From assembly GCA_016207065.1 (NCBI GenBank), contig JACQQK010000109.1, positions 1,666-65,665 of the forward strand: DNA of 64,000 nucleotides. Reading direction: 5' to 3'. The translations under genes were made by a program, and so were the position numbers. The notes under the pieces are model-generated. The model ran no database searches. It saw only the letters and a list, made by a program, of their open reading frames with translations, and had not been told where the DNA came from. Source of the stretch: Nitrospinota bacterium (GTDB lineage: Bacteria; Nitrospinota; Nitrospinia; Nitrospinales; JACRGP01). Positions within the stretch are counted from its first letter, which is position 1. Each line of letters begins with the position of its first letter. Shown here piece by piece: positions 1 through 64,000 of the stretch.

Positions 1-704
1 GATGGCGATTTTCGACTGGATCGCGTGGTACCCCGCCCCCAACGGGTCCATTTCCGGGTTGAACAGGGTCAGCACCCGGTTTTTTTGGTAGTCCCTTAAA
101 AAAAACCAGAGCGCCGGAGCGACCATGACTCCCGACAGGCATAGCCGTATGAGAGTGCGGTTTTCCAGCTCCACCGCGAAAACGAACGCCAGAAAGATAA
201 AGGCGGTCATCATGCCCGTCCCCAGGTCGGGCTGGACGGCGATCAACAATACGACGACGACGGTCATGATCGCGGGGACGAGCAGGTCCTTGAGGTGGTA
301 CTTCCCCGCATTCCTTCCGGTTTCGAAATATTTGGCCAAGGCGACGATCAAGGCCAGCCTGGCAAATTCGGAAACCTGGAGGGTCAGCGGCCCGACGTGT
401 ATCCATCGGCGCGCGCCGTAAAAAATAACGCCGTAAAACAAAACGTACACCAGCGCCAGGACCGTCGCGCCATAGATCAGATAGGCGTAACGGCTCAGCA
501 GGGCGTAGTCGATCATGACCGCGACGACGAGGGCCGCCAGACCGTATAAAATCCAGAAAATCTGCTTGAGATACAGGTTCCGGAAAAACGCCTCGGGCCG
601 GCCATGGTTGGCGCTGTAAATGACCAGGACGCCGAGCAGGGAAACGCCCAGAATCAGCAGAAAATACCACCAGTTGAAATTGGCAACCAGGCGACGGTCA
701 ATCA
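1..704 (-). CDS. rodA: SEDS-family peptidoglycan glycosyltransferase RodA, N-terminal ~234 aa (3' end runs off the window start)
   Basis: Absent from the ORF track because it is open at the window edge. My reverse-strand translation from ATG (complement of 702-704) reads MIDRRLVANFNWWYFLLILGVSLLGVLVIYSANHG...AVQPDLGTGMM...LFNPEMDPLGAGYHAIQSKIAI. It is multi-TM and has the RodA-type QPDLGT and DPLGAGYH.IQSKIAI motifs. Confidence 0.88.
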
Positions 705-834
705 TGGTTATATGAAATCATAATCGCTCGGATTAGTCGAAAACAAAATTCAGCGGATTGGACAGTTCCAGGATAGGTCGCGAGCCATCATTGGGCCACG
801 GCATCCAAAAACGTGTCCCCGCCTTGTGAATCGT

Positions 835-865
835 CTCCCCCTTGTAAAGGGGGGCGGGGGGATTC
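835..865. repeat. Short GC hairpin repeat (CCCCCTTGTAAAGGGGG followed by CGGGGGGATT)
   Basis: 7-bp stem with 3-nt loop. A near-identical copy lies at 52021-52060 and a variant at 22031-22090. It generates the spurious PLYKGE peptide in track ORF 733..990. Confidence 0.8.
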
Positions 866-1719
866 GACGATGGGGGCAGGCGGCAATAAGGGGCATAAAT
901 ACATAAAACAACCTGTCGATACGCCAGCACGTATTTTACCAGAAAATCAAATAAAACGTTTAGATTCAATGTCAGAAAATTCCTGATCAAATTCTAATCG
1001 TTTTACAAAAAGCCCTTTGAATTGCGGGTGTTATCGTTGAATCAACCGGGCTTTTCCACATATTTTGCACATTCCTTGTGGAAAAATCGGATTCCGAATT
1101 CGAGCAGGGCCAGGGACGGCTTAAACTAGGCCCGTTATCAGGGTGGCAACGCTTTGGGCCTGTCAGAACGCCTTCTCTTGGGTTAGCCTGCCCGCATCCG
1201 TTCATTTGGCAAGCTCTCCGTTCGGTTTCAATTTGGAGCCTTGTTTTTCATCACAATCCATGCGGCTTGGCGGCGCGTCAAAATTCACGCCATCGGTAAA
1301 AAGGCGATTTGAAGCCTTTTCGGGAGTTCCGAAGTTGAGAGGATTTATCAATTGCCCTTGGAGCCGGAAAAACCGCCCGAAAAAACCCGCCAAATTTTCG
1401 TGGGCTTGGAAAAGCTTCCCAAATGACCGGAAACGCCGCTTCCAACGAAGCAAAAACCTATTGTGTGAATAACCCGGATACTGTCAAGGATAAAAAAGGC
1501 AATTTGAAGTTTTGCCATGGATGAACGGTGGACGCGTTAAAAAATAAACCTTTAGGGGCATACGGGAGAAGAGTTGAAAATACCTCGTTTAGGGTATTTT
1601 GGTCCATCTGGAATCAAACGCGGTTTTTTTTCACAGGTTATTCACAGACCGATTTCAAGCATCCATACCGCTTAAACTCAAGGAAATTTTAAGAAAAAAC
1701 GCCGTTTCCAAGCGAGCGA

Positions 1720-2688
1720 CTACAAGGCGTCGTTCTTTCCATGACGTTCCATGAATTCAGCCATGTCCACGGGGAGAGGGGATTCGAAGGCCATCCATTC
1801 GCCCGTCCGCGGGTGGATCAGCTCCAGTTTATGGGCGTGAAGGGCCTGCCGGGACATCCGGGGACGTTTGGGACCGGCATTACCCCCGTACAGCGCATCG
1901 CCGAGAATGGGATGCCCGATGGATGCCAGGTGGACGCGAATCTGATGGGTCCGCCCCGTTTTAGGGTACAAGCGCAGATAGGAAAACCACTCGAACCGGC
2001 GAATCACCTCGTACCGCGTTTCCGCCGGGCGTCCCCCTTCCCGGGCCGGGGCCATTTTCTTGCGCTGGACCTTGTGCCGGGCGATGGGAGCGTCGATCGT
2101 CCCGCTGGAGTTTTTGACGACGCCAAGCGCCAACGCCAGGTAAACTTTTTTAATGTCCCGGTCCTTGAACTGCCGGGAAAGCGATTGTTGCGCGGCGTCG
2201 GTTTTGGCGACCGCGATGAGCCCGGACGTGTCTTTATCCAGCCGGTGAACGATCCCCGGTCTCTCGACCCCGCAAATTCCGGCCGCGCTCGGCCGCGCTC
2301 CCGAAGGAGCATCCAGCCTGGGCAGTTTCGAATAATGATAAAGCAGGGCGTTCACCAGTGTGCCGCCGGAATGGCCCGGCGCGGGGTGGACCACCATGCC
2401 CGCGGGTTTGTCCACGACGACGATGCTCGAATCCTCATAAACGATGTCGAGCGGGATGTCCTCGGGCGTCACCTCCAGAGGCGAAGGCTCCGGGATGGCC
2501 ATTTCCACCCGGTCGCCGATCTTGAGCTTGTAACTGGAGCGCGCCGGGACGCCGTTGACCGTCGCCTGTCCGGACTCGATCAGCTTTTGGACGTAGGAGC
2601 GGCTGATCTCCGACTGGACTTCCGTGAGGAAAACGTCGAGACGCTTTTTCTGGCAGGCGGGGTCGATTTCGTACTGGAAATACTCCAT
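1720..2688 (-). CDS. rluD: RluA/RluD-family 23S rRNA pseudouridine synthase
   Basis: S4-like N-terminus (KKRLDVFLTE...VNG) and catalytic HRLDKDTSGLIAVAKT motif. Start moved to the ATG at 2688 (MEYFQYEID...): the 36 extra residues of track ORF 1720..2796 are Pro/Gly/Arg-rich and overlap moaB. Confidence 0.9.
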   Translation of the reverse strand: MEYFQYEIDPACQKKRLDVFLTEVQSEISRSYVQKLIESGQATVNGVPARSSYKLKIGDRVEMAIPEPSPLEVTPEDIPLDIVYEDSSIVVVDKPAGMVVHPAPGHSGGTLVNALLYHYSKLPRLDAPSGARPSAAGICGVERPGIVHRLDKDTSGLIAVAKTDAAQQSLSRQFKDRDIKKVYLALALGVVKNSSGTIDAPIARHKVQRKKMAPAREGGRPAETRYEVIRRFEWFSYLRLYPKTGRTHQIRVHLASIGHPILGDALYGGNAGPKRPRMSRQALHAHKLELIHPRTGEWMAFESPLPVDMAEFMERHGKNDAL

Positions 2689-2696
2689 GTAGGCGG

Positions 2697-3218
2697 TTAT
2701 TTTTCCAGCAGACGCGGCATGAGTTCGACCAGGTTGCACGGTTTGTGGGTACTGTCCAACTGATGGACGAGGATCTGGTCCCAGGCGTCCTTGCAAGCCC
2801 CGGTCGAGCCGGGGAGGGCGAACAGGAACGTCCCGTTGGCGACCCCGGCGGTGGCGCGGGACTGGATGGTCGAGGTCTTGATGTTCTGGTAACTGAGCCA
2901 GCGGAACAACTCGCCGAATCCCGGTATCGACTTTTCGTACAACGCCTCGAACGCTTCCGGGGTCACGTCCCGCCCGGTCACGCCCGTGCCGCCCGTGGCG
3001 ATGACGACGTCCACGTCCGGCGAGGCGATCCAGCGTTTCAGGGCGGACTGGATAACGGGGACCTCGTCCTTGACGATGAGCTTTTCGACCACGCGGTGCC
3101 CGGCGGCCTGGACCCGTTCGACGAGGGTCTGGCCGGACTTGTCGTCCGCCTCCGTCCGCGTATCCGATACGGTCATGATGGTTATATTGACGACTTTTTT
3201 CCTCGTTGACGCATCCAT
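2697..3218 (-). CDS. moaB: Molybdenum cofactor biosynthesis protein B (MoaB/MogA fold)
   Basis: 173 aa with ...VVIATGGTGVTGRDVTPEA...GFGELFRWLSYQNIKTSTIQSRATAGVANGTFLFALPGSTGACKDAW... This is colinear with my memory of E. coli MoaB. Confidence 0.9.
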   Translation of the reverse strand: MDASTRKKVVNITIMTVSDTRTEADDKSGQTLVERVQAAGHRVVEKLIVKDEVPVIQSALKRWIASPDVDVVIATGGTGVTGRDVTPEAFEALYEKSIPGFGELFRWLSYQNIKTSTIQSRATAGVANGTFLFALPGSTGACKDAWDQILVHQLDSTHKPCNLVELMPRLLEK

Positions 3219-3282
3219 TGAAAAATCTCCGCGTAAATGTTTTCGACCCTGTTATTTGACTCCCGCATAAACAATGCCCGGG

Positions 3283-3702
3283 CTAATCGCAGTTCAACGG
3301 GGAACCCGTCGGCTTGTGCTTGAACCGGAACGACGTGTTCTTCTGGATGTAGGCCAGCAGTTCGTCATAGCTCCGGAAATGCTCCGAAAACCCGTAATCG
3401 TCGCTGGTGTACTCGCAGTCCTCCGCGCTGTGCTCCCGGCAGAGATAGGGCCTCTGCTCATAGATCCCGCATTTATTGTCCGCCGTCAGAAAATGGCACC
3501 GCGTGTGGACCATGATGTGCCACTTCTTGCGATAGATGTACAGAGAGACCTTGTCGTGCGCGATTTTCCACAACAAGCTTTCATAGTCCTTCCTCGTCTC
3601 CGGGTTGTCGATCTCGAAGGCAAAATAAAGGCAACATTTGGCGGGCAGGCATTTCGCGCACTGGGAGGAATTGTTCCTTTTGTTTTTATTGTTCTTATTC
3701 AT
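3283..3702 (-). CDS. YkgJ-family cysteine-cluster protein (UPF0153, CxxCxxCC)
   Basis: 139 aa with N-terminal CAKCLPAKCC, later CHFL...NKCGIYEQRPYLCREH. This is the typical putative Fe/Zn-binding YkgJ pattern. Confidence 0.75.
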   Translation of the reverse strand: MNKNNKNKRNNSSQCAKCLPAKCCLYFAFEIDNPETRKDYESLLWKIAHDKVSLYIYRKKWHIMVHTRCHFLTADNKCGIYEQRPYLCREHSAEDCEYTSDDYGFSEHFRSYDELLAYIQKNTSFRFKHKPTGSPLNCD

Positions 3703-4050
3703 ATTTGAAAGAATTACCGGTCAAAAAAACGGTTGCTGACAATACGTTTTTAAAGAGACGCGCCGCCTCATTATGCCAGTTTTTTTTCAGCGGCAAAGAG
3801 AATATGGGGAAAATGCGCGAATTCCCGGACGTTCGCGACCCATGAACTGGAGGTCCCCCGCCGATTTGCTCCATGGGACCAAACGGTCCGCGGGTCCTTC
3901 CGCCGGGGTCAAATGGGATTGAATTTTAAAAAACTTTCTCTACACTGGTATTCAAAGGCGCTCAAAGCGCGGTCTCTATTTCGGGCGGGAGTCGAAAACC
4001 GTCCTTACTTTATCTTTATCTTTTCAACTTTTCCGCAAGGGGATAGGTTT

Positions 4051-4302
4051 ATGGAACAGCACTTGGAAACCGCTTACAGGGAAATCTTCGGGAAACTCAG
4101 GACCCGGAAGAAATTTTCCATCGCCAAAATCGAAGGCGCCCGGATCGTCCTGCACGAAGACCAGGAAATCTGCGGACAAAAGGAACCCAAACAGATCGAG
4201 TTCGACAGCGTTCAGGAACTGGAAACGTTCGTGAGGGACGAAAACAGGAAAGAGGAGGAAATCAAGAAACAACTCTCCGGCAACGAAATGCCCTACCGGT
4301 AA
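4051..4302 (+). CDS. Hypothetical small protein (83 aa)
   Basis: Internal ATG of track ORF 3913..4302, preceded by AAGGGGA. Charged, non-repetitive sequence (MEQHLETAYREIFGKLRTRKKF...). No recognisable domain. Confidence 0.45.
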   Translation: MEQHLETAYREIFGKLRTRKKFSIAKIEGARIVLHEDQEICGQKEPKQIEFDSVQELETFVRDENRKEEEIKKQLSGNEMPYR

Positions 4303-4329
4303 CCGGCGGGGCGCCGGAGCCAAATGGGC

Positions 4330-4612
4330 CCGGCTTGGATGGCGAATAGAGTTCGTCGAGCGCATTCCAAGTTTGGCCATTCCGCTCCAAGGCGGTCCTT
4401 GGCGCCTCCGGCGTCATGCTGACGCCGGACCCAATGCCGCCCCGTCATCGCGAGCCGCCGCGGGCGGCGTGGCGATCCAGTTTTTCTGGACGGCTTCGCT
4501 ACGCTCGCAATGACGCCCTCTCGCCATCCCGCGCGACGCTGGGTTCATTACCGCCCCGGCGCAAGCGCGGGGCGGCGTCGCCTCCGGGCGTTGGCCCGGG
4601 GATTATTTTTTT
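4330..4612. repeat. Composite of GC-rich hairpin modules (mosaic intergenic repeat locus 1)
   Basis: Module GATGGCGAAT..GGCCAT.CCGCTCC matches 10661-10710. Module GTCATCGCGAGC...GCTCGCAATGAC (4444-4513) matches 31416-31556. Module TTACCGCCCCGGCGCAAGCGCGGGGCGGC (4547-4577) recurs at 12991-13020, 25286-25315 and 61104-61133. Confidence 0.85.
4584..4612 (+). terminator. Intrinsic-terminator-like hairpin + T-run forming the last module of the mosaic repeat
   Basis: CCGGGC-GTTG-GCCCGG (6-bp GC stem, tetraloop) followed by GGATTATTTTTTT. The same module lies at 13064-13089. The T-run overlaps the stop/KK codons of the convergent gene 4603..5202. Confidence 0.35.
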
Positions 4613-5202
4613 ACCGTCCAAGTCCCGTCTTCCAGTTGGATTTTCTCGCCGGGTTTGGCGTTGTCCCGGTTCAAGCTGGCGGAGATTTTCCTCACTTTCG
4701 GCAGGTCGTTCTCCGTAAAGCTCTCGTTCGTGGCCACGATACGTTCCATCGTGGCCAGGCGGTCCTCGTTTTCCTCCTTGACGATCGTCTGGGCGAATTC
4801 CTTGAACTTCGGGTCCTTCTGGGCGCGGTCCACGTCGAAGAAGACCAGGAGCCCGTCGTTGCCCTCGCCCGCGCAACCGATCTGTTTGAACGACTGGATG
4901 TCGTCGCGGTTGAACTCCCGCCGTTGCATGGCACGGATGGCTTTCAGTTTTCCCGGCGGGATCTGCGCGACGGTTCTCAGCCGTCCCGACTCGTCCACCG
5001 AGCGGACGGAGGCCAGCAACATCATGTCGTTCCCCAACTCCTCGTAACTGCCGAGGATCTGGTTCTCCAACGCCGTCTTCTGGTCGACCACGGTCACGTT
5101 GACGTCCACCAGTTTCCCGGCGCAACCGGAAAACAGGACCGCGCTCAAACCCGCGGCCCAAAACCCCGCCGTTGGAACATTTCGTCTTTTCGTCGTATTC
5201 AT
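4603..5202 (-). CDS. Lipoprotein with YdbL-like DUF1318 domain
   Basis: Lipobox LFSGC after a signal peptide. The C-terminal ...AKPGEKIQLEDGTWTVKK and the GCAGEGNDGLL segment resemble E. coli YdbL. Confidence 0.65.
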   Translation of the reverse strand: MNTTKRRNVPTAGFWAAGLSAVLFSGCAGKLVDVNVTVVDQKTALENQILGSYEELGNDMMLLASVRSVDESGRLRTVAQIPPGKLKAIRAMQRREFNRDDIQSFKQIGCAGEGNDGLLVFFDVDRAQKDPKFKEFAQTIVKEENEDRLATMERIVATNESFTENDLPKVRKISASLNRDNAKPGEKIQLEDGTWTVKK

Positions 5203-5214
5203 GGAGGACGGCCT

Positions 5215-6465
5215 CTAGCCAAACCGTTTGAGGACGATGGCGGAGTTCTTCGAGCCGAACGAAATGCAGTTGGCGATCGCCACGTCGATGCCTTTTTCCC
5301 TTCCCTCGTTGGGAATGTAGTCCATGTCGCACTCCGGGTCCGGCTCTTCGATGTTGATGGTGGGCGTCAACACGCCCTCGCGGAGGGACAGGGCGGCGAC
5401 CGCCACGCCCAACGCGCCGGAAGCCCCTTGCGGATGGCCAACCATCGACTTGGTCGAACTCGCGGGGACCCCCATGGCATGGCCGTTAAGCGCCTCCTTG
5501 ACCGCGTGCGTTTCTATCTTGTCGTTGAGCACGGTGGACGTGCCGTGGAAATTGACGTAGTCCACGTCGTCCCCGGCGACGCGCGCGTCGCGCAGGGCCA
5601 GCTTCAGCGCGCGCGTGGACTGCCTGCCGTCGGGCATGATCGCCACCCGGTGGTACGCGTCGCACGTGGTCCCGTAACCGGCGACCTCGGCGTAGATCCT
5701 TGCGCCCCTTTTCCGCGCGTGCTCCAGTTCCTCCAGCAGGAACATCCAGGAACCCTCGGCCAGCACGAACCCTTCGCGGTCCCGGTTGAACGGCCGCGAA
5801 CCGCGCGTGGGGTCGCCGTTGAAATGGACCGGGTTGGCTTTCATGCGCTCGAACCCGTTCATCATGGCCGGGGTGATGCACGACTCCACTCCGCCCGTCA
5901 GGCACCAGTCCTCCTGGCCAAAGCGGATGCAGTTGAAGACGTAACCCAGCGCGTCGGACGAACTGGTGCAACCGTTGGCGATCACGTGGCTCCGGCCTTT
6001 CAGCCCGAAATACATGGAAATCTCGCTGGACGCCATGCCGACCAGCGAATTGGGGATGGCGTAGGGGGAGATTTTTTTCTTCTGGCCGGAGAAATGCAAC
6101 TCGAACTGTTTTTCGGAAAAATCGAACCCGCTCCCGCCGCTCCCGAGCGCCACGCCCAGGCTCTCGAAATCCTCCTCCGCGAACGATTTCAGATCGACCC
6201 CGGCGTCCTCCAATGCCTCCTGGGAGGCGGCGACGGCCAGAGGGACCGAGCGCGACATCTTTTTGAGCTCGGTTTCGGGATAATAACGCGTCGCATCGAA
6301 TCCCTGGACCTCGCCGGCGATCTGGCAGGCAAGCCCGGACGGATCGAAACTCGAGATCCTGCCGATGCCGCTGACCCCGTTACAGGTATTGTCCCAGAAC
6401 GCTTTTTTGCCAATGCCGTTCGGGCTGACGGCGCCCAAACCCGTGATCACTACCCTGCGTTGCAT
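5215..6465 (-). CDS. fabF: Beta-ketoacyl-ACP synthase II
   Basis: 416 aa starting MQRRVVITGLGAVSPNGIG. Has active-site region ANGCTSSSDA, HGTST and GHPQGASG motifs, and a KAS II length and architecture. Confidence 0.92.
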   Translation of the reverse strand: MQRRVVITGLGAVSPNGIGKKAFWDNTCNGVSGIGRISSFDPSGLACQIAGEVQGFDATRYYPETELKKMSRSVPLAVAASQEALEDAGVDLKSFAEEDFESLGVALGSGGSGFDFSEKQFELHFSGQKKKISPYAIPNSLVGMASSEISMYFGLKGRSHVIANGCTSSSDALGYVFNCIRFGQEDWCLTGGVESCITPAMMNGFERMKANPVHFNGDPTRGSRPFNRDREGFVLAEGSWMFLLEELEHARKRGARIYAEVAGYGTTCDAYHRVAIMPDGRQSTRALKLALRDARVAGDDVDYVNFHGTSTVLNDKIETHAVKEALNGHAMGVPASSTKSMVGHPQGASGALGVAVAALSLREGVLTPTINIEEPDPECDMDYIPNEGREKGIDVAIANCISFGSKNSAIVLKRFG

Positions 6466-6576
6466 TATTCGCCGATCTTATTCAATTGTTTTACGAATCA
6501 CGAATTTATATTAACATAAGGGCATTTCGCGGAACAAAACATTTAGGACCCTTATCCCCTCGGAGAAACTCCCGTC

Positions 6577-7671
6577 TTGGACCATTCCTTTTCCCTGAAA
6601 GAACAAACGGGGCAGATGATCGTCGCCGGATTCGACGGCGTTTCCCTCAACCCCCAAATCGAGGGGTTGGTCCGCGACTGCCGCATCGGCGGCGTCATCC
6701 TGTTCGGACGGAATTACGAAGACCCCGCGCAACTGCACCGCCTCGTCCGCGACCTTCAGGACCTGGCCCTGAGCCATCCGCCGCACCTTCCCCTGTTCGT
6801 CTCCGTGGACCAGGAAGGCGGCAGGGTTTCCCGGTTGAAAACCCCGTTCGCCGATTTCCCCCCCATGTGTTGTCTGGGCGAGGCGCGTTCCGAGGAACTG
6901 GCCTACCGGTTTGGCAAGGCCCTGGCGCGCGAACTGACGGCGGTCGGGATCAACATGGACTACGCCCCGGTCCTCGACGTGCACACCAATCCCCAAAACC
7001 CGATCATCGGCGACCGCGCCCTGAGCGTCCATCCCGAATGGGTCGCCCGGCTGGGGTCCGCCATTATCCGCGCGTTCAAGGAGGACGGGATCGTCCCCGT
7101 CGGAAAACACTTTCCCGGCCACGGCGACACCGCCCTGGACTCCCACCTCGAACTGCCCCATGTCGACCGGAGCGCCGCCGAACTGGAAGCGACCGAACTG
7201 TATCCGTTCGCGCGGACCGTCCGCGACGGACTGGAAGTCGTCATGACCGCCCACGTGGTGTACCGCGCATGGGACGAAAACCATCCCGCGACGTTCTCCA
7301 AAAAAATCCTGCAGGGCATCCTGCGCGAAAAACTGGGGTTCGATGGCGTCATCGTTTCCGACGACCTGGAGATGAAAGCCATCGAGGACCATTTCCCGTT
7401 CGAGTCCCTCGCCTCGCTCGGCATCGGCGCCGGCATCGACCTGTTCCTGATCTGCAACAATCCGGGCAAGGTCCGGCCGTTTCAGGAGCAAATGGTCCGC
7501 GCGTTGGAAAACGGGGACCTCGACGCCGGACGCGCGAGCCAGTCCGTCCAAAGGATCGTCAAACTCAAAAAACGGCTCGCCCCAGCGCCCAGCGAAGCTC
7601 CCGATTTCCAGTCCTGGGCCCAATCCCATCGAAAGCTCGCCGACGAAATGCGCGCCTTCTTGAAACGATGA
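6577..7671 (+). CDS. nagZ: Beta-N-acetylhexosaminidase (GH3, NagZ-like)
   Basis: TGQMIVAGFDG..., ...GGVILFGRN..., KHFPGHGDTALDSHLELP motif. Apparent TTG start at 6577 with GGAGA 12 nt upstream. Confidence 0.88.
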   Translation: MDHSFSLKEQTGQMIVAGFDGVSLNPQIEGLVRDCRIGGVILFGRNYEDPAQLHRLVRDLQDLALSHPPHLPLFVSVDQEGGRVSRLKTPFADFPPMCCLGEARSEELAYRFGKALARELTAVGINMDYAPVLDVHTNPQNPIIGDRALSVHPEWVARLGSAIIRAFKEDGIVPVGKHFPGHGDTALDSHLELPHVDRSAAELEATELYPFARTVRDGLEVVMTAHVVYRAWDENHPATFSKKILQGILREKLGFDGVIVSDDLEMKAIEDHFPFESLASLGIGAGIDLFLICNNPGKVRPFQEQMVRALENGDLDAGRASQSVQRIVKLKKRLAPAPSEAPDFQSWAQSHRKLADEMRAFLKR

Positions 7672-9371
7672 CCCGGGACCCGAAAACCTCCGCCAAACCT
7701 TTTTTTTCCTCCGTAGCGCTTCCGGCGGTCCTCGTGTACATCCTACTGATCGGATATTTGTATTCGTTTTCCAGGTACGGGTTCAACATCTGGGACGAAG
7801 GCGCGTATGCTTACGGTTGCCTGAGAACTTACCTCGGCCAGATCTCCATCAAGGACTTTTACGGTTACCCGCCCGGCCAATACCTGTACGGCGCGCTGTT
7901 TTACAAATTGTTCGGCATCGACGTCCAGAGCCTGAGGATCGGGATCATCGTCCTCACCCCCGCGATGGTCCTGATGGTTTACGGGACGGCCCGCAAACTC
8001 ATGTCCGACCGGTTCGCCGCGCTGGCCGCCCTGCTCATGCTTTCCGCCCCCTCCATGTATTACAGCCGGTATTATACTTTCTTCTGCGTGTCGAGCCTGT
8101 TCTGCCTGGTCGAACTGCTGGAGAAACGGCGGGCGTTGCAACTCTTCATGCTGATCGGGTCCATCATGCTGTCCTTTTATTTCAAAGTCGAAGTCGCCCT
8201 GTTTTCCGCGGCCATCAGCGGCGTCGCGCTGGCCCTTCTGCTTGTCAGGGAACGGACCGGCGGAAAACCGGCCCAGGAAAGACCCTCCGGCCCGGACTCC
8301 TGGGTCTACTCGCTCGCCGCGCGCCCGAGTTCCCGGATCCTGGTTTTTCTCGCGTCCGCCGGGATCGCCCTGTCCCTGGTTTACTTCGTGAAAAACGACA
8401 TCCTCGAACGGTTCATCGACATCGTATTTGGGATCCACCAGGTCTGGGGAAACCCGTTCCCGCAAATTTTCCCCTTGCTCCAACTGTTCGAAACGTTGGG
8501 TCCGCACGAAATGTTCGAGCGGCTTTTGTTTTACGTCCCCGTCTTGGTCTATGTTCTGACCGGCATCCTGCTTCTGGTCCGGTTCCTCGGCAAAACGCAA
8601 GAAAACGGCAAGACCGATTTGTATCTCCTGGCGACCGTGCTGTTCGGCGTCTGCGCCTTCGGCCTGGTGATCTGGCGGGCGGGGTTCGACAACCTGCTCC
8701 GCGCCCTGCCGCCTTTTTACGTCCTGCTGATGTATCTCCTGTCCCTGGCCTGCGAAAAACTTCTGGGACGCCCGGACGGCGCGAAAAAGAAGCCCGCGGT
8801 CCTCCGGCCCAAGAAGCTGGCGGTTGAAGCGGTCATCCTGGTCCTTCCCTTGATCTTTTTTTACGAAATGAACGTCAAGCACGGGTTTTACGCGGGGACG
8901 GTCGGGGCCGTAAACATCGAGACGGCGCGGCTGACCATGGACCGGATCGACGTCTACACCAACCCGTCGGAAGCCAAGTGGATACGGCGGGTGGTGGAAC
9001 TCATCAAGACCCATACCCGGCCGGGAGACCCCGTGCTGGCCCTGCCGCTCAATGCCGGGTTCAATTTCCTCTCCGACCGCCCCAACCCGATCTTCTACGA
9101 CTGGATCCTGCCGGGAATGCTGGACGAAAAGGAAGAGGACAAGTTGGTGGAACAACTCAAGGGGGACCCGCCGAAAATAATCGTCTATGTGGACATCGCC
9201 ATCGACGGGAAAGACGAGCGGCGGCTGATCAATTATGTGCCCAAATTGATCGGTTTCATCGCCGAACGCTACCGGTTGCTGGAAACCGTTGGATTTTTCA
9301 ACGTCCTTGTCCCGGTCGAAACCGCGCCGAGATCCGACGGGCGGGACGGGCCTTTAATAGGCAAATTTTGA
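7668..9371 (+). CDS. Polytopic membrane protein, GT-C-fold glycosyltransferase-like (ArnT/PMT family-39-like)
   Basis: ATG at 7668 overlaps the nagZ stop (ATGA). More than 10 predicted TM helices followed by a soluble C-terminal domain. The upstream 394 aa of track ORF 6486..9371 are Arg/Pro junk in another frame of nagZ. Confidence 0.6.
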   Translation: MTRDPKTSAKPFFSSVALPAVLVYILLIGYLYSFSRYGFNIWDEGAYAYGCLRTYLGQISIKDFYGYPPGQYLYGALFYKLFGIDVQSLRIGIIVLTPAMVLMVYGTARKLMSDRFAALAALLMLSAPSMYYSRYYTFFCVSSLFCLVELLEKRRALQLFMLIGSIMLSFYFKVEVALFSAAISGVALALLLVRERTGGKPAQERPSGPDSWVYSLAARPSSRILVFLASAGIALSLVYFVKNDILERFIDIVFGIHQVWGNPFPQIFPLLQLFETLGPHEMFERLLFYVPVLVYVLTGILLLVRFLGKTQENGKTDLYLLATVLFGVCAFGLVIWRAGFDNLLRALPPFYVLLMYLLSLACEKLLGRPDGAKKKPAVLRPKKLAVEAVILVLPLIFFYEMNVKHGFYAGTVGAVNIETARLTMDRIDVYTNPSEAKWIRRVVELIKTHTRPGDPVLALPLNAGFNFLSDRPNPIFYDWILPGMLDEKEEDKLVEQLKGDPPKIIVYVDIAIDGKDERRLINYVPKLIGFIAERYRLLETVGFFNVLVPVETAPRSDGRDGPLIGKF

Positions 9372-9411
9372 CAAAATCTTTGATTTTCGGCCCAATAATC
9401 GCAAAAAAGTA

Positions 9412-9440
9412 TTGACCCGGTTATTTCTTGGAAGTATCAT
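9412..9440 (+). promoter_or_regulatory. Sigma70-like promoter (TTGACC-N17-TATCAT) with no ORF downstream
   Basis: -35 at 9412-9417, 17-nt spacer, -10 at 9435-9440, in an AT-rich 600-bp spacer. Confidence 0.35.
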
Positions 9441-9537
9441 AGGCGGCCTTTTCGAATGCGGGCGGGATTCCGGCCTTAAGTAATGCGGGAGAGATCGGGC
9501 TTTCCTCGTCCCGCGCGGTATTATTTCTTACGGGACA

Positions 9538-9565
9538 TTGACTTAATCGTTTCACTTATTATATT
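9538..9565 (+). promoter_or_regulatory. Second sigma70-like promoter (TTGACT-N16-TATATT)
   Basis: -35 at 9538-9543 and -10 at 9560-9565. Same orientation as the first, about 410 nt upstream of the XRE gene. Confidence 0.3.
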
Positions 9566-9977
9566 ATAAATAGAAGATTACCCTTTTTCGATATTGGAAT
9601 TTGGGACAATCGTTTCCAAACGCTCGCATCATCGCCTGACTGAATTGCGATGACGGTTTCATTTTAGGGCACAATTCGGCTCACTCCAAATTTTAAGAAA
9701 CCCAATGTCAAAACTGGGTTACGTTCTTTAGGGCTACCTTGCGGACAGACCCGAAAGCTCATCGGAAGAAAAACCGCGCACTCCTGTCATAAATCCCGCT
9801 GAGAAATGAGTTAAGGGTTTGCCCCGCTTTTTCAAGCATATTCGCTTTTTATTATAATAAGAGGTCATCTCTGGAAGCCCCATAAAACTCAAGGCTCTGT
9901 GTATTTTCGGCGAAAATGGGATTTTTGATCGAATGCACAAATCGGCATTTTGACATTTTAATTCGGAAAAGGGAACT

Positions 9978-10391
9978 ATGCAAGAAAAAAATTACGGAAC
10001 AGCAAAACATCTAGGGACCCGCTTGCGGGAGTGGAGGAAGACCCTGCACCTCAAGTCCTACGAGTTGGCGAAACTGATCCATATCTCTCAAGGATCGCTG
10101 TCGGACATCGAGAACAACAAGTCCCTTCCTTCCGCCGATACCATAGCCAAATTATATCAGCACACCCAGCTGAACATCATCTGGCTGTTGACTGGCAGAG
10201 GGCCGATGAACCGGGCCAAATCGGCCTCGGAAGAGGGGGACGCCGCGGGTTCGGAAGACCTTCTGCCGCGCGGACAGGACCCCACGCTCAAGGAACTGGT
10301 GGAAAAGGTCATCCGGATCTACCAACGCGGCGACCCCGAAAAGAAAGCCCATCTCAAGGGTTTCCTGTCGGGCGCCGATCCCGGATATTAA
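9978..10391 (+). CDS. XRE-family / phage CI-repressor-type HTH regulator (no peptidase domain)
   Basis: LREWRKTLHLKSYELAKLIHISQGSLSDIENNKSLPSADTIAKLYQHTQLNIIWLLTGRG. The NxxWLLTGxG ending is typical of CI-type HTH domains. Confidence 0.85.
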   Translation: MQEKNYGTAKHLGTRLREWRKTLHLKSYELAKLIHISQGSLSDIENNKSLPSADTIAKLYQHTQLNIIWLLTGRGPMNRAKSASEEGDAAGSEDLLPRGQDPTLKELVEKVIRIYQRGDPEKKAHLKGFLSGADPGY

Positions 10392-10399
10392 GCCTTCGT

Positions 10400-10784
10400 C
10401 GCGCCCGGCAAGGATTTCCCGAGGGCCGGATTATTTGTGTCCGGGCGGGCCTTCCCCCGATAATGCCCTCGACAGGTTACGCGCCTGGCGCGCCGGCCCG
10501 GTCCCCGTCTCCGTTTGGTTTGCCCATTCAGCCTCGCTTTATCCCCAATCCCCCAAATACGCCTCCGCCCTTTCCGCAACGAGACCTTGGCATATGCCGT
10601 ATTGTAGTTGCCTGATTCATCAGGCCAGCGTGACGCTGGACTCAAATAGGCTCGGCTCCGATGGCGAATGGGAGTCATCGGGGGCAATCCGGGCCTGGCC
10701 ATCCCGCTCCGGGGCGTTCCCCGGTCAAGGGAGGGGAGTAATTTGAGGGCCGAGCCAAAGGGTTCATTTTGTTAGACGCTCTTA
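10400..10784 (-). repeat. Mosaic repeat locus 2, ending in the terminus ...GTTAGACGCTCTTA
   Basis: 10625-10784 is a near-perfect reverse complement of 60853-61011. 10594-10622 (TTGTAGTTGCCTGATTCATCAGGC) shares a module with the MITE at 56455-56577. The terminal TTA is the stop codon (TAA) of gene 10782..12851. Confidence 0.9.
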
Positions 10785-12851
10785 TGGTTCTTCCTTGACC
10801 AGGGGTTCCCAGACGTAGGCGTTGAGTTTGCCTTTGCGGACCAGGAGCCAGGGCTTGTCGTTGTAGAGCGTCTCGGTGCGCTCGACCAGCAGGAGTTTCT
10901 CTCCCTTGTCCGCCGCGGCGAGTTGCGGCGACGCCGGGTCGGGAGACCTTTTCAGGACCACCCCGTCGATGCGCGGCACGACGTAGCGGGGTTTCGGTCC
11001 CGCCGACGTCCTCGACTCCGCTTTCGTTTCCGGTTGCGGCGGCCGGCCCGCAGGCGCCGGTTGCGCGGGCGGTCCGGGTTTTACCGGCTCCTTGACCGCC
11101 GGGAATTGGGGAAGAGCGACGCTTCTCTCCGCGGGCTCCGAGTCCCGCGGGGCCGGGGGCCCGGCCATGACGGGCTCCTGGGGTTTCGGCGCTTGCGGGG
11201 CGCTGGGTTCTTTCGGTTGGGGTATGCGCGGTTCCCCGGCGGGTTGTTCCGCTTGCAAGGGAGGAAGCTTCACGCTCAAGGTCTCCAGGGAGGCCACCTG
11301 CGGGGGCTTCTCGGAGAACCGCACGAAGACGGGATTGGACAAAAGGTATTGATTCGCGTCCAACTCGGCTTTCACGCGATAGAAGGCCCGCCCCTTGCGT
11401 ACCGCCTCTTCGTCCTTCCAGACCAACTCGAGCGGCAGGACGCCTCTTTCTTCCTTTACCAATTCGCCGTTGCGGACGATCGAGATTTTCACGGCCTTTC
11501 TGCTTTCCCGGGTCGAGCCGACCTTGACTTTCACTTCCGGCGCGTTGTTGGCGACGAGTTCTTCTCCCGGCAGGGCGGACGCCGCTCCGTCGGAGACCGA
11601 GAATTGGTCGAGGGACAATCGCTCTTCCGCGGCGGACTGGCGGACGGCGTACATCCTGCCATGGAGCATGGCGTCATGGACCGAGCGGACGGATTTGTCC
11701 CTGACCAGCAACACCGTCCGGACGCCGCCCAGGGTCCGGTCGTCCTGTCCCTCGCAGTGAAAGTCGTTCGAGCCATAAGCCCAGACCGGGTATTTTCTTT
11801 TCCCCTGGATGAACTGGACGAGCGCGCGGTCCCACTCGTTTCCGGGCTCCGCCGCCGGGACCGGCCGGTCGGACACGGCCTGGAAGCCGGTATAATTCTC
11901 GGTGAGCGTCAAGTCCTGGGGGTGGGGCGGGGTGTTGGTCCCGACCGATCCGGCGATGCCCGCGCCCGCTCCCGGTTCGAGCGAACTCCAGAAAACCATC
12001 GCCCCCCTGGACACGGCGTAATCGATCAGTTCCTGATAGGGCCCGGCGCCGCGGTCGCCATGGTACTGGTCGAACGGGGAACTGCGAAAGGGGTGATGGC
12101 TCAGCGCCAGGAGAAAGGCAAAAACGCACAAGGGGACGGTCAACTTGCGCGCCACGCGCTTGTAGACCATGCCCAGCAGGACCAGAAAAAGTACCGCGCA
12201 AAAGAAAAACTCGTTGACGAATTTCCGCGCGTACCTGCCGGAAAAGGGGCCGTTGAGAACAGGAAGCCGTTCGTAGTCCTCCGGCGTTTGCAGGCCCACC
12301 ACCAACAGCCGTTTGTCCCAGTTGTTGGCGACCAGGCTTTTATCGAACACGCTTCCCGTCCAGTAGTAGAAAGGCGCGCTGTCGACCGCCGGGACCATCA
12401 GCAGGTCCTTGAACTTGTTTTTATTCTGTTCGATCTCGGAGAGGTACCCCTCTGCGCCCAGGGAAAGAATGGAAGGCCCCGCGTCTTTTTTCTTGAAGAT
12501 CCGTTCCAGGGGCCAGATGCCGTATTCCAGCGACCTCTGGTCGTGGTCCCCGTATATGACCGCGTCGATCCCGCGATGCTGGGCGATGTTGCCCAACTCG
12601 CTCACGGTGGAGCAACCGTCGCTGAACCGGGTCTTGACTCCCACGACGGCGTCGATCGGCGCGTAGTCGGCGAACGCCGGGCCCTGCGGGGCCCCGCCCA
12701 AAACCAGGGCGGAACACAGGAACGCCGCCCGAACGGCGTCCGGCGTTTTTCGCGAAAGGGCCTTGAGACCGGCGCGGAGACACACGCGGGCTACGCTCAT
12801 CCAATTACCGGGCGAAGAGAGTTGCATAGAGAGTCCGTATGCGGATTTCAT
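10782..12851 (-). CDS. Membrane-anchored PHP-like (degenerate) domain protein with Pro-rich linker and SH3-like C-terminus
   Basis: VKTRFSDGCSTVSELGNIAQHRGIDAVIYGDHD resembles the PHP N-terminal motif but lacks the HxH. A two-helix hydrophobic insert (FFFCAVLFLVLLGMVY...LCVFAFLLALSHH) splits the domain. Then about 110 aa of P/A/Q-rich linker and a small C-terminal beta-rich domain. Confidence 0.55.
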   Translation of the reverse strand: MKSAYGLSMQLSSPGNWMSVARVCLRAGLKALSRKTPDAVRAAFLCSALVLGGAPQGPAFADYAPIDAVVGVKTRFSDGCSTVSELGNIAQHRGIDAVIYGDHDQRSLEYGIWPLERIFKKKDAGPSILSLGAEGYLSEIEQNKNKFKDLLMVPAVDSAPFYYWTGSVFDKSLVANNWDKRLLVVGLQTPEDYERLPVLNGPFSGRYARKFVNEFFFCAVLFLVLLGMVYKRVARKLTVPLCVFAFLLALSHHPFRSSPFDQYHGDRGAGPYQELIDYAVSRGAMVFWSSLEPGAGAGIAGSVGTNTPPHPQDLTLTENYTGFQAVSDRPVPAAEPGNEWDRALVQFIQGKRKYPVWAYGSNDFHCEGQDDRTLGGVRTVLLVRDKSVRSVHDAMLHGRMYAVRQSAAEERLSLDQFSVSDGAASALPGEELVANNAPEVKVKVGSTRESRKAVKISIVRNGELVKEERGVLPLELVWKDEEAVRKGRAFYRVKAELDANQYLLSNPVFVRFSEKPPQVASLETLSVKLPPLQAEQPAGEPRIPQPKEPSAPQAPKPQEPVMAGPPAPRDSEPAERSVALPQFPAVKEPVKPGPPAQPAPAGRPPQPETKAESRTSAGPKPRYVVPRIDGVVLKRSPDPASPQLAAADKGEKLLLVERTETLYNDKPWLLVRKGKLNAYVWEPLVKEEP

Positions 12852-12859
12852 ATACTACC

Positions 12860-13090
12860 TTAGAGCGTCTAACAAAATGAACCCCTTGGCTCGACCCTCA
12901 AATTACTCCCCTCCCTTGAGGGAGGGGGCTGGGGGAGGATGACCAGCGTGAACGCTGGATCCGACGCCGCCTCAGGCTGACGCCGGATCCATTACCGCCC
13001 CGGCGCAAGCGCGGGGCGGCATTGCCCACCGGGGGCGTCCCCGGTGTCATCGCCGTAGCGCCTCCGGGCGCCGGCCCGGCTTATTTTTTA
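12860..13090 (+). repeat. Mosaic repeat locus 3, beginning with the terminus TTAGAGCGTCTAACAAAATGAAC
   Basis: The first ~58 nt match 60853-60910 and the reverse complement of 10727-10784. 12935-13055 match 61030-61170. Ends in the hairpin + T-run module (13064-13089). Confidence 0.9.
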
Positions 13091-13229
13091 ACTTGCCGAC
13101 GGACAAAATGTGTTATACTTTTTAAAGATAGAAAGTCAATGATTTTCCTTCCGCCAATTTCGGAAACGCAGATTTGCTCCTTGCATCCTATTCGCCTCGA
13201 TTCCGTAACCCTCTGACGGAATATTCCCG

Positions 13230-14672
13230 ATGAAGGCCAAAATTCTAGTCGCGGACGATAGCGCAACGATACAGAAAATCGTCGCCATGGCCTTCGAAAA
13301 AGAAGAAGTCGTCGTCGAGGGAGTCGGAGACGGAAAAAAGGCTTTTGAAAAACTGCCCGACAGCAGGCCCGACGTCGTCCTTGCCGATACGGACATGCCC
13401 GGCATGAACGGTTATCAGTTGTGCAAGAAGATCAAGACGTCGGCGGAGTTCGGCCACGTCCGCGTACTGTTGCTGGCCAGCGATTTCGAGGGACTCGACG
13501 CGGACCAGTTCAAGGAATGCCGGGCGGACGACCATATTACCAAGCCGTTCAAGTCCGAGGAAATCATCAAGAAAGTGAAGGGGTTGTTGCAAAAAGCCCC
13601 GGCCCGGCCGGAGCCCGCGGAAGTCGAACCCCTGACCCTGTCCGAGGCGGACGTCCTGGAGGGCGAACTGCCCGAGGCCTTGGTCCTCGGGACCGAGGAC
13701 ATCGTGGAGCCCGCGATGGAGCTTTCCGTCGAGGACATCCTCAAGGAAGAAGAAGCGCGCGTCCCGGCGATCAAGCTAGAACCGGAAGACGCCCTGCCCG
13801 TCGCGGAGCTTACGGCGGACCAGATCGTCGCGGAATCGGAGGAGGAAGCGATGCCTCTCGAGAGCATCGAAACCGCGGGCGAGGATTTCGCTTTCTCCCT
13901 GGAAGACATGATCCAGTCGGAATTCGGTTCCGGCGACACCGGGATAAAAAAAGCTCCCGAGGAAGCCCCGCCTCCTCCCCCCGGACTCGCGGGAGACGCG
14001 GAGATCCTCGACGACATGGTCAAGGACCTCGAGAACCTCAGGGAATCGCGGGAAGAGGAGAGTTGTCCCGCGCGGGAAGTCCCGGAAAAGGTCTTCGAGG
14101 AATCGCTCGCCGATATCGATCGCTCGGCGGCGGACAGCGCCGTCGAGCTTGAAAGAGCGTTCGACAACCTGAAAAGCTTCCGGGACACCGATAGACCGGG
14201 CAAAACGCCCGCCCGCGCCGAATTCGTCGAGGACAAGGCGGCCAAGACCGCGCCCGGCCAAACCGCGATCGGCGAGGTGCGGCCCGAGCCGGAAGACCTT
14301 TTGGAAAAGATGGCCCCGTCGGCTTTTGCGAGAGGGGGCGGGTACAGGCCCGATTTGATCAAGGAAAGTCTTTCGTTTTTGTCTCGCGATTCCGAGACGC
14401 CGAGGCCCAGGGCCGCCGGGGAGTCGCCCGCCGAACAGGTCAAGCGTTTTTCGCGGTCGCTCGACTCGCTGGAGGGCAATGTCGGCCAGGTCCTGGGAGA
14501 GCACATCCATAAAATTTTGGAAAAGTCCTTGAGCGCCGCCATTCAAAAGGAGGTTTCCGGGCTGTCGGAAACCATCCTGCGGTCCGTAAGAGAGATCGTG
14601 CGCGAGGTGGCCCCCCGAATCGCCCGCGAAATCATCAAGGAAGAGATCGAAAAGATTAAAGACGCTTATTAG
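13230..14672 (+). CDS. Response regulator: CheY-like receiver + ~350-aa acidic low-complexity region + short conserved-looking C-terminal helix
   Basis: ILVADDSATIQK...VVLADTDMPGMNGYQLC...ITKPF receiver motifs. The remainder is E/D/A/P-rich, ending ...VREIVREVAPRIAREIIKEEIEKIKDAY. Confidence 0.85.
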   Translation: MKAKILVADDSATIQKIVAMAFEKEEVVVEGVGDGKKAFEKLPDSRPDVVLADTDMPGMNGYQLCKKIKTSAEFGHVRVLLLASDFEGLDADQFKECRADDHITKPFKSEEIIKKVKGLLQKAPARPEPAEVEPLTLSEADVLEGELPEALVLGTEDIVEPAMELSVEDILKEEEARVPAIKLEPEDALPVAELTADQIVAESEEEAMPLESIETAGEDFAFSLEDMIQSEFGSGDTGIKKAPEEAPPPPPGLAGDAEILDDMVKDLENLRESREEESCPAREVPEKVFEESLADIDRSAADSAVELERAFDNLKSFRDTDRPGKTPARAEFVEDKAAKTAPGQTAIGEVRPEPEDLLEKMAPSAFARGGGYRPDLIKESLSFLSRDSETPRPRAAGESPAEQVKRFSRSLDSLEGNVGQVLGEHIHKILEKSLSAAIQKEVSGLSETILRSVREIVREVAPRIAREIIKEEIEKIKDAY

Positions 14673-14886
14673 CTAGAGCGAAAACGCTTCTTCTCCGATT
14701 TTCGAAGTTCCGTGTTGACGGACCCCACCTTTCTCGAATCGAGCGTTCGGAGGGAATAGCGACTCCGAGCCGGCGGAAGAAAAAACGTTTACCAAAGAAA
14801 ACGGTTTTGGGTTTACTTGCTTCGGATTTTCCGATACTCCAGTTGCGCGTCCGTCCGCGAAAAGACGGTCCGCGCTTTGAGGCGCC

Positions 14887-17538
14887 ATGATCGAGTTGGA
14901 CAAAACATATAATCCCTCCGCGGTGGAGGAGAAATGGGGCCGGTTCTGGCTTGACAACCGGTTGTTTCACGCCGACGAAAAAAACGGCGGCCAGGCGTTT
15001 TCCATCGTCATACCGCCCCCGAACATCACCGGGTCGTTGCACATCGGGCATGCCTTCAACAACACGTTGCAGGACATCCTCGCCCGCTGGAAACGCATGC
15101 TCGGGTTCAACACCCTGTGGCAACCGGGGACCGACCATGCCGGCATCGCCACCCAGAACGTCGTCGAACGCCATCTGCAAAAGGAAGGGACGAACCGCCA
15201 GGAACTGGGGCGCGAGGAATTCGTCAAGCGCGTCTGGAAGTGGCGCAACGAGTCCGGAGGGACCATCGCTTATCAACTGAAAAAACTGGGTTGCTCCCTG
15301 GACTGGGAACGGGACCGGTTCACGATGGACGAGGGTCTGTCGCGGGCGGTGCGCGAGGTATTCGTCTCCCTTTACGAGGAGGGTCTCATTTACAAGGGCG
15401 ACTATATCATCAACTGGTGTCCGCGTTGCCACACGGCCCTCTCCGACCTGGAGGTCGAATACGAGGAGATCCAGGGGAGCCTGTACCACATCAAGTATCC
15501 GTTCCAGGGAGACGGCGGGTTCCTGGTCGTCGCCACGACCCGGCCCGAAACCATCCTGGGAGACTCCGCCGTCGCCGTCAACCCCGCCGACGAGCGGTAC
15601 AAGGACTTGAAGGAAAAACAAGTGGTCCTGCCCGTCCTGGAGCGGGTCATCCCCGTCATCCAGGACGGTTACGTCGACGTCGCTTTCGGTTCCGGCGCCC
15701 TGAAAGTCACCCCGGCCCACGATCCGAACGACTTCGAGATCGGCAGACGGCACAACCTGCCCGTCATCAAGGTCATGGACCCGGACGGGACGATGAACGA
15801 AAACGCCGGCCCCTACCGCGGGATGGAACGCTACGCCTGCAGAAAAGAGCTGGTGAAAGAACTGGAGGCCAGGGACCTCCTGGTCAAGATAGAGGACTTG
15901 AGGCATTCCGTGGGCCATTGTTACCGGTGCCGGACGGTCATCGAGCCTTACCTTTCCAAGCAATGGTTCGTGAAGGCCGAGCCCCTGGCCCGGCCCGCGA
16001 TCGAGGCGGTGAGAAACGGGACGACCCAAATCATCCCCGGTTTCTGGGAAAACACGTATTTCGAATGGATGGAAAACATCCGCGACTGGTGCATTTCGCG
16101 GCAGATCTGGTGGGGCCACCAAATCCCCGCCTGGAATTGCGGCCAGTGCGGCCGCTTGACCGTGTCGCGCCAGGACCCCGAAGCCTGCCCCCAATGCGGC
16201 AACGCGGACCTCGCGCGGGAGACCGACGTATTGGACACCTGGTTCAGCTCCGCGCTTTGGCCCTTTTCCACCCTGGGGTGGCCGGACCGGACGGAGTCGC
16301 TCCGCCAGTATTATCCGACGTCGGTTTTATGTACCGGGTTCGACATCCTGTTCTTCTGGGTGGCGCGGATGATGATGATGGGCATCAAGTTCATGGGCCA
16401 GGTCCCGTTCCGGCACGTCTACATCCACGCGCTGGTCCGCGACGCGGAAGGCCAGAAGATGAGCAAGACGAAGGGCAACGTCATCGACCCGCTCGTCATG
16501 ATGGAGAAATACGGGACCGACGCCCTGCGCTTCACCCTGGCGGCGTTCGCGGCGCAGGGGAGAGACATCAAGCTCGCCGAGGAACGGATCTCCGGCTACC
16601 GGAACTTTTGCAACAAGCTGTGGAACGCGTCGCGGTTCCTGTTCATGAACCTGGAGGGCTACGCGGGCTCTTGCCGGCTTGAGGACCGCGGGGAACGGTC
16701 CATGGCCGACCGGTGGATATTGAGCCGCGTCAACGAGACCTGCCGCCAGGTCAACCAATGCCTGGAGGACTACAAGTTCAACGAGGCCGCCTCCGCGCTT
16801 TACAAGTTCGTGTGGAACGAGTTCTGCGACTGGTACATCGAGCTTTCGAAAGCCCGTCTGCAAACGCGGACCGGCCCGGAAAAGCGCGCCACGCAGAACG
16901 TCATGGTCCACGTCCTGGAGACCGCGTTGCGGCTACTGCACCCCTTCATGCCGTTCATCACCGAGGAGATCTGGCAACAGCTCCCCGCGGAAGGGAAAAG
17001 CGTCATGATCGCCCCCTTCCCCCGGTACGACGCCTCCCGATACGACGCCGAGGCGGAAACGAACATGAATTTCGTGATGGACGCGGTCTCCGGCGTCCGC
17101 AACATCCGCGGAGAGATGAACCTCAACCCCGGCCTTTCCCTCAACCTGTTGATCAGGACGAAAGACCGGGAGACCGCGGAAACCGTCAACCGCCACGCCG
17201 CGTATATCAAGGAAGCGGGGAAGATCGGCCAGTTGACGGTCGGGCCGTCGGTGACCAAACCGCCGATTTCCGCGTCCTCCGTTTTGGACGGGATGGACAT
17301 TATCGTGCCGCTGGAAGGCCTGATGGATTTCGCCGAGGAGAAGAAGCGGATCGAAAAAGAGTTGAAAAAAATCGAAAAAGACCGCATATTCCTTGAGAGG
17401 AAACTATCCAATCAAGAATTCGTCAAGAACGCTCCTTCCGAAGTCATCGAAAAAGACGAGCAAAGAAGACAGGCCCTCTCGGAAAAACAAGACAAGCTGT
17501 TCGCGCATTTAAAAACCATTGAACAAGCTCTCAAATAA
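14887..17538 (+). CDS. valS: Valine--tRNA ligase
   Basis: 883 aa with PPPNITGSLHIGHA (HIGH), KMSKTKGN (KMSKS) and a C-terminal coiled coil. Confidence 0.97.
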   Translation: MIELDKTYNPSAVEEKWGRFWLDNRLFHADEKNGGQAFSIVIPPPNITGSLHIGHAFNNTLQDILARWKRMLGFNTLWQPGTDHAGIATQNVVERHLQKEGTNRQELGREEFVKRVWKWRNESGGTIAYQLKKLGCSLDWERDRFTMDEGLSRAVREVFVSLYEEGLIYKGDYIINWCPRCHTALSDLEVEYEEIQGSLYHIKYPFQGDGGFLVVATTRPETILGDSAVAVNPADERYKDLKEKQVVLPVLERVIPVIQDGYVDVAFGSGALKVTPAHDPNDFEIGRRHNLPVIKVMDPDGTMNENAGPYRGMERYACRKELVKELEARDLLVKIEDLRHSVGHCYRCRTVIEPYLSKQWFVKAEPLARPAIEAVRNGTTQIIPGFWENTYFEWMENIRDWCISRQIWWGHQIPAWNCGQCGRLTVSRQDPEACPQCGNADLARETDVLDTWFSSALWPFSTLGWPDRTESLRQYYPTSVLCTGFDILFFWVARMMMMGIKFMGQVPFRHVYIHALVRDAEGQKMSKTKGNVIDPLVMMEKYGTDALRFTLAAFAAQGRDIKLAEERISGYRNFCNKLWNASRFLFMNLEGYAGSCRLEDRGERSMADRWILSRVNETCRQVNQCLEDYKFNEAASALYKFVWNEFCDWYIELSKARLQTRTGPEKRATQNVMVHVLETALRLLHPFMPFITEEIWQQLPAEGKSVMIAPFPRYDASRYDAEAETNMNFVMDAVSGVRNIRGEMNLNPGLSLNLLIRTKDRETAETVNRHAAYIKEAGKIGQLTVGPSVTKPPISASSVLDGMDIIVPLEGLMDFAEEKKRIEKELKKIEKDRIFLERKLSNQEFVKNAPSEVIEKDEQRRQALSEKQDKLFAHLKTIEQALK

Positions 17539-17586
17539 CCTTAGACCGCGAATGAATGTCCGCCGCGCCGCGCTCTTGCGGCCGGA

Positions 17587-19434
17587 ATGGGGGACGTAAT
17601 GGACGCTGTAGTCGAACTCACGACGCGAGAAAAAGTCCCGGCGGAACACACTTGGGACTTGAGCGGGCTTTACCCTTCGAACGCCGCATGGCAGGCGGAT
17701 TTCGATTCCCTGGAATCCGAGGCGTCCGGTTACGCCGGGTATCAGGGGACCCTGGGAAGGTCGCCAGCCGCCGTCAAGGCCTGTCTGGAGTTCGACCTGA
17801 AAATATCGAGAAAGCTCGACGCGTTATATACTCACGCCCACCTCAGGAACGACGAAGACAAGACGAACGCGGCGAACCAGGAAAATTTCGAAAAGGTCTC
17901 GGGGCTTCACGCCAGGATACTGAAGGCCAGAAGCTTCATCGCGTCCGAGCTCATGGCCATACCCGAGGAGCGGATGGACGCCTTCCTTCAGGACAAGGAC
18001 CTGGAGTTTTACAGGTTCCACCTGGAACAAATCCTGCGGTCCCGGCGTCACACCCTTTCCCCAAAAGAAGAGGCCTTGCTCGCTTCCGCGACCGAGATGG
18101 CGAAAAACGCGCAGGAAGCTTTCGCCATGCTGGACAACGCCGACTTGAAGTTGGGGCGGATCAAGGACGAAACCGGACAGGAGATCGTCGTCACGCACGG
18201 GAATTTCCAAAGCTTACTGCAAAAACACGACCGCCGGGCGCGGAAGGACGCGTTTGAAACGTTCTATTCCGCTTACGCGGACCACCAGTACACCTATTCT
18301 TCCCTGCTCGCTGGAAGCGTCAAGAAAGACCTGTATTTCAGCCGCGCGCGGAACTTCGACCAGACCCGGGAGCGGGCCCTGTTCCAGGAAAACGTCCCCG
18401 CCGAGGTCTACGACAACCTGGTCCGGACCGTCCGCGCCAGCCTGGCCCCGCTCTATAAATATTTCGGCCTGCGCAAGCGGATCCTGGGGCTGGACGAGTT
18501 GCGCGTTTACGATTGCAACGTCCCGCTGATCAAGGACTTTAACTGGCGCATGGACTACGCGGAGGCGTCCGAGACCATCCTGAGCGCATTAGCCCCCTTG
18601 GGCGGCGATTATCGCGATGTCCTGCGGCAGGGGCTGACGCGCGAACGGTGGGTGGACCGTTATGAAAACAAGGGCAAGCGGAGCGGAGCGTATTCCTCCG
18701 GATGCTACGATTCGCATCCCTTCATCCTCATGAATTTCCGGGAGGACAACATCAACAGCGTCTACACCCTGGCGCACGAGGCGGGGCATTCCATGCACTC
18801 GCATTATTCGCGGAAGTCCCGTCCGTACCTGTACGCGGATTACACGATCTTCGTGGCCGAGGTCGCCTCGACTTTCAACGAGGCCCTGCTGACCCGTTAT
18901 CTGCTGGGGCGCGACCCAAGCCATGAAATGAAAATCTATATCGTGTCCCGCGAAATAGACAACTTCCGCGGGACCCTCTACCGCCAGACGATGTTCGCCG
19001 AATTCGAACGCCTGGTCCATCAGGCCGCCGCGGGCAACCGGCCGCTGACCGCGGACTTCCTCAAGGACGCGTACCGGAAACTGCTCCGCGACTACTTTGG
19101 AGACGGCGTCGTCCTGGACGAAAGTCTCGCGCTGGAGTGTTTCCGGATCCCGCATTTTTATTCCAGCTTTTACGTTTACAAATACGCCACCGGCATATCC
19201 GCCGCCTACGCGTTGGCGGACCGTGTCCTGAACGGAGGCGAGTCCGAATTGAACGATTACCTGAATTTTCTGAAATCCGGGGGATCGAAGTACCCCATCG
19301 ACCTGTTGCGCGACGCGGGGATCGATATGACCTCCCCCCGGCCCGTCGAGGCCGCCGTGAAAAAATTCTCCGGTCTCGTCGACGAGCTGGAGGCCTTGAC
19401 GGCCTTGAGCGGTCAACACGCCGTGCCCCGATGA
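17587..19434 (+). CDS. pepF: Oligoendopeptidase F (M3B)
   Basis: 615 aa with HEAGHSMHS zinc motif and M3B length and architecture. An alternative ATG lies at 17599. Confidence 0.9.
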   Translation: MGDVMDAVVELTTREKVPAEHTWDLSGLYPSNAAWQADFDSLESEASGYAGYQGTLGRSPAAVKACLEFDLKISRKLDALYTHAHLRNDEDKTNAANQENFEKVSGLHARILKARSFIASELMAIPEERMDAFLQDKDLEFYRFHLEQILRSRRHTLSPKEEALLASATEMAKNAQEAFAMLDNADLKLGRIKDETGQEIVVTHGNFQSLLQKHDRRARKDAFETFYSAYADHQYTYSSLLAGSVKKDLYFSRARNFDQTRERALFQENVPAEVYDNLVRTVRASLAPLYKYFGLRKRILGLDELRVYDCNVPLIKDFNWRMDYAEASETILSALAPLGGDYRDVLRQGLTRERWVDRYENKGKRSGAYSSGCYDSHPFILMNFREDNINSVYTLAHEAGHSMHSHYSRKSRPYLYADYTIFVAEVASTFNEALLTRYLLGRDPSHEMKIYIVSREIDNFRGTLYRQTMFAEFERLVHQAAAGNRPLTADFLKDAYRKLLRDYFGDGVVLDESLALECFRIPHFYSSFYVYKYATGISAAYALADRVLNGGESELNDYLNFLKSGGSKYPIDLLRDAGIDMTSPRPVEAAVKKFSGLVDELEALTALSGQHAVPR

Positions 19435-19510
19435 GGATGTCGCGCATAAACATCTCTCGATATTTCGAGCGTATTTGTTTTTTCCAACCACTTTATAAAG
19501 GAATTACATC

Positions 19511-20317
19511 TTGAAAAAACCAGATTATCCCCAACGGTTCAATAGAGAGGGAAATAATCCCCGCAGGTCCCAGCAAGGACAAGGACGGCCAAACCGTCCC
19601 GCGGGAGGCCCTCCTCAAAACCGGACGCAATCCCCGGGGCATGCCCAGGCCGTCCGGCTGTGGATGACCCCCTCGTCTCAAACCCTGACCTCCCACATCC
19701 CCATGATCAAAAAACGCATGCAGGACAATCCCGTCAAAAAGGCGGAGACGGCCAGCAACGGCGCCAACCCGTATGCGCACAAAAACAAAGGCAAGAACAA
19801 ACGCCCTTACGAGAAGTTCAGGCCGGATACGAGCAACGGAAGCCCGTTTAACAGGAACAAGCCGACTTACAAATCCCGCGAAGCCGAGGAGACGTTTGTC
19901 GAAAAGATCGAAAGCCAACCCGCGGTCCGGCAGGAACAAAGCGGAAACGGGACGGCGGCGGCCCTCCAGATCGACGCGTTCGAGTTATTCTGCGCCTACC
20001 ATCTGGGAATCGGCCCGAACAAAGAGTTCCGTCCGGCCAATATCCACGAGGTCGCCAAGCGCTTCGGCACCAACCCCGCCGTTATCCGCCAGTCGGTCAA
20101 GGACCACGCCATGGACGCGGAATCCCTTCTGAACCGGGACTTCGACATGGCCCTGGCCCAGTTGGACATTCAAGTGGCCCCCGAAGGGATCGACAAGACG
20201 GAACTGGCAAAGGGAATCTATCAGGAGTTTTTACAGGCCCCTCTCAAAAAGAGGGATTGGAAGAAGATCCTCGATGAGGACCGGCAGGAAAATATAAAAG
20301 TGTTCGGCAAAAACTGA
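19511..20317 (+). CDS. Hypothetical protein with basic disordered N-terminus and alpha-helical C-terminal domain
   Basis: Apparent TTG start with AAGGA upstream. The N-terminal 140 aa are R/K/Q/P/N-rich. The C-terminal 120 aa (QIDAFELFCAYHLGIGPNKEF...) look globular. No family recognised. Confidence 0.5.
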   Translation: MKKPDYPQRFNREGNNPRRSQQGQGRPNRPAGGPPQNRTQSPGHAQAVRLWMTPSSQTLTSHIPMIKKRMQDNPVKKAETASNGANPYAHKNKGKNKRPYEKFRPDTSNGSPFNRNKPTYKSREAEETFVEKIESQPAVRQEQSGNGTAAALQIDAFELFCAYHLGIGPNKEFRPANIHEVAKRFGTNPAVIRQSVKDHAMDAESLLNRDFDMALAQLDIQVAPEGIDKTELAKGIYQEFLQAPLKKRDWKKILDEDRQENIKVFGKN

Positions 20318-20399
20318 GAGGAGTTTTTTTAAGAACGAGGTCCCCCCTTTCGCCCGGCGCGGCCGAATACCCGGACCGCCGCCCGGATTCATTCCCGTT

Positions 20400-21914
20400 T
20401 TACCGGCGTATCCTCGCCTCGCGGAGAGAGTCGAGATTTTCTCTTTCGAATTTCAGTCCTTCGTGGATGATCTTGTCCTGCAGGTTCACGGCCTGGCCGA
20501 TGGAGCATTTCAAGTCGTTCATGATAATGGAAAAGGCGAACCGCTCCCCCCGCCGCGACTGAAAATACCCCGAAACGGCGCTCGTGAAATTGAGCGTCCC
20601 CGTTTTGACCCGCGCCCGTTGCGCGTCGTTCACGCCCTTCATCCGCTTCTTGACGCTTCCGTCCAGCCCCATCACCCCCAGCGCGGAGATGAACTCCGGA
20701 TAGACGCTCCAATCGTCATAGACGACCTCGAGCACGCGGACGAACTGGTCGGCGGAGATACGGTTTTGCCGGGACAGCCCCGATCCGTCCAGGATGCGGA
20801 ATTGGTCCGGCGCGTAACCCAGGGACTGCATGAACTCCTCCATCGCCTTGATCCCGTTGGCGGTCGTTCCGGGCGGGTCGAACCGCTCGGCGCCGATGGT
20901 CTTCACAATCTGTTCGGCGATGAAGTTGTTGCTGTACTTGTTCAATCCGCCGAGGATTTCCGAAAGCGGCTCCGACTCGTGAGTCAGCAATAGCCCCGCG
21001 TCGTTGGGCATCGCCCCCTTCCTCGCCTCTCCGGTCACCTCGATCCCGTTACGGACCAACAGTTCCCTCAAGACCTTGACCGTATAGAGCGTCGGGTCGG
21101 AGATATTGAGGAAAAAACGCGACCGGGCCCCGTTCATCGGCACTCCGCCGGACAGGGTCACTTCGTCGAACCCCTCCCCTTCGAGCCGGTTGACCATCAG
21201 CCGGTGATTGTTGCGGTTACTGGCGACGGTGACCGCGCCGTTCTTGACCCGGATGTAATCCGTATCGGGATCGACCACCACCACCGGTTTCTCGCCGGGG
21301 CGGGCGCCGGGGTTCACGTACACGGCGACCGTGTTGAAATTGAACGACAGGGCCCCGATCGGGGCGTTATAAGGTTGCGCGCCGAAGTTCTTCTTCCATG
21401 TCTTGATCCTCAACTCGTCGTCGAAAAACGAGTTGTCGGCGACGATGCTTCCTTCCACTTTCCGGACCGGCAGGTTCCTGAACCCGTTGACCAAATGCCA
21501 CATCTGCTCCGAAACCAGCTTGGGATCGCCAAAGCCCTTGATATAAAGGTCCCCCTTCAAAGTGGTCCCTTCGATCTTGCCGGGCGAGTAAAGCTGGGTG
21601 ACAAACCGGTAGTCCGGCCCCAGTTCCTTCAAGGCCGCGGCGGTCGTGATCAACTTCATATTAGAAGCGGGGACAAGCGGCCGGTCGCTGTTGACCTGAT
21701 ACAAAACCTCTTTCTTGTCGAGGGAATATATTTTTACGCCGTAATTCCCGTTTCTCAGGCAGAGGTGGTTCAATATCCCGTCCGCCGTTTTCTTGAACTG
21801 CGCGACGGAATTTTCCTCCGCGCCGGCGGCGCGGGGTCCCGAAAATAAAATCTGCCCTAGGATGGCCGCGGCCAGAACGATGATTCTCATTTTGTCGACT
21901 CCGATTCGATCCAT
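20400..21914 (-). CDS. dacB: D-alanyl-D-alanine carboxypeptidase/endopeptidase (PBP4, peptidase S13)
   Basis: Signal peptide, PASNMKLITTAAAL (SxxK), and the typical PBP4 length and C-terminal KTGTL (KTG) motif. Confidence 0.9.
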   Translation of the reverse strand: MDRIGVDKMRIIVLAAAILGQILFSGPRAAGAEENSVAQFKKTADGILNHLCLRNGNYGVKIYSLDKKEVLYQVNSDRPLVPASNMKLITTAAALKELGPDYRFVTQLYSPGKIEGTTLKGDLYIKGFGDPKLVSEQMWHLVNGFRNLPVRKVEGSIVADNSFFDDELRIKTWKKNFGAQPYNAPIGALSFNFNTVAVYVNPGARPGEKPVVVVDPDTDYIRVKNGAVTVASNRNNHRLMVNRLEGEGFDEVTLSGGVPMNGARSRFFLNISDPTLYTVKVLRELLVRNGIEVTGEARKGAMPNDAGLLLTHESEPLSEILGGLNKYSNNFIAEQIVKTIGAERFDPPGTTANGIKAMEEFMQSLGYAPDQFRILDGSGLSRQNRISADQFVRVLEVVYDDWSVYPEFISALGVMGLDGSVKKRMKGVNDAQRARVKTGTLNFTSAVSGYFQSRRGERFAFSIIMNDLKCSIGQAVNLQDKIIHEGLKFERENLDSLREARIRR

Positions 21915-22030
21915 GAAAAAATTTTACAGATTTAAAGGAATAAACACAATGCGAAAGAAAATCACCCGAGCGGATGGACGCCAATTACTGAGGGAAGCGC
22001 TAAATAGACGGCATTTCAAATTCCCCTAAA

Positions 22031-22090
22031 TCCTCCTTTGCAAGGGGGACTTTCTCTCCCCTCCTTGAAAAAGAGGGGCGGGGGAGATTT
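22031..22090. repeat. Variant pair of the short GC hairpin repeat (CCTTTGCAAGGGGG / CCCCTCCTTGAAAAAGAGGGGCGGGGGAGATT)
   Basis: Related to 835-865 and 52021-52060. Lies in the dacB / kinase divergent spacer. Confidence 0.6.
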
Positions 22091-22245
22091 TTATCCTTAA
22101 CATGCAAAAGCGTTAAAAATGCCGCCTGTTTGATGCTCCGAGTAATAATTGGCAGGCCGGGCGAAATGTGCTATTTTATCCGCCATCCAGCGGAACTGTC
22201 CGCGGCGACACGCCGCCCGCATTAACCCTCAAACCATCGCCTTTT

Positions 22246-23259
22246 ATGAATTACGACCTGGTAGGCATCGGCAACGCATTGGTGGACATCGAAGTCCAAG
22301 TCGAGGACGATTTCCTGGAAAAGTTCTCCCTCGCGAAGGGAGGGATGACCCTGTCGACGGCGGAACATCAAGTCCGCGTCTTGAACTCCCTCGCCGGCCG
22401 CTCGATGAAGATTTCATCGGGAGGTTCGGCCGCCAACACCGTCCACGGCCTGCGCGTCCTCGGCGCCAAAACGTATTACCTGGGCCGGGTGGCCAACGAC
22501 GCCTACGGCCATCATTATACCGAGGACATGACCCTTTGCGGCGTGGGGTTCCCCGGCCCCGGAGCCGAGACGGAAGGGACCGGTTCCTGCCTGGTCATGA
22601 TCACCCCGGACACCGAACGCACCATGCTCACCCATCTCGGCGTGTCATCGGCCCTGCATCCCGACAACGTGGACGAGACCATCGTCGAGAACGGCCAGGC
22701 GGTCTATATCGAAGGCTATCTGTGGGCGGCGGAGGAAACGCGCCAGGCCGCCCTCAAGCTGGCCGAGATCGCCAAAAAGAAAGGCGTCAGCGTGGCATTC
22801 ACCTTGAGCGACGCTTTCATCGCCAACTCGTACAAGGAGAGCCTGATCGATTTCATCCGCTGGAACGCCGACATCCTGTTTTGCAACCACGCGGAGGCCC
22901 TGGCCTTGACGGACACAAAAGACCCGGAGTCGGCGTTCTCCATATTACAGGGGATGACCGACACCCTGTTTCTGACCGTGGGGAAAGACGGGGCCTGGGC
23001 GGGAAAAGACGGAGGGCCGAGGGTCCATGTCCCGGCCTTCCCCGTCAAGGCGGTGGACACCACCGGCGCGGGAGACCTGTTCGCCGCGGGCGCGCTGTTC
23101 GGGCTCATCAGGAACCATGGCTTGAAGGAATCGGCCGTCATCGGCTCCTATTGCGCCGCCCAGGTGGTGACGCATCTGGGCGCGCGGATGCCGGTCCACT
23201 CGCACGCCGACATCGGCAAGATCCTCAAAAGCCACGAGGAACTTTCCAGGAAACGGTAA
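22246..23259 (+). CDS. PfkB-family carbohydrate/nucleoside kinase (adenosine-kinase-like)
   Basis: MNYDLVGIGNALVDIEV... N-terminus and DTTGAGDLFAAG anion-hole motif. Start moved to the ATG at 22246. Confidence 0.85.
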   Translation: MNYDLVGIGNALVDIEVQVEDDFLEKFSLAKGGMTLSTAEHQVRVLNSLAGRSMKISSGGSAANTVHGLRVLGAKTYYLGRVANDAYGHHYTEDMTLCGVGFPGPGAETEGTGSCLVMITPDTERTMLTHLGVSSALHPDNVDETIVENGQAVYIEGYLWAAEETRQAALKLAEIAKKKGVSVAFTLSDAFIANSYKESLIDFIRWNADILFCNHAEALALTDTKDPESAFSILQGMTDTLFLTVGKDGAWAGKDGGPRVHVPAFPVKAVDTTGAGDLFAAGALFGLIRNHGLKESAVIGSYCAAQVVTHLGARMPVHSHADIGKILKSHEELSRKR

Positions 23260-23317
23260 AGCCTCCCGGAGCCATCGGCAATCCGCCACAATGGCCCGCG
23301 GGCATTCCCCGCGCTCT

Positions 23318-24334
23318 TTATTGCCCCTTGAACGTGACACGCAGGTATTTTATGAGGTCCGCGAAATCTTGCGGGGGAAAAGTGAGTCCCCAATCCGGCA
23401 TCGAGGGAGATTTGCCCACGCTTTTCCCGCCATGGTAGACCACGTTGTAGAGGTAATCCTCGGGCATCTCGCTCAGCGGCATTTTCGCGTGGACGGCCGG
23501 TTTCGGGTCCAGTCCCGCGGCCCCCGGCCCGTCGCCTTCGCCCTTGAACCCGTGGCACTGCGCGCAATAGGTCTTGTAGACGGCCGCGCCGCGCTCGGGG
23601 TCGGCCTTCTGGAAATACTCGCTCTTCCAGGGCTCGTAATACTTGTAGCCGTCGATGCCCAGCGTCATCAGGTAGCCCACGATATAACGCGCTCCCAGCG
23701 CGCTGAGGTCCGCGAGATATTCGCCGCTGTGCGGCGTGAAATCCTGCGGGTTCGCGGCGAACCGGTACAACCAGTCCGCGGTGTAGCGTTTCCCCGCGGA
23801 GTAAAGCGTCACGCTGATCGGCCCGCCGACTTTCTTGCCGTCTTCCATGATCTGGTGGCAACCGATGCAGGAGTATTTTTTGTAGATGTCGGCGCCGAAA
23901 CCCGCTTCCATCTCCGTGAACCTGGAAAGGTCGAGGGCGTTTTTTTGCACCCTGGGATCGCGGAAGTTCTTCTCCATGTAATCCGCTACCGCCTTGGCAT
24001 CGGATGAGGACAGGGCGGGGTGCTTGGAATCTTTCTTCTTGGAATCCCAGCGGTAACCGTTGGGATAGAGAGCTTCTTCTTTTCCCTCCAACCAGCGGAG
24101 CGCCCAGTCCCGTTGATATTTGACCCCGGACCACATCATGTCCGGGGCGTCGAGGGTGAACTTGGATTTCGGCGGGCCGGAGAACCGATGACAGTTCTCG
24201 CAAGTCTCCTTGACGATTTTCGCGGCCCGGCCCTCGTCGCTTGCGGACGCAAAACCGGCGAAGGAAAGAATCGAGAGGGCGGCAACAACGGCGGCGCACA
24301 ATATTCTTTTGATCGAGATTTTCAACGTATCCAT
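23318..24334 (-). CDS. Secreted triheme c-type cytochrome
   Basis: Signal peptide plus three CxxCH motifs (CENCH, CIGCH, CAQCH). Last gene of the cytochrome operon. Confidence 0.85.
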   Translation of the reverse strand: MDTLKISIKRILCAAVVAALSILSFAGFASASDEGRAAKIVKETCENCHRFSGPPKSKFTLDAPDMMWSGVKYQRDWALRWLEGKEEALYPNGYRWDSKKKDSKHPALSSSDAKAVADYMEKNFRDPRVQKNALDLSRFTEMEAGFGADIYKKYSCIGCHQIMEDGKKVGGPISVTLYSAGKRYTADWLYRFAANPQDFTPHSGEYLADLSALGARYIVGYLMTLGIDGYKYYEPWKSEYFQKADPERGAAVYKTYCAQCHGFKGEGDGPGAAGLDPKPAVHAKMPLSEMPEDYLYNVVYHGGKSVGKSPSMPDWGLTFPPQDFADLIKYLRVTFKGQ

Positions 24335-24376
24335 GGCGTAATCCCTCCCAAAATGTTTTTCAGGCCAGACAAGCGC

Positions 24377-24826
24377 TTACTCGATATTCAACGGGGCGAA
24401 CCGGCGCAAGTATAAAATCAACCGCCAGATTTCATTGTCGCTCAACGCGGCCTTGTGGGCGGGCATGGCCGTCCCCCGGGAGCCGTTTTTGACGATCCAG
24501 AACATCTGCCCGTCCGTGACGTCTTTCATGGTTTCCCGGCAAGTAAAGTTCCTTGGCGGGGGGACGAGCTTCTCCGCCAACCGCCCATTCCCGTCCCCGC
24601 GGAGCCCGTGACAAAGTTTGCACGGGGTCGGCCGGGCTTTCTCGAGATACAACTCCTTCCCCGCCGTTACGTTCCCGGGGGTCCGTGTCAGGGGATTTTG
24701 AGCGCGGGAATACCGCTCCGGAGCCTGGGCGGTATTTCTGGGCTGTGGACATATGCCCGCCGCCTCGACGGCGGGCGAACCGCCGATGACAAGGCAAAAA
24801 GCCGCCGTTGCCGCCCGCCGTTTCAT
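24377..24826 (-). CDS. Monoheme c-type cytochrome (paralog 1)
   Basis: Signal peptide, CKLCHG, and shared C-terminal motif PPPRNFTC..MKDVTDGQMFWIVKNGSRGTAMPA...EIWRLILYLR. Confidence 0.88.
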   Translation of the reverse strand: MKRRAATAAFCLVIGGSPAVEAAGICPQPRNTAQAPERYSRAQNPLTRTPGNVTAGKELYLEKARPTPCKLCHGLRGDGNGRLAEKLVPPPRNFTCRETMKDVTDGQMFWIVKNGSRGTAMPAHKAALSDNEIWRLILYLRRFAPLNIE

Positions 24827-25416
24827 TGCGCGTTAGACAATCCCCGCAGATACAAGACCAATTCCCAGATCTCGTTGTCGTCCAGGAACTTGTAGGACGG
24901 CATGCCGGTCGCCAGGGAACCGTTCTTGATGGTCCAGAACATCTGCCCGTCGGAAACCTCCTTCATGGTCTCCGCGCAGTTGAAGTTGCGGGGTATCGCG
25001 GCGAGTCCCTGGGCCATCATGCCCATGCCGTTGCCGGAGGCGCCGTGACAGATTTTGCAGGCGGTGGGTTGCGCCTGCGCCTGGAACAGAGATTCCCCCT
25101 TCGTCAAGTTCTCCGCGGTGGGTTGCAAAGGGTTGGCCTTGTCGAGATACTCCCTGGGAGCCTGCGGGACGGTGCGCGTCTGCGGGCATAGGCCCTTGCC
25201 CCCCCGGCCCATCCCGTGATGCAACGAGTGGCGGTCGCCATGGTGCGGCCGGCCCTCGTGCATGGCCAGCGTGACGCTAGACTCATTACCGCCCCGGCGC
25301 CAGCGTGGGGCGGCGTCGCCCCCGGCGGCCAGCGCGACGGGTGGAAAGGAACCCCAGCAAAAAAATAAAAACGCCAGGCAACCGGCGGCGGCGTATGGAC
25401 ATGCTCGTTTCGTCAT
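24823..25416 (-). CDS. Monoheme c-type cytochrome (paralog 2) with His-rich linker containing an in-frame repeat element
   Basis: SD GAGGAA upstream of the ATG, signal peptide, CKICHG and the same C-terminal motif. Its stop overlaps the next gene's start (ATGA). Confidence 0.88.
   Translation of the reverse strand: MTKRACPYAAAGCLAFLFFCWGSFPPVALAAGGDAAPRWRRGGNESSVTLAMHEGRPHHGDRHSLHHGMGRGGKGLCPQTRTVPQAPREYLDKANPLQPTAENLTKGESLFQAQAQPTACKICHGASGNGMGMMAQGLAAIPRNFNCAETMKEVSDGQMFWTIKNGSLATGMPSYKFLDDNEIWELVLYLRGLSNAQ
25264..25330. repeat. Copy of the dispersed hairpin modules (CCAGCGTGACGCT.GACTC + TTACCGCCCCGGCGC.AGCG.GGGGCGGCGTCGCC) inside a CDS
   Basis: Aligns with 10625-10643, 4547-4582, 12991-13025 and 61104-61140. 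Translated in-frame as GGDAAPRWRRGGNESSVTLA within cytochrome 24823..25416. Confidence 0.85.
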
Positions 25417-25418
25417 TT

Positions 25419-26012
25419 CTATTCCTCAATGTGTCTTATATAGAGGACCAACTGCCAGATCTGGTCGTCCTCCAGGTTTTTATAGGCCGGCATGTCCGTT
25501 CCCGGAGAGCCGTTTTGAATGATCCAGAACATCTGTCCGTCGGGAATTTTTTTCATCGTCACGTAACAGGTGAAGTTCCTGGGCTGGGGCGTGGTCTGCT
25601 TGAACATGAGTCCCAGGCCATTGCCCGTCAGACCGTGGCAGATTCTGCACGGGGTCGGCCGGGTGTCGAAATGAAACAGGGTCTTGCCGGCGAGAATATT
25701 TCTTTCGCTCGGCTCCAGCGGGTTTTTCATGGTGTAATAGGGATCGGGAGCCTGCGGGGTCCGGCGCGGCTGGGGGCATAACCCGGATATTTCCGGCCCG
25801 CCCTCGTTCAAAGACGGCTCTCCCTTGTGCGCGGCAACCGGCCCGTTTTCATGGCCGGGCGGCGAACTCCTCGGCCCGTCTTGAGCGCTCGCCGGAGACT
25901 TTGCCGGCTCCGCGAAAACGGGACCGGAAAACCAGCAAACCGCCGTCGCGCAAAGGAAACCGGCGGCCATCGGTAAAAAGACGCTCCATAATCTCGAATG
26001 AACGCCGTTCAT
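25419..26012 (-). CDS. Monoheme c-type cytochrome (paralog 3)
   Basis: SD GGGAGGG, signal peptide, CRICHG, and shared motif PQPRNFTC..MKKIPDGQMFWIIQNGSPGTDMPA. Confidence 0.88.
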   Translation of the reverse strand: MNGVHSRLWSVFLPMAAGFLCATAVCWFSGPVFAEPAKSPASAQDGPRSSPPGHENGPVAAHKGEPSLNEGGPEISGLCPQPRRTPQAPDPYYTMKNPLEPSERNILAGKTLFHFDTRPTPCRICHGLTGNGLGLMFKQTTPQPRNFTCYVTMKKIPDGQMFWIIQNGSPGTDMPAYKNLEDDQIWQLVLYIRHIEE

Positions 26013-26052
26013 CGCAAACCCTCCCGCATGAAGTTGCCTGCATTAAAACCGA

Positions 26053-27051
26053 TCAGGGGAGATCGGGCAAAACGACGACGATGGGATCGCCTTCCAGCGC
26101 TTTCAGGAATTCCACCAAGTCCTTTTTCTCCGCGTCCGCCAGGCCCAGCGGGGCCATGAAAGCGCTCTTGTTTTTCGCTTCGCCCCCGCCGCGGTTGTAA
26201 AAATCGACGACCGCCTCGAGCGTCGGCTCGCTCCCGTCGTGCATGTACGGGGCGTTCCTTGTCACATGACGCAGGCCGGGAGTCTTGAAGGCCCCCCTGT
26301 CGTTCTCGTCCTTGGTCACGTTGTAGCGCCCGAGGTCCTCCTTCAACGGCCCCGCTTGTTTCACGCCCAGGTTGTGGAACTGGCTGTCGGTGAACGCCGG
26401 ACCGTTGTGGCAGATGGAGCACTTGGCCTTCCCGAAGAACAGCCCCATCCCCTTGACGGCGGAGGCGGACATGGCCTTCTTGTCGCCTTTCCAGTACTTG
26501 TCGTAGGGAGAATTTTTCGAAACCACGGCGCGTTCGTACGTGGCGATGGCCCTGGCGATGTTTTCGGAGGAGATCCCCGATTCGCCAAAAACTTTTTTGA
26601 ACATGTGGACGTAGCCGGAGACCGCTTTCAGTTCCTTGACCAGGTCGCCGAGGGGCTGGTTCATCTCGCCCGCCGCCTGGATGGGGCCGAGGGCCTGTTC
26701 CTCCAGCGTTTTGGCCCGGCCGTCCCAGAACTGCGACTCGAAATACCCGCTGTTGACGATCGTAGGCGTGTGACGTCCAAGCTCCTTCTGGCCGTTGCCC
26801 AAGGCCCTCGGCAAGCCGTCGCCGAAACCGAGGCCGGGGTTGTGGCACGTGGCGCAACTGATCCAGTTGCTCCCGGACAAGCGCGGATCGAAATAAAGGG
26901 CCTTGCCCAACTCCTCCTTGTCCTTCGACCAGGGGTTGTCCGCCGGGTGTTTCATTTCCGGGAGCGGCTGGTAAAAAGACTCTTCGGCCGGGGCCTGACC
27001 GGCAAGCAGGAATGAAACCAGGAACGCAAATAGAGTGGTCGCTATCTTCAT
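26053..27051 (-). CDS. Di-heme cytochrome c peroxidase (CCP/MauG family)
   Basis: Signal peptide, CATCHNPGLGFGDG and CSICHNGPAFTD heme motifs, ...TPGLRHVTRNAPYMHDGS..., 332 aa. Confidence 0.92.
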   Translation of the reverse strand: MKIATTLFAFLVSFLLAGQAPAEESFYQPLPEMKHPADNPWSKDKEELGKALYFDPRLSGSNWISCATCHNPGLGFGDGLPRALGNGQKELGRHTPTIVNSGYFESQFWDGRAKTLEEQALGPIQAAGEMNQPLGDLVKELKAVSGYVHMFKKVFGESGISSENIARAIATYERAVVSKNSPYDKYWKGDKKAMSASAVKGMGLFFGKAKCSICHNGPAFTDSQFHNLGVKQAGPLKEDLGRYNVTKDENDRGAFKTPGLRHVTRNAPYMHDGSEPTLEAVVDFYNRGGGEAKNKSAFMAPLGLADAEKKDLVEFLKALEGDPIVVVLPDLP

Positions 27052-27093
27052 GGGGCGCTCTCCTTCACTTGGAACGGTTGCTCGATTACCGCT

Positions 27094-28302
27094 TTAAAAA
27101 GCCAGGACAAACCCCGCTACCCCCGTATGGGTTTCTTGCGGATGGTTGAAACTTGTTTCTTGCAGGTCGCCGGTGACCTCGAACATGACTTTAAAGTTGC
27201 GCATGATGTAATAGGAGATATTGCCGGTCAACGTTTCCGCGTTCAATACCGGTCTCCCATAAACGCGCGCGTTGTTGTACAAAACCGACAGGATCCAATC
27301 CTCCTTGAACGGATAGGTCACGCCGCCCAAGGCGCCCCAGGAATCGACCCGCCGCGGGACGGAGGCGGAAAAGCCGGGATTGTCGTCCTCCCCGATCAGG
27401 AAATTGCCCCAGACTTTGAAGTCGCTGAACAGGGTGAAAGTGAAATCCGGCCCGGCGCGAAAAAATTCGTTGCGGACGTTGGCGGCGTTGTTCTCGCGCC
27501 CGCTGTAGCCGTAGAACCCGACCCGTTGTTCTCCATATCCCGCCAGAATCCTGCCGTAGAAGTCTTTAAAATTGTCCGAATCGAAGTTCCGGTCGCTGTT
27601 GGCGACGCCGATGCCGTTGCCGTTGACCGCCGCTCCCCAGATCCCCAGGGACAGGTCCGCGGCGGCGGCGAAATTATAGGATATCTCCGCGATCCGGTCG
27701 TAGGTGAGCCGGAACCCGCTGTCGCTGATCGCGGTGACGTAATAAGTGAAGTCCTGAAACGTCAGACGGTGCTCCCGGGGAAAAACGATGTCCATCAACT
27801 GGAACTGGCCCACGCGGACATCCAGGTCGGCGTTTTTGTAGATGTTGTTGAAGTACAGGAAAGCGTCCTCCACGCCGGCAATGTCCCCGTTCTCGGCGGC
27901 CAAGAAAGTAAAATAATAGGCGATGTCTTTTTTCAACGGGGCTCCGGATATGATTTTGATAAGCGACGGGGCCTCCAAATCCGTGTGCGTCCGGGTGTCG
28001 GCGCGGGCCCGGAAGAACGATTCCGCGCGCACCGCCAGGGGAAGGGACGGCAGGAGCAACAGCTTTTCGTCGCCCACCTTGGCCCCATGGGCGGCCATGT
28101 CCTCGTCGGGAAGCTGGTAGCCGTTGGCCGCGAATTGTTCTCCGAAACCGTTGAGCTTCGGGAATCCGACGTGGCATACCACGCAACTCAGGTTATATCT
28201 GCGCGCGAAAGCCGGGATCGCCTCGGCAACTTCCGTAGTTGCGGCAAACAGCAAGAGCGCTAATAAAGTCAAAACAAAAAAAGCGGTTTTACGGCTTGTC
28301 AT
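27094..28302 (-). CDS. Fused monoheme cytochrome c / outer-membrane beta-barrel porin (Cyc2/Cyt572-like architecture)
   Basis: Start at ATG 28302 (GGGAGAG upstream). Signal peptide MTSRKTAFFVLTLLALLLFAATTEVAEA. Single CVVCH 12 residues into the mature protein. About 360 aa of alternating aromatic/Gly-rich strands, and an OMP-type C-terminus GVAGFVLAF. Confidence 0.7.
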   Translation of the reverse strand: MTSRKTAFFVLTLLALLLFAATTEVAEAIPAFARRYNLSCVVCHVGFPKLNGFGEQFAANGYQLPDEDMAAHGAKVGDEKLLLLPSLPLAVRAESFFRARADTRTHTDLEAPSLIKIISGAPLKKDIAYYFTFLAAENGDIAGVEDAFLYFNNIYKNADLDVRVGQFQLMDIVFPREHRLTFQDFTYYVTAISDSGFRLTYDRIAEISYNFAAAADLSLGIWGAAVNGNGIGVANSDRNFDSDNFKDFYGRILAGYGEQRVGFYGYSGRENNAANVRNEFFRAGPDFTFTLFSDFKVWGNFLIGEDDNPGFSASVPRRVDSWGALGGVTYPFKEDWILSVLYNNARVYGRPVLNAETLTGNISYYIMRNFKVMFEVTGDLQETSFNHPQETHTGVAGFVLAF

Positions 28303-28319
28303 GTCTCTCCCTGTTCTAG

Positions 28320-28757
28320 TCATTTCCCCGCGAAGGCGCGGATAAATTGAATCGCGTTCCAGCCTTCCTCCTCGGTGATGGCCGTGCCCACCCGGACCGG
28401 CATGCCCGTCCCCGGGCTTCCGTTTCTCAGGACCCACATGAGTTCCCCATCGGTCCGTAGTTTCTGCCATTTCCCGTCGGTGAAATCCCGCGGGGCGTGT
28501 CCCGGAAAAACGGCGCCCTTGCCGTCCATGCCGTGACAGGTCACGCACAGCCCTTTCCCGAAATAGATTTTCCGGCCCTCCTCGGTCCGTTCCGGAGTCG
28601 CGGGGAAGGGGCTTTCCATTTCCTGGACTTGTTCAAGTATTTCCCTTGGGACCCGCGGCTCGTAGACGTCTTTGTGGAACGCCCACGCCTCCCCCGCGGC
28701 TAAAACAAGGGAAACCGCCAAAGCGGCCGTTAATTTTTTATCGACTCGATCAAGCAT
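28320..28757 (-). CDS. Monoheme c-type cytochrome (paralog 4)
   Basis: Start at ATG 28757 (MLDRVDKKLTAALAVSLVLAAGEAWA signal). CVTCHG and motif DGELMWVLRNGSPGTGMPV shared with the three tandem paralogs. Confidence 0.85.
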   Translation of the reverse strand: MLDRVDKKLTAALAVSLVLAAGEAWAFHKDVYEPRVPREILEQVQEMESPFPATPERTEEGRKIYFGKGLCVTCHGMDGKGAVFPGHAPRDFTDGKWQKLRTDGELMWVLRNGSPGTGMPVRVGTAITEEEGWNAIQFIRAFAGK

Positions 28758-28833
28758 GGGAACGCCAAGCGCCAGGGGACGAGGCAATTCCGCGTCCCCT
28801 GGCAAGAGCGGTTCGATCGCAACCGGCGGCCGG

Positions 28834-29436
28834 TTACTTCTTTTTCTTCTCCATCGGTTTGTCCATGGGCTTCTCCATGGGTTTGCCCTTGGCGCTTTCG
28901 GCGATCTCCTTGCCGATTTTACCATGCAGGGATTCCCAATGGCCAACGGACTGGGCGATGCCCACCGTGCCGTCGGGGATGGGCGCGTCCTTCGGCCACA
29001 AGTGAAAAATGATGCCGTCGGTATTCGACACGTGGTCCGCCAGGCTCTTTTGCTCCTTGGGGTCGGAGGGGTTCATGATGACGACGCGTCCGGTCGCGAT
29101 CTCGGCCTGGTGGTCATGCCAGTTCTGCATGTGGGACCACTTGGGGATGACCGAACGGGCGAGCTTCTTGGAGACCATGTATTCCACCTCGGTCATGCGG
29201 GCGTTGGGCTCCGTGGACTCGAACAGGATGCATTGGATGATGTCGTCGTTGATCGGTTTGCAATAATGATGGAAGGGGCCCATGATCTCGCCGTCCATGA
29301 CGTGGGGGGCGGTGACGTGGATGGTGTAACCGCTCAAGGGGTTCGGGGGGACGTCGCCGGCAAAGGCGGGAGCTACCAGGAAACCAACCAGGAGCAGAGC
29401 GGACATGAACAGCCGGGCAATCTGTTTCGCGAGCAT
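28834..29436 (-). CDS. Secreted DUF1264-family protein with Met/Lys-rich C-terminal repeats
   Basis: SD AGGAGA and a signal peptide. ...GPFHHYCKPINDDIIQCILFESTEPNARMTEVEYMVS...WHDHQ... matches my memory of the DUF1264 (OBAP-like) core. The tail is KGKPMEKPMDKPMEKKKK. Confidence 0.65.
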   Translation of the reverse strand: MLAKQIARLFMSALLLVGFLVAPAFAGDVPPNPLSGYTIHVTAPHVMDGEIMGPFHHYCKPINDDIIQCILFESTEPNARMTEVEYMVSKKLARSVIPKWSHMQNWHDHQAEIATGRVVIMNPSDPKEQKSLADHVSNTDGIIFHLWPKDAPIPDGTVGIAQSVGHWESLHGKIGKEIAESAKGKPMEKPMDKPMEKKKK

Positions 29437-29598
29437 AACGTTTCTCCTCTGGGAAAAGGGATTTTTAACTTGTGGATCGCTGGCAACAACAATTGTCCCA
29501 GGACATTTTCCTTTTCAAAACATTTTCGCCGCGACGCTTTTCATGCCGTGAAAGCGCCGGGCCCGGATTCACGCCAAAAACTCGGAAGAATACTATAT

Positions 29599-29714
29599 GG
29601 GCATCTCTAAAAATTGCTTTTTCTCGAATCCAACCGTTCCTGAAAAAGTTGTAGTTGCCCAATTTATTGGGCTTTTGGAGCGCCTGATGAATCTACAATT
29701 TTTAGAGATGCTCC
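29599..29714 (+). mobile_element. MITE-like element, copy 1 (terminal inverted repeats GGGCATCTCTAAAAA / TTTTTAGAGATGCTCC)
   Basis: 116 bp flanked on both sides by CTATAT (candidate target-site duplication). The reverse complement of 56455-56577 aligns along the whole length. Confidence 0.8.
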
Positions 29715-29846
29715 TATATGATAAAGGGTATCGGGGAGGTTACAACAACTTTTTTTTCGCGAAAAAAACGGGGACCGCCGATCGCGGATTCCAAAGGCGG
29801 TTTTCCCGGACGAGGGAATGCGGGCGCGGGTCTTTTATGGAAACGT

Positions 29847-30389
29847 TCAGGAGCCGGGCCCGCGCACCAGGCGGAGGAACGCGTCTTTTCCCGAAATCTT
29901 GTCTTGATACGTCTGTTCGCCGTCGTCCTTGAAAGAAACTACGATGGCCTTGTCCCCTTTTTCAGCCTGGGTCCAGGTGGCCCACCCGGCCCCTTTCGGG
30001 AAAATAGGGTCGATGAAAATTTTGTCGCCGTCCTTGTCCACGTTCACTCTCTGCCGTTCGTAAAGGCTTTTGGCCTCGTCCGGGGTGGGCAGACGCCAGT
30101 CGGAGTGTCCCGCGAACTTTTTATTGTTCATCCTCTGGGCAAATTCGACGGCGGTATACCAGCTCGCCCATTTGTTCTCCGTCTGCCAGTAATCGTTCTT
30201 CATCCACATCAGTTTGGTTTTGCTGTCCAGGATCGTCCCGTCGCCAAAATCCAAAAATCTCCGGTCGGAGGATTGGGCGACCGGTTTTTTGCTCTTCGCG
30301 GCTTTTGCCGAAACCGGGATTGTTCCTGAAAAGAACGCGAGGCACAAGGCAAGGGCGGCGGTCATGGCAATCCCGGAACGTAGTCTCAT
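29847..30389 (-). CDS. Secreted DUF1566 (Lcl C-terminal domain) protein
   Basis: SD AGGAGG and a signal peptide. ...LMWMKNDYW...WYTAVEFAQRMNNKKFAGHSDWRLPTPDEAKSLY... is typical of DUF1566. Confidence 0.75.
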   Translation of the reverse strand: MRLRSGIAMTAALALCLAFFSGTIPVSAKAAKSKKPVAQSSDRRFLDFGDGTILDSKTKLMWMKNDYWQTENKWASWYTAVEFAQRMNNKKFAGHSDWRLPTPDEAKSLYERQRVNVDKDGDKIFIDPIFPKGAGWATWTQAEKGDKAIVVSFKDDGEQTYQDKISGKDAFLRLVRGPGS

Positions 30390-30542
30390 CTAAAACCTCC
30401 TGCGAAGGGTAAAAGACTTTCGAAGAACGCGTCTGGATTTTTCGAATTTTACAGCGCCTTGATTTTCAAGTAAACGGGATTCCGGCTTGACTGGCCTCCG
30501 CGTTGGGATAAAATATCAGATGACCCTATCGAGGAGTCCTCC

Positions 30543-31190
30543 ATGACGCCCGCCGTTGTTCCGCGGACCTGGTTTCGTCCCGCCGTTTTCGCGTTCGTTT
30601 TCGCCTGTCTTTTGGCGGGCGCCGCTTGGGCGGCGCCCAAGGACAAGGAGCGCTGGGATTCCAAGTACAACCTGGACGTTTATCTTTTCGGCAAGGAGCC
30701 AACGCCCTTCCTGAAACAGAATGCCGGCCTGCTTCCCAAGGGAAAAGCCCTGGACATCGCGATGGGCGAGGGGCGCAACGGAGTCTTCCTTGCCACGCAA
30801 GGTTTTGAAGCGCTCGGGCTGGACATCTCCGAGGTCGGACTGCGCAAGGCCCATGAACTCGCCAGGGAAAAGAACGTCAAGATCGAGACCCGCGTCGTCG
30901 ATCTGGAGAGCGTCAAATTGGAAAAGAACGCCTACGACGTGGTCCTGTGCATGTACTACCTGCAAAGAGACCTGTTCCCCCAGATCAAGGACGCGTTGAG
31001 GAGCGGCGGAATGGCGGTGGTCGAGACCTACAACCCGGACTATCGCAAATACAACCCCAAGTTCCCCAGGCAATACCTCCTTGAAACCAACGAACTGCTG
31101 GAAATCTTCAAGGACTTCAAGATCGTCCGGTATCAAGCCTACGACGACGGCAAGGAAGCCTACTCCAGCATCATCGCGCAGAAACCCTGA
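30543..31190 (+). CDS. Class I SAM-dependent methyltransferase (TehB-like) with an apparent N-terminal signal-like segment
   Basis: KALDIAMGEGRNGVFLATQGFEALGLDIS (motif I). The first ~30 aa are hydrophobic (FAFVFACLLAGAAWAAP). The start is uncertain, with an in-frame TTG inside that segment. Confidence 0.75.
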   Translation: MTPAVVPRTWFRPAVFAFVFACLLAGAAWAAPKDKERWDSKYNLDVYLFGKEPTPFLKQNAGLLPKGKALDIAMGEGRNGVFLATQGFEALGLDISEVGLRKAHELAREKNVKIETRVVDLESVKLEKNAYDVVLCMYYLQRDLFPQIKDALRSGGMAVVETYNPDYRKYNPKFPRQYLLETNELLEIFKDFKIVRYQAYDDGKEAYSSIIAQKP

Positions 31191-31249
31191 CGGGATTTTT
31201 TTTCGACGGCGGATGAACGGAATGTTTCTCGCTTATCAGTCCACCATGG

Positions 31250-31407
31250 TAAGAGCGTCTAATAAAATTTCACATAACTTTCCTCCCCCTTGACGGGGGA
31301 GGTCAGGTGGGGGTGAAAAACCAGCCCACCCTCCCCCAGCCCCCTCCCTCAAGGGAGGGGAGCATTTGTGGGGCCAGACCATCAATTCATTTTGTTAGAC
31401 GCTCTAA
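31250..31407. mobile_element. Complete ~158-bp element with both inverted termini TAAGAGCGTCTAA.AAAAT... / ...ATTTTGTTAGACGCTCTAA
   Basis: Has the same termini as the half-copies at 10784, 12860 and 60853. The interior holds two GC hairpins (CCTCCCCCTTGACGGGGGAGG and CCCTCCCTCAAGGGAGGG). Confidence 0.8.
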
Positions 31408-31415
31408 CAAGATTC

Positions 31416-31556
31416 GTCATCGCGAGCCGCCCACTCGCCGCGGATAATTCCGCCTCGGCGCAAGCGCGAGGCGGCGTTGCCCCCCGGGGGCTTCCCCGGC
31501 GGCGTGGCGATCCAGCATGCTAGACTGCTTCGTCGGCATAGCCTCCTCGCAATGAC
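31416..31556. repeat. Hairpin-module repeat (GTCATCGCGAGC ... CTCGCAATGAC with internal CGCCTCGGCGCAAGCGCGAGGCG hairpin)
   Basis: A longer relative of 4444-4513. Contains the ATG at 31552 that the ORF track uses for the downstream transporter. Confidence 0.8.
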
Positions 31557-31653
31557 GGTTTATGTAGTCCCACCCAATCCCTTGGCGGACCATCCATGTC
31601 TTCCCTGTTATGGACGGCTTAATAACTTTCAACCTCGTTTCGCGGGACTTCCC

Positions 31654-32664
31654 TTGAGAAAGATCGACAAATTTTTTCTGGCCCTGGCGGGCGCCTTCCC
31701 GGCCTGGGTCCTCGGCGGCGCGGCCCTGGCCCTTTGGGAGCCCGCCACGGCGACGTGGTTCCGGCCGGGGTGGATCCCCCTCTTTCTCGGCATCATCATG
31801 CTGAGCATGGGGCTGACTCTGGACTTTCAGGATTTCCGCCGCGTGTTGGAGACGCCCAAATCCGTTTTCCTGGGAGTGGGTCTCCAATACCTGGTCATGC
31901 CCTTCCTCGGGTTCGCCGTTTCCAAGGCGTTCAACCTGCCGATGGATTACGTCATCGGCCTCATCCTGGTCGGTTGCGCGCCGGGGGGGACCGCGTCCAA
32001 CGTGGTGTGTTTCATCGCCCGCGCCAACGTCCCGTTGTCGGTGACGCTGACCACGTGCTCCACTCTGCTGGCGGTCGTCATGACTCCCCTGTTGACCTCC
32101 CTGCTGGTCCAGTCCATTTCCCGGAGTCTTCTGGGCGAAGCCCTCCAGGTGAATACGTGGGGCCTGCTCGTCGATACCTTCCAGGTCGTGATCGTTCCCG
32201 TAACCGCGGGGACGGTCCTGAACCATTATTTTCACCGCTGGGTGAAAAAGATCGAACCGTACGCCCCCCTGCTGGCGGTGTTGTCGATCGTTTTCATCGT
32301 GGACTACATCCTGGCGGCGAAGCGGCAGGAGATCCTGTCCGGCGGCGGCGTATTGATCGCCGCCGTGCTGACCTTGCACGCGATGGGGTTTTTACTGGGC
32401 TATGTTCTGGCCCGGGTGTCGTTCGCGAACGAACAGGACGCGCGAACGATCTCCGTCGAGGTGGGGATGCAGAATTCGGGGTTGGCGACCGAACTGGCGC
32501 GGAGCAATTTCCCGGCGTTCGCATTGGCCACGGTTCCGGGCGCGATTTCGGCCCTGACGCATTGCATTCTCGGAAGTCTGATCGCCGGGCTATGCAGACT
32601 GTGCCCGGCAAAGGACGTGTTGCAAGAAAGTTTGAAGCTGGGGGAGCCGGAGTCCGCGGGGTAA
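31654..32664 (+). CDS. Bile acid:Na+ symporter (BASS) family transporter
   Basis: ...LGIIMLSMGLTLDFQDF...GLILVGCAPGGTASNVV...VEVGMQNSGLA... is typical of BASS. I prefer the in-frame TTG at 31654 ((M)RKIDKFFLALAGAFP...) because the ATG at 31552 lies inside a repeat. The start is uncertain. Confidence 0.8.
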   Translation: MRKIDKFFLALAGAFPAWVLGGAALALWEPATATWFRPGWIPLFLGIIMLSMGLTLDFQDFRRVLETPKSVFLGVGLQYLVMPFLGFAVSKAFNLPMDYVIGLILVGCAPGGTASNVVCFIARANVPLSVTLTTCSTLLAVVMTPLLTSLLVQSISRSLLGEALQVNTWGLLVDTFQVVIVPVTAGTVLNHYFHRWVKKIEPYAPLLAVLSIVFIVDYILAAKRQEILSGGGVLIAAVLTLHAMGFLLGYVLARVSFANEQDARTISVEVGMQNSGLATELARSNFPAFALATVPGAISALTHCILGSLIAGLCRLCPAKDVLQESLKLGEPESAG

Positions 32665-32695
32665 AAGGCGGATCCTTTAAACGGCCCCCCAACTG

Positions 32696-33670
32696 TTATC
32701 CGGCCGGACTCATCACTTTCCGCAGGGTATAGCTGGTATCCACCAGTTGAAAACCGAGTTTCAGATAGAGGTTGTTGGCCTTGACGTTACGCAGTTGGGT
32801 CCCCACGTGAACAAAATCGAAATGGTCCCGCCGGGCCAATTCCAGGACCTTCAGCGTCAAGGCCTTGGCGACGTTTTTGTTCCGCGACTCGCGATGGCTG
32901 GCGAGGAGAATGATGTTTAGGATTCTCAATCCCAGTTCCCGGTTGCATTTTTCGCTGACGGAGTAAGAAACAAATCCGAGAATATTCCCGCTCTTTTCCG
33001 CCAAGAGGACGCGGTCGTCGGCGTTCTTCGCGAAAGAATCCTCAATCCAATTGGCATGCAGTTGGTCCGCCGCGGAGTCGGGGATTTCCGGGTCGGAATG
33101 GAACCGGTCGTAGATGAACGACGTGCAGGCGATGTGTTTCACGGCTTCCATGTCTTCGTCAAGGGGCTCCCGGACGGTCATCCCAAAGCCGTCGCCGCAA
33201 AATGCCGGGGCGTCTTTCAGGGAGAACGACAGGGTCAGCAAACCATCCACCACGTGATATCCGTTTCTTTGCAGGACGCAGATGGCAGGCAGGTCCGAGG
33301 CGTTCGCGCGGAAAAAAACATACCCGTAGGAATTCTTTTTGAAGTCGGTTTCCAGGGACCGGTATAAACGATCGATCCGGGCGGTTTGCGTTTCAAACAA
33401 ATCGCCGGCGGAGATCAGGAAGTTGATTCGGGCGGTTTTATACCCGATGTTCCGGGAATCCCAGGGCGAATCGTTCCACGAGGCAAGGCCGACCAGTTTT
33501 CCCCGCTCGGTTTCGGAAAATAACGGGCGCGGGTTGGGGGCGTCGCGGAGGCAACTCAAAAAATACTCCTCCAGCTTTTTTTCGCCAATCAAACGGCGGT
33601 AGTAATGAAAATGCTTCAGCGGGAAGCGTCGGGCGAGGAGTTCCAGGTCCCCGGGGTCAAAATCGTCCAT
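32696..33670 (-). CDS. Two-domain GNAT N-acetyltransferase (WecD-like)
   Basis: C-terminal GNAT core ...NKNVAKALTLKVLELARRDHFDFVHVGTQLRNVKANNLYLKLGFQ. ATG at 33670 preferred over the TTG at 33700. Confidence 0.75.
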   Translation of the reverse strand: MDDFDPGDLELLARRFPLKHFHYYRRLIGEKKLEEYFLSCLRDAPNPRPLFSETERGKLVGLASWNDSPWDSRNIGYKTARINFLISAGDLFETQTARIDRLYRSLETDFKKNSYGYVFFRANASDLPAICVLQRNGYHVVDGLLTLSFSLKDAPAFCGDGFGMTVREPLDEDMEAVKHIACTSFIYDRFHSDPEIPDSAADQLHANWIEDSFAKNADDRVLLAEKSGNILGFVSYSVSEKCNRELGLRILNIILLASHRESRNKNVAKALTLKVLELARRDHFDFVHVGTQLRNVKANNLYLKLGFQLVDTSYTLRKVMSPAG

Positions 33671-34691
33671 GTTCTTCCAGTATCGCGACAATCCGGTCAA
33701 TGCCTTGTCCGTCCGTCAGCCCCGCCCATTTTTGGGCCAACGCGCTCAACTTTTCCGGGTTGGCCGCGAGATCGTCCATGAGTCCGGAAAACGTTTTGCC
33801 CACCGCGCCGACCGTTTTGGCGCAGTTCAGTACGCCCCCGGCGCGCCCGTATTTTTCGGCGTTTTCCCTCTGGTGCGGGACCGCCGCGAACACGATGGCC
33901 GGCGCGCCGACAAGGGCCAGTTCGCTTAGCGTGCCGGCGCCCGCGGCGGACACGACGAGGTCCGCCTGGCCCATATATTTCGGCAGACAATCGGCCCCGC
34001 GCAAAATTTCAACATCCAGGTTCGACCGGGCCCATCTCTCCTTGACCGCTTCATGATTGGGACAGCCCGGGCCAAGGACCAAGGTCAAATCAAAATGGCG
34101 GGAAGAGTTCTCGAAATAGTCCAGGACCTTGACGGAAAAATTAGCGATGTCCGTCCCGCCAAAGGTAAGCAAAACTTTCCTGAGATGGCCGCGATACTTC
34201 CAGGAACCGGCATGGGGCAGGAAATCGGGGGAGGACATAAGATATTTTGGGCCCTTGTAGACCTTGCATCCCATTTCCGCAAATTCCGCATTGGACAGGG
34301 AGTTCCTTATGCCCTGGAACGCCAGGTCAAAATGGACGAATCTCCCCTCGGGAACGTCCATGCCCACATAAAGCGTTCCCGGAATTTTCGCCAAACCGGA
34401 CCAATAGGCGTCGGCCCAATCCCAATGGTCGATAATTAAAAACGCCGGCCGATGTTTCTCGACCCATTGGTTGAGCCGCGCAACTATTTCTTCCTCCCTT
34501 AACTCGTTGGGAAAAACCTCCAGCGGAAATCCTCCGCCTCGGACCAGGTCGGCCGAGGCGGCGTCCGCCCTGATAAGAAAACGCACGTCTTCCCGGCCTT
34601 TTCCGCGGAGGGCCTCGGCCAACCAAAGGGACTTATAAATATGCCCCATGCCAACCTGGAATCCGCCGTCAACTCTGATTCCAATTGTCAT
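33657..34691 (-). CDS. PseG/SpsG-type UDP-sugar hydrolase (GT28 C-terminal-domain family)
   Basis: MTIGIRVDGGFQVGMGHIYKSLWLAEAL..., FGGTDIANF..., VVSAAGAGTLSELAL... are colinear with my memory of Campylobacter PseG. ATG at 34691 preferred over the TTG at 34736. Confidence 0.75.
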   Translation of the reverse strand: MTIGIRVDGGFQVGMGHIYKSLWLAEALRGKGREDVRFLIRADAASADLVRGGGFPLEVFPNELREEEIVARLNQWVEKHRPAFLIIDHWDWADAYWSGLAKIPGTLYVGMDVPEGRFVHFDLAFQGIRNSLSNAEFAEMGCKVYKGPKYLMSSPDFLPHAGSWKYRGHLRKVLLTFGGTDIANFSVKVLDYFENSSRHFDLTLVLGPGCPNHEAVKERWARSNLDVEILRGADCLPKYMGQADLVVSAAGAGTLSELALVGAPAIVFAAVPHQRENAEKYGRAGGVLNCAKTVGAVGKTFSGLMDDLAANPEKLSALAQKWAGLTDGQGIDRIVAILEEHGRF

Positions 34692-34806
34692 AGGAGGGGG
34701 TACAAAGACATTTTGGAGAATCGTGGGACCGACCAAGATCGCAAGCCAAAATCCAGAAAAGACTTCCTAGCAGGTTGCAGAAAAAACCGCTTTTGGCCCC
34801 AAAATC

Positions 34807-34876
34807 GTCATGCCCGCGAAAGCGGGCATCCAGAAATCCCTTGGAAATACCAGATTCCCGCCTGCGCGGGAATGAC
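34807..34876. repeat. Pair of GC hairpins (ATGCCCGC-GAAA-GCGGGCAT and TTCCCGC-CTGC-GCGGGAA)
   Basis: Perfect 8-bp and 7-bp stems. They give the spurious peptide ...SFPRRRESGISKGFLDARFRGHDD in track ORF 34669..34878. Located between two genes of the glycan island. Confidence 0.8.
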
Positions 34877-34911
34877 AACCAGAGACCATAAAATAGTTTT
34901 TCAGCACCCTG

Positions 34912-36690
34912 TTAGACGTACTGCGACTCGACCGCGGGAAGATTGGAGAGAAATTTGTAATTGGAGTATCTGTTGTCCTTGTAATTCAAACTCTGGTCTT
35001 TCGCGATAAATTCGATCAGTTCCTCTATCCCTTCCTCTATGGAGATTCTCGGCTCATAAGCTATGGCGTTTTTGACCTTGTCGAAATAGACCCAATAATC
35101 CCGCGCGTCGGTTTTTCCGGGCGAGCAGACCATCTCGGCCGTGGGGATGAGGCGGACGACTTCCTTGCCCAAATCCTCGATCCGCAGGTTTTGCTCGTTG
35201 CTACCGATATTGAAAATCTCTCCCCGCACCTTTTCGATCGGCGCTTCGAGGCAGGCGACAAAGCCGTCGGCGACGTCCGCCACATGGACCATGGGGCGGA
35301 ACTGGTTCCCCCCATCGACATAAAACTTCCCCTCCTTGATCGCCTTGGCCACGAACAGGTTCAACACGAGGTCGAAGCGGGGCCTGGGCGACAAACCGTA
35401 AACCGTGCCCAAACGCAGAATCGTCGGCGAAAAATTTTCGTCCACCATCTCAAGGATCGCGTTTTCCGAATAAATCTTGCTTCGCGCATAGAGCGAGACG
35501 GGATTTAACGGCGAGGTTTCCGAAAGCTTTTCCGGGGACGCTCCATAGACGCTACAGGTGGACGAGAAAAGGAACCGGTTGATCTGGTGATGTTTGCAAA
35601 TGTCGGCCAGAAGCTTGGCCGCCAGGTAGTTGCTTTCGATGGTGAACCGGGAATCGATGGCGCAGGCGGGGTCGCCGACGATCGCGGCCAAATGGACCAT
35701 GGCGTCCATACCCCCGATCGCCGAAACCACTTCCTCGATATGACGGATATCGCCTTTGACCAGTTCGAAGTTTGGGTTGGAATAGAGTTCCCGTATGGGT
35801 CCGTCCCCATAGAGCAGGTTGTCCAGGACCCTCACCTTATAGCCTTTTTGCAACAACTTGCCACATAAGATCGAACCGATGTAGCCCGCGCCTCCCGTGA
35901 TCAATACATTTTTCACTTTGTCCTTGAAAATCACCTCGTCGTCGCCGACGAAAAACAACGTCGATTCCGGGTCCAGTTCGTCGTGAATGGCCAGGTCCTT
36001 GAGATGGTTGTCCGCGTCCAGGATGGGGACTTTGATTTCCCCCAAAGCGAGGGGGATTTTCAATTTGCTCAAACGGATTTTGGAGTCCACCAGCCGGAGC
36101 AATGCCTTCTTGGTAAGCCCTTGCAGTCCCGTGATGGGGTTTTTATTCATTATTTTCTCGACGGGCGTTTCGGCGTCATGGCCGTCGAGGATGGCGTCCC
36201 GAATGTCCCTTTCGGTGACCAATCCCAAAAACTTGTTTTTCTCGTCCGCCACCAAAACCAGGTTGAGGTTGATGGTATCCAGGATTTTAATGACCTTTTT
36301 AATCGTCGCGCCGGGCTGAACGATTATCTTCTTGAAATATTCCTTGCGAGATAAACTTTCGGTCCTGGTTTTTCTTTGGACCAGATGGACCGCCTTTATC
36401 TTCCCGGCTTTATCCAAAACCGGGACATATCCGGAAAAATCCTCGGGAAGGTTGGCCAATTCCCTCTCCTCGCCGACAGTCGCGGGGCCCTTATTCATCA
36501 CCGTCTCAACGGGGAAGTTGAGGTCTGTATTGCCCAACAGGGCCGCGCGGACATGGTGCATTTCAACCGTCCCAAGAAGCTTGCCGTGGGGATCCACCAC
36601 CGTGCCGAACAGGATGTCAGACTTGTTAAATTGTTCCAAGACTTGGAAAAGGGCGGTATGGGGAGCGAATTTAAGGAATTTTGCCGACAT
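34912..36690 (-). CDS. Fusion of four CBS motifs (two Bateman modules) to an extended-SDR NAD-dependent sugar epimerase/dehydratase
   Basis: N-terminal ~255 aa carry four CBS-like motifs (...GKLLGTVEMHHVRAAL, ...YVPVLDKAGKIKAVHL, ...LVADEKNKFLGLVTERDIRDAIL, ...VPILDADNHLKDLAIHD). Then VLITGGAGYIGS Rossmann motif and YARSK catalytic motif. Confidence 0.85.
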   Translation of the reverse strand: MSAKFLKFAPHTALFQVLEQFNKSDILFGTVVDPHGKLLGTVEMHHVRAALLGNTDLNFPVETVMNKGPATVGEERELANLPEDFSGYVPVLDKAGKIKAVHLVQRKTRTESLSRKEYFKKIIVQPGATIKKVIKILDTINLNLVLVADEKNKFLGLVTERDIRDAILDGHDAETPVEKIMNKNPITGLQGLTKKALLRLVDSKIRLSKLKIPLALGEIKVPILDADNHLKDLAIHDELDPESTLFFVGDDEVIFKDKVKNVLITGGAGYIGSILCGKLLQKGYKVRVLDNLLYGDGPIRELYSNPNFELVKGDIRHIEEVVSAIGGMDAMVHLAAIVGDPACAIDSRFTIESNYLAAKLLADICKHHQINRFLFSSTCSVYGASPEKLSETSPLNPVSLYARSKIYSENAILEMVDENFSPTILRLGTVYGLSPRPRFDLVLNLFVAKAIKEGKFYVDGGNQFRPMVHVADVADGFVACLEAPIEKVRGEIFNIGSNEQNLRIEDLGKEVVRLIPTAEMVCSPGKTDARDYWVYFDKVKNAIAYEPRISIEEGIEELIEFIAKDQSLNYKDNRYSNYKFLSNLPAVESQYV

Positions 36691-37028
36691 GTCCGTTTTT
36701 ACCCGAACCTTGGATGGCGCATATTATTTATCGGCGGACGTGGCCCGAGGGTTAAGGTTGAAAAACTCAAAACTCGAAAACCGGGGGTATCTTATTGGCA
36801 AGAACTTATGGCACGCGCGGCCGACACGGGCCAACGTCCTTGATCTTCCGGCCCATTTTATGGGTCATTATATGAGTTGCCTTCCCGGCGTGTCAAGACG
36901 AACGTGACCCCTCTCGAAATTAGTCCCTTCGGCATTTCCCGCCAATGGTATAATTTCGCGGAGTTCGTAGAAAAGTCCAACCCGGTCCCGCCGGAAAACC
37001 GGCGGAACCCATTCCCCATTGCTGAAAA

Positions 37029-38042
37029 ATGAAAATTGACACGATCGATCTGGAAAAAGAAGTTCTGATCATTGCCGAAATCGGCAACAATCACGAAGGC
37101 GATTTCTCCCTGGCGAAAAAAATGATCTCCGCCGCGGCCAGGGCCGGAGCCCATGCGGTGAAATTCCAAACCATCGTACCCGAAAGGTTTGTAGCGCCCA
37201 GCCAGAAAGGCGCATTCGACCTTTTCTCGAAGTTCCGGTTCAATTACGAGCAGTTCGCCCAATTGAAGGAAACGGCGGACGGCGAGGGCGTCGTGTTTTT
37301 GTCCACGCCTTTCGATATCGACAGCGCGCGGTTTTTGAATTCATTGGTCCCGGCCTTTAAGATCGCCTCCGGGGACAATAATTTCTGGCCGCTCATCGAG
37401 ACGGTCGCCAGAACGGGGAAACCCATCCTGCTGTCCGCCGGGATGGCCAATTCCAACGAAATTCTGCGCGCCAAATGGTTCATAGAAAACCTCCTCGGGC
37501 CGGACAAGACCCAAAGCTCCCTGGCCGTTCTGCACTGCATTTCCCTGTATCCAACCCCTCCAGGCAAGGCCCATCTCCTTTCCATCCCGGCCCTCAAGCA
37601 AAGGCTGGGCGTCACGGTCGGTTACTCGGACCATACGATAGGGACCGACGCGGCCGTCCTGGCCGTTGCCTTGGGAGCCCGCGTGATCGAAAAACATTTC
37701 ACGCTCGACAAGAATTATTCCGATTTTCCCGACCACCGGATTTCCATGGACCCCAGGGACCTGGCCCAACTGGTTGAAAAAATCGCCCAGGCGGGGGAGC
37801 TTCTGGGGACCGCAAGCCCCGGCGTCGGGGCCGAGGAATTGGAGGTCGCCAAGGTCGCCAGGCGTTCCATCGCCGCCAGCCGCGATTTGGCCAAGGGGAC
37901 GCGTCTCGAATGGGACCATCTGACGTGGCTGAGGCCGGGAAACGGTCTTGCGCCGGGAGAGGAAGGCAAGGTCCTTGGGAAAATCTTGAAAAGTCCGGTC
38001 CCGAAGGGGAATCGTATCTTGCCGGAAGACTTGGAGAACTAA
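37029..38042 (+). CDS. Nonulosonic acid synthase (NeuB/PseI/LegI family) with C-terminal SAF domain
   Basis: LIIAEIGNNHEGDFSLAKKMISAAARAGAHAVKFQT..., ...GYSDHTIGTDAAVLAVALGARVIEKHFTLD..., and a C-terminal RSIAASRDLAKGTRL SAF-like segment. Confidence 0.9.
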   Translation: MKIDTIDLEKEVLIIAEIGNNHEGDFSLAKKMISAAARAGAHAVKFQTIVPERFVAPSQKGAFDLFSKFRFNYEQFAQLKETADGEGVVFLSTPFDIDSARFLNSLVPAFKIASGDNNFWPLIETVARTGKPILLSAGMANSNEILRAKWFIENLLGPDKTQSSLAVLHCISLYPTPPGKAHLLSIPALKQRLGVTVGYSDHTIGTDAAVLAVALGARVIEKHFTLDKNYSDFPDHRISMDPRDLAQLVEKIAQAGELLGTASPGVGAEELEVAKVARRSIAASRDLAKGTRLEWDHLTWLRPGNGLAPGEEGKVLGKILKSPVPKGNRILPEDLEN

Positions 38043-38093
38043 ACCCGGCAGGGCGTTCCCCGGTCGAGGGGAAGATGGCGTTTCGGCGGAGCG

Positions 38094-38681
38094 TTATCGC
38101 GCCTTGGCTCGCGCGTCGCGCCTGGCGTTCTTTTTGCGCGGCAATCGCGCGAGGTCTTCCCGCAAGATGCCGAATCTTTTAACGTCCAAATATTTCCCCG
38201 ATAGAAACATGGCTTGCCTTAGCGTGCCCTCGTGCGTCCATCCTTGCTTTTTCAGTATCGACTCCATGGCGGGATGGACGGTGCCCGCCTCCAGCCGCCG
38301 GAGATTGAGGACCTCGAAAGCGTGCCGGGCAAGCAACTGCCAGGCTTCCCGGCCGTAGCCTTTGCCCTGCGCGTCTTCCTTGCCGATCATGATGGACAGT
38401 TCCCCGCTCCGCGCGATCCAGTTGATCGAACTCAATAGAATATTTCCGATGTGCCGCTCCCCCTTTTTTTCCACAATGGCCAGCAACAGATTCTTTTTCC
38501 CGCCGCAATCGTTCAGGTAGCGGGCCAGATCGCCTTCGGTGGTGGGCCACGACAGCCGGTTCGAATACCGGTTGATTTTATAATTATTCAACCATCGGAG
38601 ATATTCTTTTTTATCGTCGCTTTCCAATACGGGCCTTAAATAAATTTTCTTCCCTTCAATAAAGACGATCTGTTTTTTCAT
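38094..38681 (-). CDS. GNAT N-acetyltransferase (RimJ/RimL-like, PseH/SpsD-like role plausible)
   Basis: ATG at 38681 overlaps the upstream stop (ATGA). KKIYLRPVLESDDKKEYLRWLNN..., ...IGKEDAQGKGYGREAWQLLARHAFEVLNLRRLEAG... Confidence 0.8.
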   Translation of the reverse strand: MKKQIVFIEGKKIYLRPVLESDDKKEYLRWLNNYKINRYSNRLSWPTTEGDLARYLNDCGGKKNLLLAIVEKKGERHIGNILLSSINWIARSGELSIMIGKEDAQGKGYGREAWQLLARHAFEVLNLRRLEAGTVHPAMESILKKQGWTHEGTLRQAMFLSGKYLDVKRFGILREDLARLPRKKNARRDARAKAR

Positions 38682-39778
38682 GAGCGATGCCGACGGCTTA
38701 GTTGATTCTCGATTAATTGACAAATGGCCCGAACCGAGGCGTTTCTTTTTTCGGGACCTAAAAAATAATTTCTATTTTGCGCCTCAAAGGTCTTTGAATT
38801 CAAGAGGTTTTGCAGATCGGAGGGACGTTTCAGAATATTTATGCCGTAGGGCAGTTTCAACCCTTTGGTTTCGTGAGGCTGATAGCTGACGCAATTGAGG
38901 TCCAAGAGATGGGCCTCGACCAGGAGCATGGAGGTCATGCCCACGATCAGGTCTGAAGCCGCCAGGAGTTCATAAACATTCGCGCCCGTGAAATCCGACA
39001 AAACCGCCCGTCCGCCCGGGGTCGCTTCTTTCCATGAGCCGGAATTTTCTCGAGGATGCCTTTTGACGACCAGTTTTATGGGATGGGGTAAAGAGGAGCG
39101 ATTCAACGCCTCAATCAAATCGCGCATAACCATGTTTTCGTCGTAACCCCATTTTTCCGCTCCATGGTCGAGGGCGATGGGTTGGGACAAAAAGCTAACG
39201 ACAAAGTCGTTTTGCGAAAACCCCAACTTGCTTCTCAAGTGAAGGGGGCCGGCTTTGTCCAGGGTGTTTTCTTTTATGTCCCATAAACGCTCCAAATACG
39301 GGTTGCCGGTGATTTGGATGGAACTTTCCGGGAACCCCTCATCGACCAACCCTTCCTTCATGCTTTCGTCGGCGACGCAAATGACGTTGGGCAGACAGTC
39401 CAGGGTCTCCCTGGAATCCGAGCTGTAGCGTATGCGGTAGTTGCTCCAAAAGTCCAAAATGGAAATGGTGAAAATCCCCAGCGACCGCGCGGCCGCGATA
39501 AACCGGCCCTCGATGTTTCCCAACCGGCTGTCCCGCAACGAGGAGCCGGAGATCAGCGCTTTGGGGCCGGCGTCTTGCAAAACGCGCAAGATCGTTTTTT
39601 CGTCATAAGAGCCGTCCACGATCCGGAAGGGAATGTTTTCCTGACGTAATGTTTCCTGTCCATGATCGGCAACAAAGCACTGGAAGAGAATCCGGCGGGA
39701 CCGGATTTCCCGGATGACCGGAAACAGCGCGTTGAAGCTTCCCGGTTGGTTCCCGACAAAAACGCAATCCGCCTTCAT
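38678..39778 (-). CDS. Uncharacterised GT-B-fold-like protein (candidate glycosyl/nonulosonate transferase)
   Basis: ATG at 39778 overlaps the aminotransferase stop (ATGA). The C-terminal pattern ...KLVVKRHPRE...VYELLAASDLIVGMTSMLLVEAHLLDLNCVSYQP resembles nucleotide-sugar-binding halves of GT-B enzymes. No family recognised with certainty. Confidence 0.5.
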   Translation of the reverse strand: MKADCVFVGNQPGSFNALFPVIREIRSRRILFQCFVADHGQETLRQENIPFRIVDGSYDEKTILRVLQDAGPKALISGSSLRDSRLGNIEGRFIAAARSLGIFTISILDFWSNYRIRYSSDSRETLDCLPNVICVADESMKEGLVDEGFPESSIQITGNPYLERLWDIKENTLDKAGPLHLRSKLGFSQNDFVVSFLSQPIALDHGAEKWGYDENMVMRDLIEALNRSSLPHPIKLVVKRHPRENSGSWKEATPGGRAVLSDFTGANVYELLAASDLIVGMTSMLLVEAHLLDLNCVSYQPHETKGLKLPYGINILKRPSDLQNLLNSKTFEAQNRNYFLGPEKRNASVRAICQLIENQLSRRHRS

Positions 39779-41061
39779 TGACCGTTCAATTGGGACAAGA
39801 TGTCCAGCCCGCCGAAAACTTTGTGGAAGGCCTCGGAGATCGCGTCCAGATCGCCCTCGGAAAGTTCGTGCTTGCAGGGTTCGAAGAGGAACAAATCCTC
39901 CTCGTGCATGCGTTCGGCCGCGGGACAAAGCCCCTTTTCATAATTCAGCTTGCCGTCATGAAACGCGCAGGTAAATGGACATCCCTTTTCCCCGTAACCG
40001 ATGCGTTTTTGGTAAATCGGTTGCAAGTACAAAGGCTTGACGTATCCCGCCCCAAGGGGCACCCCCTCCGCCTGCAACGCCTTCACGACCAGATTCCGGG
40101 GGACGGCGCGATGGGGCCGGTATTTCATGGCGTACACATAATAAACGTGCCGGCAACCGGGCCTGACAACGGGGGTTTGTAGCCCCTCGATATCCGACAA
40201 CCTGCGGGTCAGGCCGTCGGCGATCGCGATCCGCGAGGCCACCAGGCGGTCGATCTTTTTCAGTTGTTCGATGCCGATGGCGGCTTCGATCTCCCCCAGG
40301 CGGAAATTGAAACCGATCATGTTCGTCAAACTGGCCGCCTCCTTCTGCTCGATCGCGGCCTCGGCATGGTTGCGGATCATGCACAACCGTTCGGCCAGTC
40401 CGTCGTCGTTGGTAACGCATACGCCGCCCTCGCCGGTATGGATGTGCTTGTGATAATTCAGGCTGAAAACGCCGATATCGCCGATCGTGCCCGCCAGGCG
40501 GCCATCGTATTCCGCCAGGGGGGACTGCGCGTTGTCTTCGATTATCTTGATGCCGCGCTTGCCGGCTATTTCCCGGATACGGTTATAATCCGCGGGATGT
40601 CCAAAAATATTGGAGACCATCAGGGCCTTGGTGTTTTTGGTGATCCGCTCCTCGATGGAATGGGGGTCCATGTTGAACGTGTCCGGATCGATATCGGCGA
40701 ACACGGGCAGGGCGTTAAAAACCAAAATCGCCGCGGCGCTGGCGGACATGGTGTAGGGGGACACGATCACCTCGTCGCCGGGTCCCGCCCCGACGGCCCC
40801 GACGGCCGCGGCCAGACAGGAAGTCGCGGAGTTCATGGTCACGGCATGCTTGACGCCGAACCTTTCTCGCCAAGCTTGTTCGAAAGCCTGGACCTGCCGG
40901 CCTCCATGGAAATTCTTGCCCCGTGCCCCGACAAAATCCGAAAGGACGCCCGACTGCAGGACCTTGTTGACGGCCTGGATCTCCGCTTCGTCGATATGAT
41001 TGTATTTTCGGAACGGTTTGTCGATCGCGGGTTTTCCGCCCAAGATGGCCAGCGCGCTCAT
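39775..41061 (-). CDS. DegT/DnrJ/EryC1/StrS-family PLP sugar aminotransferase (PseC/LegC/SpsC-like)
   Basis: MSALAILGGKP..., ...VIVSPYTMSASAAAI..., ...FSLNYHKHIHTGEGG... (PLP Lys region), 428 aa. Confidence 0.88.
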   Translation of the reverse strand: MSALAILGGKPAIDKPFRKYNHIDEAEIQAVNKVLQSGVLSDFVGARGKNFHGGRQVQAFEQAWRERFGVKHAVTMNSATSCLAAAVGAVGAGPGDEVIVSPYTMSASAAAILVFNALPVFADIDPDTFNMDPHSIEERITKNTKALMVSNIFGHPADYNRIREIAGKRGIKIIEDNAQSPLAEYDGRLAGTIGDIGVFSLNYHKHIHTGEGGVCVTNDDGLAERLCMIRNHAEAAIEQKEAASLTNMIGFNFRLGEIEAAIGIEQLKKIDRLVASRIAIADGLTRRLSDIEGLQTPVVRPGCRHVYYVYAMKYRPHRAVPRNLVVKALQAEGVPLGAGYVKPLYLQPIYQKRIGYGEKGCPFTCAFHDGKLNYEKGLCPAAERMHEEDLFLFEPCKHELSEGDLDAISEAFHKVFGGLDILSQLNGQ

Positions 41062-42056
41062 GCTTTACCCCGGATGGATTGTTCTTTGATTCGGACGCAG
41101 GTCTCCAGAGTCCCGAATGCCGATTGGCCGTCCGAGGCCAACGGGGCGCCATCGAGCAAACTCCGGTAAATTCCATCCATGACGTTATACTGGTAACGGT
41201 CCATGTCCTGGCCGGCCGGCAAGTCTTCTTCTTCAAGGACGCGGCCATTATTACGATCGCCGGAACCGCGCGCCCGGAAGAGTTGGATTTTCCAACCATT
41301 GTCCAATATCTTCACCCGGCCGCGTTCGAATAACATATCGATTTCCAGCAACCGGAGAAATTCGTCCGAGCTGGCCTGAAAACACGCGTCAAACGATTCG
41401 AATCGCAACAGGAAGTCAAGGTGAGGGTCTTCCGCGCCGATGCCTTTGTCGCGGATGAAGAGGGTTTCCCGCTCGGGACCGAAAAAATAATGAAACAAAT
41501 CGATGGCGTGCGAGGCGTAGTTGAACAATCCTTTGGAATACCAACACTGGGCCGAGGCCGGAGGGCCCAAGGAACCGCCGTCTATCGTCTTTTTCGCTCC
41601 GATGATTCCCGGGTCCCATCGACGGATGTAATTCACCGCTATTTTATAATTATTTTGGCTCAGGTTCAACATCTCCCGGGCTTCGTCAAGGGAATAGGCC
41701 AGCGGCTTTTCCATTAAAATCAAGGCGGCGCGGGACGGATGGACTTCTTTCAGGGAAGAGAGGTGCAGGCGGGTCGGGGTGCAAATGGACACGCAATCGG
41801 CGGCGCGCCCACCGCTTTTCATCAGAGCGTCGAAACTCGGGTACGCCTTGACCCCGGTATGCCGCTCAAAATCGGCGCGTTTTTTCTCGTCGATGTCCAC
41901 GCCGCCGACCAACTCGAAACCGGGGTGCTCCCGGTAAGCCTTGGCGTGCGAAAAAATCCGGCCCGGCCCAGAGTCCAGGTCGTAACGGAACCCGATGTTC
42001 CCCAGCCCCACCACCGCCGCGGTCAACCTCTTTTTACCGGAGTCGCCCATGGTCAC
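41058..42056 (-). CDS. Gfo/Idh/MocA-family NAD(P) oxidoreductase
   Basis: LTAAVVGLGNIGFRY Rossmann N-terminus, 332 aa. GTG at 42056 overlaps the upstream stop, and an alternative ATG lies at 42050. Confidence 0.8.
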   Translation of the reverse strand: MTMGDSGKKRLTAAVVGLGNIGFRYDLDSGPGRIFSHAKAYREHPGFELVGGVDIDEKKRADFERHTGVKAYPSFDALMKSGGRAADCVSICTPTRLHLSSLKEVHPSRAALILMEKPLAYSLDEAREMLNLSQNNYKIAVNYIRRWDPGIIGAKKTIDGGSLGPPASAQCWYSKGLFNYASHAIDLFHYFFGPERETLFIRDKGIGAEDPHLDFLLRFESFDACFQASSDEFLRLLEIDMLFERGRVKILDNGWKIQLFRARGSGDRNNGRVLEEEDLPAGQDMDRYQYNVMDGIYRSLLDGAPLASDGQSAFGTLETCVRIKEQSIRGKA

Positions 42057-42784
42057 TCGGATTTTTGGCGGACATGGGTGTTGATCTTGACCAATTCCGG
42101 ACGCGCGTCCAGGAAACCGAGGATGTCGTCGAAGGAAAAAGCGGGCTGGCCCGGATACAGGTTTTCGAAAATTATTTTTATCAGCTTGTAATCTTCCGGC
42201 GTGTCGAGGGTCAAACGCCAGTTGGGGCGGATTTGGTCCGCGGCGGGTTCCAGGCTAAACAAGGAGAACCGGGCGGGATTCCGGTGAATGTATCGCGTCA
42301 CATGCTCCTGGTCCAACGGGTCGTCCGCGGCGGCGTTTACTTTTTGCAGGAGATTCGCGGAAAATACCTGCGCGATCATTCCGTGCGGATAACCGGGCTT
42401 AAGGATGTTGCTGACGAAGTCATAATTATTTTGCTTGTAAATATCGACCATCCGGTCGACCAGGACGGGGTCCAAAAGCGGGTTGTCTCCGGTCAATTCC
42501 ACGATGATATCTGTCTTTGACGCGACGGCGCACTCCAAGACCCTTTGCAGGACGTTATTTTCGGAACCGCGATGGCAAGGGACGCCCAGCGATTCGCACA
42601 GGTCGGCGATCGCCTGGTCGGCGGGGTTCGCCGTGGTGGCCATCCAGACGCCGTCCAGAGCGCGGCATTTCCTCATCCGTTCGACCAGCAATTCCAACAT
42701 CGGTTTCCCGCAAGCCGGCAACAATACCTTGCCCGGCAGACGCGTGGACGCCATCCTGGCCTGTATAATAGCGTTGGTTTTCAT
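42053..42784 (-). CDS. Acylneuraminate cytidylyltransferase-family enzyme (SpsF/PseF-like CMP-nonulosonate synthetase)
   Basis: MKTNAIIQARMASTRLPGKVLLPACGKPMLELLVERM... is the SpsF-type N-terminus. 243 aa. Confidence 0.85.
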   Translation of the reverse strand: MKTNAIIQARMASTRLPGKVLLPACGKPMLELLVERMRKCRALDGVWMATTANPADQAIADLCESLGVPCHRGSENNVLQRVLECAVASKTDIIVELTGDNPLLDPVLVDRMVDIYKQNNYDFVSNILKPGYPHGMIAQVFSANLLQKVNAAADDPLDQEHVTRYIHRNPARFSLFSLEPAADQIRPNWRLTLDTPEDYKLIKIIFENLYPGQPAFSFDDILGFLDARPELVKINTHVRQKSE

Positions 42785-42951
42785 TAATAAAATTTTATTT
42801 TGAGAGGGCCATTATATCCTATAGTATCCTTGAGGACTTTAATCTTATTAGATGGCTTAAACAATTTAAACATAATTTTTAATCCTCTGGATCCCCTGGT
42901 TTTTGCTCCTGATCGGGCGGCGATTTTCCGTGCATTCTGGACAATACGCAT

Positions 42952-44907
42952 ATGAAGACGTTGGTTTGGGTAGGCGATCTCAATGATCTGAAAGCTCTTC
43001 TTTTAGCGGAGAGTAAGGAAGGGCGTCCTCCCCCCGAGCCGCTTTATGTCGCCGGAGATCCCCTTGTCATCGAGGAACTTCTCCGGAACAATCTTTCCTG
43101 TAATGGAATAAACGCTTTTTTTTCCAGGGCGGAATTCATGGAGTGCGAGGAGTTGGCCCTGTCCTTGGCCCGGGAATGGTCGAAGGACGAAGACGGGTCG
43201 GACTTCACCCGGGTAAACGGGATCCCTCTCAGCCAGGCAATCATGCGGTTTGTTTATTACCATTTCGCCTATGCGCTGAGGGCCGTCCATGGCATTGCCA
43301 ATCTGCTCGAGAAAGAACGTCCCGGCCAGGTCCGCGCCGCGAAACAGAACGATTTGTCCGGCGGTTTTTACGGCATTCATGGCCGCGATCTCCGCAAGGA
43401 AATTCTCAAGCTCTTGCAACCCCGGTACGGGTACGAACTGATCTGGACCGAAAACGCGGAGTCCGTCGCAAACGTAGCGCCCGCCCCCATGGGCGGATTG
43501 ACCCGGCTGATCAAAACTCTGGTCATCCTTGGGGTGGACGGTTGTAAAACCGCTTTCCGCAAGGCCTTCGACCGCGGGGCTCCGGTAAACATATTGGTCC
43601 CCTCTGCCTCGGACATCGGTTACCTGCGCCCGGCGGTGGTGCGAAACGTCTTGCGGGCCGGCGAAAACGTAAATCTGAGCTACCTATTCAACGAATTGAA
43701 TTGTTACCTTCACCCGCGGCTGACGCATCGGTCTCTCGATAAATATAAAACTCCCGAAACCGGAAAAACGGTCCGCGAACTGGCCGGGGCGATTGCCGGA
43801 ATGAAGGAGAAAACCAGGAACCGTCTCGGCGATAAAAGATTTGTCTTTAGGGGGCTCCCTTTTTGGCCGATCGTGGAAAATTTTTTCAATGAGTTTTTCG
43901 ACGCCCTGGCGCCTCAATACATCGAATTCGCGGTCCTGGCGGAAGAGGCGGTCAAAGACGATGTCCATCTCGTCGTGATCACCACGAATACCATGCCCTA
44001 CCATATTCTGCTCACCTTGCTGGGTAAACGCCACCAGGTTCCCGTCCTCCACATCCCGCATGGGTTCAGCGACGGCATAATCAAGGACGGGAAGTTGATC
44101 CAGGGCGGGGAAAGGAATCTCCTCAACTTTCCATTCCTCTACGACTTGGAGGTCGTCGGCTTGAAATACAACGTTAATTTGCGCGTCAAGAAAGGCATCG
44201 ACCCTAAGAAGCTGATCCTGGCGGGAATCCCTCAGTATGAAGTTCAGCTGGACGATAAAAAAAGCAAACGGACCGCGGCCCGGAAAAAGCTCGGTTTGGA
44301 CCCCGGGGAAGAGGTCGTCGCCTTCGCGACGGAGCGGTCGGCGGACCGGATGATGAACTCGGCTTTGCTGGACGGTTTTGAAACAGTCCGCCTGTATAAG
44401 TCGCTCATAAGCGTCATGGAGCGGCGAGCCGGCTCCCGTCTGGTCTTCAAGTTCAGGGTCGGCGATGAATTGATCGCCTTGACCAGGGAATTGGCCGCAA
44501 AAAGCGGCGGCAAAAACGTTTTAGTCCTCGCCGAATCCCTGCAGGATTTGTTATGGGCGTCGGACGTGGTCATGATCATCAATTCAAGCGTCGGGGTGGA
44601 GGCTCTCTATTACGACGTTCCCGTGGTCCAGATCATGACGCCTTCGGGAATGCCGGCCATCCAGTTGGAAGCGGAGGGCGCGGCCATCGGACTTTACGAC
44701 CCGCAAAGTTTGCCCGCCATTCTTGACCGGTTAAGAAACGATCCGGAATATAGGGAAGCGCGGCTGACCGCTCAACGGGAATTCCTGGACAAAAACCTGA
44801 TTTCCCGAACGGGGGGCGCGAAACGAATGGGGAAAATAGTCGCCGAAATCGCCTTGGCGGGAAAAAATGGAAAACCAGCGGCCGATTTTTCCCGGGTTGC
44901 GCTTTAA
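42952..44907 (+). CDS. Large uncharacterised protein with GT-B-like C-terminal half (candidate surface-glycan transferase)
   Basis: 651 aa. The C-terminal ...EVVAFATERSADR...NVLVLAESLQDLLWASDVVMIINSSVGVEALYYDVPVVQI shows the same pattern as 38678..39778. Divergent from the cytidylyltransferase operon across an AT-rich spacer. Confidence 0.5.
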   Translation: MKTLVWVGDLNDLKALLLAESKEGRPPPEPLYVAGDPLVIEELLRNNLSCNGINAFFSRAEFMECEELALSLAREWSKDEDGSDFTRVNGIPLSQAIMRFVYYHFAYALRAVHGIANLLEKERPGQVRAAKQNDLSGGFYGIHGRDLRKEILKLLQPRYGYELIWTENAESVANVAPAPMGGLTRLIKTLVILGVDGCKTAFRKAFDRGAPVNILVPSASDIGYLRPAVVRNVLRAGENVNLSYLFNELNCYLHPRLTHRSLDKYKTPETGKTVRELAGAIAGMKEKTRNRLGDKRFVFRGLPFWPIVENFFNEFFDALAPQYIEFAVLAEEAVKDDVHLVVITTNTMPYHILLTLLGKRHQVPVLHIPHGFSDGIIKDGKLIQGGERNLLNFPFLYDLEVVGLKYNVNLRVKKGIDPKKLILAGIPQYEVQLDDKKSKRTAARKKLGLDPGEEVVAFATERSADRMMNSALLDGFETVRLYKSLISVMERRAGSRLVFKFRVGDELIALTRELAAKSGGKNVLVLAESLQDLLWASDVVMIINSSVGVEALYYDVPVVQIMTPSGMPAIQLEAEGAAIGLYDPQSLPAILDRLRNDPEYREARLTAQREFLDKNLISRTGGAKRMGKIVAEIALAGKNGKPAADFSRVAL

Positions 44908-44993
44908 AAAGACGGTTATTCGGCGCGTTCATTTGACGGGAAAAGCTTGAAATGCGAATCCCCCCGTCGGTTAAGCGGGGATGGGGCGTCCTT

Positions 44994-46559
44994 TCATCCG
45001 GCATTTCTCACAAAACGTCCGGCCCATCGGCCCAGAATTGGGTGGGTCCCTTCCATAAACCGCCGATACTCCTCGGGCAGAGGTTTTCGCCAAAGTAGCA
45101 GGGACAAGAAAACTCCTATAAAAACGAGAAGGCTCAACAACACGTGGACATGACCCATCGCCGACAGCGCCAGGGACGGCGCGACCGCCGCGAAAGACAA
45201 AAGAAAGCACTTGCCGGCGAAAAGAAAAATAGGGCGTACCCTGATAGCCTGGCAAATGCATAGGAATTGTCGAAACGCCATATAAAGCGTGGCCAATCCG
45301 GTGGCGCCAGCCGCCCCCATCTCTCCGTAAAACGGGATCAAGGCAATATCCAGGACGACGTTCAAAGCGCTGCCCTCGAGCGACGCCTTTAAAACGATGT
45401 CCCTTCTCTGAAGCACATACAAGGCGGACGACGAAAAACCGGACCCCAAAACCGCGCCAGCGGTCATGAAGACAAGATAAAACGACAAGACGTCGCCGCT
45501 TTTGACAAACTGTTCTCCATAGACAAAACCGATCAAGGGACGGGAATAAAACAGGGCGAAAATGTAAATGGGGATGGCGATAAAAAGGGTGAAACCGAGG
45601 ATCTGCCGCCAGGACTTGGACAGTCCCGCGGGACCCTCGCGCGAAAATGTCTCGGAAAATATCGACAGGGCCAGGGGACCGATGCCCGCCAGCACAAAGG
45701 TCAGCATGCCGGCGACGCCGGTCGCCAGGTGGTAATATCCGATGCGAACGGCGTCTACCTGGAAATAATTCATGAACGCCACGTCGCTTTGCGTCATCAG
45801 CCCAAAACTGAGAATCCCCACAAGATAAGATACGCCGGCCAATTTGCGCGCGTCTCCCCAGTCCGCGCGCAGGACGGTCCCGGCCAGGTAGGGTCTGGCC
45901 AGATAGCCGTAAACGGCGACGGTTGCGCCTACCGACAGGATATAGGCATACAATATGCCCTGGATACCCCGATCGAGAAAAATAAAAACCGACAAAAAAG
46001 CGAGGTTGAGCAAGGAACACAGCGTTTCCGCCATGGAGGTGATCTTGTACTTCAAACATGTCATGAACAGGGAGCTTAAAATGGAATTGACCGCGGTCAG
46101 GAAAAAGTAAAGCAGGACCGGCAGGCGGTAGACCAGCAGTTCCGGCATGCGAATCAATGCAAAGTAGTAGGGAAGCGCATAATATAGGACGAGACAGAAT
46201 GTCAGGGCGGAAACGACCCGCAACGACAAGATACGCCGGGCGGCGTAACGCGACTGGCCCAGACTGGGATCCGCGACCGCCAATTCCGGAAGTTTCTTGT
46301 TCAACGCCGTTTCCAGACCGAATGAGTTCAACAGACGGGCCAGCGCGGGGATGACCAGAATGGTCGCGTAAATTCCCAGACGCTCTTTTCCCAAATAGCG
46401 GGTGATCGAAATGGAAATACCGAACAATAAAACCTGGACGGACATTTTGCCGAAAATGTTCCAGGAAATGTTGGTTAGAAAACTCTGAAAGAAGGGCAAG
46501 GGAGGCGTCTTTTTTTGATAAAATCCGCTTATCGGACGGAGAAACCCTCTCCGGAACAA
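44994..46559 (-). CDS. MOP-superfamily polysaccharide flippase (Wzx-like)
   Basis: About 12-14 TM helices. The N-terminal ...NISWNIFGKMSVQVLLFGISISITRYLGKERLGIY is typical of Wzx. Apparent TTG start. Confidence 0.8.
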   Translation of the reverse strand: MFRRGFLRPISGFYQKKTPPLPFFQSFLTNISWNIFGKMSVQVLLFGISISITRYLGKERLGIYATILVIPALARLLNSFGLETALNKKLPELAVADPSLGQSRYAARRILSLRVVSALTFCLVLYYALPYYFALIRMPELLVYRLPVLLYFFLTAVNSILSSLFMTCLKYKITSMAETLCSLLNLAFLSVFIFLDRGIQGILYAYILSVGATVAVYGYLARPYLAGTVLRADWGDARKLAGVSYLVGILSFGLMTQSDVAFMNYFQVDAVRIGYYHLATGVAGMLTFVLAGIGPLALSIFSETFSREGPAGLSKSWRQILGFTLFIAIPIYIFALFYSRPLIGFVYGEQFVKSGDVLSFYLVFMTAGAVLGSGFSSSALYVLQRRDIVLKASLEGSALNVVLDIALIPFYGEMGAAGATGLATLYMAFRQFLCICQAIRVRPIFLFAGKCFLLSFAAVAPSLALSAMGHVHVLLSLLVFIGVFLSLLLWRKPLPEEYRRFMEGTHPILGRWAGRFVRNAG

Positions 46560-46709
46560 AAAGCGGGCCGCGGACCAGGAACGAAAACCGGTTTACGAAG
46601 GCCATTTTAGCTTAGCTGGGACAATGCTTCAAATTCAATTTGCCCGTGTGCAAGCGAATAAGATTAAAATGGGGAAAACGGGACCGCGATTCTTTAACAG
46701 GAGAACCTT

Positions 46710-47000
46710 ATGGCCGGCAGTTTTAACGTTTTAATCGTGACGGAATTCAACAACCTTGACGAAAAGTCAAAACGGGAAATTTTCGAAAGACTGCAAGAGC
46801 ATGGACTGGAGAAAATTCCCACCCTGGCCTCCTGCGAGGCTTGGGAAATCAAAGTGGAGGCAAAAGACGAGGTTGAAGCCAAGGACAAGGCAATACAAAC
46901 CGTCCATAACGTTTGCCGGACCTATCCCTTCGAACTCCGCATGGTGGCGCAATGCGGGACGGGGCAAATCCTGCGCCGGAAGAAAATATTCGAGCCGTAA
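46710..47000 (+). CDS. Hypothetical small protein (96 aa)
   Basis: AGGAG 7 nt upstream of the ATG. Balanced composition (MAGSFNVLIVTEFNNLDEKSKREIFERLQEHG...). No family recognised. Confidence 0.5.
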   Translation: MAGSFNVLIVTEFNNLDEKSKREIFERLQEHGLEKIPTLASCEAWEIKVEAKDEVEAKDKAIQTVHNVCRTYPFELRMVAQCGTGQILRRKKIFEP

Positions 47001-47086
47001 AGTCAAGGACCCCGCAAGTCCTGCCGTCGCTACAGGGCGCTGTTCCAGCGGGCGCTTCGCCTGCAACTTCGCCGCGCGGGAAGCCG

Positions 47087-47491
47087 TCAGACAGCGGAAC
47101 CCGTGAACCCGTCGGCGAGTTCGGCCCCAAACTCGTTGCAGACGAGAAGAATATGGTAGCCCTCCCCCGTCTTGACGGGCCCGCACAACTCGCCCTTCTT
47201 GATGGCCAGGGTCCTCATCCCCTTCCGGATGAATTCCTCCAGTTCCGCGTTTTTTAACGTGGGCGTGTATCCCGTGATCCGGGGGTCGTCGCAACTCAAC
47301 TCCAGCCAACCCAGGTTGCCGCCGTCCTCCTTTGACGGACACAGACTGTATTTGGGGGCGAGCTTCATCAACAGCTTGTTCTTGGCCGTCGCGCCCTTGA
47401 CTCCGTCGATCGTTTCCTTTAGAAGTTCCGCGACTTCCTTCTTCTCTACGACAATATGCCTGATTTGAATTCGATGTGAAAATCCTACCAT
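47087..47491 (-). CDS. Parvulin-type peptidyl-prolyl cis-trans isomerase (PpiC-like, no signal peptide)
   Basis: IQIRHIVV...LAPKYSLCPSKEDGGNLGWL...GELCGPVKTGEGYHILLV rotamase motifs. Confidence 0.85.
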   Translation of the reverse strand: MVGFSHRIQIRHIVVEKKEVAELLKETIDGVKGATAKNKLLMKLAPKYSLCPSKEDGGNLGWLELSCDDPRITGYTPTLKNAELEEFIRKGMRTLAIKKGELCGPVKTGEGYHILLVCNEFGAELADGFTGSAV

Positions 47492-47651
47492 TTCCTGGAC
47501 CTCGTCAGCGGCGCGGACGCCGCTCTTACTTCAGGGTTATCGAAAAATCTTGAACGTTGGACTGTCCTTATAATAGATTATCCCGTATCGATTTTCCACA
47601 CCGCTCCGTTTTTTTTGCGGCGGGGGGTGTTCATGCAAGACGCGGACGCGA

Positions 47652-48239
47652 ATGACGCTCGACAAAAACAGAAAACTGATACTGGCCTCCCAGTCCCCGC
47701 GGCGGGCCGAACTTTTGAAACGCATCGAGCGGGATTTCGACGTATTCCCCAGCTCGGTGGAGGAGGTCCTCGACCCGGACCGCTCGCCCATGGAAAACGC
47801 CGTGGACCTCGCCCGGGAGAAAGCCCGGCGGGTGGCGGACCGCTATCGCGGATGTTTCGTCGTCGGGGCGGACACCCTCGTGACGCTGGGAGGCAGAATT
47901 CTGGGCAAACCGTCCGACATGAACGACGCCCGCGGTATCCTGAGGTTCCTGAGCGGCAGGGAGCATCAAGTCGTCACCGGCGTCGCCGTCGTCAACGACC
48001 GCGGGGAGATCTTCGCCGACGCCGAGACCTCCGCCGTCAGCATCAAGCCGTTGACGGAGGACGAAATCGACCGCTATATCGACACCGGGGAACCCATGGA
48101 CAAGGCGGGGGCCTACGCCATTCAAGGCGCGGGCTCGTTCATGGTCGAATCGTACCGCGGCTCTTTCTCGAATATCGTGGGACTGCCCCTGGAAACCCTG
48201 GACAGACTGCTCAAGCTGTCCGGTTATTTTGCCGTCTGA
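47652..48239 (+). CDS. maf: Maf-like nucleoside triphosphate pyrophosphatase
   Basis: LILASQSPRRAELLK..., ...VVGADTLV..., ...DKAGAYAIQG... motifs. 195 aa. Confidence 0.9.
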   Translation: MTLDKNRKLILASQSPRRAELLKRIERDFDVFPSSVEEVLDPDRSPMENAVDLAREKARRVADRYRGCFVVGADTLVTLGGRILGKPSDMNDARGILRFLSGREHQVVTGVAVVNDRGEIFADAETSAVSIKPLTEDEIDRYIDTGEPMDKAGAYAIQGAGSFMVESYRGSFSNIVGLPLETLDRLLKLSGYFAV

Positions 48240-48353
48240 GCCCGGGAGCTGGAAAATAGAACTTGTTGATGGTTGATGTTTGCCGCTACAATTTGTTATA
48301 ACTACGAGGTCCGCCGATTCATTCAATTAGCTCCGTAGCCACTTACTGACTGG

Positions 48354-48584
48354 ATGCCGCAAGAGGAAAACCGATCGAACATGGAATTTCATGAAAATTG
48401 CAAACGATGCCAGGCCCCCGTATTTCTGAACCGGACCACGGATTGGTACGGAAACACGGTGACGACCCTCAACTGTTGGAACGGTCATTACAAGTGGGTC
48501 AAAGTCGACGACGTGGAGAGCGACATTAAAGTCGATCCCAAGGCCCACGTGGTCTCCAGCATCGGTTTTTTCGATATCGCATGA
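48354..48584 (+). CDS. Small Cys/His-containing protein (zinc-ribbon-like), translationally coupled to the downstream FGE-like gene
   Basis: CKRC...C..GH pattern. Its stop overlaps the next start (ATGA at 48581-48584). Alternative ATG at 48381. Confidence 0.5.
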   Translation: MPQEENRSNMEFHENCKRCQAPVFLNRTTDWYGNTVTTLNCWNGHYKWVKVDDVESDIKVDPKAHVVSSIGFFDIA

Positions 48585-49390
48585 AATGTCCGCCCGCCGC
48601 GACCCGTTTTAATCCCCTCCGGCTGTCCTTGGCGATTTTCATACTGCTTGCGGGCGTCTCATCCCCCGTTCACGCGGGCCCCGTCGTCCCTCCCCCAGGC
48701 ATGGCGTACGTCCCCGAAGGCTATTTTCAGATGGGGAGCGCCTCCGGAGCCGACGACGAAAAACCCGCGCACTATGTTTATACGTCCGCCTACTTCATCG
48801 ACAAATACGAGGTCAGCAATGCCCAGTATAAGGAATTCATGAAGGCCACGGGCCATCCCCCCCCCAAGTTCTGGGAGGACGAGCGCTTCAACCCGCCGGA
48901 TTTCCCGGCGGTGGGCGTCAGTTGGCACGACGCCATGGCCTATGCCCGCTGGAAAGGGCGCCGCCTGCCGACCGAGGCGGAATGGGAAAAAGCCGCCCGG
49001 GGAAAAGACGGACGCCTGTTCCCCTGGGGAAACCAATGGGACCCAGGCGCCCAGCCGTTCCTGGCGAACGTTTTCGGCAAAAAAGACCGCTATCCCTTGA
49101 CCGCGCCCGTCAAGTCCTTCGAGCCGGGGGCCAGCCCCTACGGGGTCTTGAATATGGCGGGAAACGTCGCGGAGTGGTGCCTCGACTGGTACGATCCGGA
49201 CTACTATCTCGCGAGCCCGGAAATCAATCCCGAAGGCCCCTCCGGCCCCCCCGCCCTGAACATGAAGGCCGTCCGCGGCGGTTCCTGGGTCAACGGGCCC
49301 GACAACGCGCGGACGTTCAAACGCTACCGCAACGACCCGAACGTAAAAAACAATGTGTACGGGTTCCGGACCGTCCTTCCCGCCCGATGA
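48581..49390 (+). CDS. Secreted formylglycine-generating-enzyme-family (SUMF1/FGE-sulfatase domain) protein
   Basis: Signal peptide. ...MAYVPEGYFQMGS...DEKPAHYVYTSAYFIDKYEVSNAQYKEFM...PAVGVSWHDAMAYARWKGRRLPTEAEWEKAARG...RGGSW... Confidence 0.88.
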   Translation: MKCPPAATRFNPLRLSLAIFILLAGVSSPVHAGPVVPPPGMAYVPEGYFQMGSASGADDEKPAHYVYTSAYFIDKYEVSNAQYKEFMKATGHPPPKFWEDERFNPPDFPAVGVSWHDAMAYARWKGRRLPTEAEWEKAARGKDGRLFPWGNQWDPGAQPFLANVFGKKDRYPLTAPVKSFEPGASPYGVLNMAGNVAEWCLDWYDPDYYLASPEINPEGPSGPPALNMKAVRGGSWVNGPDNARTFKRYRNDPNVKNNVYGFRTVLPAR

Positions 49391-50655
49391 AAGACCGGCC
49401 CGACTACCTCGCCATCCATTCCTGGGCCCTGTACGATTTCGCCAACACCATCTTCTCCATGAACGTCGTCTCCCTGTACTTCGCCCTGTGGGTGACGGTG
49501 GACAAGGGCGGCGAGGACATCCTGTACAGCTTCGCCCTTTCGGGCTCGATGCTGGCGGTCGCCGTAAGCGTGCCGGTCTTCGGCGCCCTGTCCGACCAGA
49601 CCCGCAGACGCGTCGGCCCCTTGACCGTCCTCACCCTGGTCGCGGTATTCTGCACCGGCGCCATCGGATTCGCGGACAACGTGTTCGCGGGGCTCGTCCT
49701 GTTCGCCTTCGCCAACTACGGGTATCAATCGTCGCTGGTGTTTTACAACGCCATGCTCCCCCACATCTCGCGGGGCGCCAGCCTGGGGATCGTCTCCGGC
49801 TATGGGGTGGCCCTGGGGTATCTGGGGTCCATCGCCGGACTGCTGATGGTGAAACCGTTCGTCAACCAGGCCGGCCGGCCGGCGGCCTTCCTCCCTACGG
49901 CGGCGATGTTCCTGGTCTTCTCCATCCCGTGTTTCGTCTTCGTCAAGGACCCGTCTCCGGATTACTCCCGGAAAATCCAGGTCGGGCAGGCTTTCCGGAC
50001 CTTGAAACAAACCGTCCTCGACGCCGGAAAGTACCGGAACCTGTTTCACTTCATCCTCATCCATTTCCTGGTCCTGGACGTGGTCAACACCGTGATCGCC
50101 TTCATGTCGGTTTACGCCAACAAGGTGATCGGTTTCAACGACTCCGAAATCTCCACGTTCCTGATCGTTTGCACCGCGGCGGCCATGGTCGGATCCTATC
50201 TCATCGGCTGGCTGGTGAAAAAGAAGGGGACCTTGTGGTCGTACTGGCTGGTGTTGTGGTTGTGGGCCGCGGCGCTGGCGTGCGCCGCGGCGAGCCCCGG
50301 CGAAACCATGTTCTGGGCGGTGGGGCCCCTGGCCGGGATGGGGATGGGAGGGGTATGGGTCGTCAGCAGACCCATCCTGGTGGAACTCGCCCCGCCGGAA
50401 AAAATCGGCGAATTTTTCGGCGCCTATGGCCTCGCCGGGAAGATGGCTTCCATCATCGGCCCCCTGTTGTTGGGGACCATCGTGCTCGTTTTGGAAAAAG
50501 AGCCGACGCTCAAATACCGGGCCGCCGTGTTCGCCCTTCTGGTCCTCGCCATGGTCGCCATTTTCCTGTTCCATGCGCTGGACCGCCGCTTGACCTTGGA
50601 GCGTTGCGCCCAGCGTGCCGCTGGATCCAGCGGGCTTGACTCGGACGGCGAATGA
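49387..50655 (+). CDS. MFS transporter, UMF1/Atg22-like family
   Basis: ATG overlaps the FGE stop (ATGA). ...HSWALYDFANTIFSMNVVSLYF... and 12 TM helices. The last ~15 codons and the stop lie inside a mosaic repeat. Confidence 0.85.
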   Translation: MKDRPDYLAIHSWALYDFANTIFSMNVVSLYFALWVTVDKGGEDILYSFALSGSMLAVAVSVPVFGALSDQTRRRVGPLTVLTLVAVFCTGAIGFADNVFAGLVLFAFANYGYQSSLVFYNAMLPHISRGASLGIVSGYGVALGYLGSIAGLLMVKPFVNQAGRPAAFLPTAAMFLVFSIPCFVFVKDPSPDYSRKIQVGQAFRTLKQTVLDAGKYRNLFHFILIHFLVLDVVNTVIAFMSVYANKVIGFNDSEISTFLIVCTAAAMVGSYLIGWLVKKKGTLWSYWLVLWLWAAALACAAASPGETMFWAVGPLAGMGMGGVWVVSRPILVELAPPEKIGEFFGAYGLAGKMASIIGPLLLGTIVLVLEKEPTLKYRAAVFALLVLAMVAIFLFHALDRRLTLERCAQRAAGSSGLDSDGE

Positions 50656-50770
50656 GCGTCATCGAGGGCAATCCGGGCCTGGCTGTTGCCGCCCCTGGCG
50701 AGTGGGCGGCTCGCGATGACAGGGCGGCGCCAGATCCAACGGCGCGTTGGCCGGTTCCCTCCGCCGCACA
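50609..50770. repeat. Mosaic repeat locus (modules CCAGCGTGCCGCTGGATCC, GACGGCGAATGAGCGTCATCGAGGGCAATCCGGGCCTGG, GGCGGCTCGCGATGAC)
   Basis: Aligns with 10625-10700 and with 4444-4460/31416-31430 in inverted sense. Overlaps the 3' end of the MFS gene. Confidence 0.8.
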
Positions 50771-50897
50771 ATTGAGTTGACATCGCTCCGGCGAACGTTT
50801 TATTTTAAAAAACCGGATGACTCCAATACCGTTCGTATAATATTCGTCTAGATATCTTCATATCTTCGTCTATTTTCTTTCCAGGAAAGGGAATCCC

Positions 50898-51914
50898 ATG
50901 TTTCTCTCCAAGGCGCTTCGGCATTTCGCCGTTTTTCTGGCCGTGTTGATTTTCGCGGCATTCAAGACCCCGGACGCGCTGGCGCACGGGGGACACAAGC
51001 ACGACGAGGCCGGACCGCGGATCTCTCTCCCCGACGTTCTCGCCAAGGCGGGAAACGCCGATATAAAAAAAGAAGCCATCTGGCGCGAACTGAAGGACAC
51101 CGTCGCCCTATACAACTCCAAGGGGACGCCCCTCACGCCGGAACAGGAAAAACAGACGGTCCAGAAGCTGGTCGACCAGGAGATCGGCCGGGTCCTCCTG
51201 CTGAAAAAAGCCGGGGACCTGTCCATTCAAGCGACCCCCGAGGCGGTCGAGAGCGCATTGCAGGCCGTCAAGGCCAAGTTCCCGTCCAACGAGGCGTTCG
51301 AGAAAAAACTGGCGCAAAGGAACCTGACCCTCGACCAATATAAAGAGAACCTGAGGATGGACTTGCTCCTCGAGCAAATCGTCCAGAAGGAAGTCGAACC
51401 CAGGGTCCGCGTGGACGACAAGGAGGTCCGGGAATATTACGAAAAAAATCTGGACTCGTTCAAGGTCCGGGAGACGGTCCGGGCCAGCGTCATTCTGATC
51501 AAAGTCAAGCCCGACGCGAGCGTGGAGCAGGAAAAACGCGCGCGCGAAAAGATCGATTTGATCCTGTCCCAGGTCAAGGAGGGATCGGACTTTTCCGACC
51601 TGGCCAAGAGGTTCTCGCAGGACAGCCTGGGGTCAAGGGGCGGAGACATCGGGTTCTTTCACGAGAAACAAATTCTCCCGGAATTCGGCGATCGGGCTTT
51701 CAAAATGAAGGTGGGCGAGGTGTCCGAGGTTTTTCGGACCGGTCACGGTTTCCACATCCTTAAAGTGACGGAACGCAAGCCCGCGAAGTCCGAATCCATC
51801 GGGGAAGCCGCGGAGAAAATAAAGGAAATCCTGAAAAGCGAAAAGATCAAAAAGGAAACCGAGCGGTACACCGAGACCCTGAGGAAAAACGCGGACATCA
51901 AACTGTATTTCTGA
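50898..51914 (+). CDS. Periplasmic SurA/PrsA-like chaperone with one parvulin PPIase domain
   Basis: Signal peptide, SurA-N-like helical region, and rotamase motifs ...FSDLAKRFSQDSLGSRGGDIGFF...GHGFHILKV. Confidence 0.85.
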   Translation: MFLSKALRHFAVFLAVLIFAAFKTPDALAHGGHKHDEAGPRISLPDVLAKAGNADIKKEAIWRELKDTVALYNSKGTPLTPEQEKQTVQKLVDQEIGRVLLLKKAGDLSIQATPEAVESALQAVKAKFPSNEAFEKKLAQRNLTLDQYKENLRMDLLLEQIVQKEVEPRVRVDDKEVREYYEKNLDSFKVRETVRASVILIKVKPDASVEQEKRAREKIDLILSQVKEGSDFSDLAKRFSQDSLGSRGGDIGFFHEKQILPEFGDRAFKMKVGEVSEVFRTGHGFHILKVTERKPAKSESIGEAAEKIKEILKSEKIKKETERYTETLRKNADIKLYF

Positions 51915-52020
51915 GACCGCGGAGTTGGACCGTTAATCGTTCGTGGCGCCCGAGCAAAAAGGCCGAATGGAGGGTTGAGTCATGGGAGCTGGGACAGTTT
52001 GTATCCTGGGTTTTTAAATC

Positions 52021-52060
52021 CCCCCAGCCCCCCCTTGTAAAGGGGGCCGGGGGGATTTCC
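52021..52060. repeat. Short GC hairpin repeat (copy of 835-865)
   Basis: CCCCCCTTGTAAAGGGGGCCGGGGGGATTTCC, between two convergent genes. Confidence 0.8.
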
Positions 52061-52066
52061 CATCTT

Positions 52067-52255
52067 TTATTTTTTGGTTTTTTTGTTTTCTTTCGGTTTC
52101 CCGCCTTCCAGCGCGCTGAGTTTGCGCTTCACGGTCTTCCCCTTGGCCTTGTCGAAATCCGCCTTGAGATAAACCGTATTGGGGAACAACTTGTAAACCA
52201 CGCCTTCTTTTTTCTTGCCGGCAAAATCGAATTTGACGGTTTCCCCTACTTTCAT
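52067..52255 (-). CDS. Small Lys-rich protein (62 aa)
   Basis: ATG at 52255 with GGAGG upstream. MKVGETVKFDFAGKKKEGVVYKLFPNTVYLKADF... looks SH3/KOW-like, followed by a basic tail. Downstream of hflX on the same strand. Confidence 0.55.
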   Translation of the reverse strand: MKVGETVKFDFAGKKKEGVVYKLFPNTVYLKADFDKAKGKTVKRKLSALEGGKPKENKKTKK

Positions 52256-52403
52256 TTGAACGCCTCCTTGGTTGTTCGAGATGCCGGGACATCGCGCGAA
52301 AACCCCGTCCCGGGAAGTTCCATCCACGGTTTTCTTTTCAGAAACGAAAAAGACTAGTAAAAATCCGCCCGCGAGTCAATGCTTTCTTCATGCCATGTCC
52401 GGT

Positions 52404-53705
52404 TTAAGACACGAAGGCTTGGGCCGGGCCGTTCAGGATGCGCTCCAGACGCGTTTTCTCGCCGGGTTCGAATTTCAGGTCGAGGGTGATGCCTTCCTCG
52501 CCGTAGTCCGCCCGGACCACCATGGCGTGTTTGCGGATGGCTGGGACAAGGCCCGACTGGGAATAGTCCAGATTGACGCGCATCGAGGACAATCGTTTCT
52601 CATAATGCCGGACGATCGCCTGACGGAGTTCCGCGATCCCGGCTCCCGTCTTGCATGAGGTGCGGATGGCCCGCGGGTGAAGGGCGATCATGTCGGAAAG
52701 GAGGTCCCGGTCGGGGACCCTGTCGACCTTGTTGAACACCCAGACGATTTCCGTTTCGCGCGCCCCCAGTTCGCGCAGGAGCCGCTCGGCGATTTCCATT
52801 TGATTCCGCGCGTCGGGGTGGCAAATGTCCGCCACATGGATCAGCAAGTCCGCCTCCCGCACCTCGTCCAGCGTGCTCTTGAACGAGGCGACCAGGTCGT
52901 GCGGGAGTTTGTTGATCAGCCCGACCGTGTCCGACAGCAGGATGGGAAAGGGGAAGTTCTTCCTCACCTTGCGGGTGGTGGCGTCCAGCGTGGCGAACAA
53001 TTTGTCCTCCACCAGGGTGTTGGCGCCGGTCAGGCAATTCATGATCGAGGACTTGCCGACGTTGGTGTAGCCGACCAGGGCCACCCGGTACACGTCCCGC
53101 CTCTGTTTCCGTTGCGTCTGTTTTTCCTTGTCGATTTGTTTTAATTTTATTTCGAGCTTGTGGATCTGCTCGCGGATCATCCGGCGGTCCAACTGGATCT
53201 GGGTTTCGCCGACCTCGCGCAGGCCGATGCCGCCCCGTTGCCGGGACAAGTGGCCCCACATGCGCGTCAGCCGGGGGAGAGCGTATTTCAAACGCGCCAG
53301 TTCGACCTGGGTCTTGGCTTCCCGGGACTGGGCGTGCAGGCTGAATATTTCAAGGATGAGCCACGAACGGTCGATGACTCGGCAGTTCAACGCCTTTTCC
53401 AGGTTCCGGTTCTGGCCCGGCGACAAGTTGATATCGATGATGACCGTATCGGCGCCGCGGAGCTCGACGGCCTCCCGAAGCTCGGTCACTTTTCCGCTTC
53501 CCAAAAAAGTCTTTGGATTGACGCCGTGCAACCGGAGGGCGAAGGAGGCGACGGGTTGATAATTGGCGGTGGTCGCCAATCCCTCCAGTTCCTCCAGCGA
53601 AGGGTCGAGGGGTTGCGACCCGTCCCGTAACAATTCGATCCCTACAAGGATGGCCTTGGGCAGTTTGTTTTCCGCGGATATGGGTTCCCGCCAGCGATCG
53701 TTCAT
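52404..53705 (-). CDS. hflX: Ribosome-associated GTPase HflX
   Basis: HflX N-terminal domain, G1 VALVGYTNVGKSSIMN, G3 DTVG, NKVD. 433 aa. Confidence 0.93.
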   Translation of the reverse strand: MNDRWREPISAENKLPKAILVGIELLRDGSQPLDPSLEELEGLATTANYQPVASFALRLHGVNPKTFLGSGKVTELREAVELRGADTVIIDINLSPGQNRNLEKALNCRVIDRSWLILEIFSLHAQSREAKTQVELARLKYALPRLTRMWGHLSRQRGGIGLREVGETQIQLDRRMIREQIHKLEIKLKQIDKEKQTQRKQRRDVYRVALVGYTNVGKSSIMNCLTGANTLVEDKLFATLDATTRKVRKNFPFPILLSDTVGLINKLPHDLVASFKSTLDEVREADLLIHVADICHPDARNQMEIAERLLRELGARETEIVWVFNKVDRVPDRDLLSDMIALHPRAIRTSCKTGAGIAELRQAIVRHYEKRLSSMRVNLDYSQSGLVPAIRKHAMVVRADYGEEGITLDLKFEPGEKTRLERILNGPAQAFVS

Positions 53706-53772
53706 TGAGTCTCCTTATCGATTATATCGCAATGGCGGGGCGGGCGGAAAAAAGATTATTGGCCGGGAACGT

Positions 53773-54354
53773 TCAAGGCAGGGCTTCGGGGAATGGGAAA
53801 TCCTGGTCGGCGGCGAGTTTCCCTTCCTCGCCGTAGGTTTTCCGGTTGAGAAGCCGCCCTCCCTTGTGTCTGTATACATACTGGAGTTTGCCGCTCTCGT
53901 AATAGGTTTTGGATATTCCGTCCTGACGGTCGTTTTTAAAGTTCATTTCCGCTTTCAGGGACCCGTCGGGGTAGTACATTCTGACCACGCCCTCCAGTTT
54001 GTCGTTCGCGTAGACGCCGCGGTCCTTGATCTTTCCGTCTTTATAATAACCCAGGCTGATGCCGTTGCGCAGGCCGTCTTTGTAGGCCCATTCGCTCATC
54101 AATTCTCCGGTGGGATAATACAGCTTGCTGATCCCGTCCCGGACGCCGCCGATGAAACGGCGTTCGGACAGGAGCGTCCCGTCCTCGCCGTATTCCTTGA
54201 CGGTCCCGCGCGGTTCGCCGTTCTCGTCCACTTCCTTCTCCGCGCGGATTTTTCCGTCGGGATACCATTCGCGGACCGTCCCGGCCGACGCGGCTTGCGG
54301 GAAACAGAGGGCCGCGCAAAAGGCAAAAAGAAGTGAGCGGAACAGGTTACGCAT
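53773..54354 (-). CDS. Secreted MORN-repeat-variant (YwqK-like) protein
   Basis: Signal peptide plus about 6 repeats of the Y(Y)PxGxLxxExxYKDGxxxG type. Confidence 0.8.
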   Translation of the reverse strand: MRNLFRSLLFAFCAALCFPQAASAGTVREWYPDGKIRAEKEVDENGEPRGTVKEYGEDGTLLSERRFIGGVRDGISKLYYPTGELMSEWAYKDGLRNGISLGYYKDGKIKDRGVYANDKLEGVVRMYYPDGSLKAEMNFKNDRQDGISKTYYESGKLQYVYRHKGGRLLNRKTYGEEGKLAADQDFPFPEALP

Positions 54355-54484
54355 GCTTTATATTCGCGGGGGTTGCCGCTGGAGCGCTTTTATGAAATCC
54401 GTAAAGGTTAAAGTAGATCCTTGCCGCGCCGCCTCCGTGCGCTAATGAATTGGGCAACCACACATTTAGGGTTACGAAAATGTT

Positions 54485-54543
54485 GCCCTTCGACAGGCTC
54501 AGGGCGACAAAAGGCTATCATGCCGAGCTTGTCGAAGCATGAC
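54485..54543. repeat. GC hairpin modules (CCCTTCGACAGGCTCAGGGCGAC and TCATGCCGAGCTTGTCGAAGCATGA)
   Basis: Inverted-repeat structure. A related CCCTCGACAGGTT module occurs at about 10467. Borders an AT-rich islet. Confidence 0.6.
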
Positions 54544-54602
54544 CCGTGTTGCGCGAACCTAGGCAACCAAGCGCTAGCTATGAAAACCAGCCGCTCATGA
54601 GG

Positions 54603-55028
54603 TTAATTTTTTTCCGCCTTGAGCGCCAACTGCATGAAAAAATGCAAGAATGATCGCGTGCTTTTATCTCGTATTTTCTTGAAGGCAACCAGGAGTTCCT
54701 CTTCTTCCGGCGACAAAAGCCCGGGAGCATGATGGATCGACTCTGGTTTGGCCGATATTCCAGCCATTTGTCCGTTTTTTGGTTTTCCCGCATCGATAAG
54801 GGACCAACTCTCCTCGCTGAGATACCCGCCCAGATACAATAAGTATTCGTATTTCACTTTTAGATGGGGAGCTATCGCCCGCAGGATTTCCGGGTTTGGC
54901 TGTTTTCTTTTTTTATTGATGATGTAAGAAATCTCCGAGCGGCTAACGCCGGAGAGGATCTCCAGCTTCCGGAACGACATTCCGGGAATTTCTTTAATCC
55001 TGCGTTTGATAAATTCAGCCAAGTCCAT
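54603..55028 (-). CDS. XRE-family HTH regulator
   Basis: MSFRKLEILSGVSRSEISYIINKKRKQPNPEILRAIAPHL HTH_3 pattern. The ~70-aa C-terminal extension is of unknown function. Confidence 0.8.
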   Translation of the reverse strand: MDLAEFIKRRIKEIPGMSFRKLEILSGVSRSEISYIINKKRKQPNPEILRAIAPHLKVKYEYLLYLGGYLSEESWSLIDAGKPKNGQMAGISAKPESIHHAPGLLSPEEEELLVAFKKIRDKSTRSFLHFFMQLALKAEKN

Positions 55029-55088
55029 GCCATATTCTGTGTCTACGGTTTACGGTTGTAAACAGCGGCCACGAGGAAATGACAAAAT

Positions 55089-55110
55089 ATGGTTAACATA
55101 CAACAACCAT
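55089..55110. promoter_or_regulatory. Operator-like palindrome ATGGTTAACATACAACAACCAT
   Basis: GGTT-N12-AACC inverted repeat in the XRE/methyltransferase divergent spacer. A second copy lies 86 bp away. Confidence 0.45.
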
Positions 55111-55174
55111 CTCCCGGTAAGAGGCGATCACTTTTATTCAAATTAATCAATATGTTAAATATAGACGTCGAATT

Positions 55175-55195
55175 TGGTTGACAAATAACAACCAT
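55175..55195. promoter_or_regulatory. Operator-like palindrome TGGTTGACAAATAACAACCAT overlapping a TTGACA -35-like hexamer
   Basis: Same GGTT-N12-AACC architecture as 55089-55110. TTGACA lies at 55178-55183. Confidence 0.45.
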
Positions 55196-55264
55196 ATATC
55201 GTATGGTTCGCATTTGCTAACCATTGATCCGGTTTTGCCTTTCCGCAAGATCCTTTTTTCATCC

Positions 55265-55984
55265 ATGAACGGACTGAATAACAGATTGTCTTATCTCCTT
55301 CGACTGAACGCTTCGCGAATCTGCGCGAAAATGTTCGGCGGTCATTATGAAAAACTCAGGACTCTTTACCATTTCTGTTCCTGGGAAATGGAAATCGTCA
55401 AAAACGAGGACGCAAAGCGGGCAACGCTTTTGGATTTCTCCTATGAACGGCGAGATACGCTTTACCGGTGGGTTAACGAGAGTCTGCTGGCAAACGTCCC
55501 AATAGACTATATCGAGTTCGGAGTCTACCAAGGGGAGAGCCTGAGGAAATGGCGCTCCATAAACCGGCGCCCCGAGTCGAGGTTTTGGGGGTTCGATAGT
55601 TTCGAAGGGCTTCCGGAGGATTGGGGCGCTCATGCCTCTGAAGGAACGTTCGACGTGAACGGGATTGTCCCTAGGATAGAGGATTCCAGAGTAAATCTGG
55701 TGAAAGGGCTGTTTCAAGAGACGTTGCCGGATTTCCTGTGTTCGTTTAAACGAAATAATCGAATGGTCATCCATTTGGACGCCGATCTTTATTCCTCGAC
55801 CTTGTATGTCCTAATCCACATGGATCGAGCGATTGTTCCGGGAAGCATCCTGATATTCGATGAGTTTGGCGCCATCGACCATGAGTTCGCGGCGCTCCGC
55901 GAATTTGCGCGGGTCTGCAATCGTAAATGGAAGTTGTTGGGAGGGCGGAAGGGGTTCGATAAAGCGGTCGTGGAAATTCTTTAA
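55265..55984 (+). CDS. TylF/macrocin-O-methyltransferase-like class I SAM methyltransferase
   Basis: ...DYIEFGVYQGESLRKW...FWGFDSFEGLPEDWG...IHLDADLYSSTLYVL...GSILIFDEF. ATG at 55265 preferred to the TTG at 55178. Confidence 0.75.
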   Translation: MNGLNNRLSYLLRLNASRICAKMFGGHYEKLRTLYHFCSWEMEIVKNEDAKRATLLDFSYERRDTLYRWVNESLLANVPIDYIEFGVYQGESLRKWRSINRRPESRFWGFDSFEGLPEDWGAHASEGTFDVNGIVPRIEDSRVNLVKGLFQETLPDFLCSFKRNNRMVIHLDADLYSSTLYVLIHMDRAIVPGSILIFDEFGAIDHEFAALREFARVCNRKWKLLGGRKGFDKAVVEIL

Positions 55985-56006
55985 TTGTTCGCGCCGTATC
56001 TTCTCA

Positions 56007-56420
56007 TCAGGTCCGTTCCGGCGCCGGTTTGCCGTCGCTTTCCCGCCGGCTCCGCAAGGCCTTCCGGACCTTCTCCAGGAGCTCCGCAAGCCGGATCGGT
56101 TTGAAGATGAAGTCGCAAGCCCCCAGGCCCAGGCATTCTTGCGCCTGGGATTCGTTGGTGATCGCGGTGGTCATGATGACCTCGGTCCCGGGGCGGGTCG
56201 ATTTGATGACTTTCAGGGTTTCAATGCCGTTGCGGACCGGCATCCGGATGTCCATGATGACGCACCGGGGGAGAAAACGCTCCAACTTTTCCAGAGCATC
56301 CTCGCCGTCGTGGGCCACCTCCACCGCGTAATGGTTGCCTTCCAGAAATCTTTTGAGCGTGGCGCACATCTTGATTTCGTCGTCCACCACCAGGATCCTG
56401 TCCCGCTCCGCGTCAATCAT
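56007..56420 (-). CDS. Stand-alone CheY-like response-regulator receiver
   Basis: ILVVDDE...VIMDIRMPVRNGIETL...MTTA...FIFKP motifs. 137 aa. SD GGGGGA. Confidence 0.9.
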   Translation of the reverse strand: MIDAERDRILVVDDEIKMCATLKRFLEGNHYAVEVAHDGEDALEKLERFLPRCVIMDIRMPVRNGIETLKVIKSTRPGTEVIMTTAITNESQAQECLGLGACDFIFKPIRLAELLEKVRKALRSRRESDGKPAPERT

Positions 56421-56454
56421 CGCTTTCCCCCGTCCCTAGCGGATTCAAAATTTC

Positions 56455-56577
56455 GGGCATCTCTAAAAAGTTGTAGTTGCCTGATTCATCAGGCGCTCCA
56501 AAAGCCCAATAAATTGAGCAACTACAACTTTTTAGAAACGGTTGGATTCAAGAAAAAGGCAATTTTTAGAGATGCCC
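56455..56577 (-). mobile_element. MITE-like element, copy 2 (GGGCATCTCTAAAAA ... TTTTTAGAGATGCCC)
   Basis: 123 bp with perfect 15-bp terminal inverted repeats. It is the reverse complement of copy 1 (29599-29714) plus a ~8-bp indel. It starts 35 bp upstream of the receiver gene start. Confidence 0.85.
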
Positions 56578-56674
56578 TTTTGATTATACCCCATTTCCTA
56601 TCGACTCGTCCTTCCGATGGGTTTCGCTCCGGCCAGCGGCGGCGGCGCGCGCGCAGGGCGCCGGAAACGGGATT

Positions 56675-58558
56675 TCACTCATGGGCAAGGTTGTATTTCT
56701 TTTTCAAGGATTCGATATAGTTCCTGGCTTTCACGGCCGTTTCGGAGTCTCCTCGTTTCAGGGACATGGCTTTCGCGCGCTCCATATAATGGCGCGCGGT
56801 CAATCCTTTCTTGAGTTCGTCGTAGATCGCGCCGATTTGATAAAGCGTCTCCGGGTCATTGGGGTTCACGGACAGCGCGAGTTGAAAGGACAAAAGGGCG
56901 TCGTTGTAATCGCCCAGGACAATGTCCGAATTCCCCGCGAGGATGAATTCGCCCCTGTCCTCCGGGGGCATGGAATTGTAATAACGTTCCGATTCCAAAT
57001 AAACTTTGCCCAGGACGATCAAGTCGTCTCTGGGGTCTTGGGACTTGGAGACCAGGCGTTTGGCCTGCTTGATCCGTTCGCTCATCGCGCTCAATTTTTC
57101 CCGGTGAAGTTTCACCTTTTCGCTCATTTCGGGAGACGGCGTACCGCCCGCGGCTTCCTCTCCAGGGGACGCCCCCGGCGTTCCGGGAGTCCTTGGCGGA
57201 AGGATTAAAAGGGCCCTGTCTTCCCGCAAAGTTTCCGAGGTCGTTTGCTTGACAATTTGCGCGGTTGCGGCTTGCCCTGCCGTTTTTTCCGGCGTGGCGA
57301 GAGCGAGCGCGGTGGTCGCCGAAAGCGAAGGGGTTTGGGCTGGACGCTCCAGGGCCTTCTGGGGACCGGTCTCCCGCCGGGGTTCCTCGGAAACCACGAC
57401 CCGTCCGGGCTTGAAAGCCGCTTCTTCCGGGAGTCCCCGCGGACTTTTCGCGGCGGTCTCCTGCTCCTCCCCTGGAGAGACAACCGGCGCCTTCCTGTCG
57501 TCAGACGGGGGTTCGCCGGGACTCGCCGGAGTTTTCGCGGGGATTTCCTGGGATTTGGTCGCGATCGCGGGCGGCGTTAAAGGCGGCGCGGAAATTTCGC
57601 CGGGCGCCTTCGGGGCTTTGGGTTCCGGGATGCCTTTTGCGGTTGTCAAGTCGATGGGCGCCTTGCCGGGAGCGGACACCACCTCCGTTTCCTTGGTCGC
57701 GGGGCTTTTCGGGACCGCTCGGCCGGCGGGCTCCGGTTTTTGAACGGATTTCTCCGGTTTCTTGCCGGGAGGCGTTTCCCGCGGTTTTTCAGGAGGCTGG
57801 ACCTTTTTAGGCGCCGGTTCCTTTTTGGGGCTGGGAACGGCAGGCTTGAGCGCCGCGACCTGTTCGGCCGCGGGCTTCCTGGAGGCTTGGACGGCCTTCT
57901 TCTTCTCGCGCGGTTTGGCTTCAAAAATCTGTTCCCTGGTGGGAACGGGGGCGGGCCGGGCCGGGGGTTTTTCCAAACTCTTTTTCAGTCGCTGAAAGTC
58001 TTCTTTTTTGGGGAGCGCGGGTTTGGCAAGCGCCTCGATTGGCGCGGGTTTGGGGGCGGGCTCCGATTTGGCGCGCGTCCTTTCCGCCTCGGTATTCGAC
58101 TTGGCCAGGGCCAGGTTCTGCTGGTTCAGGCCCTCCGCGACGTTTCTGAACGCGCTCATGTCGATTTTTGATGCGCTCGCTTCCGCCCTGGCCTTGGTCA
58201 TTTCGTCCTTTAACGCCCGGTCGATATCGCGGTTGATGCGCTCCGTTTCCATCTTGAAGTTGGAAAGGTACTCCTTGATGTTCTCCATCTCCCTCGCCGA
58301 TACGTTTTGCTCCCTTTTCAGGTCCTCCTCGATTTCCAACTGGATCATGGCGATTTCGCGCTTCAGCCGCTCCAGTTCGATCCGGAACGTCTCGCGTTGC
58401 TCGCTTAACAGGGCGTCCAACTCGCGTTTGATCTTCTCCATGTCGTATTGCAGTGAGGCGATATCGACGTCCGACAAGGCCCCCCGGGCGGGCGGGGCGG
58501 AAATCCCCGAAAAAAACAGCGCGGCGAGCAAGAGAATGGGCAAACGATTTTTTTTCAT
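56675..58558 (-). CDS. Secreted/anchored coiled-coil protein with P/A/K-rich spacer and C-terminal TPR repeats
   Basis: Start at ATG 58558 (MKKNRLPILLLAALFFSGISA). About 170 aa of heptad-rich region, about 300 aa of PAPK/EPAP low complexity, and C-terminal TPR-like helices. Confidence 0.7.
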   Translation of the reverse strand: MKKNRLPILLLAALFFSGISAPPARGALSDVDIASLQYDMEKIKRELDALLSEQRETFRIELERLKREIAMIQLEIEEDLKREQNVSAREMENIKEYLSNFKMETERINRDIDRALKDEMTKARAEASASKIDMSAFRNVAEGLNQQNLALAKSNTEAERTRAKSEPAPKPAPIEALAKPALPKKEDFQRLKKSLEKPPARPAPVPTREQIFEAKPREKKKAVQASRKPAAEQVAALKPAVPSPKKEPAPKKVQPPEKPRETPPGKKPEKSVQKPEPAGRAVPKSPATKETEVVSAPGKAPIDLTTAKGIPEPKAPKAPGEISAPPLTPPAIATKSQEIPAKTPASPGEPPSDDRKAPVVSPGEEQETAAKSPRGLPEEAAFKPGRVVVSEEPRRETGPQKALERPAQTPSLSATTALALATPEKTAGQAATAQIVKQTTSETLREDRALLILPPRTPGTPGASPGEEAAGGTPSPEMSEKVKLHREKLSAMSERIKQAKRLVSKSQDPRDDLIVLGKVYLESERYYNSMPPEDRGEFILAGNSDIVLGDYNDALLSFQLALSVNPNDPETLYQIGAIYDELKKGLTARHYMERAKAMSLKRGDSETAVKARNYIESLKKKYNLAHE

Positions 58559-58790
58559 TTCGACGACCCGTCGGAGACCGCGGAGGACAAAGGGCCAGGC
58601 TGAGTTCAAAATGAGCCCGTCGCCCAACCATGGGAAATCCCCCAAAACCGGACGACCCTTCCGCCCCGCATTCGCGGGTCTCGCGACCACAAGCCTATGT
58701 ATTTGATTTTCTATAGTTTAGCATAACGGTTCCGTTTTGGATAGGGGAGGATGGGGGTTTTTGCCGGAGAGAGCGATTGGACGGAGGGCC

Positions 58791-59576
58791 TTACGCGGCT
58801 TGGACGGCGTGGGTTTTGTTCAGTTTGAATTCCGCTTCGGCGTATTGCGGCCGGTCTTTTAACGCCTTTTCGTAATGCTCGACCGCCTTGTCCTGCTCCC
58901 CCACCTTTTCGTAGGCGAGGCCCAAGGCATAGTGGGCGTCGAAGAACCGCGGGTCGATCTTTACGGCTTCCTTTAATTCCGCGATGGCCTCCTCGTACCG
59001 CTCCAACTTGATATGCGCCAGCCCATAGCGGTAAAAGGTCACGGCCAGCCGGGGGTCGACCAGGTTCTGGCCGTCAAATTCGATGGTGATCTCCTGGCCC
59101 GTGACGTTGTCGACGATAATCAACTTGATCCCGGAGAAGCGGGGAGAACCCTCGGAATGGCCCCACAAGGCTTTTTTCAACGGATCGACGGCGCTCTTGT
59201 GGTTCCCGAGGAGCTTGCTCACCCACCCGAGATAAATGTAGGCGACGGTCTGGTTGGGGTTGAGTTTGATGGCGCGCTTGAGCGGTTTTACGGAACTGCG
59301 GAAGCGTTTGGCCATGATGAAGCTTTTGCCGAGGCGGAAGTGCGCCTCGGCAAACTCGGGGTTCAGCCTCGCGGCTTCCTTGTAGTCGAGAATGGCGCGG
59401 TTGAACCGGTTCGCTTCCTCGTGCGACCGGCCCATTTCGAGATAGGCCTTTTCGATATTGTAGAGGGTCTTCCGCGAAGGACGGCGGCGGACGTTGTTCT
59501 TGAAGAGGCGCTCCTCCTCCCACTTGGGCAAGGCCCAAGCCATGACAGCCCAAAGACCCAACGTCAGGATTTCCAT
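58791..59576 (-). CDS. TPR-repeat protein with one N-terminal TM helix
   Basis: Start at ATG 59576 (AAGGGGA upstream). Repeated ...A...Y..A..L.P..A.A.. TPR pattern. Confidence 0.75.
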   Translation of the reverse strand: MEILTLGLWAVMAWALPKWEEERLFKNNVRRRPSRKTLYNIEKAYLEMGRSHEEANRFNRAILDYKEAARLNPEFAEAHFRLGKSFIMAKRFRSSVKPLKRAIKLNPNQTVAYIYLGWVSKLLGNHKSAVDPLKKALWGHSEGSPRFSGIKLIIVDNVTGQEITIEFDGQNLVDPRLAVTFYRYGLAHIKLERYEEAIAELKEAVKIDPRFFDAHYALGLAYEKVGEQDKAVEHYEKALKDRPQYAEAEFKLNKTHAVQAA

Positions 59577-59882
59577 GTTTTTTCCCCTTCGCTCGAGGTG
59601 TATGCCTATCAATCCAATACAATTTTGATGCCGCCGTTGTCCGAATGTGGGGAAACGCCCCGAACCGGCGGTATTAGAGGCGTTTTGCGCAAGGAGGGAC
59701 GACTCGCGGGGAAATCCGCGATGTGTAAAATTACATACACTTTTATTATTAATCAAACACTTTCCGGGAGTCTGAAAAAAGGGCAAGGACCTGTCTCGGA
59801 GGGGCCGGGAGGATGGGAGACCCGCAATAAGCCGCGTCGTGTTCGATTATGCCGCGTTATTTGAACAAAGCCGGAAAAAAAA

Positions 59883-60779
59883 TCAACCGCGGACAACCTG
59901 GTTTCGGCCTCCTCTCTTGGCGAGATAAAGGGCCTTGTCGGCATTGGCGATGAGCGATTCGCAGGATGAGCCGGGAAGGGGGATGTCGCTGGAAACGCCC
60001 ATGCTTGCCGTAATATAAGGACTTACCTTGCTCCGGCGGTGTTCGATCTTTAAAGACTCGATATCGGCCCGGACAACCTCGGCTAATTTAAACGCGCCTT
60101 CCTTGTCGGTATCGGAAAGAACGACCGCGAACTCCTCGCCTCCGTACCGCGCGACTATGTCCGCCGGACGTTTCAAGGTCCCGGCAACCGCCCCGGCGAC
60201 TTTTTTCAAGCAATCGTCGCCGGCTTGATGTCCATGGGTGTCGTTGTAAATTTTGAATGAATCGATGTCCAACATGATTAAAGAAACGGGAGTTCCTCTC
60301 CTCATCGCGCGTTTCCATTCGGCGTCGATAACCTTGTCAAAGTGACGGCGATTGAAAACCCCCGTTAACCCGTCCCGGATGGAAAGCTCCTGGAGTCTCT
60401 CCTCGACCTTGCTGTAATATCGGAAAAAATCCGTGACCGACAACATGCCGACGATTTTGCCTTCGTGGGTAACCGCCAGATGCCGGATTCTGGACTGAAG
60501 CATTAATTCGTGGGCATTCATCATCGGGGTGGCGCAATCGATGGCGACAATGGGGGCGGACATTACGGCATGAATTTTTGTCGTATCCACCGGCAACCCT
60601 CCCAGGGCCACCTTGCGCGTGAAATCCGCATCCGTCACCACGCCCACGAAATCGCCTCCTCTTTCCACCAGCGCCGATGCCGTCCGCTTGGATTTCATGA
60701 ATTCGGCGACTTCCCGGACAGTCGCTTCGTGATTGACATGCAACACGGGAGAAGCCATGTATTCGCCCACTGTTCCCAT
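59883..60779 (-). CDS. CBS-pair + GGDEF diguanylate cyclase
   Basis: ATG at 60779 with GGAGG upstream. Two CBS motifs, then DGLTGVFNRRHF... and RYGGEEFAVVL (GGEEF active site). Confidence 0.88.
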   Translation of the reverse strand: MGTVGEYMASPVLHVNHEATVREVAEFMKSKRTASALVERGGDFVGVVTDADFTRKVALGGLPVDTTKIHAVMSAPIVAIDCATPMMNAHELMLQSRIRHLAVTHEGKIVGMLSVTDFFRYYSKVEERLQELSIRDGLTGVFNRRHFDKVIDAEWKRAMRRGTPVSLIMLDIDSFKIYNDTHGHQAGDDCLKKVAGAVAGTLKRPADIVARYGGEEFAVVLSDTDKEGAFKLAEVVRADIESLKIEHRRSKVSPYITASMGVSSDIPLPGSSCESLIANADKALYLAKRGGRNQVVRG

Positions 60780-60852
60780 AATGAAACCTCCATCGTGGCT
60801 GGCAAGGCGAGAAAAACCGGGTCCTCGGAATTTTACTAACAAATCTATTGCA

Positions 60853-61180
60853 TAAGAGCGTCTAACAAAATGAACCCTTTGGCTCGACCCTCAAATTACT
60901 CCCCTCCCTTGACCGGGGAACGCCCCGGAGCGGGAGGGCCAAGCCCGGATTGCCCACGATGACTTCCATTCGCCATCGGAGCCGAGCCTATGGAGTCCAG
61001 CGTCACGCTGGGGAGGGGGCGGGGGGAGGGTGACCCGCGTGAACGCTGGACCCGATACCGCCTCAGGCTGACGCCAAGGGCGGCCGGCGTGACGCCGGAT
61101 TCGTTATCGCCCCGGCGCAAGCGCGGGGCGGCATTGCCCACCGGGGGCGTCCCCGGCGTCATCGCCGCGTTGCCGCGACT
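60853..61180 (+). repeat. Mosaic repeat locus (largest copy), starting TAAGAGCGTCTAACAAAATGAAC
   Basis: 60853-61011 is the reverse complement of 10625-10784. 61030-61170 matches 12935-13055. Contains the CGCCCCGGCGCAAGCGCGGGGCG hairpin. Confidence 0.9.
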
Positions 61181-61403
61181 CCCTGGGCCACCGCCGGTAG
61201 GCGATGCCGTAATAACACGCGGCGTTCAGGCCGATCAAACCCCAGAGGACGGCGACGCCCAGACCCTCGCTGACTTCCTCGAGGGCCGATTCCTCATGGT
61301 CTTTGTCCCCTTCGTCCGCCGACAAAGGCAAGCGCCGCGAGAAAAGCCAGGACGAAAAAACAGGCGAGCGGGAATTTAAATCCGTTACCGCCGCGCCGGG
61401 ACA

Positions 61404-61622
61404 TTACACAGCCTTGATCCGGTAGTAATGATCTTTCAACTTGAAGGTACTGCCGTTGCGGACCGCGCCGAAAAAGGCTTTCAGCTTTTCCTCCGGCAGG
61501 CCGGTCAATTCCTTTTTCAACTCCTCATGGGATAGGGCTTCCCATTCCTCGTAATCCGCCGAACGTTCGACGAGAAAGCCGGAGACGTTCTCCATTTCGA
61601 TGTTGAATCGGTCTTTTACCAT
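61404..61622 (-). CDS. Hypothetical small protein (72 aa)
   Basis: Non-repetitive acidic sequence MVKDRFNIEMENVSGFLVERSADYEEWEALSHEELKKEL... Weak SD. No family recognised. Confidence 0.4.
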   Translation of the reverse strand: MVKDRFNIEMENVSGFLVERSADYEEWEALSHEELKKELTGLPEEKLKAFFGAVRNGSTFKLKDHYYRIKAV

Positions 61623-61771
61623 GGATGCCGTCCCGTGGCGAAGGTTGGAAGCGCAAGATACTCATCCCCAAGGGGGGTATGGGGACGATGAATAGTAACA
61701 TAAAATGATTTTTTTGGGGGGCCTGCGAACATGAGAAGCCTAGACGGGCGATCATGGCCCTGCCCGGACGG

Positions 61772-63595
61772 TCACCGCGCGCCCCCGAGGTTGGCCAGGT
61801 CCTGGGCGGACTGCCTATGGAGGGCCGATTCTTGCGGCCGGTCCAGGCGCGCCAGGGCAATCCCCATATTGCGATGGGCCTCGGCCATGGCCGGGTTTTG
61901 CTTGAGCGCCCTGCCGTAGTAATCGGCGGCCCTGACCGGCTCTCCCCGTTCCAGGTAAATGTTCCCCAGGTGAAAAAGCGCGTCCGCCTGACCGGGTTCC
62001 AGTTGGAGGATTTTTTCGAATTCTTCCCGGGCCTCTTCCGTTTTCCCCCGCGAGAACAAGACCAATCCCAGGTTGACGGCGACGGAGACCGCCCGGGGCT
62101 TGAGGCGCAGGGCCTCGCGGAAATTGCGCTCCGCGTCCTCCGCTTTTCCGAGCTGGTGCAAGGCGACGCCGAAATTGGCGTAAATGTCCCCGAAGTCTTT
62201 TTTGTGTTGCAGGGCCTCGCGAAAGTATTCCGCGGCGGAGGCGGGGTTTCCCTCTTGCAGACGCGCGTTCCCGAGGTTGTACAGCGGCATCCAGGAACCG
62301 GGGTTCTTGGCCAGGGTGTCCAGGTAAAGCGACTCCTCGCTTTGGTAGGCCCGGCTTTGGTCCCATGTCAGCGAACCGAGTAAAACCAAGGCCAGCGCGG
62401 CGGCCAACCGCTTTTTGCCCCATAGGGACGGCAACGGGCCCGCCTGCGGGACGGATGGGCTGGCGGACGGCCCAATCCTGTCCAAAACGGTTTTGAGAAG
62501 CGAGGCCAGTAGCGCGAGGGCGCCGATGCCGGCCAGGTATTGAAAATGGTCGGCCACGAAGGAGTAACGCAGTGGGAAATAGCTGACGAACCCCAGCGCC
62601 GGAAAGAGGGTCCCGGAAAAGTACAGGACCCCCGCCAGGGGCCCTCGCCCCAGAAAGTTGCGGGCCAGCCATGCGATCCCCATGACGGCCAGCGCCGAGA
62701 GAGGGAACAGGTATTGCCGCCCGTCCGCGGGATCGATTTCCCATCGCGGATAAGTGAAGGTCAGGTTGGCCGGATACAGGATTTTCCCGAAGTAAAACCA
62801 CAAGGCCCGTCCCGCGATCAAAAACCGTTCCGGGAAGGAGAAATCGCAGTCCGCTTCGCAGTATTTCACGATATGTCCGCGTTCCAGCCTGGCGGTGATG
62901 GCCCCCAACACGGCCCCCGCCGCGAAAAACGGGACCAGCGGAACGGCGTCCCGCCAGGCCAGGCGCCCATTCTTCCAATAGAGGATGACCAGGACGGCCG
63001 CCGGCAACGTGCAGACGACCGTCTTCGAGCCCAGAGCGCACAGGAAGAAAAACAGCGCCGGAAAATAAAACGTCCATTGCCTGGGCCGCATGGGCCCGTA
63101 AGACCGGGAGCCGGACGAATCGGGACCGAGCCCGAAAAATCGCAGACAGGCCAAAAGGGACAATAGATAAAAAAAGCCGGACAGGACGTTTTTCCGCTCC
63201 GAAATCCAGGCCACGCTCTCCACGTTGACCGGGTGGAGCGCGAAGACCGCCGCGATAAAGAACGGGTAGGGGACGGACAGGCGCGACAACGCGGACCAGA
63301 GCAGGGCGGAGTTCGCGCCGTGCAACAACACGTTGGTCAAATGATACCCGGACGGCTTGAGTTTCCAGATCCGGTTCTCCAGCCAGAAACTGCTGTACGT
63401 CATGGGGTAATACTGGTTCAGCGATCCCGGCTCGGTCCATATCTTCCGCGGGGCGGAGTCCCCCAACTCCTCCACCGCCGCGACGTGGGCGTCGTCGTCC
63501 CAGACCATCCCGCCTTTCAGGATTGCCGGAAGGTAGGCGATCGTTACGAGCGCCACCAGTAGAATCGCTCTCGATGCGTTTCCGTTCGAAAACAT
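61772..63595 (-). CDS. Membrane GT-C (PMT/TMTC-like) glycosyltransferase domain fused to C-terminal TPR repeats
   Basis: N-terminal ~400 aa with more than 9 TM helices, including ...YHLTNVLLHGANSALLWSALSRL...HPVNVESVAWISERKNVLS... C-terminal ~190 aa are TPR repeats. Confidence 0.72.
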   Translation of the reverse strand: MFSNGNASRAILLVALVTIAYLPAILKGGMVWDDDAHVAAVEELGDSAPRKIWTEPGSLNQYYPMTYSSFWLENRIWKLKPSGYHLTNVLLHGANSALLWSALSRLSVPYPFFIAAVFALHPVNVESVAWISERKNVLSGFFYLLSLLACLRFFGLGPDSSGSRSYGPMRPRQWTFYFPALFFFLCALGSKTVVCTLPAAVLVILYWKNGRLAWRDAVPLVPFFAAGAVLGAITARLERGHIVKYCEADCDFSFPERFLIAGRALWFYFGKILYPANLTFTYPRWEIDPADGRQYLFPLSALAVMGIAWLARNFLGRGPLAGVLYFSGTLFPALGFVSYFPLRYSFVADHFQYLAGIGALALLASLLKTVLDRIGPSASPSVPQAGPLPSLWGKKRLAAALALVLLGSLTWDQSRAYQSEESLYLDTLAKNPGSWMPLYNLGNARLQEGNPASAAEYFREALQHKKDFGDIYANFGVALHQLGKAEDAERNFREALRLKPRAVSVAVNLGLVLFSRGKTEEAREEFEKILQLEPGQADALFHLGNIYLERGEPVRAADYYGRALKQNPAMAEAHRNMGIALARLDRPQESALHRQSAQDLANLGGAR

Positions 63596-63672
63596 AGCGG
63601 GTTTCTCGAAAGAGGACAGGGGCCGGCGTTATCCGCCGTCCCGGATAAACAAGGGCAGGGCCCTGGCGAAGC

Positions 63673-64000
63673 TCATGGGGTCAACTCGCGGCCGACATGG
63701 CGCTCGAGTTCGTCCATGGCGCGCGCCTGGTCCTCGACGCCATGGGAGATGGAGTTGGACAACTCGCTCATTTGGGCGACGATATTGACGATCTCCTTGA
63801 TGGCCTCCGCGGCGGCGCTGGAGTCGTCCTGGATCGTTTCGATCGTTTTGCCGATGTCCTCGGCCGCCTTGGCGGTCTCCTTGGCCAGTTCCTTGACCTC
63901 GTGGGCGACCACGGCGAACCCCTTTCCGGCCTCGCCCGCCCTGGCCGCCTCGATGGTGGCGTTCAGCGCGAGGAGGTTCGTCTGCTTGGCGATGTGGGTG
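63673..64000 (-). CDS. Methyl-accepting chemotaxis protein, C-terminal signalling domain (5' part beyond window end)
   Basis: The reverse frame reads ...[48 protein letters not shown]..., the highly conserved MCP hairpin tip. It extends past track ORF 63673..63912 to the window edge. Confidence 0.9.

Follow-up and report, generated by a model that had tools for sequence, protein, structure and literature searches.

An IS5-type MITE family with a patchwork of hairpin modules, recently mobile in a groundwater Nitrospinota genus

Our analysis shows that the repeats scattered over a 64,000-nt stretch of a Nitrospinota draft genome, the whole of which is called the window below, are genuine miniature transposons that have recently been mobile in this groundwater Nitrospinota genus. 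As a family they are IS5-type MITEs, which is an ordinary kind of element, and the burst of their termini is restricted to the genus. They carry the ends of an IS5-type insertion sequence, but their interior is not derived from it and is an unusually reshuffled patchwork made of GC-rich hairpins.

The repeat family in the window and in the genome

The terminus of the family is a 19-nt terminal inverted repeat, GAGCGTCTAACAAAATGAA. Searched for as a 23-mer, for which the chance expectation in the window is 0, it is found with 0-2 mismatches at 10762-10784 (-), 12860-12882 (+), 31385-31407 (-) and 60853-60875 (+), in agreement with an earlier reading made from the sequence only. The fifth terminus of that reading, at 31250, is also genuine; it escaped our 3-mismatch search because of a 2-nt deletion (TAAGAGCGTCTAATAAAAT--TTCAC), and the unit it was said to form with the terminus at 31407 is indeed complete. 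Moreover, the near-identity noted between copies of opposite orientation is borne out by 10646-10786 and 60851-60991, which are 96% complementary across 141 nt, and the shared start of about 58 nt by 10725-10782 and 12862-12919, where complementarity is 97% across the 58 nt and the copies diverge beyond them. The features are collected in Table 1.

Table 1. Elements of the repeat family and neighbouring features in the window (reference: 407-bp full-length copy of the sister species)
Feature	Position	Strand	Remarks
Hairpin array without termini: M4-like and M2/M1-like modules, CGTCATCGCGAGC palindrome	4327..4612	.	Ends with a hairpin, then TTATTTTTTT
Empty TAA target	9477..9479	.	407-bp copy here in the sister species, TAA on both sides
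Half-element of an unrelated MITE-like palindrome (GTTGTAGTTGCCTGATTCATCAGG)	10605..10629	+	Adjoins inner border of left copy
One-ended MITE copy (left copy), M4 and B-end	10625..10781	+	Reference 253-407, A-end half absent; BLAST 93% over 157 nt
TTA target-site triplet, left copy	10782..10784	.	Doubles as stop codon (TAA) of the gene on the minus strand
Resident gene, 689 aa, family without assignment, not cargo	10782..12851	-	Homologues 40-52% identical in 19/25 relatives
TTA target-site triplet, right copy	12860..12862	.	8 nt before the ATG (12849-12851) of the gene
One-ended MITE copy (right copy), B-end, M3, M2, M1	12863..13070	-	Reference 352-407, 187-253, 82-178; without M4 and A-end
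Terminator-like hairpin CCGGGC-GCCG-GCCCGG, then CTTATTTTTT	13064..13089	+	Consensus scan; M1 hairpin at truncation point
Solo M2-like module	25264..25329	-	Match of 67 nt to reference 116-182, 82% identical
Complete 152-bp copy (31253-31404), A-end to B-end	31250..31407	+	TAA duplications 31250-31252 and 31405-31407
Terminus-less hairpin array: M2-like hairpin within CGTCATCGCGAGC...GCAATGACG palindromic element	31408..31556	.	Adjoins the complete copy
Solo M4-like module	50609..50683	+	Match of 75 nt to reference 252-326, 81% identical
One-ended copy: TAA flank (60853-60855), B-end, M4, M3, M2, part of M1	60853..61174	-	Reference 90-407; without A-end

For all comparisons in the window we used as reference a 407-bp full-length copy from the sister species (G001, assembly 71% complete). 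All seven loci that had been described as mosaic match it by BLAST, the matching segments being 4528-4588, 10625-10781, 12863-13070, 25264-25329, 31269-31501, 50609-50683 and 60856-61174; the part of the first description that did not stand is 10400-10624, which lies outside the family and is ordinary sequence, colinear in the sister species at 96% identity. In the left copy the terminus reads inward starting at 10781, and the inner border is a CCAGCGTGACGCTGG hairpin, at which the sister species runs on into other modules. For the right copy, a full-length copy for comparison is found in the same genome at C174:8412-8715. The copy at 60853..61174 is 94% identical to the reference over 320 nt by BLAST, and about 20 full-length copies of the sister species run past the break seen in it.

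In the genome to which the window belongs (G000, a draft of 2.96 Mb, 79.6% complete), 154 termini are found with at most 3 mismatches on more than 80 contigs. There are 39 complete copies, with termini as inverted pairs 94-394 bp apart, and the flanks show a perfect 3-bp duplication (TTA/TTA or TAA/TAA) in 26 of them and no perfect duplication in the other 13. Counted across genomes, termini number 124 in G000 and 198 in the sister species, while the 39 other genomes of the family and order have 0-1. The first impression of clustered copies, and nothing but this impression, would suggest that the family arose by duplication within one contig or through faulty assembly of it. Such an explanation is excluded by the genome-wide census with its dispersal over more than 80 contigs, as well as by copies in the sister species, whose assembly is separate, and in two more MAGs of Nitrospinota.

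Thus 19-nt inverted ends, a flank duplication, a size of 94-407 bp, no transposase gene and dispersed copies are all found together in this family, as they are in the definition of a MITE given by Delihas 2011 (PMC3184786). The two other features of that definition, past mobility at orthologous sites and a single strand that folds as a long stem-loop, are likewise present, as described below. Searches of Rfam at gathering thresholds gave zero matches across the whole window; in the literature consulted, a search for the terminus sequence gave a single unrelated match, and a search for MITEs in Nitrospinota found no paper.

Transposition at TWA sites

The presence/absence comparison between the two sister species, which the sequence-only reading had proposed, revealed exact empty sites, each with a single TWA. 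For example, the site at 9477-9479 in the window is empty where the sister species holds its 407-bp copy, and conversely the sister species has exactly empty sites for the G000 copies C34:475, C136:2847 and C2:9754 and approximately empty ones for C66, C112 and C83. Altogether at least six copies of G000 are empty in the sister species and one copy of the sister species is empty in the window, and since exact empty sites occur in either species, transposition is proven. As for the copies at 12863-13090, 31250-31407 and 60853-61174, their unique flanks are not in the sister assembly.

The target preference is Y-TWA-G, and TAAGG is a frequent site of insertion, with a stop codon or promoter on one side and a ribosome-binding site on the other. 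There is no meaningful enrichment at stop codons: in 6/56 cases the TAA flank is the stop of an ORF with 200 codons or more, against 5.3% of all TAA sites. Two orthologous sites hold copies that differ between the species in subfamily and are opposite in orientation, and at one of these the same imperfect TTA...TAA flanks are present in both species. Reuse of a hot spot and replacement via the terminal repeats are candidate readings for these sites.

Relation to IS5-family insertion sequences and the probable transposase

The ends of the MITE are identical at 19/19 positions to those of insertion sequences of 881-902 bp in Keguizhuia, Actinomycetota, Pirellulales, Thermoguttaceae and others. 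For instance in Keguizhuia sedimenti (L025:4794-5674), the identical 19-nt ends and a TTA duplication enclose a DUF4096 OrfA and a DDE OrfB, which score 103.5 and 129.9 bits respectively against NF033580. Eight further insertion sequences of 890-902 bp from other phyla all have the TWA duplication, and so the 3-bp TWA duplication is seen in 9/9 of the autonomous elements. These autonomous relatives belong to the IS427 group and are IS402-like, with overlapping OrfA (DUF4096) and OrfB (DDE_Tnp_1_2) in a frameshift arrangement, and the nearest annotated plasmid relatives are of the IS5 family, one being an IS402 family member. The IS427 group is described with lengths of 830-865 bp, two overlapping ORFs and direct repeats of 2-4 bp (PMC3281130), a range that includes the 3-bp TWA. 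However, only the 19-nt ends are common to the MITE and these insertion sequences; the interior of the MITE is unrelated, and the MITE is therefore not a deletion derivative. In many phyla, autonomous insertion sequences and lineage-specific MITEs whose interiors are unrelated have one exact 19-nt end in common.

Since inverted ends, a 3-bp TWA duplication and identical IS5-family ends occur together, the cognate enzyme is most likely a DDE transposase of the IS427 group. Such a transposase, unassembled in or lost from this genome, would bind the 19-nt ends and move the elements in trans, inserting them at Y-TWA-G sites that are often TAA stops or lie just upstream of a ribosome-binding site; we regard this explanation as a whole as highly probable. 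In keeping with the earlier reading of a window free of transposases, no transposase of the searched families is present on its contig. The search for a cognate enzyme found no insertion sequence with these ends in G000, in the sister species or in three family relatives (assemblies 71-96% complete). In this respect the genus differs from IS427-group MITEs, as no cognate insertion sequence was found in its incomplete assemblies. In a metagenome search for an autonomous copy resident in Nitrospinota, which gave 574 relatives, of which 80 loci were kept, 20/80 carry the terminal repeat and 0 of the 80 have flanks matching G000.

Two other parents were considered and rejected. The insertion sequence at C25:141-1061 has ends (GGACTTATCCATAAATAAT) that match at only 9/19 positions by eye, and its transposase, the sole one of NF033580 type in G000, shares just 34-36% identity with the cognate type. 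An IS630-type parent with a 2-bp TA duplication does not fit, because 3 bp are needed for both the TTA...TTA and the TAA...TAA flanks, and because the transposases encoded by the autonomous insertion sequences that share these ends are of IS5 type.

A comparison can also be made with the Tourist/mPing-type MITEs, which are short inverted-repeat elements with a 3-bp TWA (TTA/TAA) duplication mobilised by PIF/Harbinger, the eukaryotic relative of IS5. The hosts there are eukaryotic and the architecture of the transposase is another one, however, so the likeness is an analogy and not a membership.

Hairpin modules and their turnover

The interior of the family consists of GC-rich hairpins arranged in six discrete modules, A, M1, M2, M3, M4 and B, with borders at positions 72, 108, 180, 252 and 351 of the reference. 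When folded as single strands, the elements give z = -5.6 for the 152-nt copy and z = -6.2 for the 407-nt copy, with the terminal repeats as closing stem and, in the 152-bp copy, three internal hairpins. The interior modules are also found without a terminus at about 315 loci, and therefore transposition of the MITE alone cannot account for their spread.

The modules are subject to change in place. Orthologous copies with identical flanks differ by entire modules, which have been gained, lost, swapped or duplicated, and the one-ended copies are broken at module junctions, chiefly at reference position 253. The terminus-less arrays are polymorphic too, with indels bordered by direct repeats of 4-8 bp. 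These indels at orthologous copies, along with the empty and filled sites, bear out the view of a non-autonomous, modular, recombinogenic and mobile family. To explain them, we propose that modules would be lost, gained, swapped or duplicated after insertion through recombination or gene conversion between copies, and through replication slippage at short repeats or hairpins common to module junctions; the same turnover may leave behind the one-ended copies broken at those junctions. The orthologous copies in two sister species provide a clean natural record of such module-by-module remodelling of a MITE after its insertion.

It is conceivable, though we consider it rather unlikely, that the hairpin modules are a second and independent mobile or self-propagating layer, which would preferentially enter the centres of other palindromic elements, namely the hairpin loops. 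The hosts of such modules would be this MITE, an unrelated MITE-like family of 116 bp and even coding genes, and some enzyme or repair pathway would drive the insertion. If true, the interior of the MITE would record nested and loop-targeted insertions, not recombination and deletion alone.

The description of the repeats as BIME-like fits the interior hairpin layer only, and the RAYT or IS200/IS605-type TnpA that had been put forward as cognate enzyme is not supported. The BIMEs of E. coli combine short palindromes into mosaics between genes (PMC3184786), and the BOX elements of S. pneumoniae are likewise modular, palindromic and intergenic. Six modules in variable combinations, within and outside the MITE, are a true feature of this kind. 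However, BIMEs and BOX elements are without target duplications and terminal inverted repeats, and REPs, which are palindromes of 20-40 nt, are RAYT-dependent, whereas the Nitrospinota mosaic is framed by IS5-type ends and a TWA duplication. That the repeats are palindromic units of REP/BIME type spread by a RAYT or such a TnpA would agree with the mosaic of GC-rich hairpins, which stand solo or arrayed at those 315 or so loci, and with the RAYT encoded in the sister species (91.7 bits on NF047646, for which the cut-off is 80). But the REPIN that flanks this RAYT is another repeat, GGAGTGCAAAGCC..GGCTTTGCATGCAACGCG..CGCGTTGCACTCC, which has about 14 sites in G000 and 0 in the window, and a Y1 transposase was not found in G000. 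Moreover, REP/RAYT elements generate no target duplication, and the 19-nt inverted ends with their 3-bp duplication match IS5-family insertion sequences instead. For the terminus-bearing element the RAYT reading is already refuted, and for the repeats at large it is very improbable.

A further parallel for an element of variable interior is given by the Correia elements of Neisseria, which are high-copy MITEs near genes; an internal segment sets their discrete size classes apart, and promoter or terminator effects have been proposed for them. Their ends are different, the duplication is TA and there are only two size classes, whereas the Nitrospinota family has six modules and at least seven size classes, with the modules also occurring outside the element.

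The bracketed gene

Two inward-facing copies had been noticed on both sides of a single 2-kb gene, which is indeed abutted at 0 and 8 nt: its stop is the target duplication of the left copy, and the right duplication (12860-12862) lies just before its start. On the gene strand the right target reads TAAGG, which is Shine-Dalgarno-like. The label PHP-like that had been attached to the gene was not upheld, as neither Pfam nor NCBIfam gave a match for the 689-aa product, the loose threshold included. With termini adjoining both of its ends, the gene might seem to have been imported by a composite transposon or a cassette that the flanking copies now mark. Yet the gene-side termini are the outer ends of elements running away from the gene, both elements are without their far ends, and no inward-reading pair encloses it. 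Moreover, the homologues in relatives have the same response-regulator neighbour, a divergent gene whose synteny is conserved across the order. Since two independent one-ended copies flank a resident gene, they make no composite transposon, and the probability of an import of this kind is close to negligible; nothing special attaches to the inward-facing bracket. The two copies would have inserted independently beside the resident gene, and the bracket probably follows merely from how dense the elements are and which targets they prefer.

Possible regulatory roles and effects on the genome

It remains to consider whether the host now keeps copies and arrays as intrinsic terminators, as insulators between divergent genes or as mRNA stabilisers, which would explain their siting at gene ends. 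This is consistent with the strong single-strand folds, with the frequent insertions at TAAGG, with the canonical terminator-like hairpin and T-run at 13064-13089, which is the sole good one seen, and with a similar end at 4590-4612. However, terminator-like sites number 6 against 3.7 +/- 2.1 in shuffles, which is not significant, the consensus scan gave no promoter-like site facing the gene, the overlap of TAA flanks with stops (6/56) is at the 5.3% background, and many copies are absent from the sister species. As a result, we hold such a retained role to be doubtful.

Whatever their role, the repeats occupy promoter and terminator positions of real genes, for example in the divergent promoter region between the 689-aa gene and the divergent response regulator. 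Repeat-derived DNA amounts to about 1.5% of this genome (430 loci). The repeats are open to miscalling as small ORFs, and they fragment assemblies, with at least 29 contig ends lying within a copy.

Distribution and mobility of the MITE family

The repeats of the window form a true MITE family that has moved recently; its ends are of the IS427-group (IS5-family) type, it duplicates TWA at the target, and MITEs of such kind are well known (PMC3184786). With the 23-mer TAAGAGCGTCTAACAAAATGAAC at no more than 2 mismatches, four sites are found in the window, namely 10762-10784 (-), 12860-12882 (+), 31385-31407 (-) and 60853-60875 (+), and none in 100 shuffles of it; the fifth terminus at 31250 is real and has a 2-nt deletion, and all five positions where the sequence-only reading had placed a ~20-nt terminus are thus recovered. 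So are the long-range repeats in opposite orientation that it described: complementarity is 96% between 10646-10786 and 60851-60991 (141 nt) and 97% between 10725-10782 and 12862-12919 (58 nt), the second pair diverging beyond. Each of its seven mosaic loci matches a full-length 407-bp copy from the sister species G001 (the reference below), but the part 10400-10624 is non-repeat DNA and is struck from the family; its G001 counterpart is colinear and 96% identical.

The census extends the family to the whole genome. In the draft genome holding the window (G000; 2.96 Mb, 190 contigs, 58% GC, 79.6% complete, the window being C45:1666-65665), the core GAGCGTCTAACAAAATGAA has 154 sites with up to 3 mismatches, including 39 inward-facing pairs spaced 94-394 bp. 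TTA...TTA or TAA...TAA flanks are present at 26 of these pairs, and since such flanks are direct, non-inverted repeats, they are target duplications outside the inverted repeat; reconstruction of the target gives T-W-A, favouring a pyrimidine 5' and G 3', frequently TAAGG or TTAGG. For many termini a G000 contig end is no more than 300 bp away, so copies of the family break the assembly. Termini with at most 2 mismatches were counted in 41 genomes of the family and order: 124 in G000, 198 in its congener G001, a groundwater Nitrospinota MAG (JACRGP01), and 0 or 1 in each of the other 39; two further Nitrospinota MAGs carry the family as judged by the exact 19-mer. In the literature searched, no description seems to exist of the family, of its host phylum or of so detailed a record of module turnover.

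An active family had been supposed, and in fact exact empty sites were found between G000 and G001. For example, the window reads CCT-TAA-GTAATG around the empty site 9477-9479, and G001 reads CCT-TAA-(407-bp element)-TAA-GTAATG. When the joined flanks of 36 complete G000 copies were queried against G001, at least six copies were absent there; at C34:475, C136:2847 and C2:9754, G001 has one TAA or TTA with flanks otherwise 93-100% identical, and three empty sites have a different G001 insertion 20-45 bp off. At C23:20919 and C145:10634 the same copy stands unchanged in both genomes. At C180:20985 and C73:1412 the two genomes have copies of different subfamily, size and orientation, the latter with imperfect TTA...TAA flanks common to both, which may reflect either repeated insertion at a hot spot or replacement via the inverted ends.

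Hairpin modules of the interior

The interior is a patchwork of hairpin modules, which are common to a larger terminus-less layer and are remodelled in place. End-points of BLAST matches on the reference cluster at 72, 108, 180, 252 and 351, giving six modules (Table) in variable combinations, just as the proposed mosaic organisation would have it; the size classes of ~95, 109, 155, 207, 260, 305 and 407 bp are differing combinations of them. M4 is nested in the loop of the B-end hairpin CCCCTCCC-TTGA-GGGAGGGG, and M1-M3 in a GGTGGG/CCCACC stem. With eight full-length copies as queries, module sequence was located at 430 loci of G000 (43.9 kb, 1.5% of the genome). Complete MITEs account for 39 loci, internal loci with one recognisable terminus for 36 (several being complete copies with a degenerate second end), loci with one terminus at a contig edge for 29, and loci with no terminus for 315; thus the hairpin modules are a wider repeat layer than the MITE.

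Modules and copies of the MITE family
Feature	Position	Composition or difference	Basis
Module A	reference 1-72		BLAST end-points
Module M1	reference 73-108		BLAST end-points
Module M2	reference 109-180		BLAST end-points
Module M3	reference 181-252		BLAST end-points
Module M4	reference 253-351		BLAST end-points
Module B	reference 352-407		BLAST end-points
Left copy at the gene	window 10625-10781	M4 + B	BLAST to reference
Right copy at the gene	window 12863-13070	B + M3, M2, M1	BLAST to reference
Orthologous copy	C174:8412	304 bp vs 439 bp in G001; G001 has M4 in B-hairpin loop, central module swapped	
Orthologous copy	C69:4935	308 bp vs ~428 bp; G001 has M4, 20-nt hairpin in A-hairpin loop, other-subfamily B-end	
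Orthologous copy	C15:4477	264 bp vs ~308 bp; central module swapped	

Two other palindromic families were also observed. The first, MITE-like and unrelated, has ends GGGCATCTCTAAAAA... and core GTTGTAGTTGCC...GGCAACTACAAC and lies at window 29599-29714 and 56455-56577, with a half copy at 10605-10629; the G001 orthologue of the half copy (L015, reverse complement, 2620-2800) has a ~100-nt module array exactly mid-copy, so that the modules have settled in the middle of elements from two unrelated families. The other, with ends CGTCATCGCGAGC...GCTCGCAATGACG and ~37 genome sites (one-mismatch count of the end motif), is interleaved with hairpin modules at window 4443-4515, 31416-31556 and about 50690-50720, and occurs also within the MITE copy C49:4805-4986.

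Remodelling after insertion

In three orthologous copies, flanks, duplication and orientation agree between G000 and G001 and private end variants are common to both, yet the two versions differ by whole modules (Table). One-ended copies end at module junctions, among which position 253, with the hairpin CCAGCGTGACGCTGG, recurs in both directions. The terminus-less arrays are also polymorphic between the two genomes: a 128-bp array with CCGG microhomology at its borders is missing from G001, a 97-bp G001 insert is bounded by the direct repeat GCCTCCGG, and M4 is doubled in tandem in G000 and single in G001 (C104:20466-20667; L140). Because the borders carry short direct repeats, such array changes would fit with slippage or recombination at shared junction hairpins. 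At the C104 locus the 101-bp M4 lies inside an apparent thioredoxin-domain (YyaL-like) coding region, in the context ...FYVWTQEEIEKVLGRQT / AWRVPYYNVTPRGNFE..., and its length is divisible by three in neither genome.

The bracketed gene

The minus-strand gene at window 10782..12851, encoding 689 aa, had been called PHP-like, a name that finds no support: neither Pfam nor NCBIfam gives a match for the protein, and even the weak hits do not include PHP. Homologues 40-52% identical are found in 19 of 25 relatives across the order, and in six of the seven relatives examined a response-regulator gene is divergent and upstream, as in the window. As to its bracketing by two copies, termini indeed adjoin both ends of the gene, but both copies are one-ended, with the outer terminus at the gene and the A-end missing, therefore no end pair encloses it. 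The inner border of the left copy is a junction: G001 has the same unique flank and half of a palindromic element (GTTGTAGTTGCCTGATTCATCAGG), and beyond the junction it runs into different modules and the other half of the GTTGTAGTTGCCTGATTCATCAGG element; one of the two genomes, G000 or G001, was rearranged here. TAA flanks coincide with stop codons at a rate in line with background (6/56 vs 5.3%).

The consensus scan gave one good terminator-like site, CCGGGC-GCCG-GCCCGG followed by CTTATTTTTT (13064-13089, plus strand), and no promoter-like site facing the gene, with counts not clearly above shuffles. Elsewhere, a 75-codon minus-strand ORF with a membrane-helix-like stretch (window 61104-61331) has its last ~24 codons read from a truncated MITE copy (61104-61174); this copy could have taken the place of a small gene's 3' end, unless the ORF is spurious.

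Autonomous insertion sequences and the cognate transposase

One IS end gave rise to MITEs repeatedly across phyla. The exact 19-mer turned up in many phyla when one genome per species was scanned, and in Keguizhuia sedimenti two inverted copies bound an 881-bp element with TTA flanks, whose OrfA has a DUF4096-type N-terminus (103.5 bits on NF033580) and whose OrfB, overlapping OrfA, has a DDE domain (129.9 bits on NF033580, cut-off 110). Eight more IS of 890-902 bp, from Actinomycetota, Gammaproteobacteria, Pirellulales, Thermoguttaceae, Natronospirales and an unclassified MAG, have the same ends, with TWA duplication in 8/8. The closest annotated plasmid relatives are 'IS5 family transposase', among them an 'IS5-like element IS402 family' member. 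These features agree with the IS427 group within the IS5 family, with ~830-865 bp, two overlapping frameshifted ORFs and 2-4-bp repeats (PMC3281130); in the related IS1031 group three nucleotides are recognised (PMC2516522). Moreover, Burkholderiales, Thermodesulfovibrionales, Planctomycetota and Bdellovibrionales, for example, have short elements that combine these ends and TWA duplications with unrelated interiors, and the Nitrospinota MITE has only the 19-nt ends in common with the IS.

The exact GAGCGTCTAACAAAATGAA and TTA/TAA duplications frame such lineage-specific MITEs in these four groups as well as in Sulfuricaulis, Bordetella and others (L027, L036, L042, L045, L049, L052, L064, L078, L096 and other loci). 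In the Keguizhuia IS (L025:4861-5668), the frame of OrfB with respect to OrfA is +1, at the run GGGGGAAAAAAC, and in the IS copies of L041, L079 and L067 it is -1; an alteration of 1-2 nt in the slippery run may have inactivated the Keguizhuia copy.

Six-frame searches of G000 gave one related IS, C25:141-1061 (L004), rejected as the cognate for its ends GGACTTATCCATAAATAAT and a protein just 34-36% identical to the cognate type. It is the sole IS427-group IS assembled in G000, 921 bp long with ends AAGGACTTATCCATAAATAAT and overlapping OrfA/OrfB, lying at the beginning of its contig with no clear target duplication. DUF4096 and NF033580 gave no match above cut-off in G001 and three family relatives, and of 574 relatives from a metagenome scan 80 were kept, none with flanks that match G000. 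The evidence for absence of a cognate transposase from the genus is weak, because the assemblies are 71-80% complete and repeat-broken.

A RAYT or IS200/IS605-type TnpA had been suggested as the cognate, against which no Y1 transposase was found in the G000 assembly, and the RAYT of G001 (C60:23794-24327, or L105:1405-1938; NF047646, 91.7 bits) is flanked by a REPIN of its own, GGAGTGCAAAGCC..GGCTTTGC-ATGCAACGCG..CGCGTTGCACTCC. This different REPIN has ~14 sites in G000 and none in the window, and is therefore a separate repeat system; as GGAGTGCAAAGCCnGGAGGCTTTGC / GCAACGCGnnGnCGCGTTGC it stands on both flanks of the G001 RAYT.

Follow-up and report, generated by a model that had tools for sequence, protein, structure and literature searches.

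A modular c-type cytochrome island with a Cyc2-family cytochrome-porin in Nitrospinia: a putative periplasmic electron-distribution system

Fused cytochrome-porins of the Cyc2 family (Cyc2 of A. ferrooxidans, Cyc2PV-1 of Mariprofundus, Cyt572 of Leptospirillum) consist of a signal peptide and about 400 residues predicted to form a 16-strand porin, have one CxxCH, some 14 residues from the mature N-terminus, and are accompanied by an adjoining periplasmic cytochrome partner. Published sequence criteria for the family are AxPxFAR[Q/K][T/Y] five residues before the CxxCH and PxL four residues after it (Keffer 2021). All three biochemically tested members are Fe(II) oxidisers, additional functions are allowed for, and the function of the Cluster 3 proteins is rated most uncertain (Keffer et al.). 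In Leptospirillum the electrons of Fe(II) go from Cyt572 to Cyt579, encoded by unclustered genes. MtoAB, MtrAB and PCC likewise combine an outer-membrane barrel with c-type heme to pass electrons across the outer membrane, but as separate porin and deca- or dodecaheme proteins that reach solids. On the periplasmic side, di-heme cytochrome c peroxidases (CCPs; Geobacter MacA and CcpA, the Nitrosomonas and Pseudomonas enzymes) are supplied with electrons by small monoheme cytochromes, and the ncgABC-nirK clusters of nitrifiers encode the diheme NcgB and the monoheme NcgC. Cyc2-like genes of Nitrospinaceae have already been published in FeGenie surveys, which entered as Cyc2-like, among others, proteins from the Dive96 and OFTM MAGs that belong to the family of the cytochrome-porin described here. 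The eight-gene cluster itself is unpublished. An earlier note had not recognised the combination of Cyc2-like protein, CCP, carriers and DUF1264 as a described system, and no paper on this combination was found in a literature search.

Anatomy of the cluster

The window, i.e. the whole 64-kb stretch of DNA analysed, contains eight ORFs on the minus strand between 29436 and 23318 (g1 to g8 in order of transcription, Table 1), separated in this order by 76, 17, 42, 40, 2, -4 and 42 nt, as the earlier note had read them. Its count of 10 CxxCH motifs in seven proteins was reproduced as well (0, 1, 1, 2, 1, 1, 1 and 3 for g1 to g8), and since the remaining called ORFs of the window hold a single further CxxCH, this density is far above chance. 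Read by eye, all eight N-termini have the basic head, hydrophobic core and AxA-type site of signal peptides. Pfam/NCBIfam profile searches returned matches for all products except g3, which was assigned by the Cyc2 criteria and structure prediction, and the gene identifications proposed earlier all proved right. The GC content of the cluster resembles that of the rest of the window.

Table 1. Features of the cluster and its flanks (positions in the window; gene coordinates with the start chosen behind each signal peptide)
Feature	Position	Strand	Evidence
Lcl_C (DUF1566) domain protein, secreted, 180 aa	29847..30389	-	Pfam PF07603, E 9e-23
Upstream intergenic region, likely promoter/5' leader of the cluster	29437..29846	-	sigma-70-like site and inverted repeats
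g1, secreted DUF1264/OBAP-family protein, 200 aa	28834..29436	-	PF06884, E 6e-22; KPMEKPMDKPMEKKKK tail
g2, periplasmic monoheme class-I cytochrome c, Cyt579-like, 145 aa	28320..28757	-	NF033864 cytochrome 579, E 5e-24
g3, cytochrome-porin, Cyc2-family fused monoheme, 402 aa	27094..28302	-	signal peptide, AIPAFARRYNLSCVVCHVGFPKL, predicted 16-strand barrel, C-terminal Phe
g4, di-heme bacterial cytochrome c peroxidase, 332 aa	26053..27051	-	PF03150 CCP_MauG, 190 bits, E 4e-56
g5, monoheme cytochrome c, 197 aa, long low-complexity linker	25419..26012	-	Pfam Cytochrom_C/CBB3; NF033864, E 2e-10
g6, monoheme cytochrome c, 197 aa, His-rich linker (MHEGRPHHGDRHSLHHG)	24823..25416	-	Pfam/NCBIfam class-I cytochrome c
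g7, monoheme cytochrome c, 149 aa	24377..24826	-	Pfam/NCBIfam class-I cytochrome c; start overlaps g6 stop by 4 nt
g8, triheme cytochrome c, 338 aa	23318..24334	-	Pfam/NCBIfam; last domain class-I cytochrome c
GC-rich hairpin between convergent g8 and pfkB ends, candidate terminator	23297..23313	.	CGCGGGCATTCCCCGCG, then T-rich tail on + strand
pfkB kinase gene, convergent, downstream boundary	22168..23259	+	

The eight genes probably form one transcription unit. Upstream, a gap of 410 nt separates them from the Lcl_C gene on the same strand. An ortholog of this gene (58-67% identity) directly precedes the cluster in L001, L002, L004, L011, L081, L084, L085 and L096. The gap contains one sigma-70-like site (29745-29718, 9/12 matches) and short inverted repeats, e.g. 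GCCCAAT/ATTGGGC at 29657-29672; comparison with relatives revealed no conserved motif in it and an Rfam search gave no match. The enrichment of terminator-like sites overall was not significant (19 versus 12.5 +/- 4.2).

The cytochrome-porin and its putative partners

By published sequence criteria and structure prediction g3 is a Cyc2-family cytochrome-porin, as the earlier note had proposed. It is identical in length and sequence to the database protein P0001, has no Pfam family and no sequence match in the PDB, and shares with the Cyc2 family the signal peptide, the position of the single CxxCH, the length, the predicted 16-strand porin and the neighbouring periplasmic cytochrome. Its motif, AIPAFARRYNLS-CVVCH-VGF-PKL, has AxPxFAR..Y five residues before the CxxCH and PxL after it, deviating from the published consensus in having Arg for Gln/Lys. 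The AF2 model (pTM 0.73) contains 16 strands, and Foldseek matched it to 16-strand porins with E of about 1e-11 (OmpF, OmpU, Omp32, PorB). The heme motif is kept in 117 of 120 homologs, the three exceptions being N-terminally truncated. The motif is of the FARKY type, which places g3 with the Cyt572-like Cluster 3, the one of least certain function; a text degraded by optical character recognition gives this form within Cluster III for Cyt572 of Leptospirillum, for Nitrospira and for Tenderia, whereas FeOB of Clusters I and II have FARQT. The bacterium that carries g3, a member of the Nitrospinota, has no known iron oxidation, and the role of g3 as Fe(II) oxidase is putative. As one polypeptide with one heme it would, unlike MtoAB, MtrAB and PCC, be limited to dissolved species, as predicted by Keffer et al. 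Outside Nitrospinota a protein with four to five hemes is encoded directly upstream of the g3-family gene in 56 of 80 loci, and such a different periplasmic cytochrome beside the gene is what would be expected if the porin depends on a redox partner in the periplasm. Twelve other Cyc2-like genes of Nitrospinota stand in unrelated contexts that lack DUF1264 and an upstream g2-type cytochrome; in one of them (L007) a single monoheme cytochrome follows the Cyc2-like gene.

The small cytochromes suggest with which partners g3 might work. The cytochrome 579 model NF033864 is matched by g2 and g5-g7 with E between 5e-24 and 2e-10, although their 41-85 bits (85 for g2) stay far under the equivalog cut-off of 280. 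With Cyt579-like carriers, the analogy to the Leptospirillum chain drawn in the earlier note is more than a guess: the first two steps, an outer-membrane Cyc2-type cytochrome-porin and soluble Cyt579-like monohemes, are common to both, but here the genes are adjacent, a peroxidase and DUF1264 are added and the organism is not an acidophile. The carriers had been taken for four paralogs. This holds for g5-g7, a tandem family with 49-56% mutual identity (g5 to g6 and g7, 49-55%), but g2 is a separate kind (29-33% identity to g5-g7) that travels with DUF1264 and finds its best PDB matches in the Kuenenia cytochromes 6h5l and 5mxy.

The peroxidase g4 shares with characterised di-heme CCPs the two CxxCH motifs, the inter-heme Trp (QFWDGRA) and small monoheme cytochromes as putative electron donors, and aligns with them over the full length (MacA 4aal, E 3e-62; CcpA, NeCCP and PaCCP, about 1e-55). 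Assignment as MauG was rejected in favour of a true bacterial peroxidase, the MauG match reaching only 1e-20. In MacA the distal His93 locks the resting peroxidatic heme, whereas g4 has Asn at this position, which suggests an enzyme that does not need reductive activation. Unlike known CCPs, g4 is encoded directly beside an outer-membrane cytochrome-porin. In g8, the first two hemes lie in NcgB-like domains (the second SoxX-like) and the third in a class-I, NcgC-like domain. A Nitrotoga cluster resembling ncgABC-nirK has a diheme gene, with which the first two domains align at 26% identity, and next to it a monoheme gene, with which the third aligns at 36%. Here, however, both parts are fused in one protein, and neither a multicopper oxidase nor NirK is encoded near g8.

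The secreted DUF1264 protein g1 has eleven residues that are invariant across 34 homologs (H40, H45, H57, C59, C69, E85, H107, D108, H109, E112, H145), and the cluster of His, Asp and Glu among them is a probable metal site. Its AF2 model (pLDDT 86) found no fold match in the PDB. Homologs in Nitrospinota and Nitrotoga are 72-78% identical. The pair of DUF1264 and g2-type cytochrome recurs in Nitrotoga (78% and 69% identity), and the two genes also adjoin in Nitrospira and in a gammaproteobacterial MAG; the closest relatives of the pair belong to other nitrite oxidisers.

Constant and variable parts of the island in relatives

Nine loci, the window included, carry the island at one SBF/TehB/Lcl_C chromosomal site, their hosts including the cultured Ca. 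Nitrohelix vancouverensis and a Nitrospina sp. (L096). All nine have Lcl_C and the g2-type cytochrome, and the tandem monohemes are present wherever the contig reaches, whereas DUF1264, Cyc2, peroxidase and triheme cytochrome are variable. Because eight of the nine loci were located through Cyc2, the apparent constancy of this gene reflects ascertainment bias. The synteny that the earlier note had suggested examining is thus found, albeit with modular content, the CCP being present in four of eight assessable loci (it is absent from cultured Nitrohelix) and the triheme gene in three of seven. Nor is the locus built around the porin, as the note had described it, since L096 contains DUF1264, cytochromes, CCP and triheme with no Cyc2-like gene within 7 kb. 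Orthologs of g8 are widespread in Nitrospinota, yet the island includes one in just three loci, those of the window, L001 and L096; in the Nitrohelix genome the gene lies elsewhere. The g4 ortholog (69-75% identity) is preceded directly by Cyc2 in L081 and L084, and in L096 by a gene for an MBL-rhodanese. In all, three lineages have a CCP ortholog next to Cyc2 on its 3' side, at 70-75% identity. Such MBL-rhodanese insertions occur in L004, L011 and L096, and the number of monohemes varies, but the order g2, Cyc2, CCP, monohemes is conserved.

A putative electron-distribution island and its alternatives

How might these proteins work together? With moderate confidence we favour a periplasmic electron-distribution island into which a Cyc2-type entry, probably for Fe2+, and an H2O2-reducing exit can be plugged. 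The cluster would encode a wholly extracytoplasmic c-type cytochrome network, the constant part of which (secreted Lcl_C, one Cyt579-like cytochrome and a tandem array of two to six paralogous monohemes), joined in most loci by the His-rich DUF1264 protein that accompanies g2, may make up a periplasmic pool of soluble carriers, each for one electron. Redox proteins that vary between loci would plug into this pool: g3 in the outer membrane would most likely accept electrons one at a time from a donor dissolved outside the cell, for which Fe2+ is the best-supported candidate, and pass them to the periplasmic cytochromes, g4 would empty the pool onto H2O2, and g8 probably joins it to other partners, e.g. 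terminal oxidases encoded elsewhere. Electrons would then run from an extracellular metal to H2O2, as the earlier note had considered possible.

It could also be imagined, though we consider it rather unlikely, that the island primarily serves periplasmic defence against peroxide, perhaps also superoxide or NOx, its cytochromes supplying CCP, and possibly DUF1264, with electrons from the respiratory chain of the cell itself (e.g. from cytochrome c reduced by NXR), with the porin as an optional add-on of minor or unrelated role. The Cyc2-free island of L096 would suit such a function, as would a Nitrospira defluvii MAG that has no Cyc2 but encodes a CCP (54% identity), a g2-like cytochrome and DUF1264 in two copies, a distant DUF1264 copy surrounded in L089 by general-stress genes (CsbD, BON, ferritin/Dps), and the lack of catalase and superoxide dismutase in cultured Nitrospinae, whose superoxide handling the literature leaves unexplained. 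Yet half of the assessable loci do without the CCP, and defence explains neither the heme-bearing outer-membrane porin that in eight lineages separates g2 from the carriers nor the three to six tandem carriers for one peroxidase. DUF1264 is not known to have an activity, and its model has no fold relative.

Still less probable is that the tandem monohemes are the main respiratory carriers of nitrite oxidisers, between periplasmic NXR and terminal oxidase, without a dedicated Cyc2-to-CCP pathway, the remaining genes being unrelated periplasmic proteins gathered at a recombination-prone site. According to the literature nitrite-oxidising Nitrospinia do send NXR electrons via cytochrome c directly to the terminal oxidase, and both the nitrite-oxidising relatives of the DUF1264/g2 pair and the very variable cargo are in line with it; however, the maintained gene order, the CCP right behind Cyc2 in three lineages and the fact that all cargo but MBL-rhodanese are secreted redox proteins are not what random accretion predicts. 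Least probable of all appears a porin working outward, from the pool to Mn(IV) or Fe(III), or serving Mn2+, Cu+, reduced sulfur or humics instead of Fe2+. At neutral pH, class-I cytochromes of high potential donate electrons poorly to Fe(III) oxides, the locus lacks a multiheme wire, and the tested Cyc2 proteins oxidise Fe(II). On the other side stand the abundance of the g3 family in Ignavibacteria and Melioribacter, Calditrichota and Zixibacteria, where it is paired with a multiheme cytochrome, the latitude left by Keffer et al. and the proposal in the literature of Cyc2 as a candidate for Mn(II) oxidation in Ca. Manganitrophaceae.

The cytochrome island is a conserved but modular feature of the class Nitrospinia, and its persistence without Cyc2 in L096 suggests that the cytochrome pool of the proposed electron-distribution system would have a job independent of the porin.

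Anatomy of the cluster and its cytochrome-porin

Eight co-directional genes, g1 to g8, occupy positions 23318-29436 on the minus strand, and the gaps between them (76, 17, 42, 40, 2, -4 and 42 nt from g1 to g8) confirm the spacing from a 4-nt overlap to about 76 nt that was described in the earlier note; start codons are those opening each signal peptide. Ten CxxCH motifs are distributed over seven of the proteins, as had been counted before (0, 1, 1, 2, 1, 1, 1 and 3 from g1 to g8), and the remaining ORFs called in the 64-kb window contain one such motif in all. A signal peptide had been claimed for every product, and Sec-like signal peptides are indeed recognizable by eye at 8/8 N-termini.

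Genes of the cluster, their positions in the window and the lengths of their products
Gene	Product	Position	Strand	Length (aa)
g1	DUF1264 protein	29436-28834	minus	200
g2	cytochrome c	28757-28320	minus	145
g3	cytochrome-porin	28302-27094	minus	402
g4	di-heme cytochrome c peroxidase (CCP)	27051-26053	minus	332
g5	monoheme cytochrome c	26012-25419	minus	197
g6	monoheme cytochrome c	25416-24823	minus	197
g7	monoheme cytochrome c	24826-24377	minus	149
g8	triheme cytochrome c	24334-23318	minus	338

At the g8 end the cluster is bordered by a convergent pfkB kinase gene, and 410 nt upstream of g1 lies an Lcl_C gene on the same strand; the rest of the window holds housekeeping and polysaccharide genes, and neither NXR nor a terminal oxidase is encoded in the 64 kb. 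GC and GC3 of the cluster match those of the neighbourhood, which rules out a horizontal-transfer island by composition. A scan of the whole window against Rfam yielded no match, the regions upstream of DUF1264 aligned from six loci share no motif, and the inverted repeats of the 410-nt leader are short and not conserved elsewhere. The terminator scan found no strong terminator inside the cluster, and counts of terminator-like sites were not above those in shuffled sequences; promoter-like sites exceed shuffles (7 vs 1.9 ± 1.5), a single one of them being located in the leader with 9/12 matches. Divergent beside the Lcl_C gene and syntenic with an SBF gene, a TehB-like SAM methyltransferase is encoded at 30543-31190 (plus strand), whose N-terminus resembles a signal peptide (…FAFVFACLLAGAAWAAP…), which is odd for a SAM-dependent enzyme. 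Between the genes for oligoendopeptidase F and PBP4, an ORF of 268 aa (19511-20317, plus strand) has no Pfam match and a low-complexity N-terminal half rich in Gln, Pro, Arg and Asn.

Members of the Cyc2 family are recognized by a signal peptide and one CxxCH, the motif AxPxFAR[Q/K][T/Y] with FAR five residues before CxxCH, PxL four residues past it, a length of at least 365 aa and a 16-stranded porin (Keffer et al. 2021, PMC8406198). In g3, the signal peptide MTSRKTAFFVLTLLALLLFAATTEVAEA is followed by IPAF...CVVCH with a single CxxCH at residue 40, and from the cleavage site after AEA onward (IPAFARRYNLSCVVCHVGFPKL) all Cyc2 elements are in register: A-I-P-A-F-A-R-R-Y, NLS and CVVCH follow each other with exact spacing, the sole deviation being Arg at the [Q/K] position, where the family majority reads FARKY or FARRY, and in CVVCH-VGF-PKL all of 39 sequences share P48 and nearly all share L50. 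An AlphaFold2 (AF2) model built from 39 sequences (pLDDT 74.8, pTM 0.73) displays 16 strands over residues 89-401 of the 402-residue protein, with low confidence for the cytochrome domain, as expected for a domain modelled without heme. Foldseek matches this model to the 16-stranded general porins OmpU, OmpF, Omp32 and PorB (E ~1e-11), and g3 itself has no sequence match in Pfam, NCBIfam or the PDB. Outer-membrane barrels usually have a C-terminal Phe, and the last residue of g3 is Phe. The protein is 100% identical to HY579_07620 of a 'Nitrospinae bacterium' MAG. Since CxxCH is present in 117 of the 120 best g3 homologs and the other three are N-terminally truncated gene calls, the objection that homologs of the barrel protein might generally lack the heme motif falls.

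Relatives of g3 from the Dive96 and OFTM MAG sets occur among the loci of our family scan, and a published FeGenie survey reports Cyc2-like genes in both sets; its supplement names the Dive96 MAGs one by one, and the OFTM match holds at the level of Nitrospinaceae MAGs only. In the OCR-degraded supplement the N-terminal motif FARQT marks the iron oxidisers of Clusters I/II and FARKY marks Cluster III, including Leptospirillum Cyt572, Nitrospira defluvii and Tenderia. From motif type alone, g3 is of the FARKY kind and a putative Cluster III type, the cluster whose Cyc2 function is the least certain (Keffer et al., PMC8406198).

Conservation and modularity of the island

Scanning with the family alignment, one genome per species, gave 80 loci. 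With tblastn using the window proteins, annotated contexts of further homologs and a second round of tblastn, eight loci found through Cyc2 turned out to contain the same island, namely the window, L001 (CG11_56_8), L002, L004, L011, L081, L084 and L085. L085 belongs to Ca. Nitrohelix vancouverensis, a nitrite oxidiser enriched from the sea whose genome is closed, and its island has Cyc2 but no CCP. The order is SBF and TehB-like methyltransferase genes (both on the opposite strand), Lcl_C, optionally DUF1264, a g2-type cytochrome, the Cyc2-like gene, optionally a CCP, two to six monohemes and optionally a triheme cytochrome, and in most of the eight loci ABC-F (opposite strand) and EF-P come next. 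L084 has the layout of the window minus the triheme gene, and in L081 and L084 CCP orthologs of 70-75% identity directly follow Cyc2. With eight syntenic loci, the possibility that the arrangement is not conserved in relatives is therefore discarded.

Because all eight loci were found through Cyc2, which introduces an ascertainment bias, two contexts of g8 homologs were examined in addition. In an unclassified Nitrospina (L096, GCA_052156615.1) the island runs from Lcl_C through DUF1264 (74% identity), g2 (61%), a fusion of metallo-beta-lactamase and rhodanese (MBL-rhodanese) and CCP (69%) to a pair of monohemes, and then on to the triheme (59%) and a further monoheme; no Cyc2-like gene is found within 7 kb. 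Over the nine loci, Lcl_C and g2 are always present, DUF1264 in 7/9 and MBL-rhodanese in 3/9, CCP and triheme in 4/8 and 3/7 assessable loci, respectively, and tandem monohemes in 8/8 loci whose contig runs past Cyc2; Cyc2 itself is present in 8/9, the sole unbiased sample being without it. The earlier proposal of a cluster built around the porin thus has to be given up, as L096 keeps DUF1264, cytochromes, CCP and triheme without Cyc2, and this locus shows that the periplasmic pool works without the porin. A metagenome scan with a single protein returned only three loci, none of them with the island. The MBL-rhodanese fusion (~470 aa, no signal peptide) follows g2 and is placed before Cyc2 in L004 (3613-5085) and L011 (8031-9446) and before CCP in L096 (3321-4733); its domain pair is that of persulfide-dioxygenase-type enzymes.

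Twelve other Nitrospinota Cyc2-like genes reside in contexts different from the island, and in several of them a heme-less ~260-aa protein follows. A Nitrospinaceae set (L005, L006, L008, L009, L010 and L013) is ~52% identical to g3, with L013 at 58% in the same context; the trailing ~260-aa protein of this set (e.g. L005:5076-5867) is secreted and has a weak C-terminal SHOCT match, and no cytochromes are found near these genes. In L006 (9437-9961), L008 and L012 a ~174-aa protein without Pfam match precedes the Cyc2-like gene. Moreover, in 56/80 loci, none of them from Nitrospinota, a c554/c7-like (Pfam) cytochrome of ~450 aa with four to five CxxCH motifs lies directly upstream of the Cyc2-like gene (e.g. 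L080:8639-9985, before the Cyc2-like gene at 9998-11182). This cytochrome, seen in Ignavibacteria, Bacteroidota, Zixibacteria, Calditrichota, KSB1 and Krumholzibacteria (L016-L080), is apparently a different, fixed partner of the Cyc2-like family. A periplasmic cytochrome neighbour is a recurring companion of this porin family, and the partner differs by lineage.

Peroxidase, carriers and the DUF1264 protein

The CCP/MauG-family identity proposed for g4 holds (PF03150, 190 bits vs a cut-off of 25.6; heme motifs CATCH and CSICH) and could be narrowed to CCP, not MauG. The protein aligns over its full length to Geobacter MacA (E 3e-62), to CcpA and to the CCPs of Nitrosomonas and Pseudomonas, with E values of 3e-62 to 6e-52 for CCP structures vs about 1e-20 to 5e-20 for MauG, and it contains the inter-heme Trp motif QFWDGRA; judged by its sequence, g4 truly belongs to the bacterial di-heme cytochrome c peroxidases. 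Assignment as MauG (TIGR03791, 289.6 bits, cut-off 443.85) was rejected, CCP structures being far closer, as was MbnH (TIGR04039, 223.2 bits, cut-off 362.85), and no mau or mbn genes are found near g4. Some active CCPs do not use a distal His ligand. In Geobacter MacA the distal His93 ligates the resting peroxidatic heme, and at this position, which was located in the peroxidatic heme loop by comparing structure 4aal with its mutant 4aao, in which the residue is changed, g4 has Asn, while its orthologs have His (L081), Asn (L084) or Val (L088). With Asn in place of His93, g4 may need no reductive activation.

According to Pfam, g2 and g5-g7 are class-I cytochromes c. The NCBIfam model NF033864 for cytochrome 579 is matched by nearly the full length of g2 with 85 bits (E 5e-24; positions 5-138 of the 179 in the model) and by g5-g7 with 41-52 bits (E about 1e-10 to 1e-14). 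All four fall well short of the 280-bit equivalog cut-off and are best described as Cyt579 homologs, similar in kind and not to be filed as Cyt579. The solved structures nearest to g2 are the Kuenenia cytochromes 6h5l and 5mxy, of which 5mxy was reported as the structure closest to Cyt579. Since g5-g7 are 49-56% identical among themselves but only 29-33% to g2, two kinds of carriers have to be distinguished within the four paralogous carriers of the earlier note. In g5 and g6 linkers of 50-70 residues separate the signal peptide from the heme domain, that of g6 being His-rich (MHEGRPHHGDRHSLHHG). Common to g5-g7 are two conserved cysteines, one within the motif G[LI]CPQ[PT]R and the other within NF[TN]C, which suggest a putative disulfide; a lipoprotein site at the Cys of GLCPQPR was ruled out by eye, as residues -3 to -1 are unlike a lipobox.

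The triheme cytochrome g8 consists of three heme domains, the second SoxX-like and the third class I (Pfam/NCBIfam). NcgA is reportedly a multicopper oxidase, and NcgB and NcgC are cytochromes (Beaumont et al. 2005). g8 aligns with two neighbouring genes, for a diheme and a monoheme cytochrome, in a Nitrotoga ncgABC-nirK-like cluster, a cluster type described previously (PMC5080386). In Ca. Nitrohelix vancouverensis a g8 ortholog (L095:5837-8014, 64% identity) lies outside the island, directly after two Sulf_transp (YeeE/YedE-like) genes, and Nitrospinota commonly encode ~470-aa versions of g8 that have additional heme domains.

The first gene, g1, encodes a DUF1264/OBAP protein (PF06884, 78.5 bits vs a gathering score of 25). 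Invariant in 34 homologs are H40, H45, H57, C59, C69, E85, H107, D108, H109, E112 and H145, which look like a predicted metal site plus a disulfide. The AF2 model is confident (pLDDT 86); Foldseek found no fold relative for it in the PDB (best E 0.2, TM < 0.3), and the PDB sequence search gave nothing meaningful. The C-terminal tails of DUF1264 proteins are hypervariable (alignment A2), with KPMEKPMDKPMEKKKK in the window, a long His/Asp-rich tail in Nitrotoga sp. M5 (HHESSHDHGANHDHDHGANHDHDHGANH) and a shared ...L.K.GI.E..G.. in several Nitrospinota.

Outside Nitrospinota the closest named DUF1264, with 78% identity to g1, is that of Ca. Nitrotoga fabula (L087:4401-13720, CAJNBL010000005.1), where a g2-type cytochrome (69%) comes next; this pair is located directly after genes for a two-domain multicopper oxidase, a diheme, a monoheme and a NirK-like protein (ncgABC-nirK layout) and directly before cusBA-like copper efflux genes. 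Such identity across phyla implies that DUF1264 and g2 would have moved horizontally as a pair. A Nitrospira defluvii MAG (L088:1880-4689) encodes, in this order, a CCP with 54% identity to g4, two DUF1264 proteins in tandem and a g2-like cytochrome, and is a second lineage that joins these three components; its 8.6-kb contig contains no Cyc2-like gene. In a gammaproteobacterial MAG the DUF1264 and g2-type pair stands alone. More distant DUF1264 genes, also found in Marinimicrobia, have no cytochrome neighbour, which weakens the notion of a family specific to nitrite-oxidising bacteria; DUF1264 thus extends beyond nitrite oxidisers. Apart from the island, the pair of DUF1264 and cytochrome is itself an uncharacterised lead.

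Possible electron routes and their meaning for nitrite oxidisers

How could electrons pass through such an assembly? We see about even chances that it is a periplasmic electron-distribution island, in which a pool of Cyt579-like one-electron carriers serves exchangeable inputs and outputs; its anatomy is solid, and its direction, donor and co-transcription are what we infer. On the input side g3, as an outer-membrane Cyc2-type cytochrome-porin, would most likely oxidise dissolved Fe2+, because of analogy to three tested Cyc2 family members (PMC8406198) and to the Leptospirillum chain leading from Cyt572 to Cyt579, whose genes are not clustered in that organism whereas their counterparts are adjacent in the window. 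As one output the peroxidase g4 would reduce H2O2, and g8 would probably connect the pool to partners encoded elsewhere. The main rival holds that the cluster is a peroxide or oxidative-stress unit supplied by the cell's own respiratory chain, for which the loci without Cyc2 speak as well as the literature on cultured Nitrospinae, which lack catalase and superoxide dismutase; four island loci have no CCP, however, and we consider this rival possible but somewhat doubtful.

It is unlikely that general respiratory carriers merely accompany unrelated cargo at a variable site, and very unlikely that electrons flow outward or that the substrate is something other than iron. It could also be imagined, although we judge it improbable, that nitrite oxidisers possess an unrecognised extracytoplasmic redox system in which DUF1264 would be a new His-ligated periplasmic metalloenzyme with its own Cyt579-like cytochrome, a pair mobile among Nitrospinota, Nitrotoga and Nitrospira that may fill a gap in the superoxide/NOx defence of Nitrospinae devoid of catalase and SOD, and in which Cyc2 at the same time would draw electrons from dissolved Fe(II) to H2O2 or O2. 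If this joint reading were true, these bacteria would oxidise iron facultatively and in doing so would clear the two Fenton reagents together.

Among the known nitrite oxidisers of the ocean Nitrospinota are the principal group; they are also found in iron-bearing groundwater and have been treated as metabolically narrow. Cyc2-like genes in Nitrospinae/Nitrospinaceae bins have been noted in survey papers since 2019, and Cyc2 homologs were also recorded in nitrifying Nitrospirales; the main text of a comparative-genomics paper on 98 Nitrospinota genomes mentions neither Cyc2 nor porin nor peroxidase. Literature searches on Cyc2 together with cytochrome c peroxidase and on DUF1264 yielded no description of the cluster, in agreement with the earlier note, which did not recognise the combination as a described system. 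Known already are thus the Cyc2-like genes of Nitrospinaceae, and new is that a proposed Cyc2/Cyt579-type conduit shares a conserved, modular island of nitrite-oxidiser lineages with a peroxidase and a DUF1264 protein that is uncharacterised. FeGenie-type Cyc2 matches occur in these lineages in at least two contexts, and in some genomes the surrounding cytochromes function without Cyc2; iron oxidation should therefore not be deduced from a cyc2 match by itself. As Ca. Nitrohelix vancouverensis, a cultured enrichment, carries the island and a Nitrospina sp. its Cyc2-less form, two questions become testable in existing cultures, whether Fe(II) is an alternative donor of nitrite oxidisers and how they survive peroxide without catalase.

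What the first reader, a model, noticed from the sequence alone, without database searches (positions are those of the whole stretch)
25264..25330. An otherwise intergenic repeat element sits in-frame inside a cytochrome c gene
Seen: the segment GGCCAGCGTGACGCTAGACTCATTACCGCCCCGGCGCCAGCGTGGGGCGGCGTCGCCCCCGGCGG aligns with repeat modules found in intergenic mosaics at 4530-4582, 10625-10643, 12985-13025 and 61100-61140. Here it lies between the signal peptide and the heme domain of 24823..25416 and is read through as GGDAAPRWRRGGNESSVTLA without a stop. The gene start is well supported by a GAGGAA SD, a signal peptide and tight coupling to the upstream gene, so the repeat really is coding. The same repeat translated elsewhere gives the spurious peptides GDAAPRLRRGGNEPSV (track ORF 4499..5332) and NAAPRLRRGDNESGV (60896..61162). 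Inference: a repeat insertion tolerated in a disordered linker, meaning repeat-driven protein-sequence innovation.
Basis: seen in the sequence. Interest (0 to 1): 0.62.

Follow-up and report, generated by a model that had tools for sequence, protein, structure and literature searches.

The report
Hairpin repeats translated inside cytochrome gene
A short GC-rich palindromic repeat that otherwise sits between genes in an uncultured groundwater Nitrospinota bacterium lies in frame in the floppy spacer between the export signal and the heme domain of a periplasmic cytochrome c. Tolerated repeats inside genes are already known from other bacteria, but here closely related strains carry different repeat modules at the same spot.

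Summary
Window 25264-25326/30 is a collinear copy of a dispersed mosaic of GC-rich hairpin modules: module A is CCAGCG-TGA-CGCTGG and hairpin 2 is CCGCCCCGGCGCAAGCGCGGGGCGG. The other in-window copies are all intergenic.

The block lies inside the 197-aa cytochrome c ORF 24823..25416(-) and reads AGGDAAPRWRRGGNESSVT(LA). The public gene call starts at M52, just after the block. Orthologue conservation of "LA" before that Met, signal peptides in all orthologues, a GAGGAA Shine-Dalgarno site, and indels of 3, 3 and 12 nt in relatives all support the upstream start.

Contigs from three samples span both junctions without a difference. A ~92% relative from another study carries the block.

New findings:
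- Co-occurring and related strains carry at least three different module arrangements behind module A at this site.
- A distant orthologue clade has module A at the same codons.
- The block is bounded by a 12/13 direct repeat exactly 21 codons apart.
- Residues 1-80 are predicted to be disordered.

In-frame REP, RPE or MITE insertions in linkers are a known phenomenon, so this is a new member of a known kind. No new function is shown. Interest is about 0.4.

The parts
24823..25416 (-). Monoheme c-type cytochrome gene, 197 aa. It is the middle of three tandem, translationally coupled paralogues.
   Evidence: ORF. PF13442 (38.7 bits) and PF00034 (34.6 bits) are above their cut-offs on residues 103-193, and CKICH is present. 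There are 180 homologues, almost all Nitrospinota.
25327..25416 (-). Signal-peptide coding part (residues 1-30, MTKR + hydrophobic core + VALA).
   Evidence: Read directly from the translation. Orthologues all carry N-terminal signal peptides of similar length. A ~92% relative differs here by two 3-nt deletions, so the frame is kept.
25264..25326 (-). Repeat-derived block, 63 nt = 21 codons, translated AGGDAAPRWRRGGNESSVTLA.
   Evidence: Collinear matches to the intergenic copies. Logan contigs with 0 differences span 25242-25478/25600 in three samples.
25266..25280 (.). Hairpin module A (CCAGCG-TGA-CGCTaG), with one stem position broken (25279 A).
   Evidence: Relatives in runs X5 to X8 have G at 25279, which restores the perfect palindrome.
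25289..25313 (.). Hairpin-2 core (CCGCCCCGGCGCcAGCGtGGGGCGG), 2 changes from the family consensus.
   Evidence: five copies in the window. Copy 31450 carries a compensatory double change in the stem (CCGCCTCG..CGAGGCGG).
25264..25276 (.). Left copy of the direct repeat GGCCAGCGTGACG (codons V-T-L-A).
   Evidence: 12/13 identical to 25327-25339, 63 nt apart. Such a pair arose in about 3% of dinucleotide shuffles of the region.
25327..25339 (.). Right copy of the direct repeat GGCCAGCGCGACG (codons V-A-L-A, the end of the signal peptide).
25261..25263 (-). ATG of Met52, the start used by the public gene call (146-aa product P0001).
   Evidence: P0001 is 146 aa, 100% identical, and covers 74% of the query. 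There is no purine-rich Shine-Dalgarno site upstream.
25422..25427 (-). Shine-Dalgarno GAGGAA for the upstream ATG (25414-25416).
   Evidence: Sequence.
25419..26012 (-). Upstream paralogous cytochrome c (197 aa). Its own long linker shows no repeat match.
24377..24826 (-). Downstream paralogous cytochrome c (149 aa), with a 4-nt start/stop overlap.
4520..4590 (.). Intergenic copy (degenerate module A + hairpin 2 + CGTCGCC).
   Evidence: It lies downstream of the DUF1318 gene 4603..5202(-).
12965..13032 (.). Intergenic copy between divergent genes.
61082..61148 (.). Intergenic copy collinear with the whole block (A variant CCGGCG-TGA-CGCCGG + hairpin 2 + hairpin 3).
31433..31500 (.). Intergenic hairpin-2 variant with compensatory stem changes.
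10623..10654 (.). Intergenic copy of module A followed by a different module (CTCAAATAGGCTCGGCTCC...).
   Evidence: The same arrangement is seen in the linker of orthologue L081 and in the alternative allele in runs X1 to X3.

Best explanation
Window 25264-25326 is a copy of this lineage's dispersed mosaic of GC-rich hairpin modules, which resembles REP/BIME elements. It consists of module A, a TCATTA spacer, hairpin 2, and a stump of a third hairpin.

It sits inside the translated 5' part of a Sec-exported monoheme cytochrome c. Its position is exactly between the signal-peptidase site (VALA|A) and the conserved mature N-terminus (LAMHxGRPH...GxCPQ).

The real start is the ATG at 25414-25416, not the Met52 used by the public gene call. 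The block is therefore translated as about 20 residues of a disordered N-terminal spacer and is carried as a tolerated, probably neutral passenger.

It most likely got there, and keeps being remodelled, by ectopic recombination or template switching with other copies of the mosaic. Two sequences would anchor this: module A, whose end GGCCAG coincides with the conserved Leu-Ala codons, and the A-like sequence GGCCAGCGCGACG that encodes the end of the signal peptide. This would explain why related strains carry different modules behind the same module A while the frame stays intact.

Shown: repeat identity, collinearity, contiguity, orthologue conservation upstream of Met52, frame-preserving indels, and allelic module variants.

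Inferred: translation and export from M1, neutrality, and the recombination mechanism.
For: Repeat identity:
- blastn E values from 1.7e-12 to 1e-4 against five other copies, collinear over about 60 nt.
- Hairpin-2 copy 31450 shows a compensatory stem change.

Coding status and start:
- All orthologues (185-192 aa) have a signal peptide plus a spacer plus a conserved 'LAMH'. The DNA CTGGCCATGCA(C/T) is conserved, so translation must begin upstream of Met52.
- The upstream ATG has a GAGGAA Shine-Dalgarno site and stop-start coupling. Met52 has none.
- A c-type cytochrome domain needs export, and only the M1 form has a signal peptide.
- Indels in relatives within 25264-25416 are 3, 3 and 12 nt. 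The only 1-nt indel falls in the 2-nt gap between the genes.
- 19 of 33 listed substitutions against the ~92% relative are at third codon positions.

Contiguity:
- Contigs with 0 differences cover 25015-25265 and 25242-25478/25600 in three samples.
- The contig of the ~92% relative in run X5 runs 24823-25312 without a gap.

Insertion versus ancestry:
- The 79 Nitrospinota loci hold no hairpin 2 at up to 3 mismatches, and the orthologous linkers among them that could be read show no block.
- It is also absent from the JGI metagenome contigs.

Tolerance:
- AlphaFold2 gives pLDDT 46-55 and no secondary structure for residues 1-80.
- Allelic forms exist. X8 has a 12-nt tandem duplication. X4 and X7 have an extra hairpin (CCAACG-TGC-CGTTGG) and hairpin 2 on the opposite strand. 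X1 to X3 hold a second out-path from the same gene node: module A followed by GGATGCAACTGGCTCGGCTCCGATGGCGAA.

Anchors:
- A 12/13 direct repeat lies at both block ends, 63 nt apart.
Against: - No RNA or protein data exist. No RNA run holds the locus, so translation from M1 is inferred.
- The public gene caller chose Met52.
- No close relative with a clean empty site was found. The nearest orthologues outside the species complex are at most 71% identical, so 'insertion' rests on distant comparison and on lineage restriction of hairpin 2.
- Module A at the same codons in the distant P0004/5/9 clade means that part of the block may be ancestral rather than inserted. The AU test does not reject a common origin (p = 0.21).
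- In Logan's graph the left boundary is a two-in, two-out node of 30-36 nt (25236-25271). The phase between left-flank variant and linker form is therefore not verified by contigs.
- The direct repeat is only modestly significant (about 3% of shuffles).
- The mRNA fold of the block is no more stable than shuffles (z = -0.46). This neither supports nor opposes the passenger reading.
Confidence: 0.8

Rival explanations
1. The gene really starts at Met52 (ATG 25261-25263), as in the public call. The block would then be an ordinary extragenic repeat in the spacer between two cytochrome genes, and the upstream 51 codons would be a chance open frame.
For: - The collection's own product P0001 is 146 aa and starts at Met52.
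- Di Nocera et al. warn that many 'N-terminal intragenic' REPs are misannotations (PMC3733652).
- Two of three frames of the repeat are open by composition.
Against: - 'LA' and the codons CTGGCC before the Met are conserved in orthologues.
- Every orthologue has a signal peptide. The Met52 product has none, although it carries a CxxCH heme domain.
- A Shine-Dalgarno site and stop-start coupling occur only at the upstream ATG.
- Indels in relatives preserve the frame, whereas the single 1-nt indel lies in the true intergenic gap.
Confidence: 0.06
2. The block is not merely tolerated but selected. The linker would be a cassette-like variable region. Exchange of repeat modules would generate N-terminal variants of a periplasmic cytochrome, or the hairpins in the polycistronic mRNA would tune expression of the three paralogues.
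For: - At least three module arrangements occur at the same site among strains 89-95% identical in the flanks, some co-occurring in one sample.
- The arrangements whose full or partial sequence could be read stay in frame.
- Module A is kept at this site in a distant orthologue clade.
Against: - The fold energy is not different from shuffles.
- There is no Rfam family.
- The linker is poorly conserved and disordered in the whole family.
- Variation is equally expected from neutral recombination among dispersed repeats.
- The block peptide was found in no other protein.
Confidence: 0.1
3. Assembly artefact: the window is chimeric at the repeat. An intergenic repeat copy, or another strain's segment, was spliced into the gene by the assembler.
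For: - Logan contigs break at 25265/25242 and overlap by only 24 nt.
- The graph has a two-in, two-out node at 25236-25271.
- The repeat depth is 40 to 100 times the flank depth.
Against: - The contig that carries the whole block extends 22-24 nt into unique conserved coding sequence on the left and more than 150 nt on the right, with 0 differences, in three samples.
- The other out-path also leads into repeat modules behind module A.
- A ~92% relative from a different study has one contig running from the heme domain through 25312.
- Depths of the window's path are coherent: about 40, 42 (X1); 36, 25-27 (X2); 19, 23, 18 (X3).
Confidence: 0.03
4. The similarity is convergent or runs the other way: the linker is the source of the repeat, or both are just GC-rich sequence that looks alike.
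For: The region is GC-rich, and ALA/VTLA codons resemble half of module A.
Against: - There are about 60 nt of collinear similarity to several copies, with E down to 1e-12.
- The gene copy is the derived one. It differs from the consensus at three positions where the other copies agree: 25279, the loop A>C, and the stem C>T.
- The family is very abundant in the source metagenomes.
Confidence: 0.01

Closest known systems
Intragenic REPs (GTAG- and CGTC-tagged palindromic repeats; Di Nocera, De Gregorio & Rocco 2013, PMC3733652)
   Same: - Short GC-rich stem-loop repeats that are mostly extragenic.
- A minority lie wholly inside ORFs, usually as dimers or groups encoding 20-30 aa.
- They are thought to be neutral because they sit in flexible linkers, loops or termini.
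   Different: - There is no GTAG tag.
- CGTC follows hairpin 2 in only 2 of 5 copies.
- The stems start with C/G rather than the A/T pairs of the CGTC families, and there is no CCA tail.
- Here the modules form multi-module mosaics, and the intragenic copy is structurally polymorphic between close strains.
Rickettsia palindromic elements (RPE; Ogata et al. 2000, as cited in PMC3184786 and PMC3733652)
   Same: Palindromic selfish repeats inserted in frame in protein-coding genes. They are translated and compatible with function.
   Different: - RPE-1 elements are described in PMC3733652 as longer palindromic insertions.
- They occur in a reduced intracellular genome.
- Here the block is a 63-nt composite of 15-25-nt GC-rich hairpins in a free-living groundwater Nitrospinota, placed between signal peptide and mature domain.
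- No sequence relationship was tested or is expected.
BIMEs of Escherichia coli (mosaics of REP and other motifs; from my own knowledge of Gilson et al. 1991)
   Same: Dispersed mosaics in which a few short palindromic modules are combined in different orders and orientations.
   Different: BIMEs are extragenic. No sequence similarity is expected.
Bacterial MITEs fused to ORFs (reviewed by Delihas 2011, PMC3184786; QMITE1 of Coxiella, PMC5896051)
   Same: Non-autonomous repeats whose open frames become fused to or inserted in chromosomal ORFs. Direct repeats flank some of them.
   Different: - The block has no terminal inverted repeats spanning the element.
- The flanking direct repeat is 13 nt and coincides with coding motifs.
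- It is much shorter than typical MITEs (100-400 bp).

Membership tests
REP/BIME-type dispersed palindromic repeats (generic) | Short (about 15-40 nt) GC-rich imperfect palindromes able to form stem-loops. | tested here: met
   Module A has a 6-bp stem and 3-nt loop. Hairpin 2 has a 7+3-bp stem. One copy carries a compensatory stem change.
REP/BIME-type dispersed palindromic repeats (generic) | Many copies, predominantly extragenic. | tested here: met
   There are five hairpin-2 and about six module-A copies in 64 kb, all but this one between Pfam-checked genes. Summed contig depth over 25289-25319 is 40 to 100 times that of the flanks in the source metagenomes. A whole-genome count was not possible.
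REP/BIME-type dispersed palindromic repeats (generic) | Modules combined in variable order and orientation (mosaics). | tested here: met
   Module A is followed by hairpin 2 at 4528, 12970, 25266 and 61084, but by CTCAAATAGGCTCGG at 10625 and 60997.
REP/BIME-type dispersed palindromic repeats (generic) | Associated RAYT (IS200/IS605-like tyrosine transposase) in the genome. | not testable with these tools
GTAG-tagged REP superfamily | Unpaired GTAG motif at one end of the stem. | tested here: not met
   The flanks of hairpin 2 are TCATTA / CGTCGCC or CATTGCC. The flanks of module A are GG / ACTCA. No GTAG is present. Definition from PMC3733652.
CGTC-tagged REP superfamily | Terminal CGTC (or TGTC/CCTC) tag. 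| tested here: inconclusive
   CGTC directly follows hairpin 2 in 2 of 5 copies (4576, 25314). The others have CATT or CGTT.
CGTC-tagged REP superfamily | 8-9 bp stem with A/T pairs at the first and second positions, a 4-5 nt loop and a CCA tail. | tested here: not met
   The stem starts CC...GG and there is no CCA tail. Definition.
MITE | Terminal inverted repeats bracketing the element. | tested here: not met
   The block contains only internal hairpins. Its two ends (GGCCAGCGTG... / ...CCCCGGCGGCC) are not inverted copies of each other.
MITE | Target-site duplication (direct repeat) flanking the element. | tested here: inconclusive
   A 12/13 direct repeat GGCCAGCG(T/C)GACG lies 63 nt apart (about 3% of shuffles). 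It is part of module A and of the signal-peptide codons, so it may be a recombination anchor rather than a target-site duplication.
Class I c-type cytochrome (PF13442 / PF00034) | Pfam domain above the gathering score, with a CxxCH heme-binding motif. | tested here: met
   38.7 bits against a cut-off of 27, and 34.6 bits against 21.3. CKICH is at residues 120-124 and is invariant in alignment A1.
Class I c-type cytochrome (PF13442 / PF00034) | N-terminal Sec signal peptide for periplasmic heme attachment. | tested here: met
   MTKR, a 20-residue hydrophobic core and VALA are seen directly, and this part aligns with the orthologues' signal peptides. No dedicated signal-peptide predictor was available.

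The most novel reading that the evidence does not exclude
The spacer between signal peptide and mature domain of this Nitrospinota cytochrome c family would be a recombination landing pad for the phylum's hairpin repeats.

Module A is a 22-nt element, GGCCAGCGTGACGCTGGACTCA, conserved letter for letter across Nitrospinota orders. It would dock on the conserved CTGGCC (Leu-Ala) codons. It would then serve as a hub behind which other modules are swapped by ectopic conversion.

The result would be in-frame, strain-specific N-terminal variants of a periplasmic redox protein within a single aquifer community. The same docking would have happened independently in at least two orthologue lineages.
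Probability: 0.2. Interest if true: 0.6.

Novelty: new member of a known kind. Interest (0 to 1): 0.4.

Why it matters
1. Annotation. The public gene call truncates this cytochrome at Met52 and removes its signal peptide. Repeat-rich MAGs are likely to hold more such errors.
2. Breadth of the phenomenon. It extends tolerated intragenic palindromic repeats, known from Rickettsia, Opitutus, Pseudomonas and others, to Nitrospinota. No repeat family has been described for this phylum in the searched literature.
3. Turnover inside a gene. Co-occurring strains carry different module arrangements at one coding site. This gives a natural system for asking how dispersed hairpin repeats move and recombine, and how much sequence a signal-peptide-proximal linker can absorb.

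The finding does not by itself show any new protein function.

Tried and rejected
- **Own contig and gene calls.** Looking them up through P0001 failed: not on record.
- **Clean empty site in a close relative.** None was found.
  - The collection holds nothing above 71% identity apart from the window's own product.
  - The genome-contig scan gave at most 66%.
  - A 54-nt in-frame skip (25258>25313) in run X4 looked like an empty site. I rejected it because it has a 22-nt side, a different depth (28.5 vs 13.3), and flanks unlike the gene.
- **Wider distribution of hairpin 2.**
  - The first metagenome scan gave 0 hits.
  - The second gave one hit, L083, which is a generic terminator-like AAAAACGCCCCGG..GGGGCGTTT in another organism.
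- **Independent gain of module A.** The tree separates the focal protein from P0004/5/9, but the AU test does not reject their union (p = 0.21). I therefore do not claim independence.
- **RNA structure or RNA family.** There is no Rfam hit in the window, and the fold z-score is -0.46.
- **The block's peptide in other proteins.** None was found.
- **Expression data.** No RNA run is served.
- **Tat motif.** The RR in PRWRRGG lies after the hydrophobic core, not before it, so it is not a twin-arginine signal.
- **Lipobox.** None was recognisable around Cys13 or Cys20.
Full report
**What is there**

The window has 57% G+C. It comes from an uncultured Nitrospinota lineage. The homologues of the gene in question are almost all from Nitrospina, Nitrospinaceae or Nitrospinota records, and the sequence is held at 96-97% of sampled words by three groundwater metagenomes of one study.

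On the minus strand a di-heme cytochrome c peroxidase gene (26053..27051) is followed by three tandem monoheme c-type cytochromes:
- 25419..26012 (197 aa)
- 24823..25416 (197 aa, the gene in question)
- 24377..24826 (149 aa)

A larger multi-heme protein follows. The three cytochrome genes are translationally coupled. The TAG of the first lies 2 nt before the ATG of the second, with GAGGAA inside the end of the first gene. The second and third overlap by 4 nt.

The stretch 25264-25330 matches five other places in the window:
- 4545-4587: 40/43, E 1.7e-12
- 12990-13020: 29/31
- 61082-61132: 43/51, collinear over the whole block
- 10623-10644: 21/22
- 31450-31484: a weaker copy

The block is built of recognisable modules:
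- Module A is GG-CCAGCG-TGA-CGCTGG-ACTCA. In the gene the stem is broken by A at 25279.
- A TCATTA spacer follows.
- Hairpin 2 is CCGCCCCG-GCGCAAGC-GCGGGGCGG. The gene copy has two changes.
- CGTCGCC comes next.
- A stump (CCCCGGCGGC) of a third hairpin is complete in the copies at 31476 and 61138.

The copy at 31450 has a compensatory double change in the hairpin-2 stem.

All other copies lie between genes whose reality I checked with Pfam. Translation in the gene's frame gives AGGDAAPRWRRGGNESSVTLA. The open frame as such is unremarkable, because two of three frames on each strand of the canonical repeat lack stops.

**Is the block really coding?**

This was the main risk. The public collection's own product for this gene (P0001) is 146 aa, so it starts at Met52, the codon directly after the block. 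Five lines of evidence say that call is wrong.

1. In an alignment with 21 orthologues (185-234 aa), all have an N-terminal signal peptide, a short variable spacer, and then a conserved LAMHxGRPHGGRHERHxxHHGMGRGGxGxCPQ segment. The Leu-Ala before the Met is conserved, down to the DNA CTGGCCATGCA(C/T).
2. Only the upstream ATG has a Shine-Dalgarno site and stop-start coupling.
3. The Met52 product would be a CxxCH cytochrome without an export signal.
4. In a ~92% relative (runs X5 and X8, another study) the putative signal-peptide region differs by two 3-nt deletions, and the block by a 12-nt duplication. The only 1-nt indel falls in the 2-nt gap between the genes.
5. Of the 33 listed substitutions against that relative, 19 are at third codon positions.

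**Is it an assembly artefact?**

In each of three samples, Logan contigs with zero differences cover 25015-25265 and 25242-25478/25600. The second contig carries the whole block plus 22-24 nt of unique conserved coding sequence on its left. In run X5 a single 513-nt contig of the ~92% relative runs from the stop codon through 25312 without a gap.

There is one caveat. The left boundary (25236-25271) is a two-in, two-out node of the assembly graph, so contigs alone cannot phase which flank variant goes with which linker form. Both out-paths lead into repeat modules, so the central claim does not depend on that phase.

**Insertion, and of what?**

Hairpin 2 is lineage-specific. It is absent, at up to 3 mismatches, from 1.1 Mb around orthologues in 79 Nitrospinota genome loci. 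It is also absent from the JGI metagenome contigs; the single hit there is an unrelated terminator-like hairpin. In the source metagenomes the summed contig depth over it is 40 to 100 times that of the flanks.

No orthologue outside the species complex has hairpin 2. However, those orthologues are no more than 71% identical to the focal protein, and they carry their own 9-15 aa spacer. The net excess is only about 7 residues, and a clean empty site cannot be shown.

The block is bounded by a 12/13 direct repeat, GGCCAGCG(T/C)GACG, at 25264-25276 and 25327-25339. The two copies are exactly 63 nt (21 codons) apart and encode VTLA and VALA (about 3% of shuffles). Removing one repeat and the interval would give FPPVALA|MHEGRP, an architecture without a spacer that one homologue (P0119) shows. 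I read this as a footprint of microhomology-anchored recombination. That is an inference.

*1. The site is structurally polymorphic.* There are four forms besides the window's:
- Runs X5 to X8 have G at 25279, which restores a perfect module A.
- X8 has a tandem duplication of CCAGCGTGACGC.
- X4 (about 95% in the flanks) and X7 (another study) continue after 25277 with a different hairpin (CCAACG-TGC-CGTTGG) and then hairpin 2 on the opposite strand.
- X1 to X3 hold a second contig that starts in the unique coding sequence at 25242, passes module A, and continues GGATGCAACTGGCTCGGCTCCGATGGCGAA. This is the module that follows A in the intergenic copies at 10625 and 60997.

The parts of these alleles that can be read stay in frame. 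For the X4/X7 form the reading is partly reconstructed.

*2. Module A is not lineage-specific.* The orthologues P0004, P0005 and P0009 come from other organisms (53-56% G+C). They read ...SSVTLAMH, with DNA GGTCCAGCGTCACGCTGGCCATGCAC, which is a perfect module A at the same codons. L081 shares 30 of 32 nt with the window's intergenic copy at 10623-10654.

A maximum-likelihood tree of the mature domain places the focal protein in a different clade (95/83 support) from these three. The AU test, however, does not reject putting them together (p = 0.21). Independent gain and shared ancestry therefore both remain open.

Module A also occurs letter for letter at the 3' ends of unrelated genes in other Nitrospinota MAGs (L016, L023, L048, L006). 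In the first three it is read through to the stop. About 0.1 such matches are expected by chance in that 1.1 Mb.

**Structure and function**

AlphaFold2 with the 24-sequence alignment gives pLDDT 46-55 and no secondary structure for residues 1-80. The helical cytochrome fold starts near residue 88. The block therefore lies in a region that is probably disordered.

Nothing points to a function of the block. There is no Rfam family in the window. The RNA fold is no better than shuffles (z = -0.46). No other protein shares the peptide. No RNA run is available.

**Comparison with what is known**

In-frame REPs, RPEs and MITEs inside genes are documented.
- Di Nocera et al. (PMC3733652) list intragenic GTAG and CGTC REPs. 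More than half are dimers or groups encoding 20-30 aa. They are argued to be neutral in flexible linkers, with an explicit warning about N-terminal misannotation.
- Delihas (PMC3184786) reviews internal and terminal ORF fusions, including the Rickettsia palindromic elements of Ogata et al. 2000.

The present family fails the GTAG test. It also fails the stem and tail criteria of the CGTC families, so it is a different family working in the same way. No paper in the searched library connects Nitrospinota with REP elements.

**Verdict**

It overreaches on 'innovation' and on a simple 66-nt insertion.
- Novelty: a new member of a known kind.
- The modest extra interest lies in three things: the allelic module turnover inside a coding linker, the phylum-wide module A at the same codons in distant orthologues, and the corrected start codon.

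This prevented a whole-genome census and a search for a mobilising transposase.

Noticed in passing
L016 9760-9783; L023 1011-1033; L048 13535-13552; L006 4305-4327; L037 7118-7132: The 22-nt module GGCCAGCGTGACGCTGGACTCA is conserved letter for letter in marine Nitrospinales MAGs. In L016, L023 and L048 it sits at the very 3' end of unrelated genes and is read through to the stop (...GQRDAGLIE*, ...GQRDAGLNLQ*, ...GQRDAGS*). That gives 6-7 loci in 1.1 Mb against about 0.1 expected by chance. What keeps it identical across orders is unexplained.
   Followed up: partly
window 25140-25263 (-), residues 52-92; alignment A1: The family has a conserved His/Arg/Gly-rich segment, LAMHxGRPHGGRHERHxxHHGMGRGGxGxCPQxRxxPQAP, between the spacer and the heme domain, with an invariant Cys. 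AlphaFold2 confidence there is low. It could be a metal-binding or partner-docking tail.
   Followed up: no
window 25261-25263 (-): The public gene call for this cytochrome starts at Met52 (146 aa), which strips the signal peptide. This is probably a start-codon misannotation caused by the repeat.
   Followed up: yes
window 31450-31474: This hairpin-2 copy has a compensatory double substitution (CCGCCTCG...CGAGGCGG against CCGCCCCG...CGGGGCGG). The stem is therefore maintained in at least some intergenic copies.
   Followed up: partly
L081 580-860 (protein P0009): The linker of this orthologue contains an internal duplication (MRPTIDASCLKHEPI ... MPPTLPGRYLKDEPI), which makes the protein 234 aa. 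Linkers of this family are length-plastic in several lineages.
   Followed up: no
L082 1-4134 compared with window 23318-31190: There is partial synteny: a TehB-like methyltransferase, a small cytochrome c, a di-heme cytochrome c peroxidase, and the orthologous cytochrome c. The window has two extra tandem cytochrome c paralogues after the peroxidase.
   Followed up: no
window 25015-25265 in runs X1 to X3: A second variant, about 89% identical over the heme domain, co-occurs with the window's sequence in the same three samples (depths about 30 against about 50). Several related strains or species therefore share this aquifer.
   Followed up: partly
L083 2381-2403: This is the only JGI metagenome match to the hairpin-2 core. 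It is AAAAACGCCCCGGCGCAAGCGCGGGGCGTTT, a generic terminator-like stem-loop with a GCAA loop in an unrelated contig, and not a family member.
   Followed up: yes
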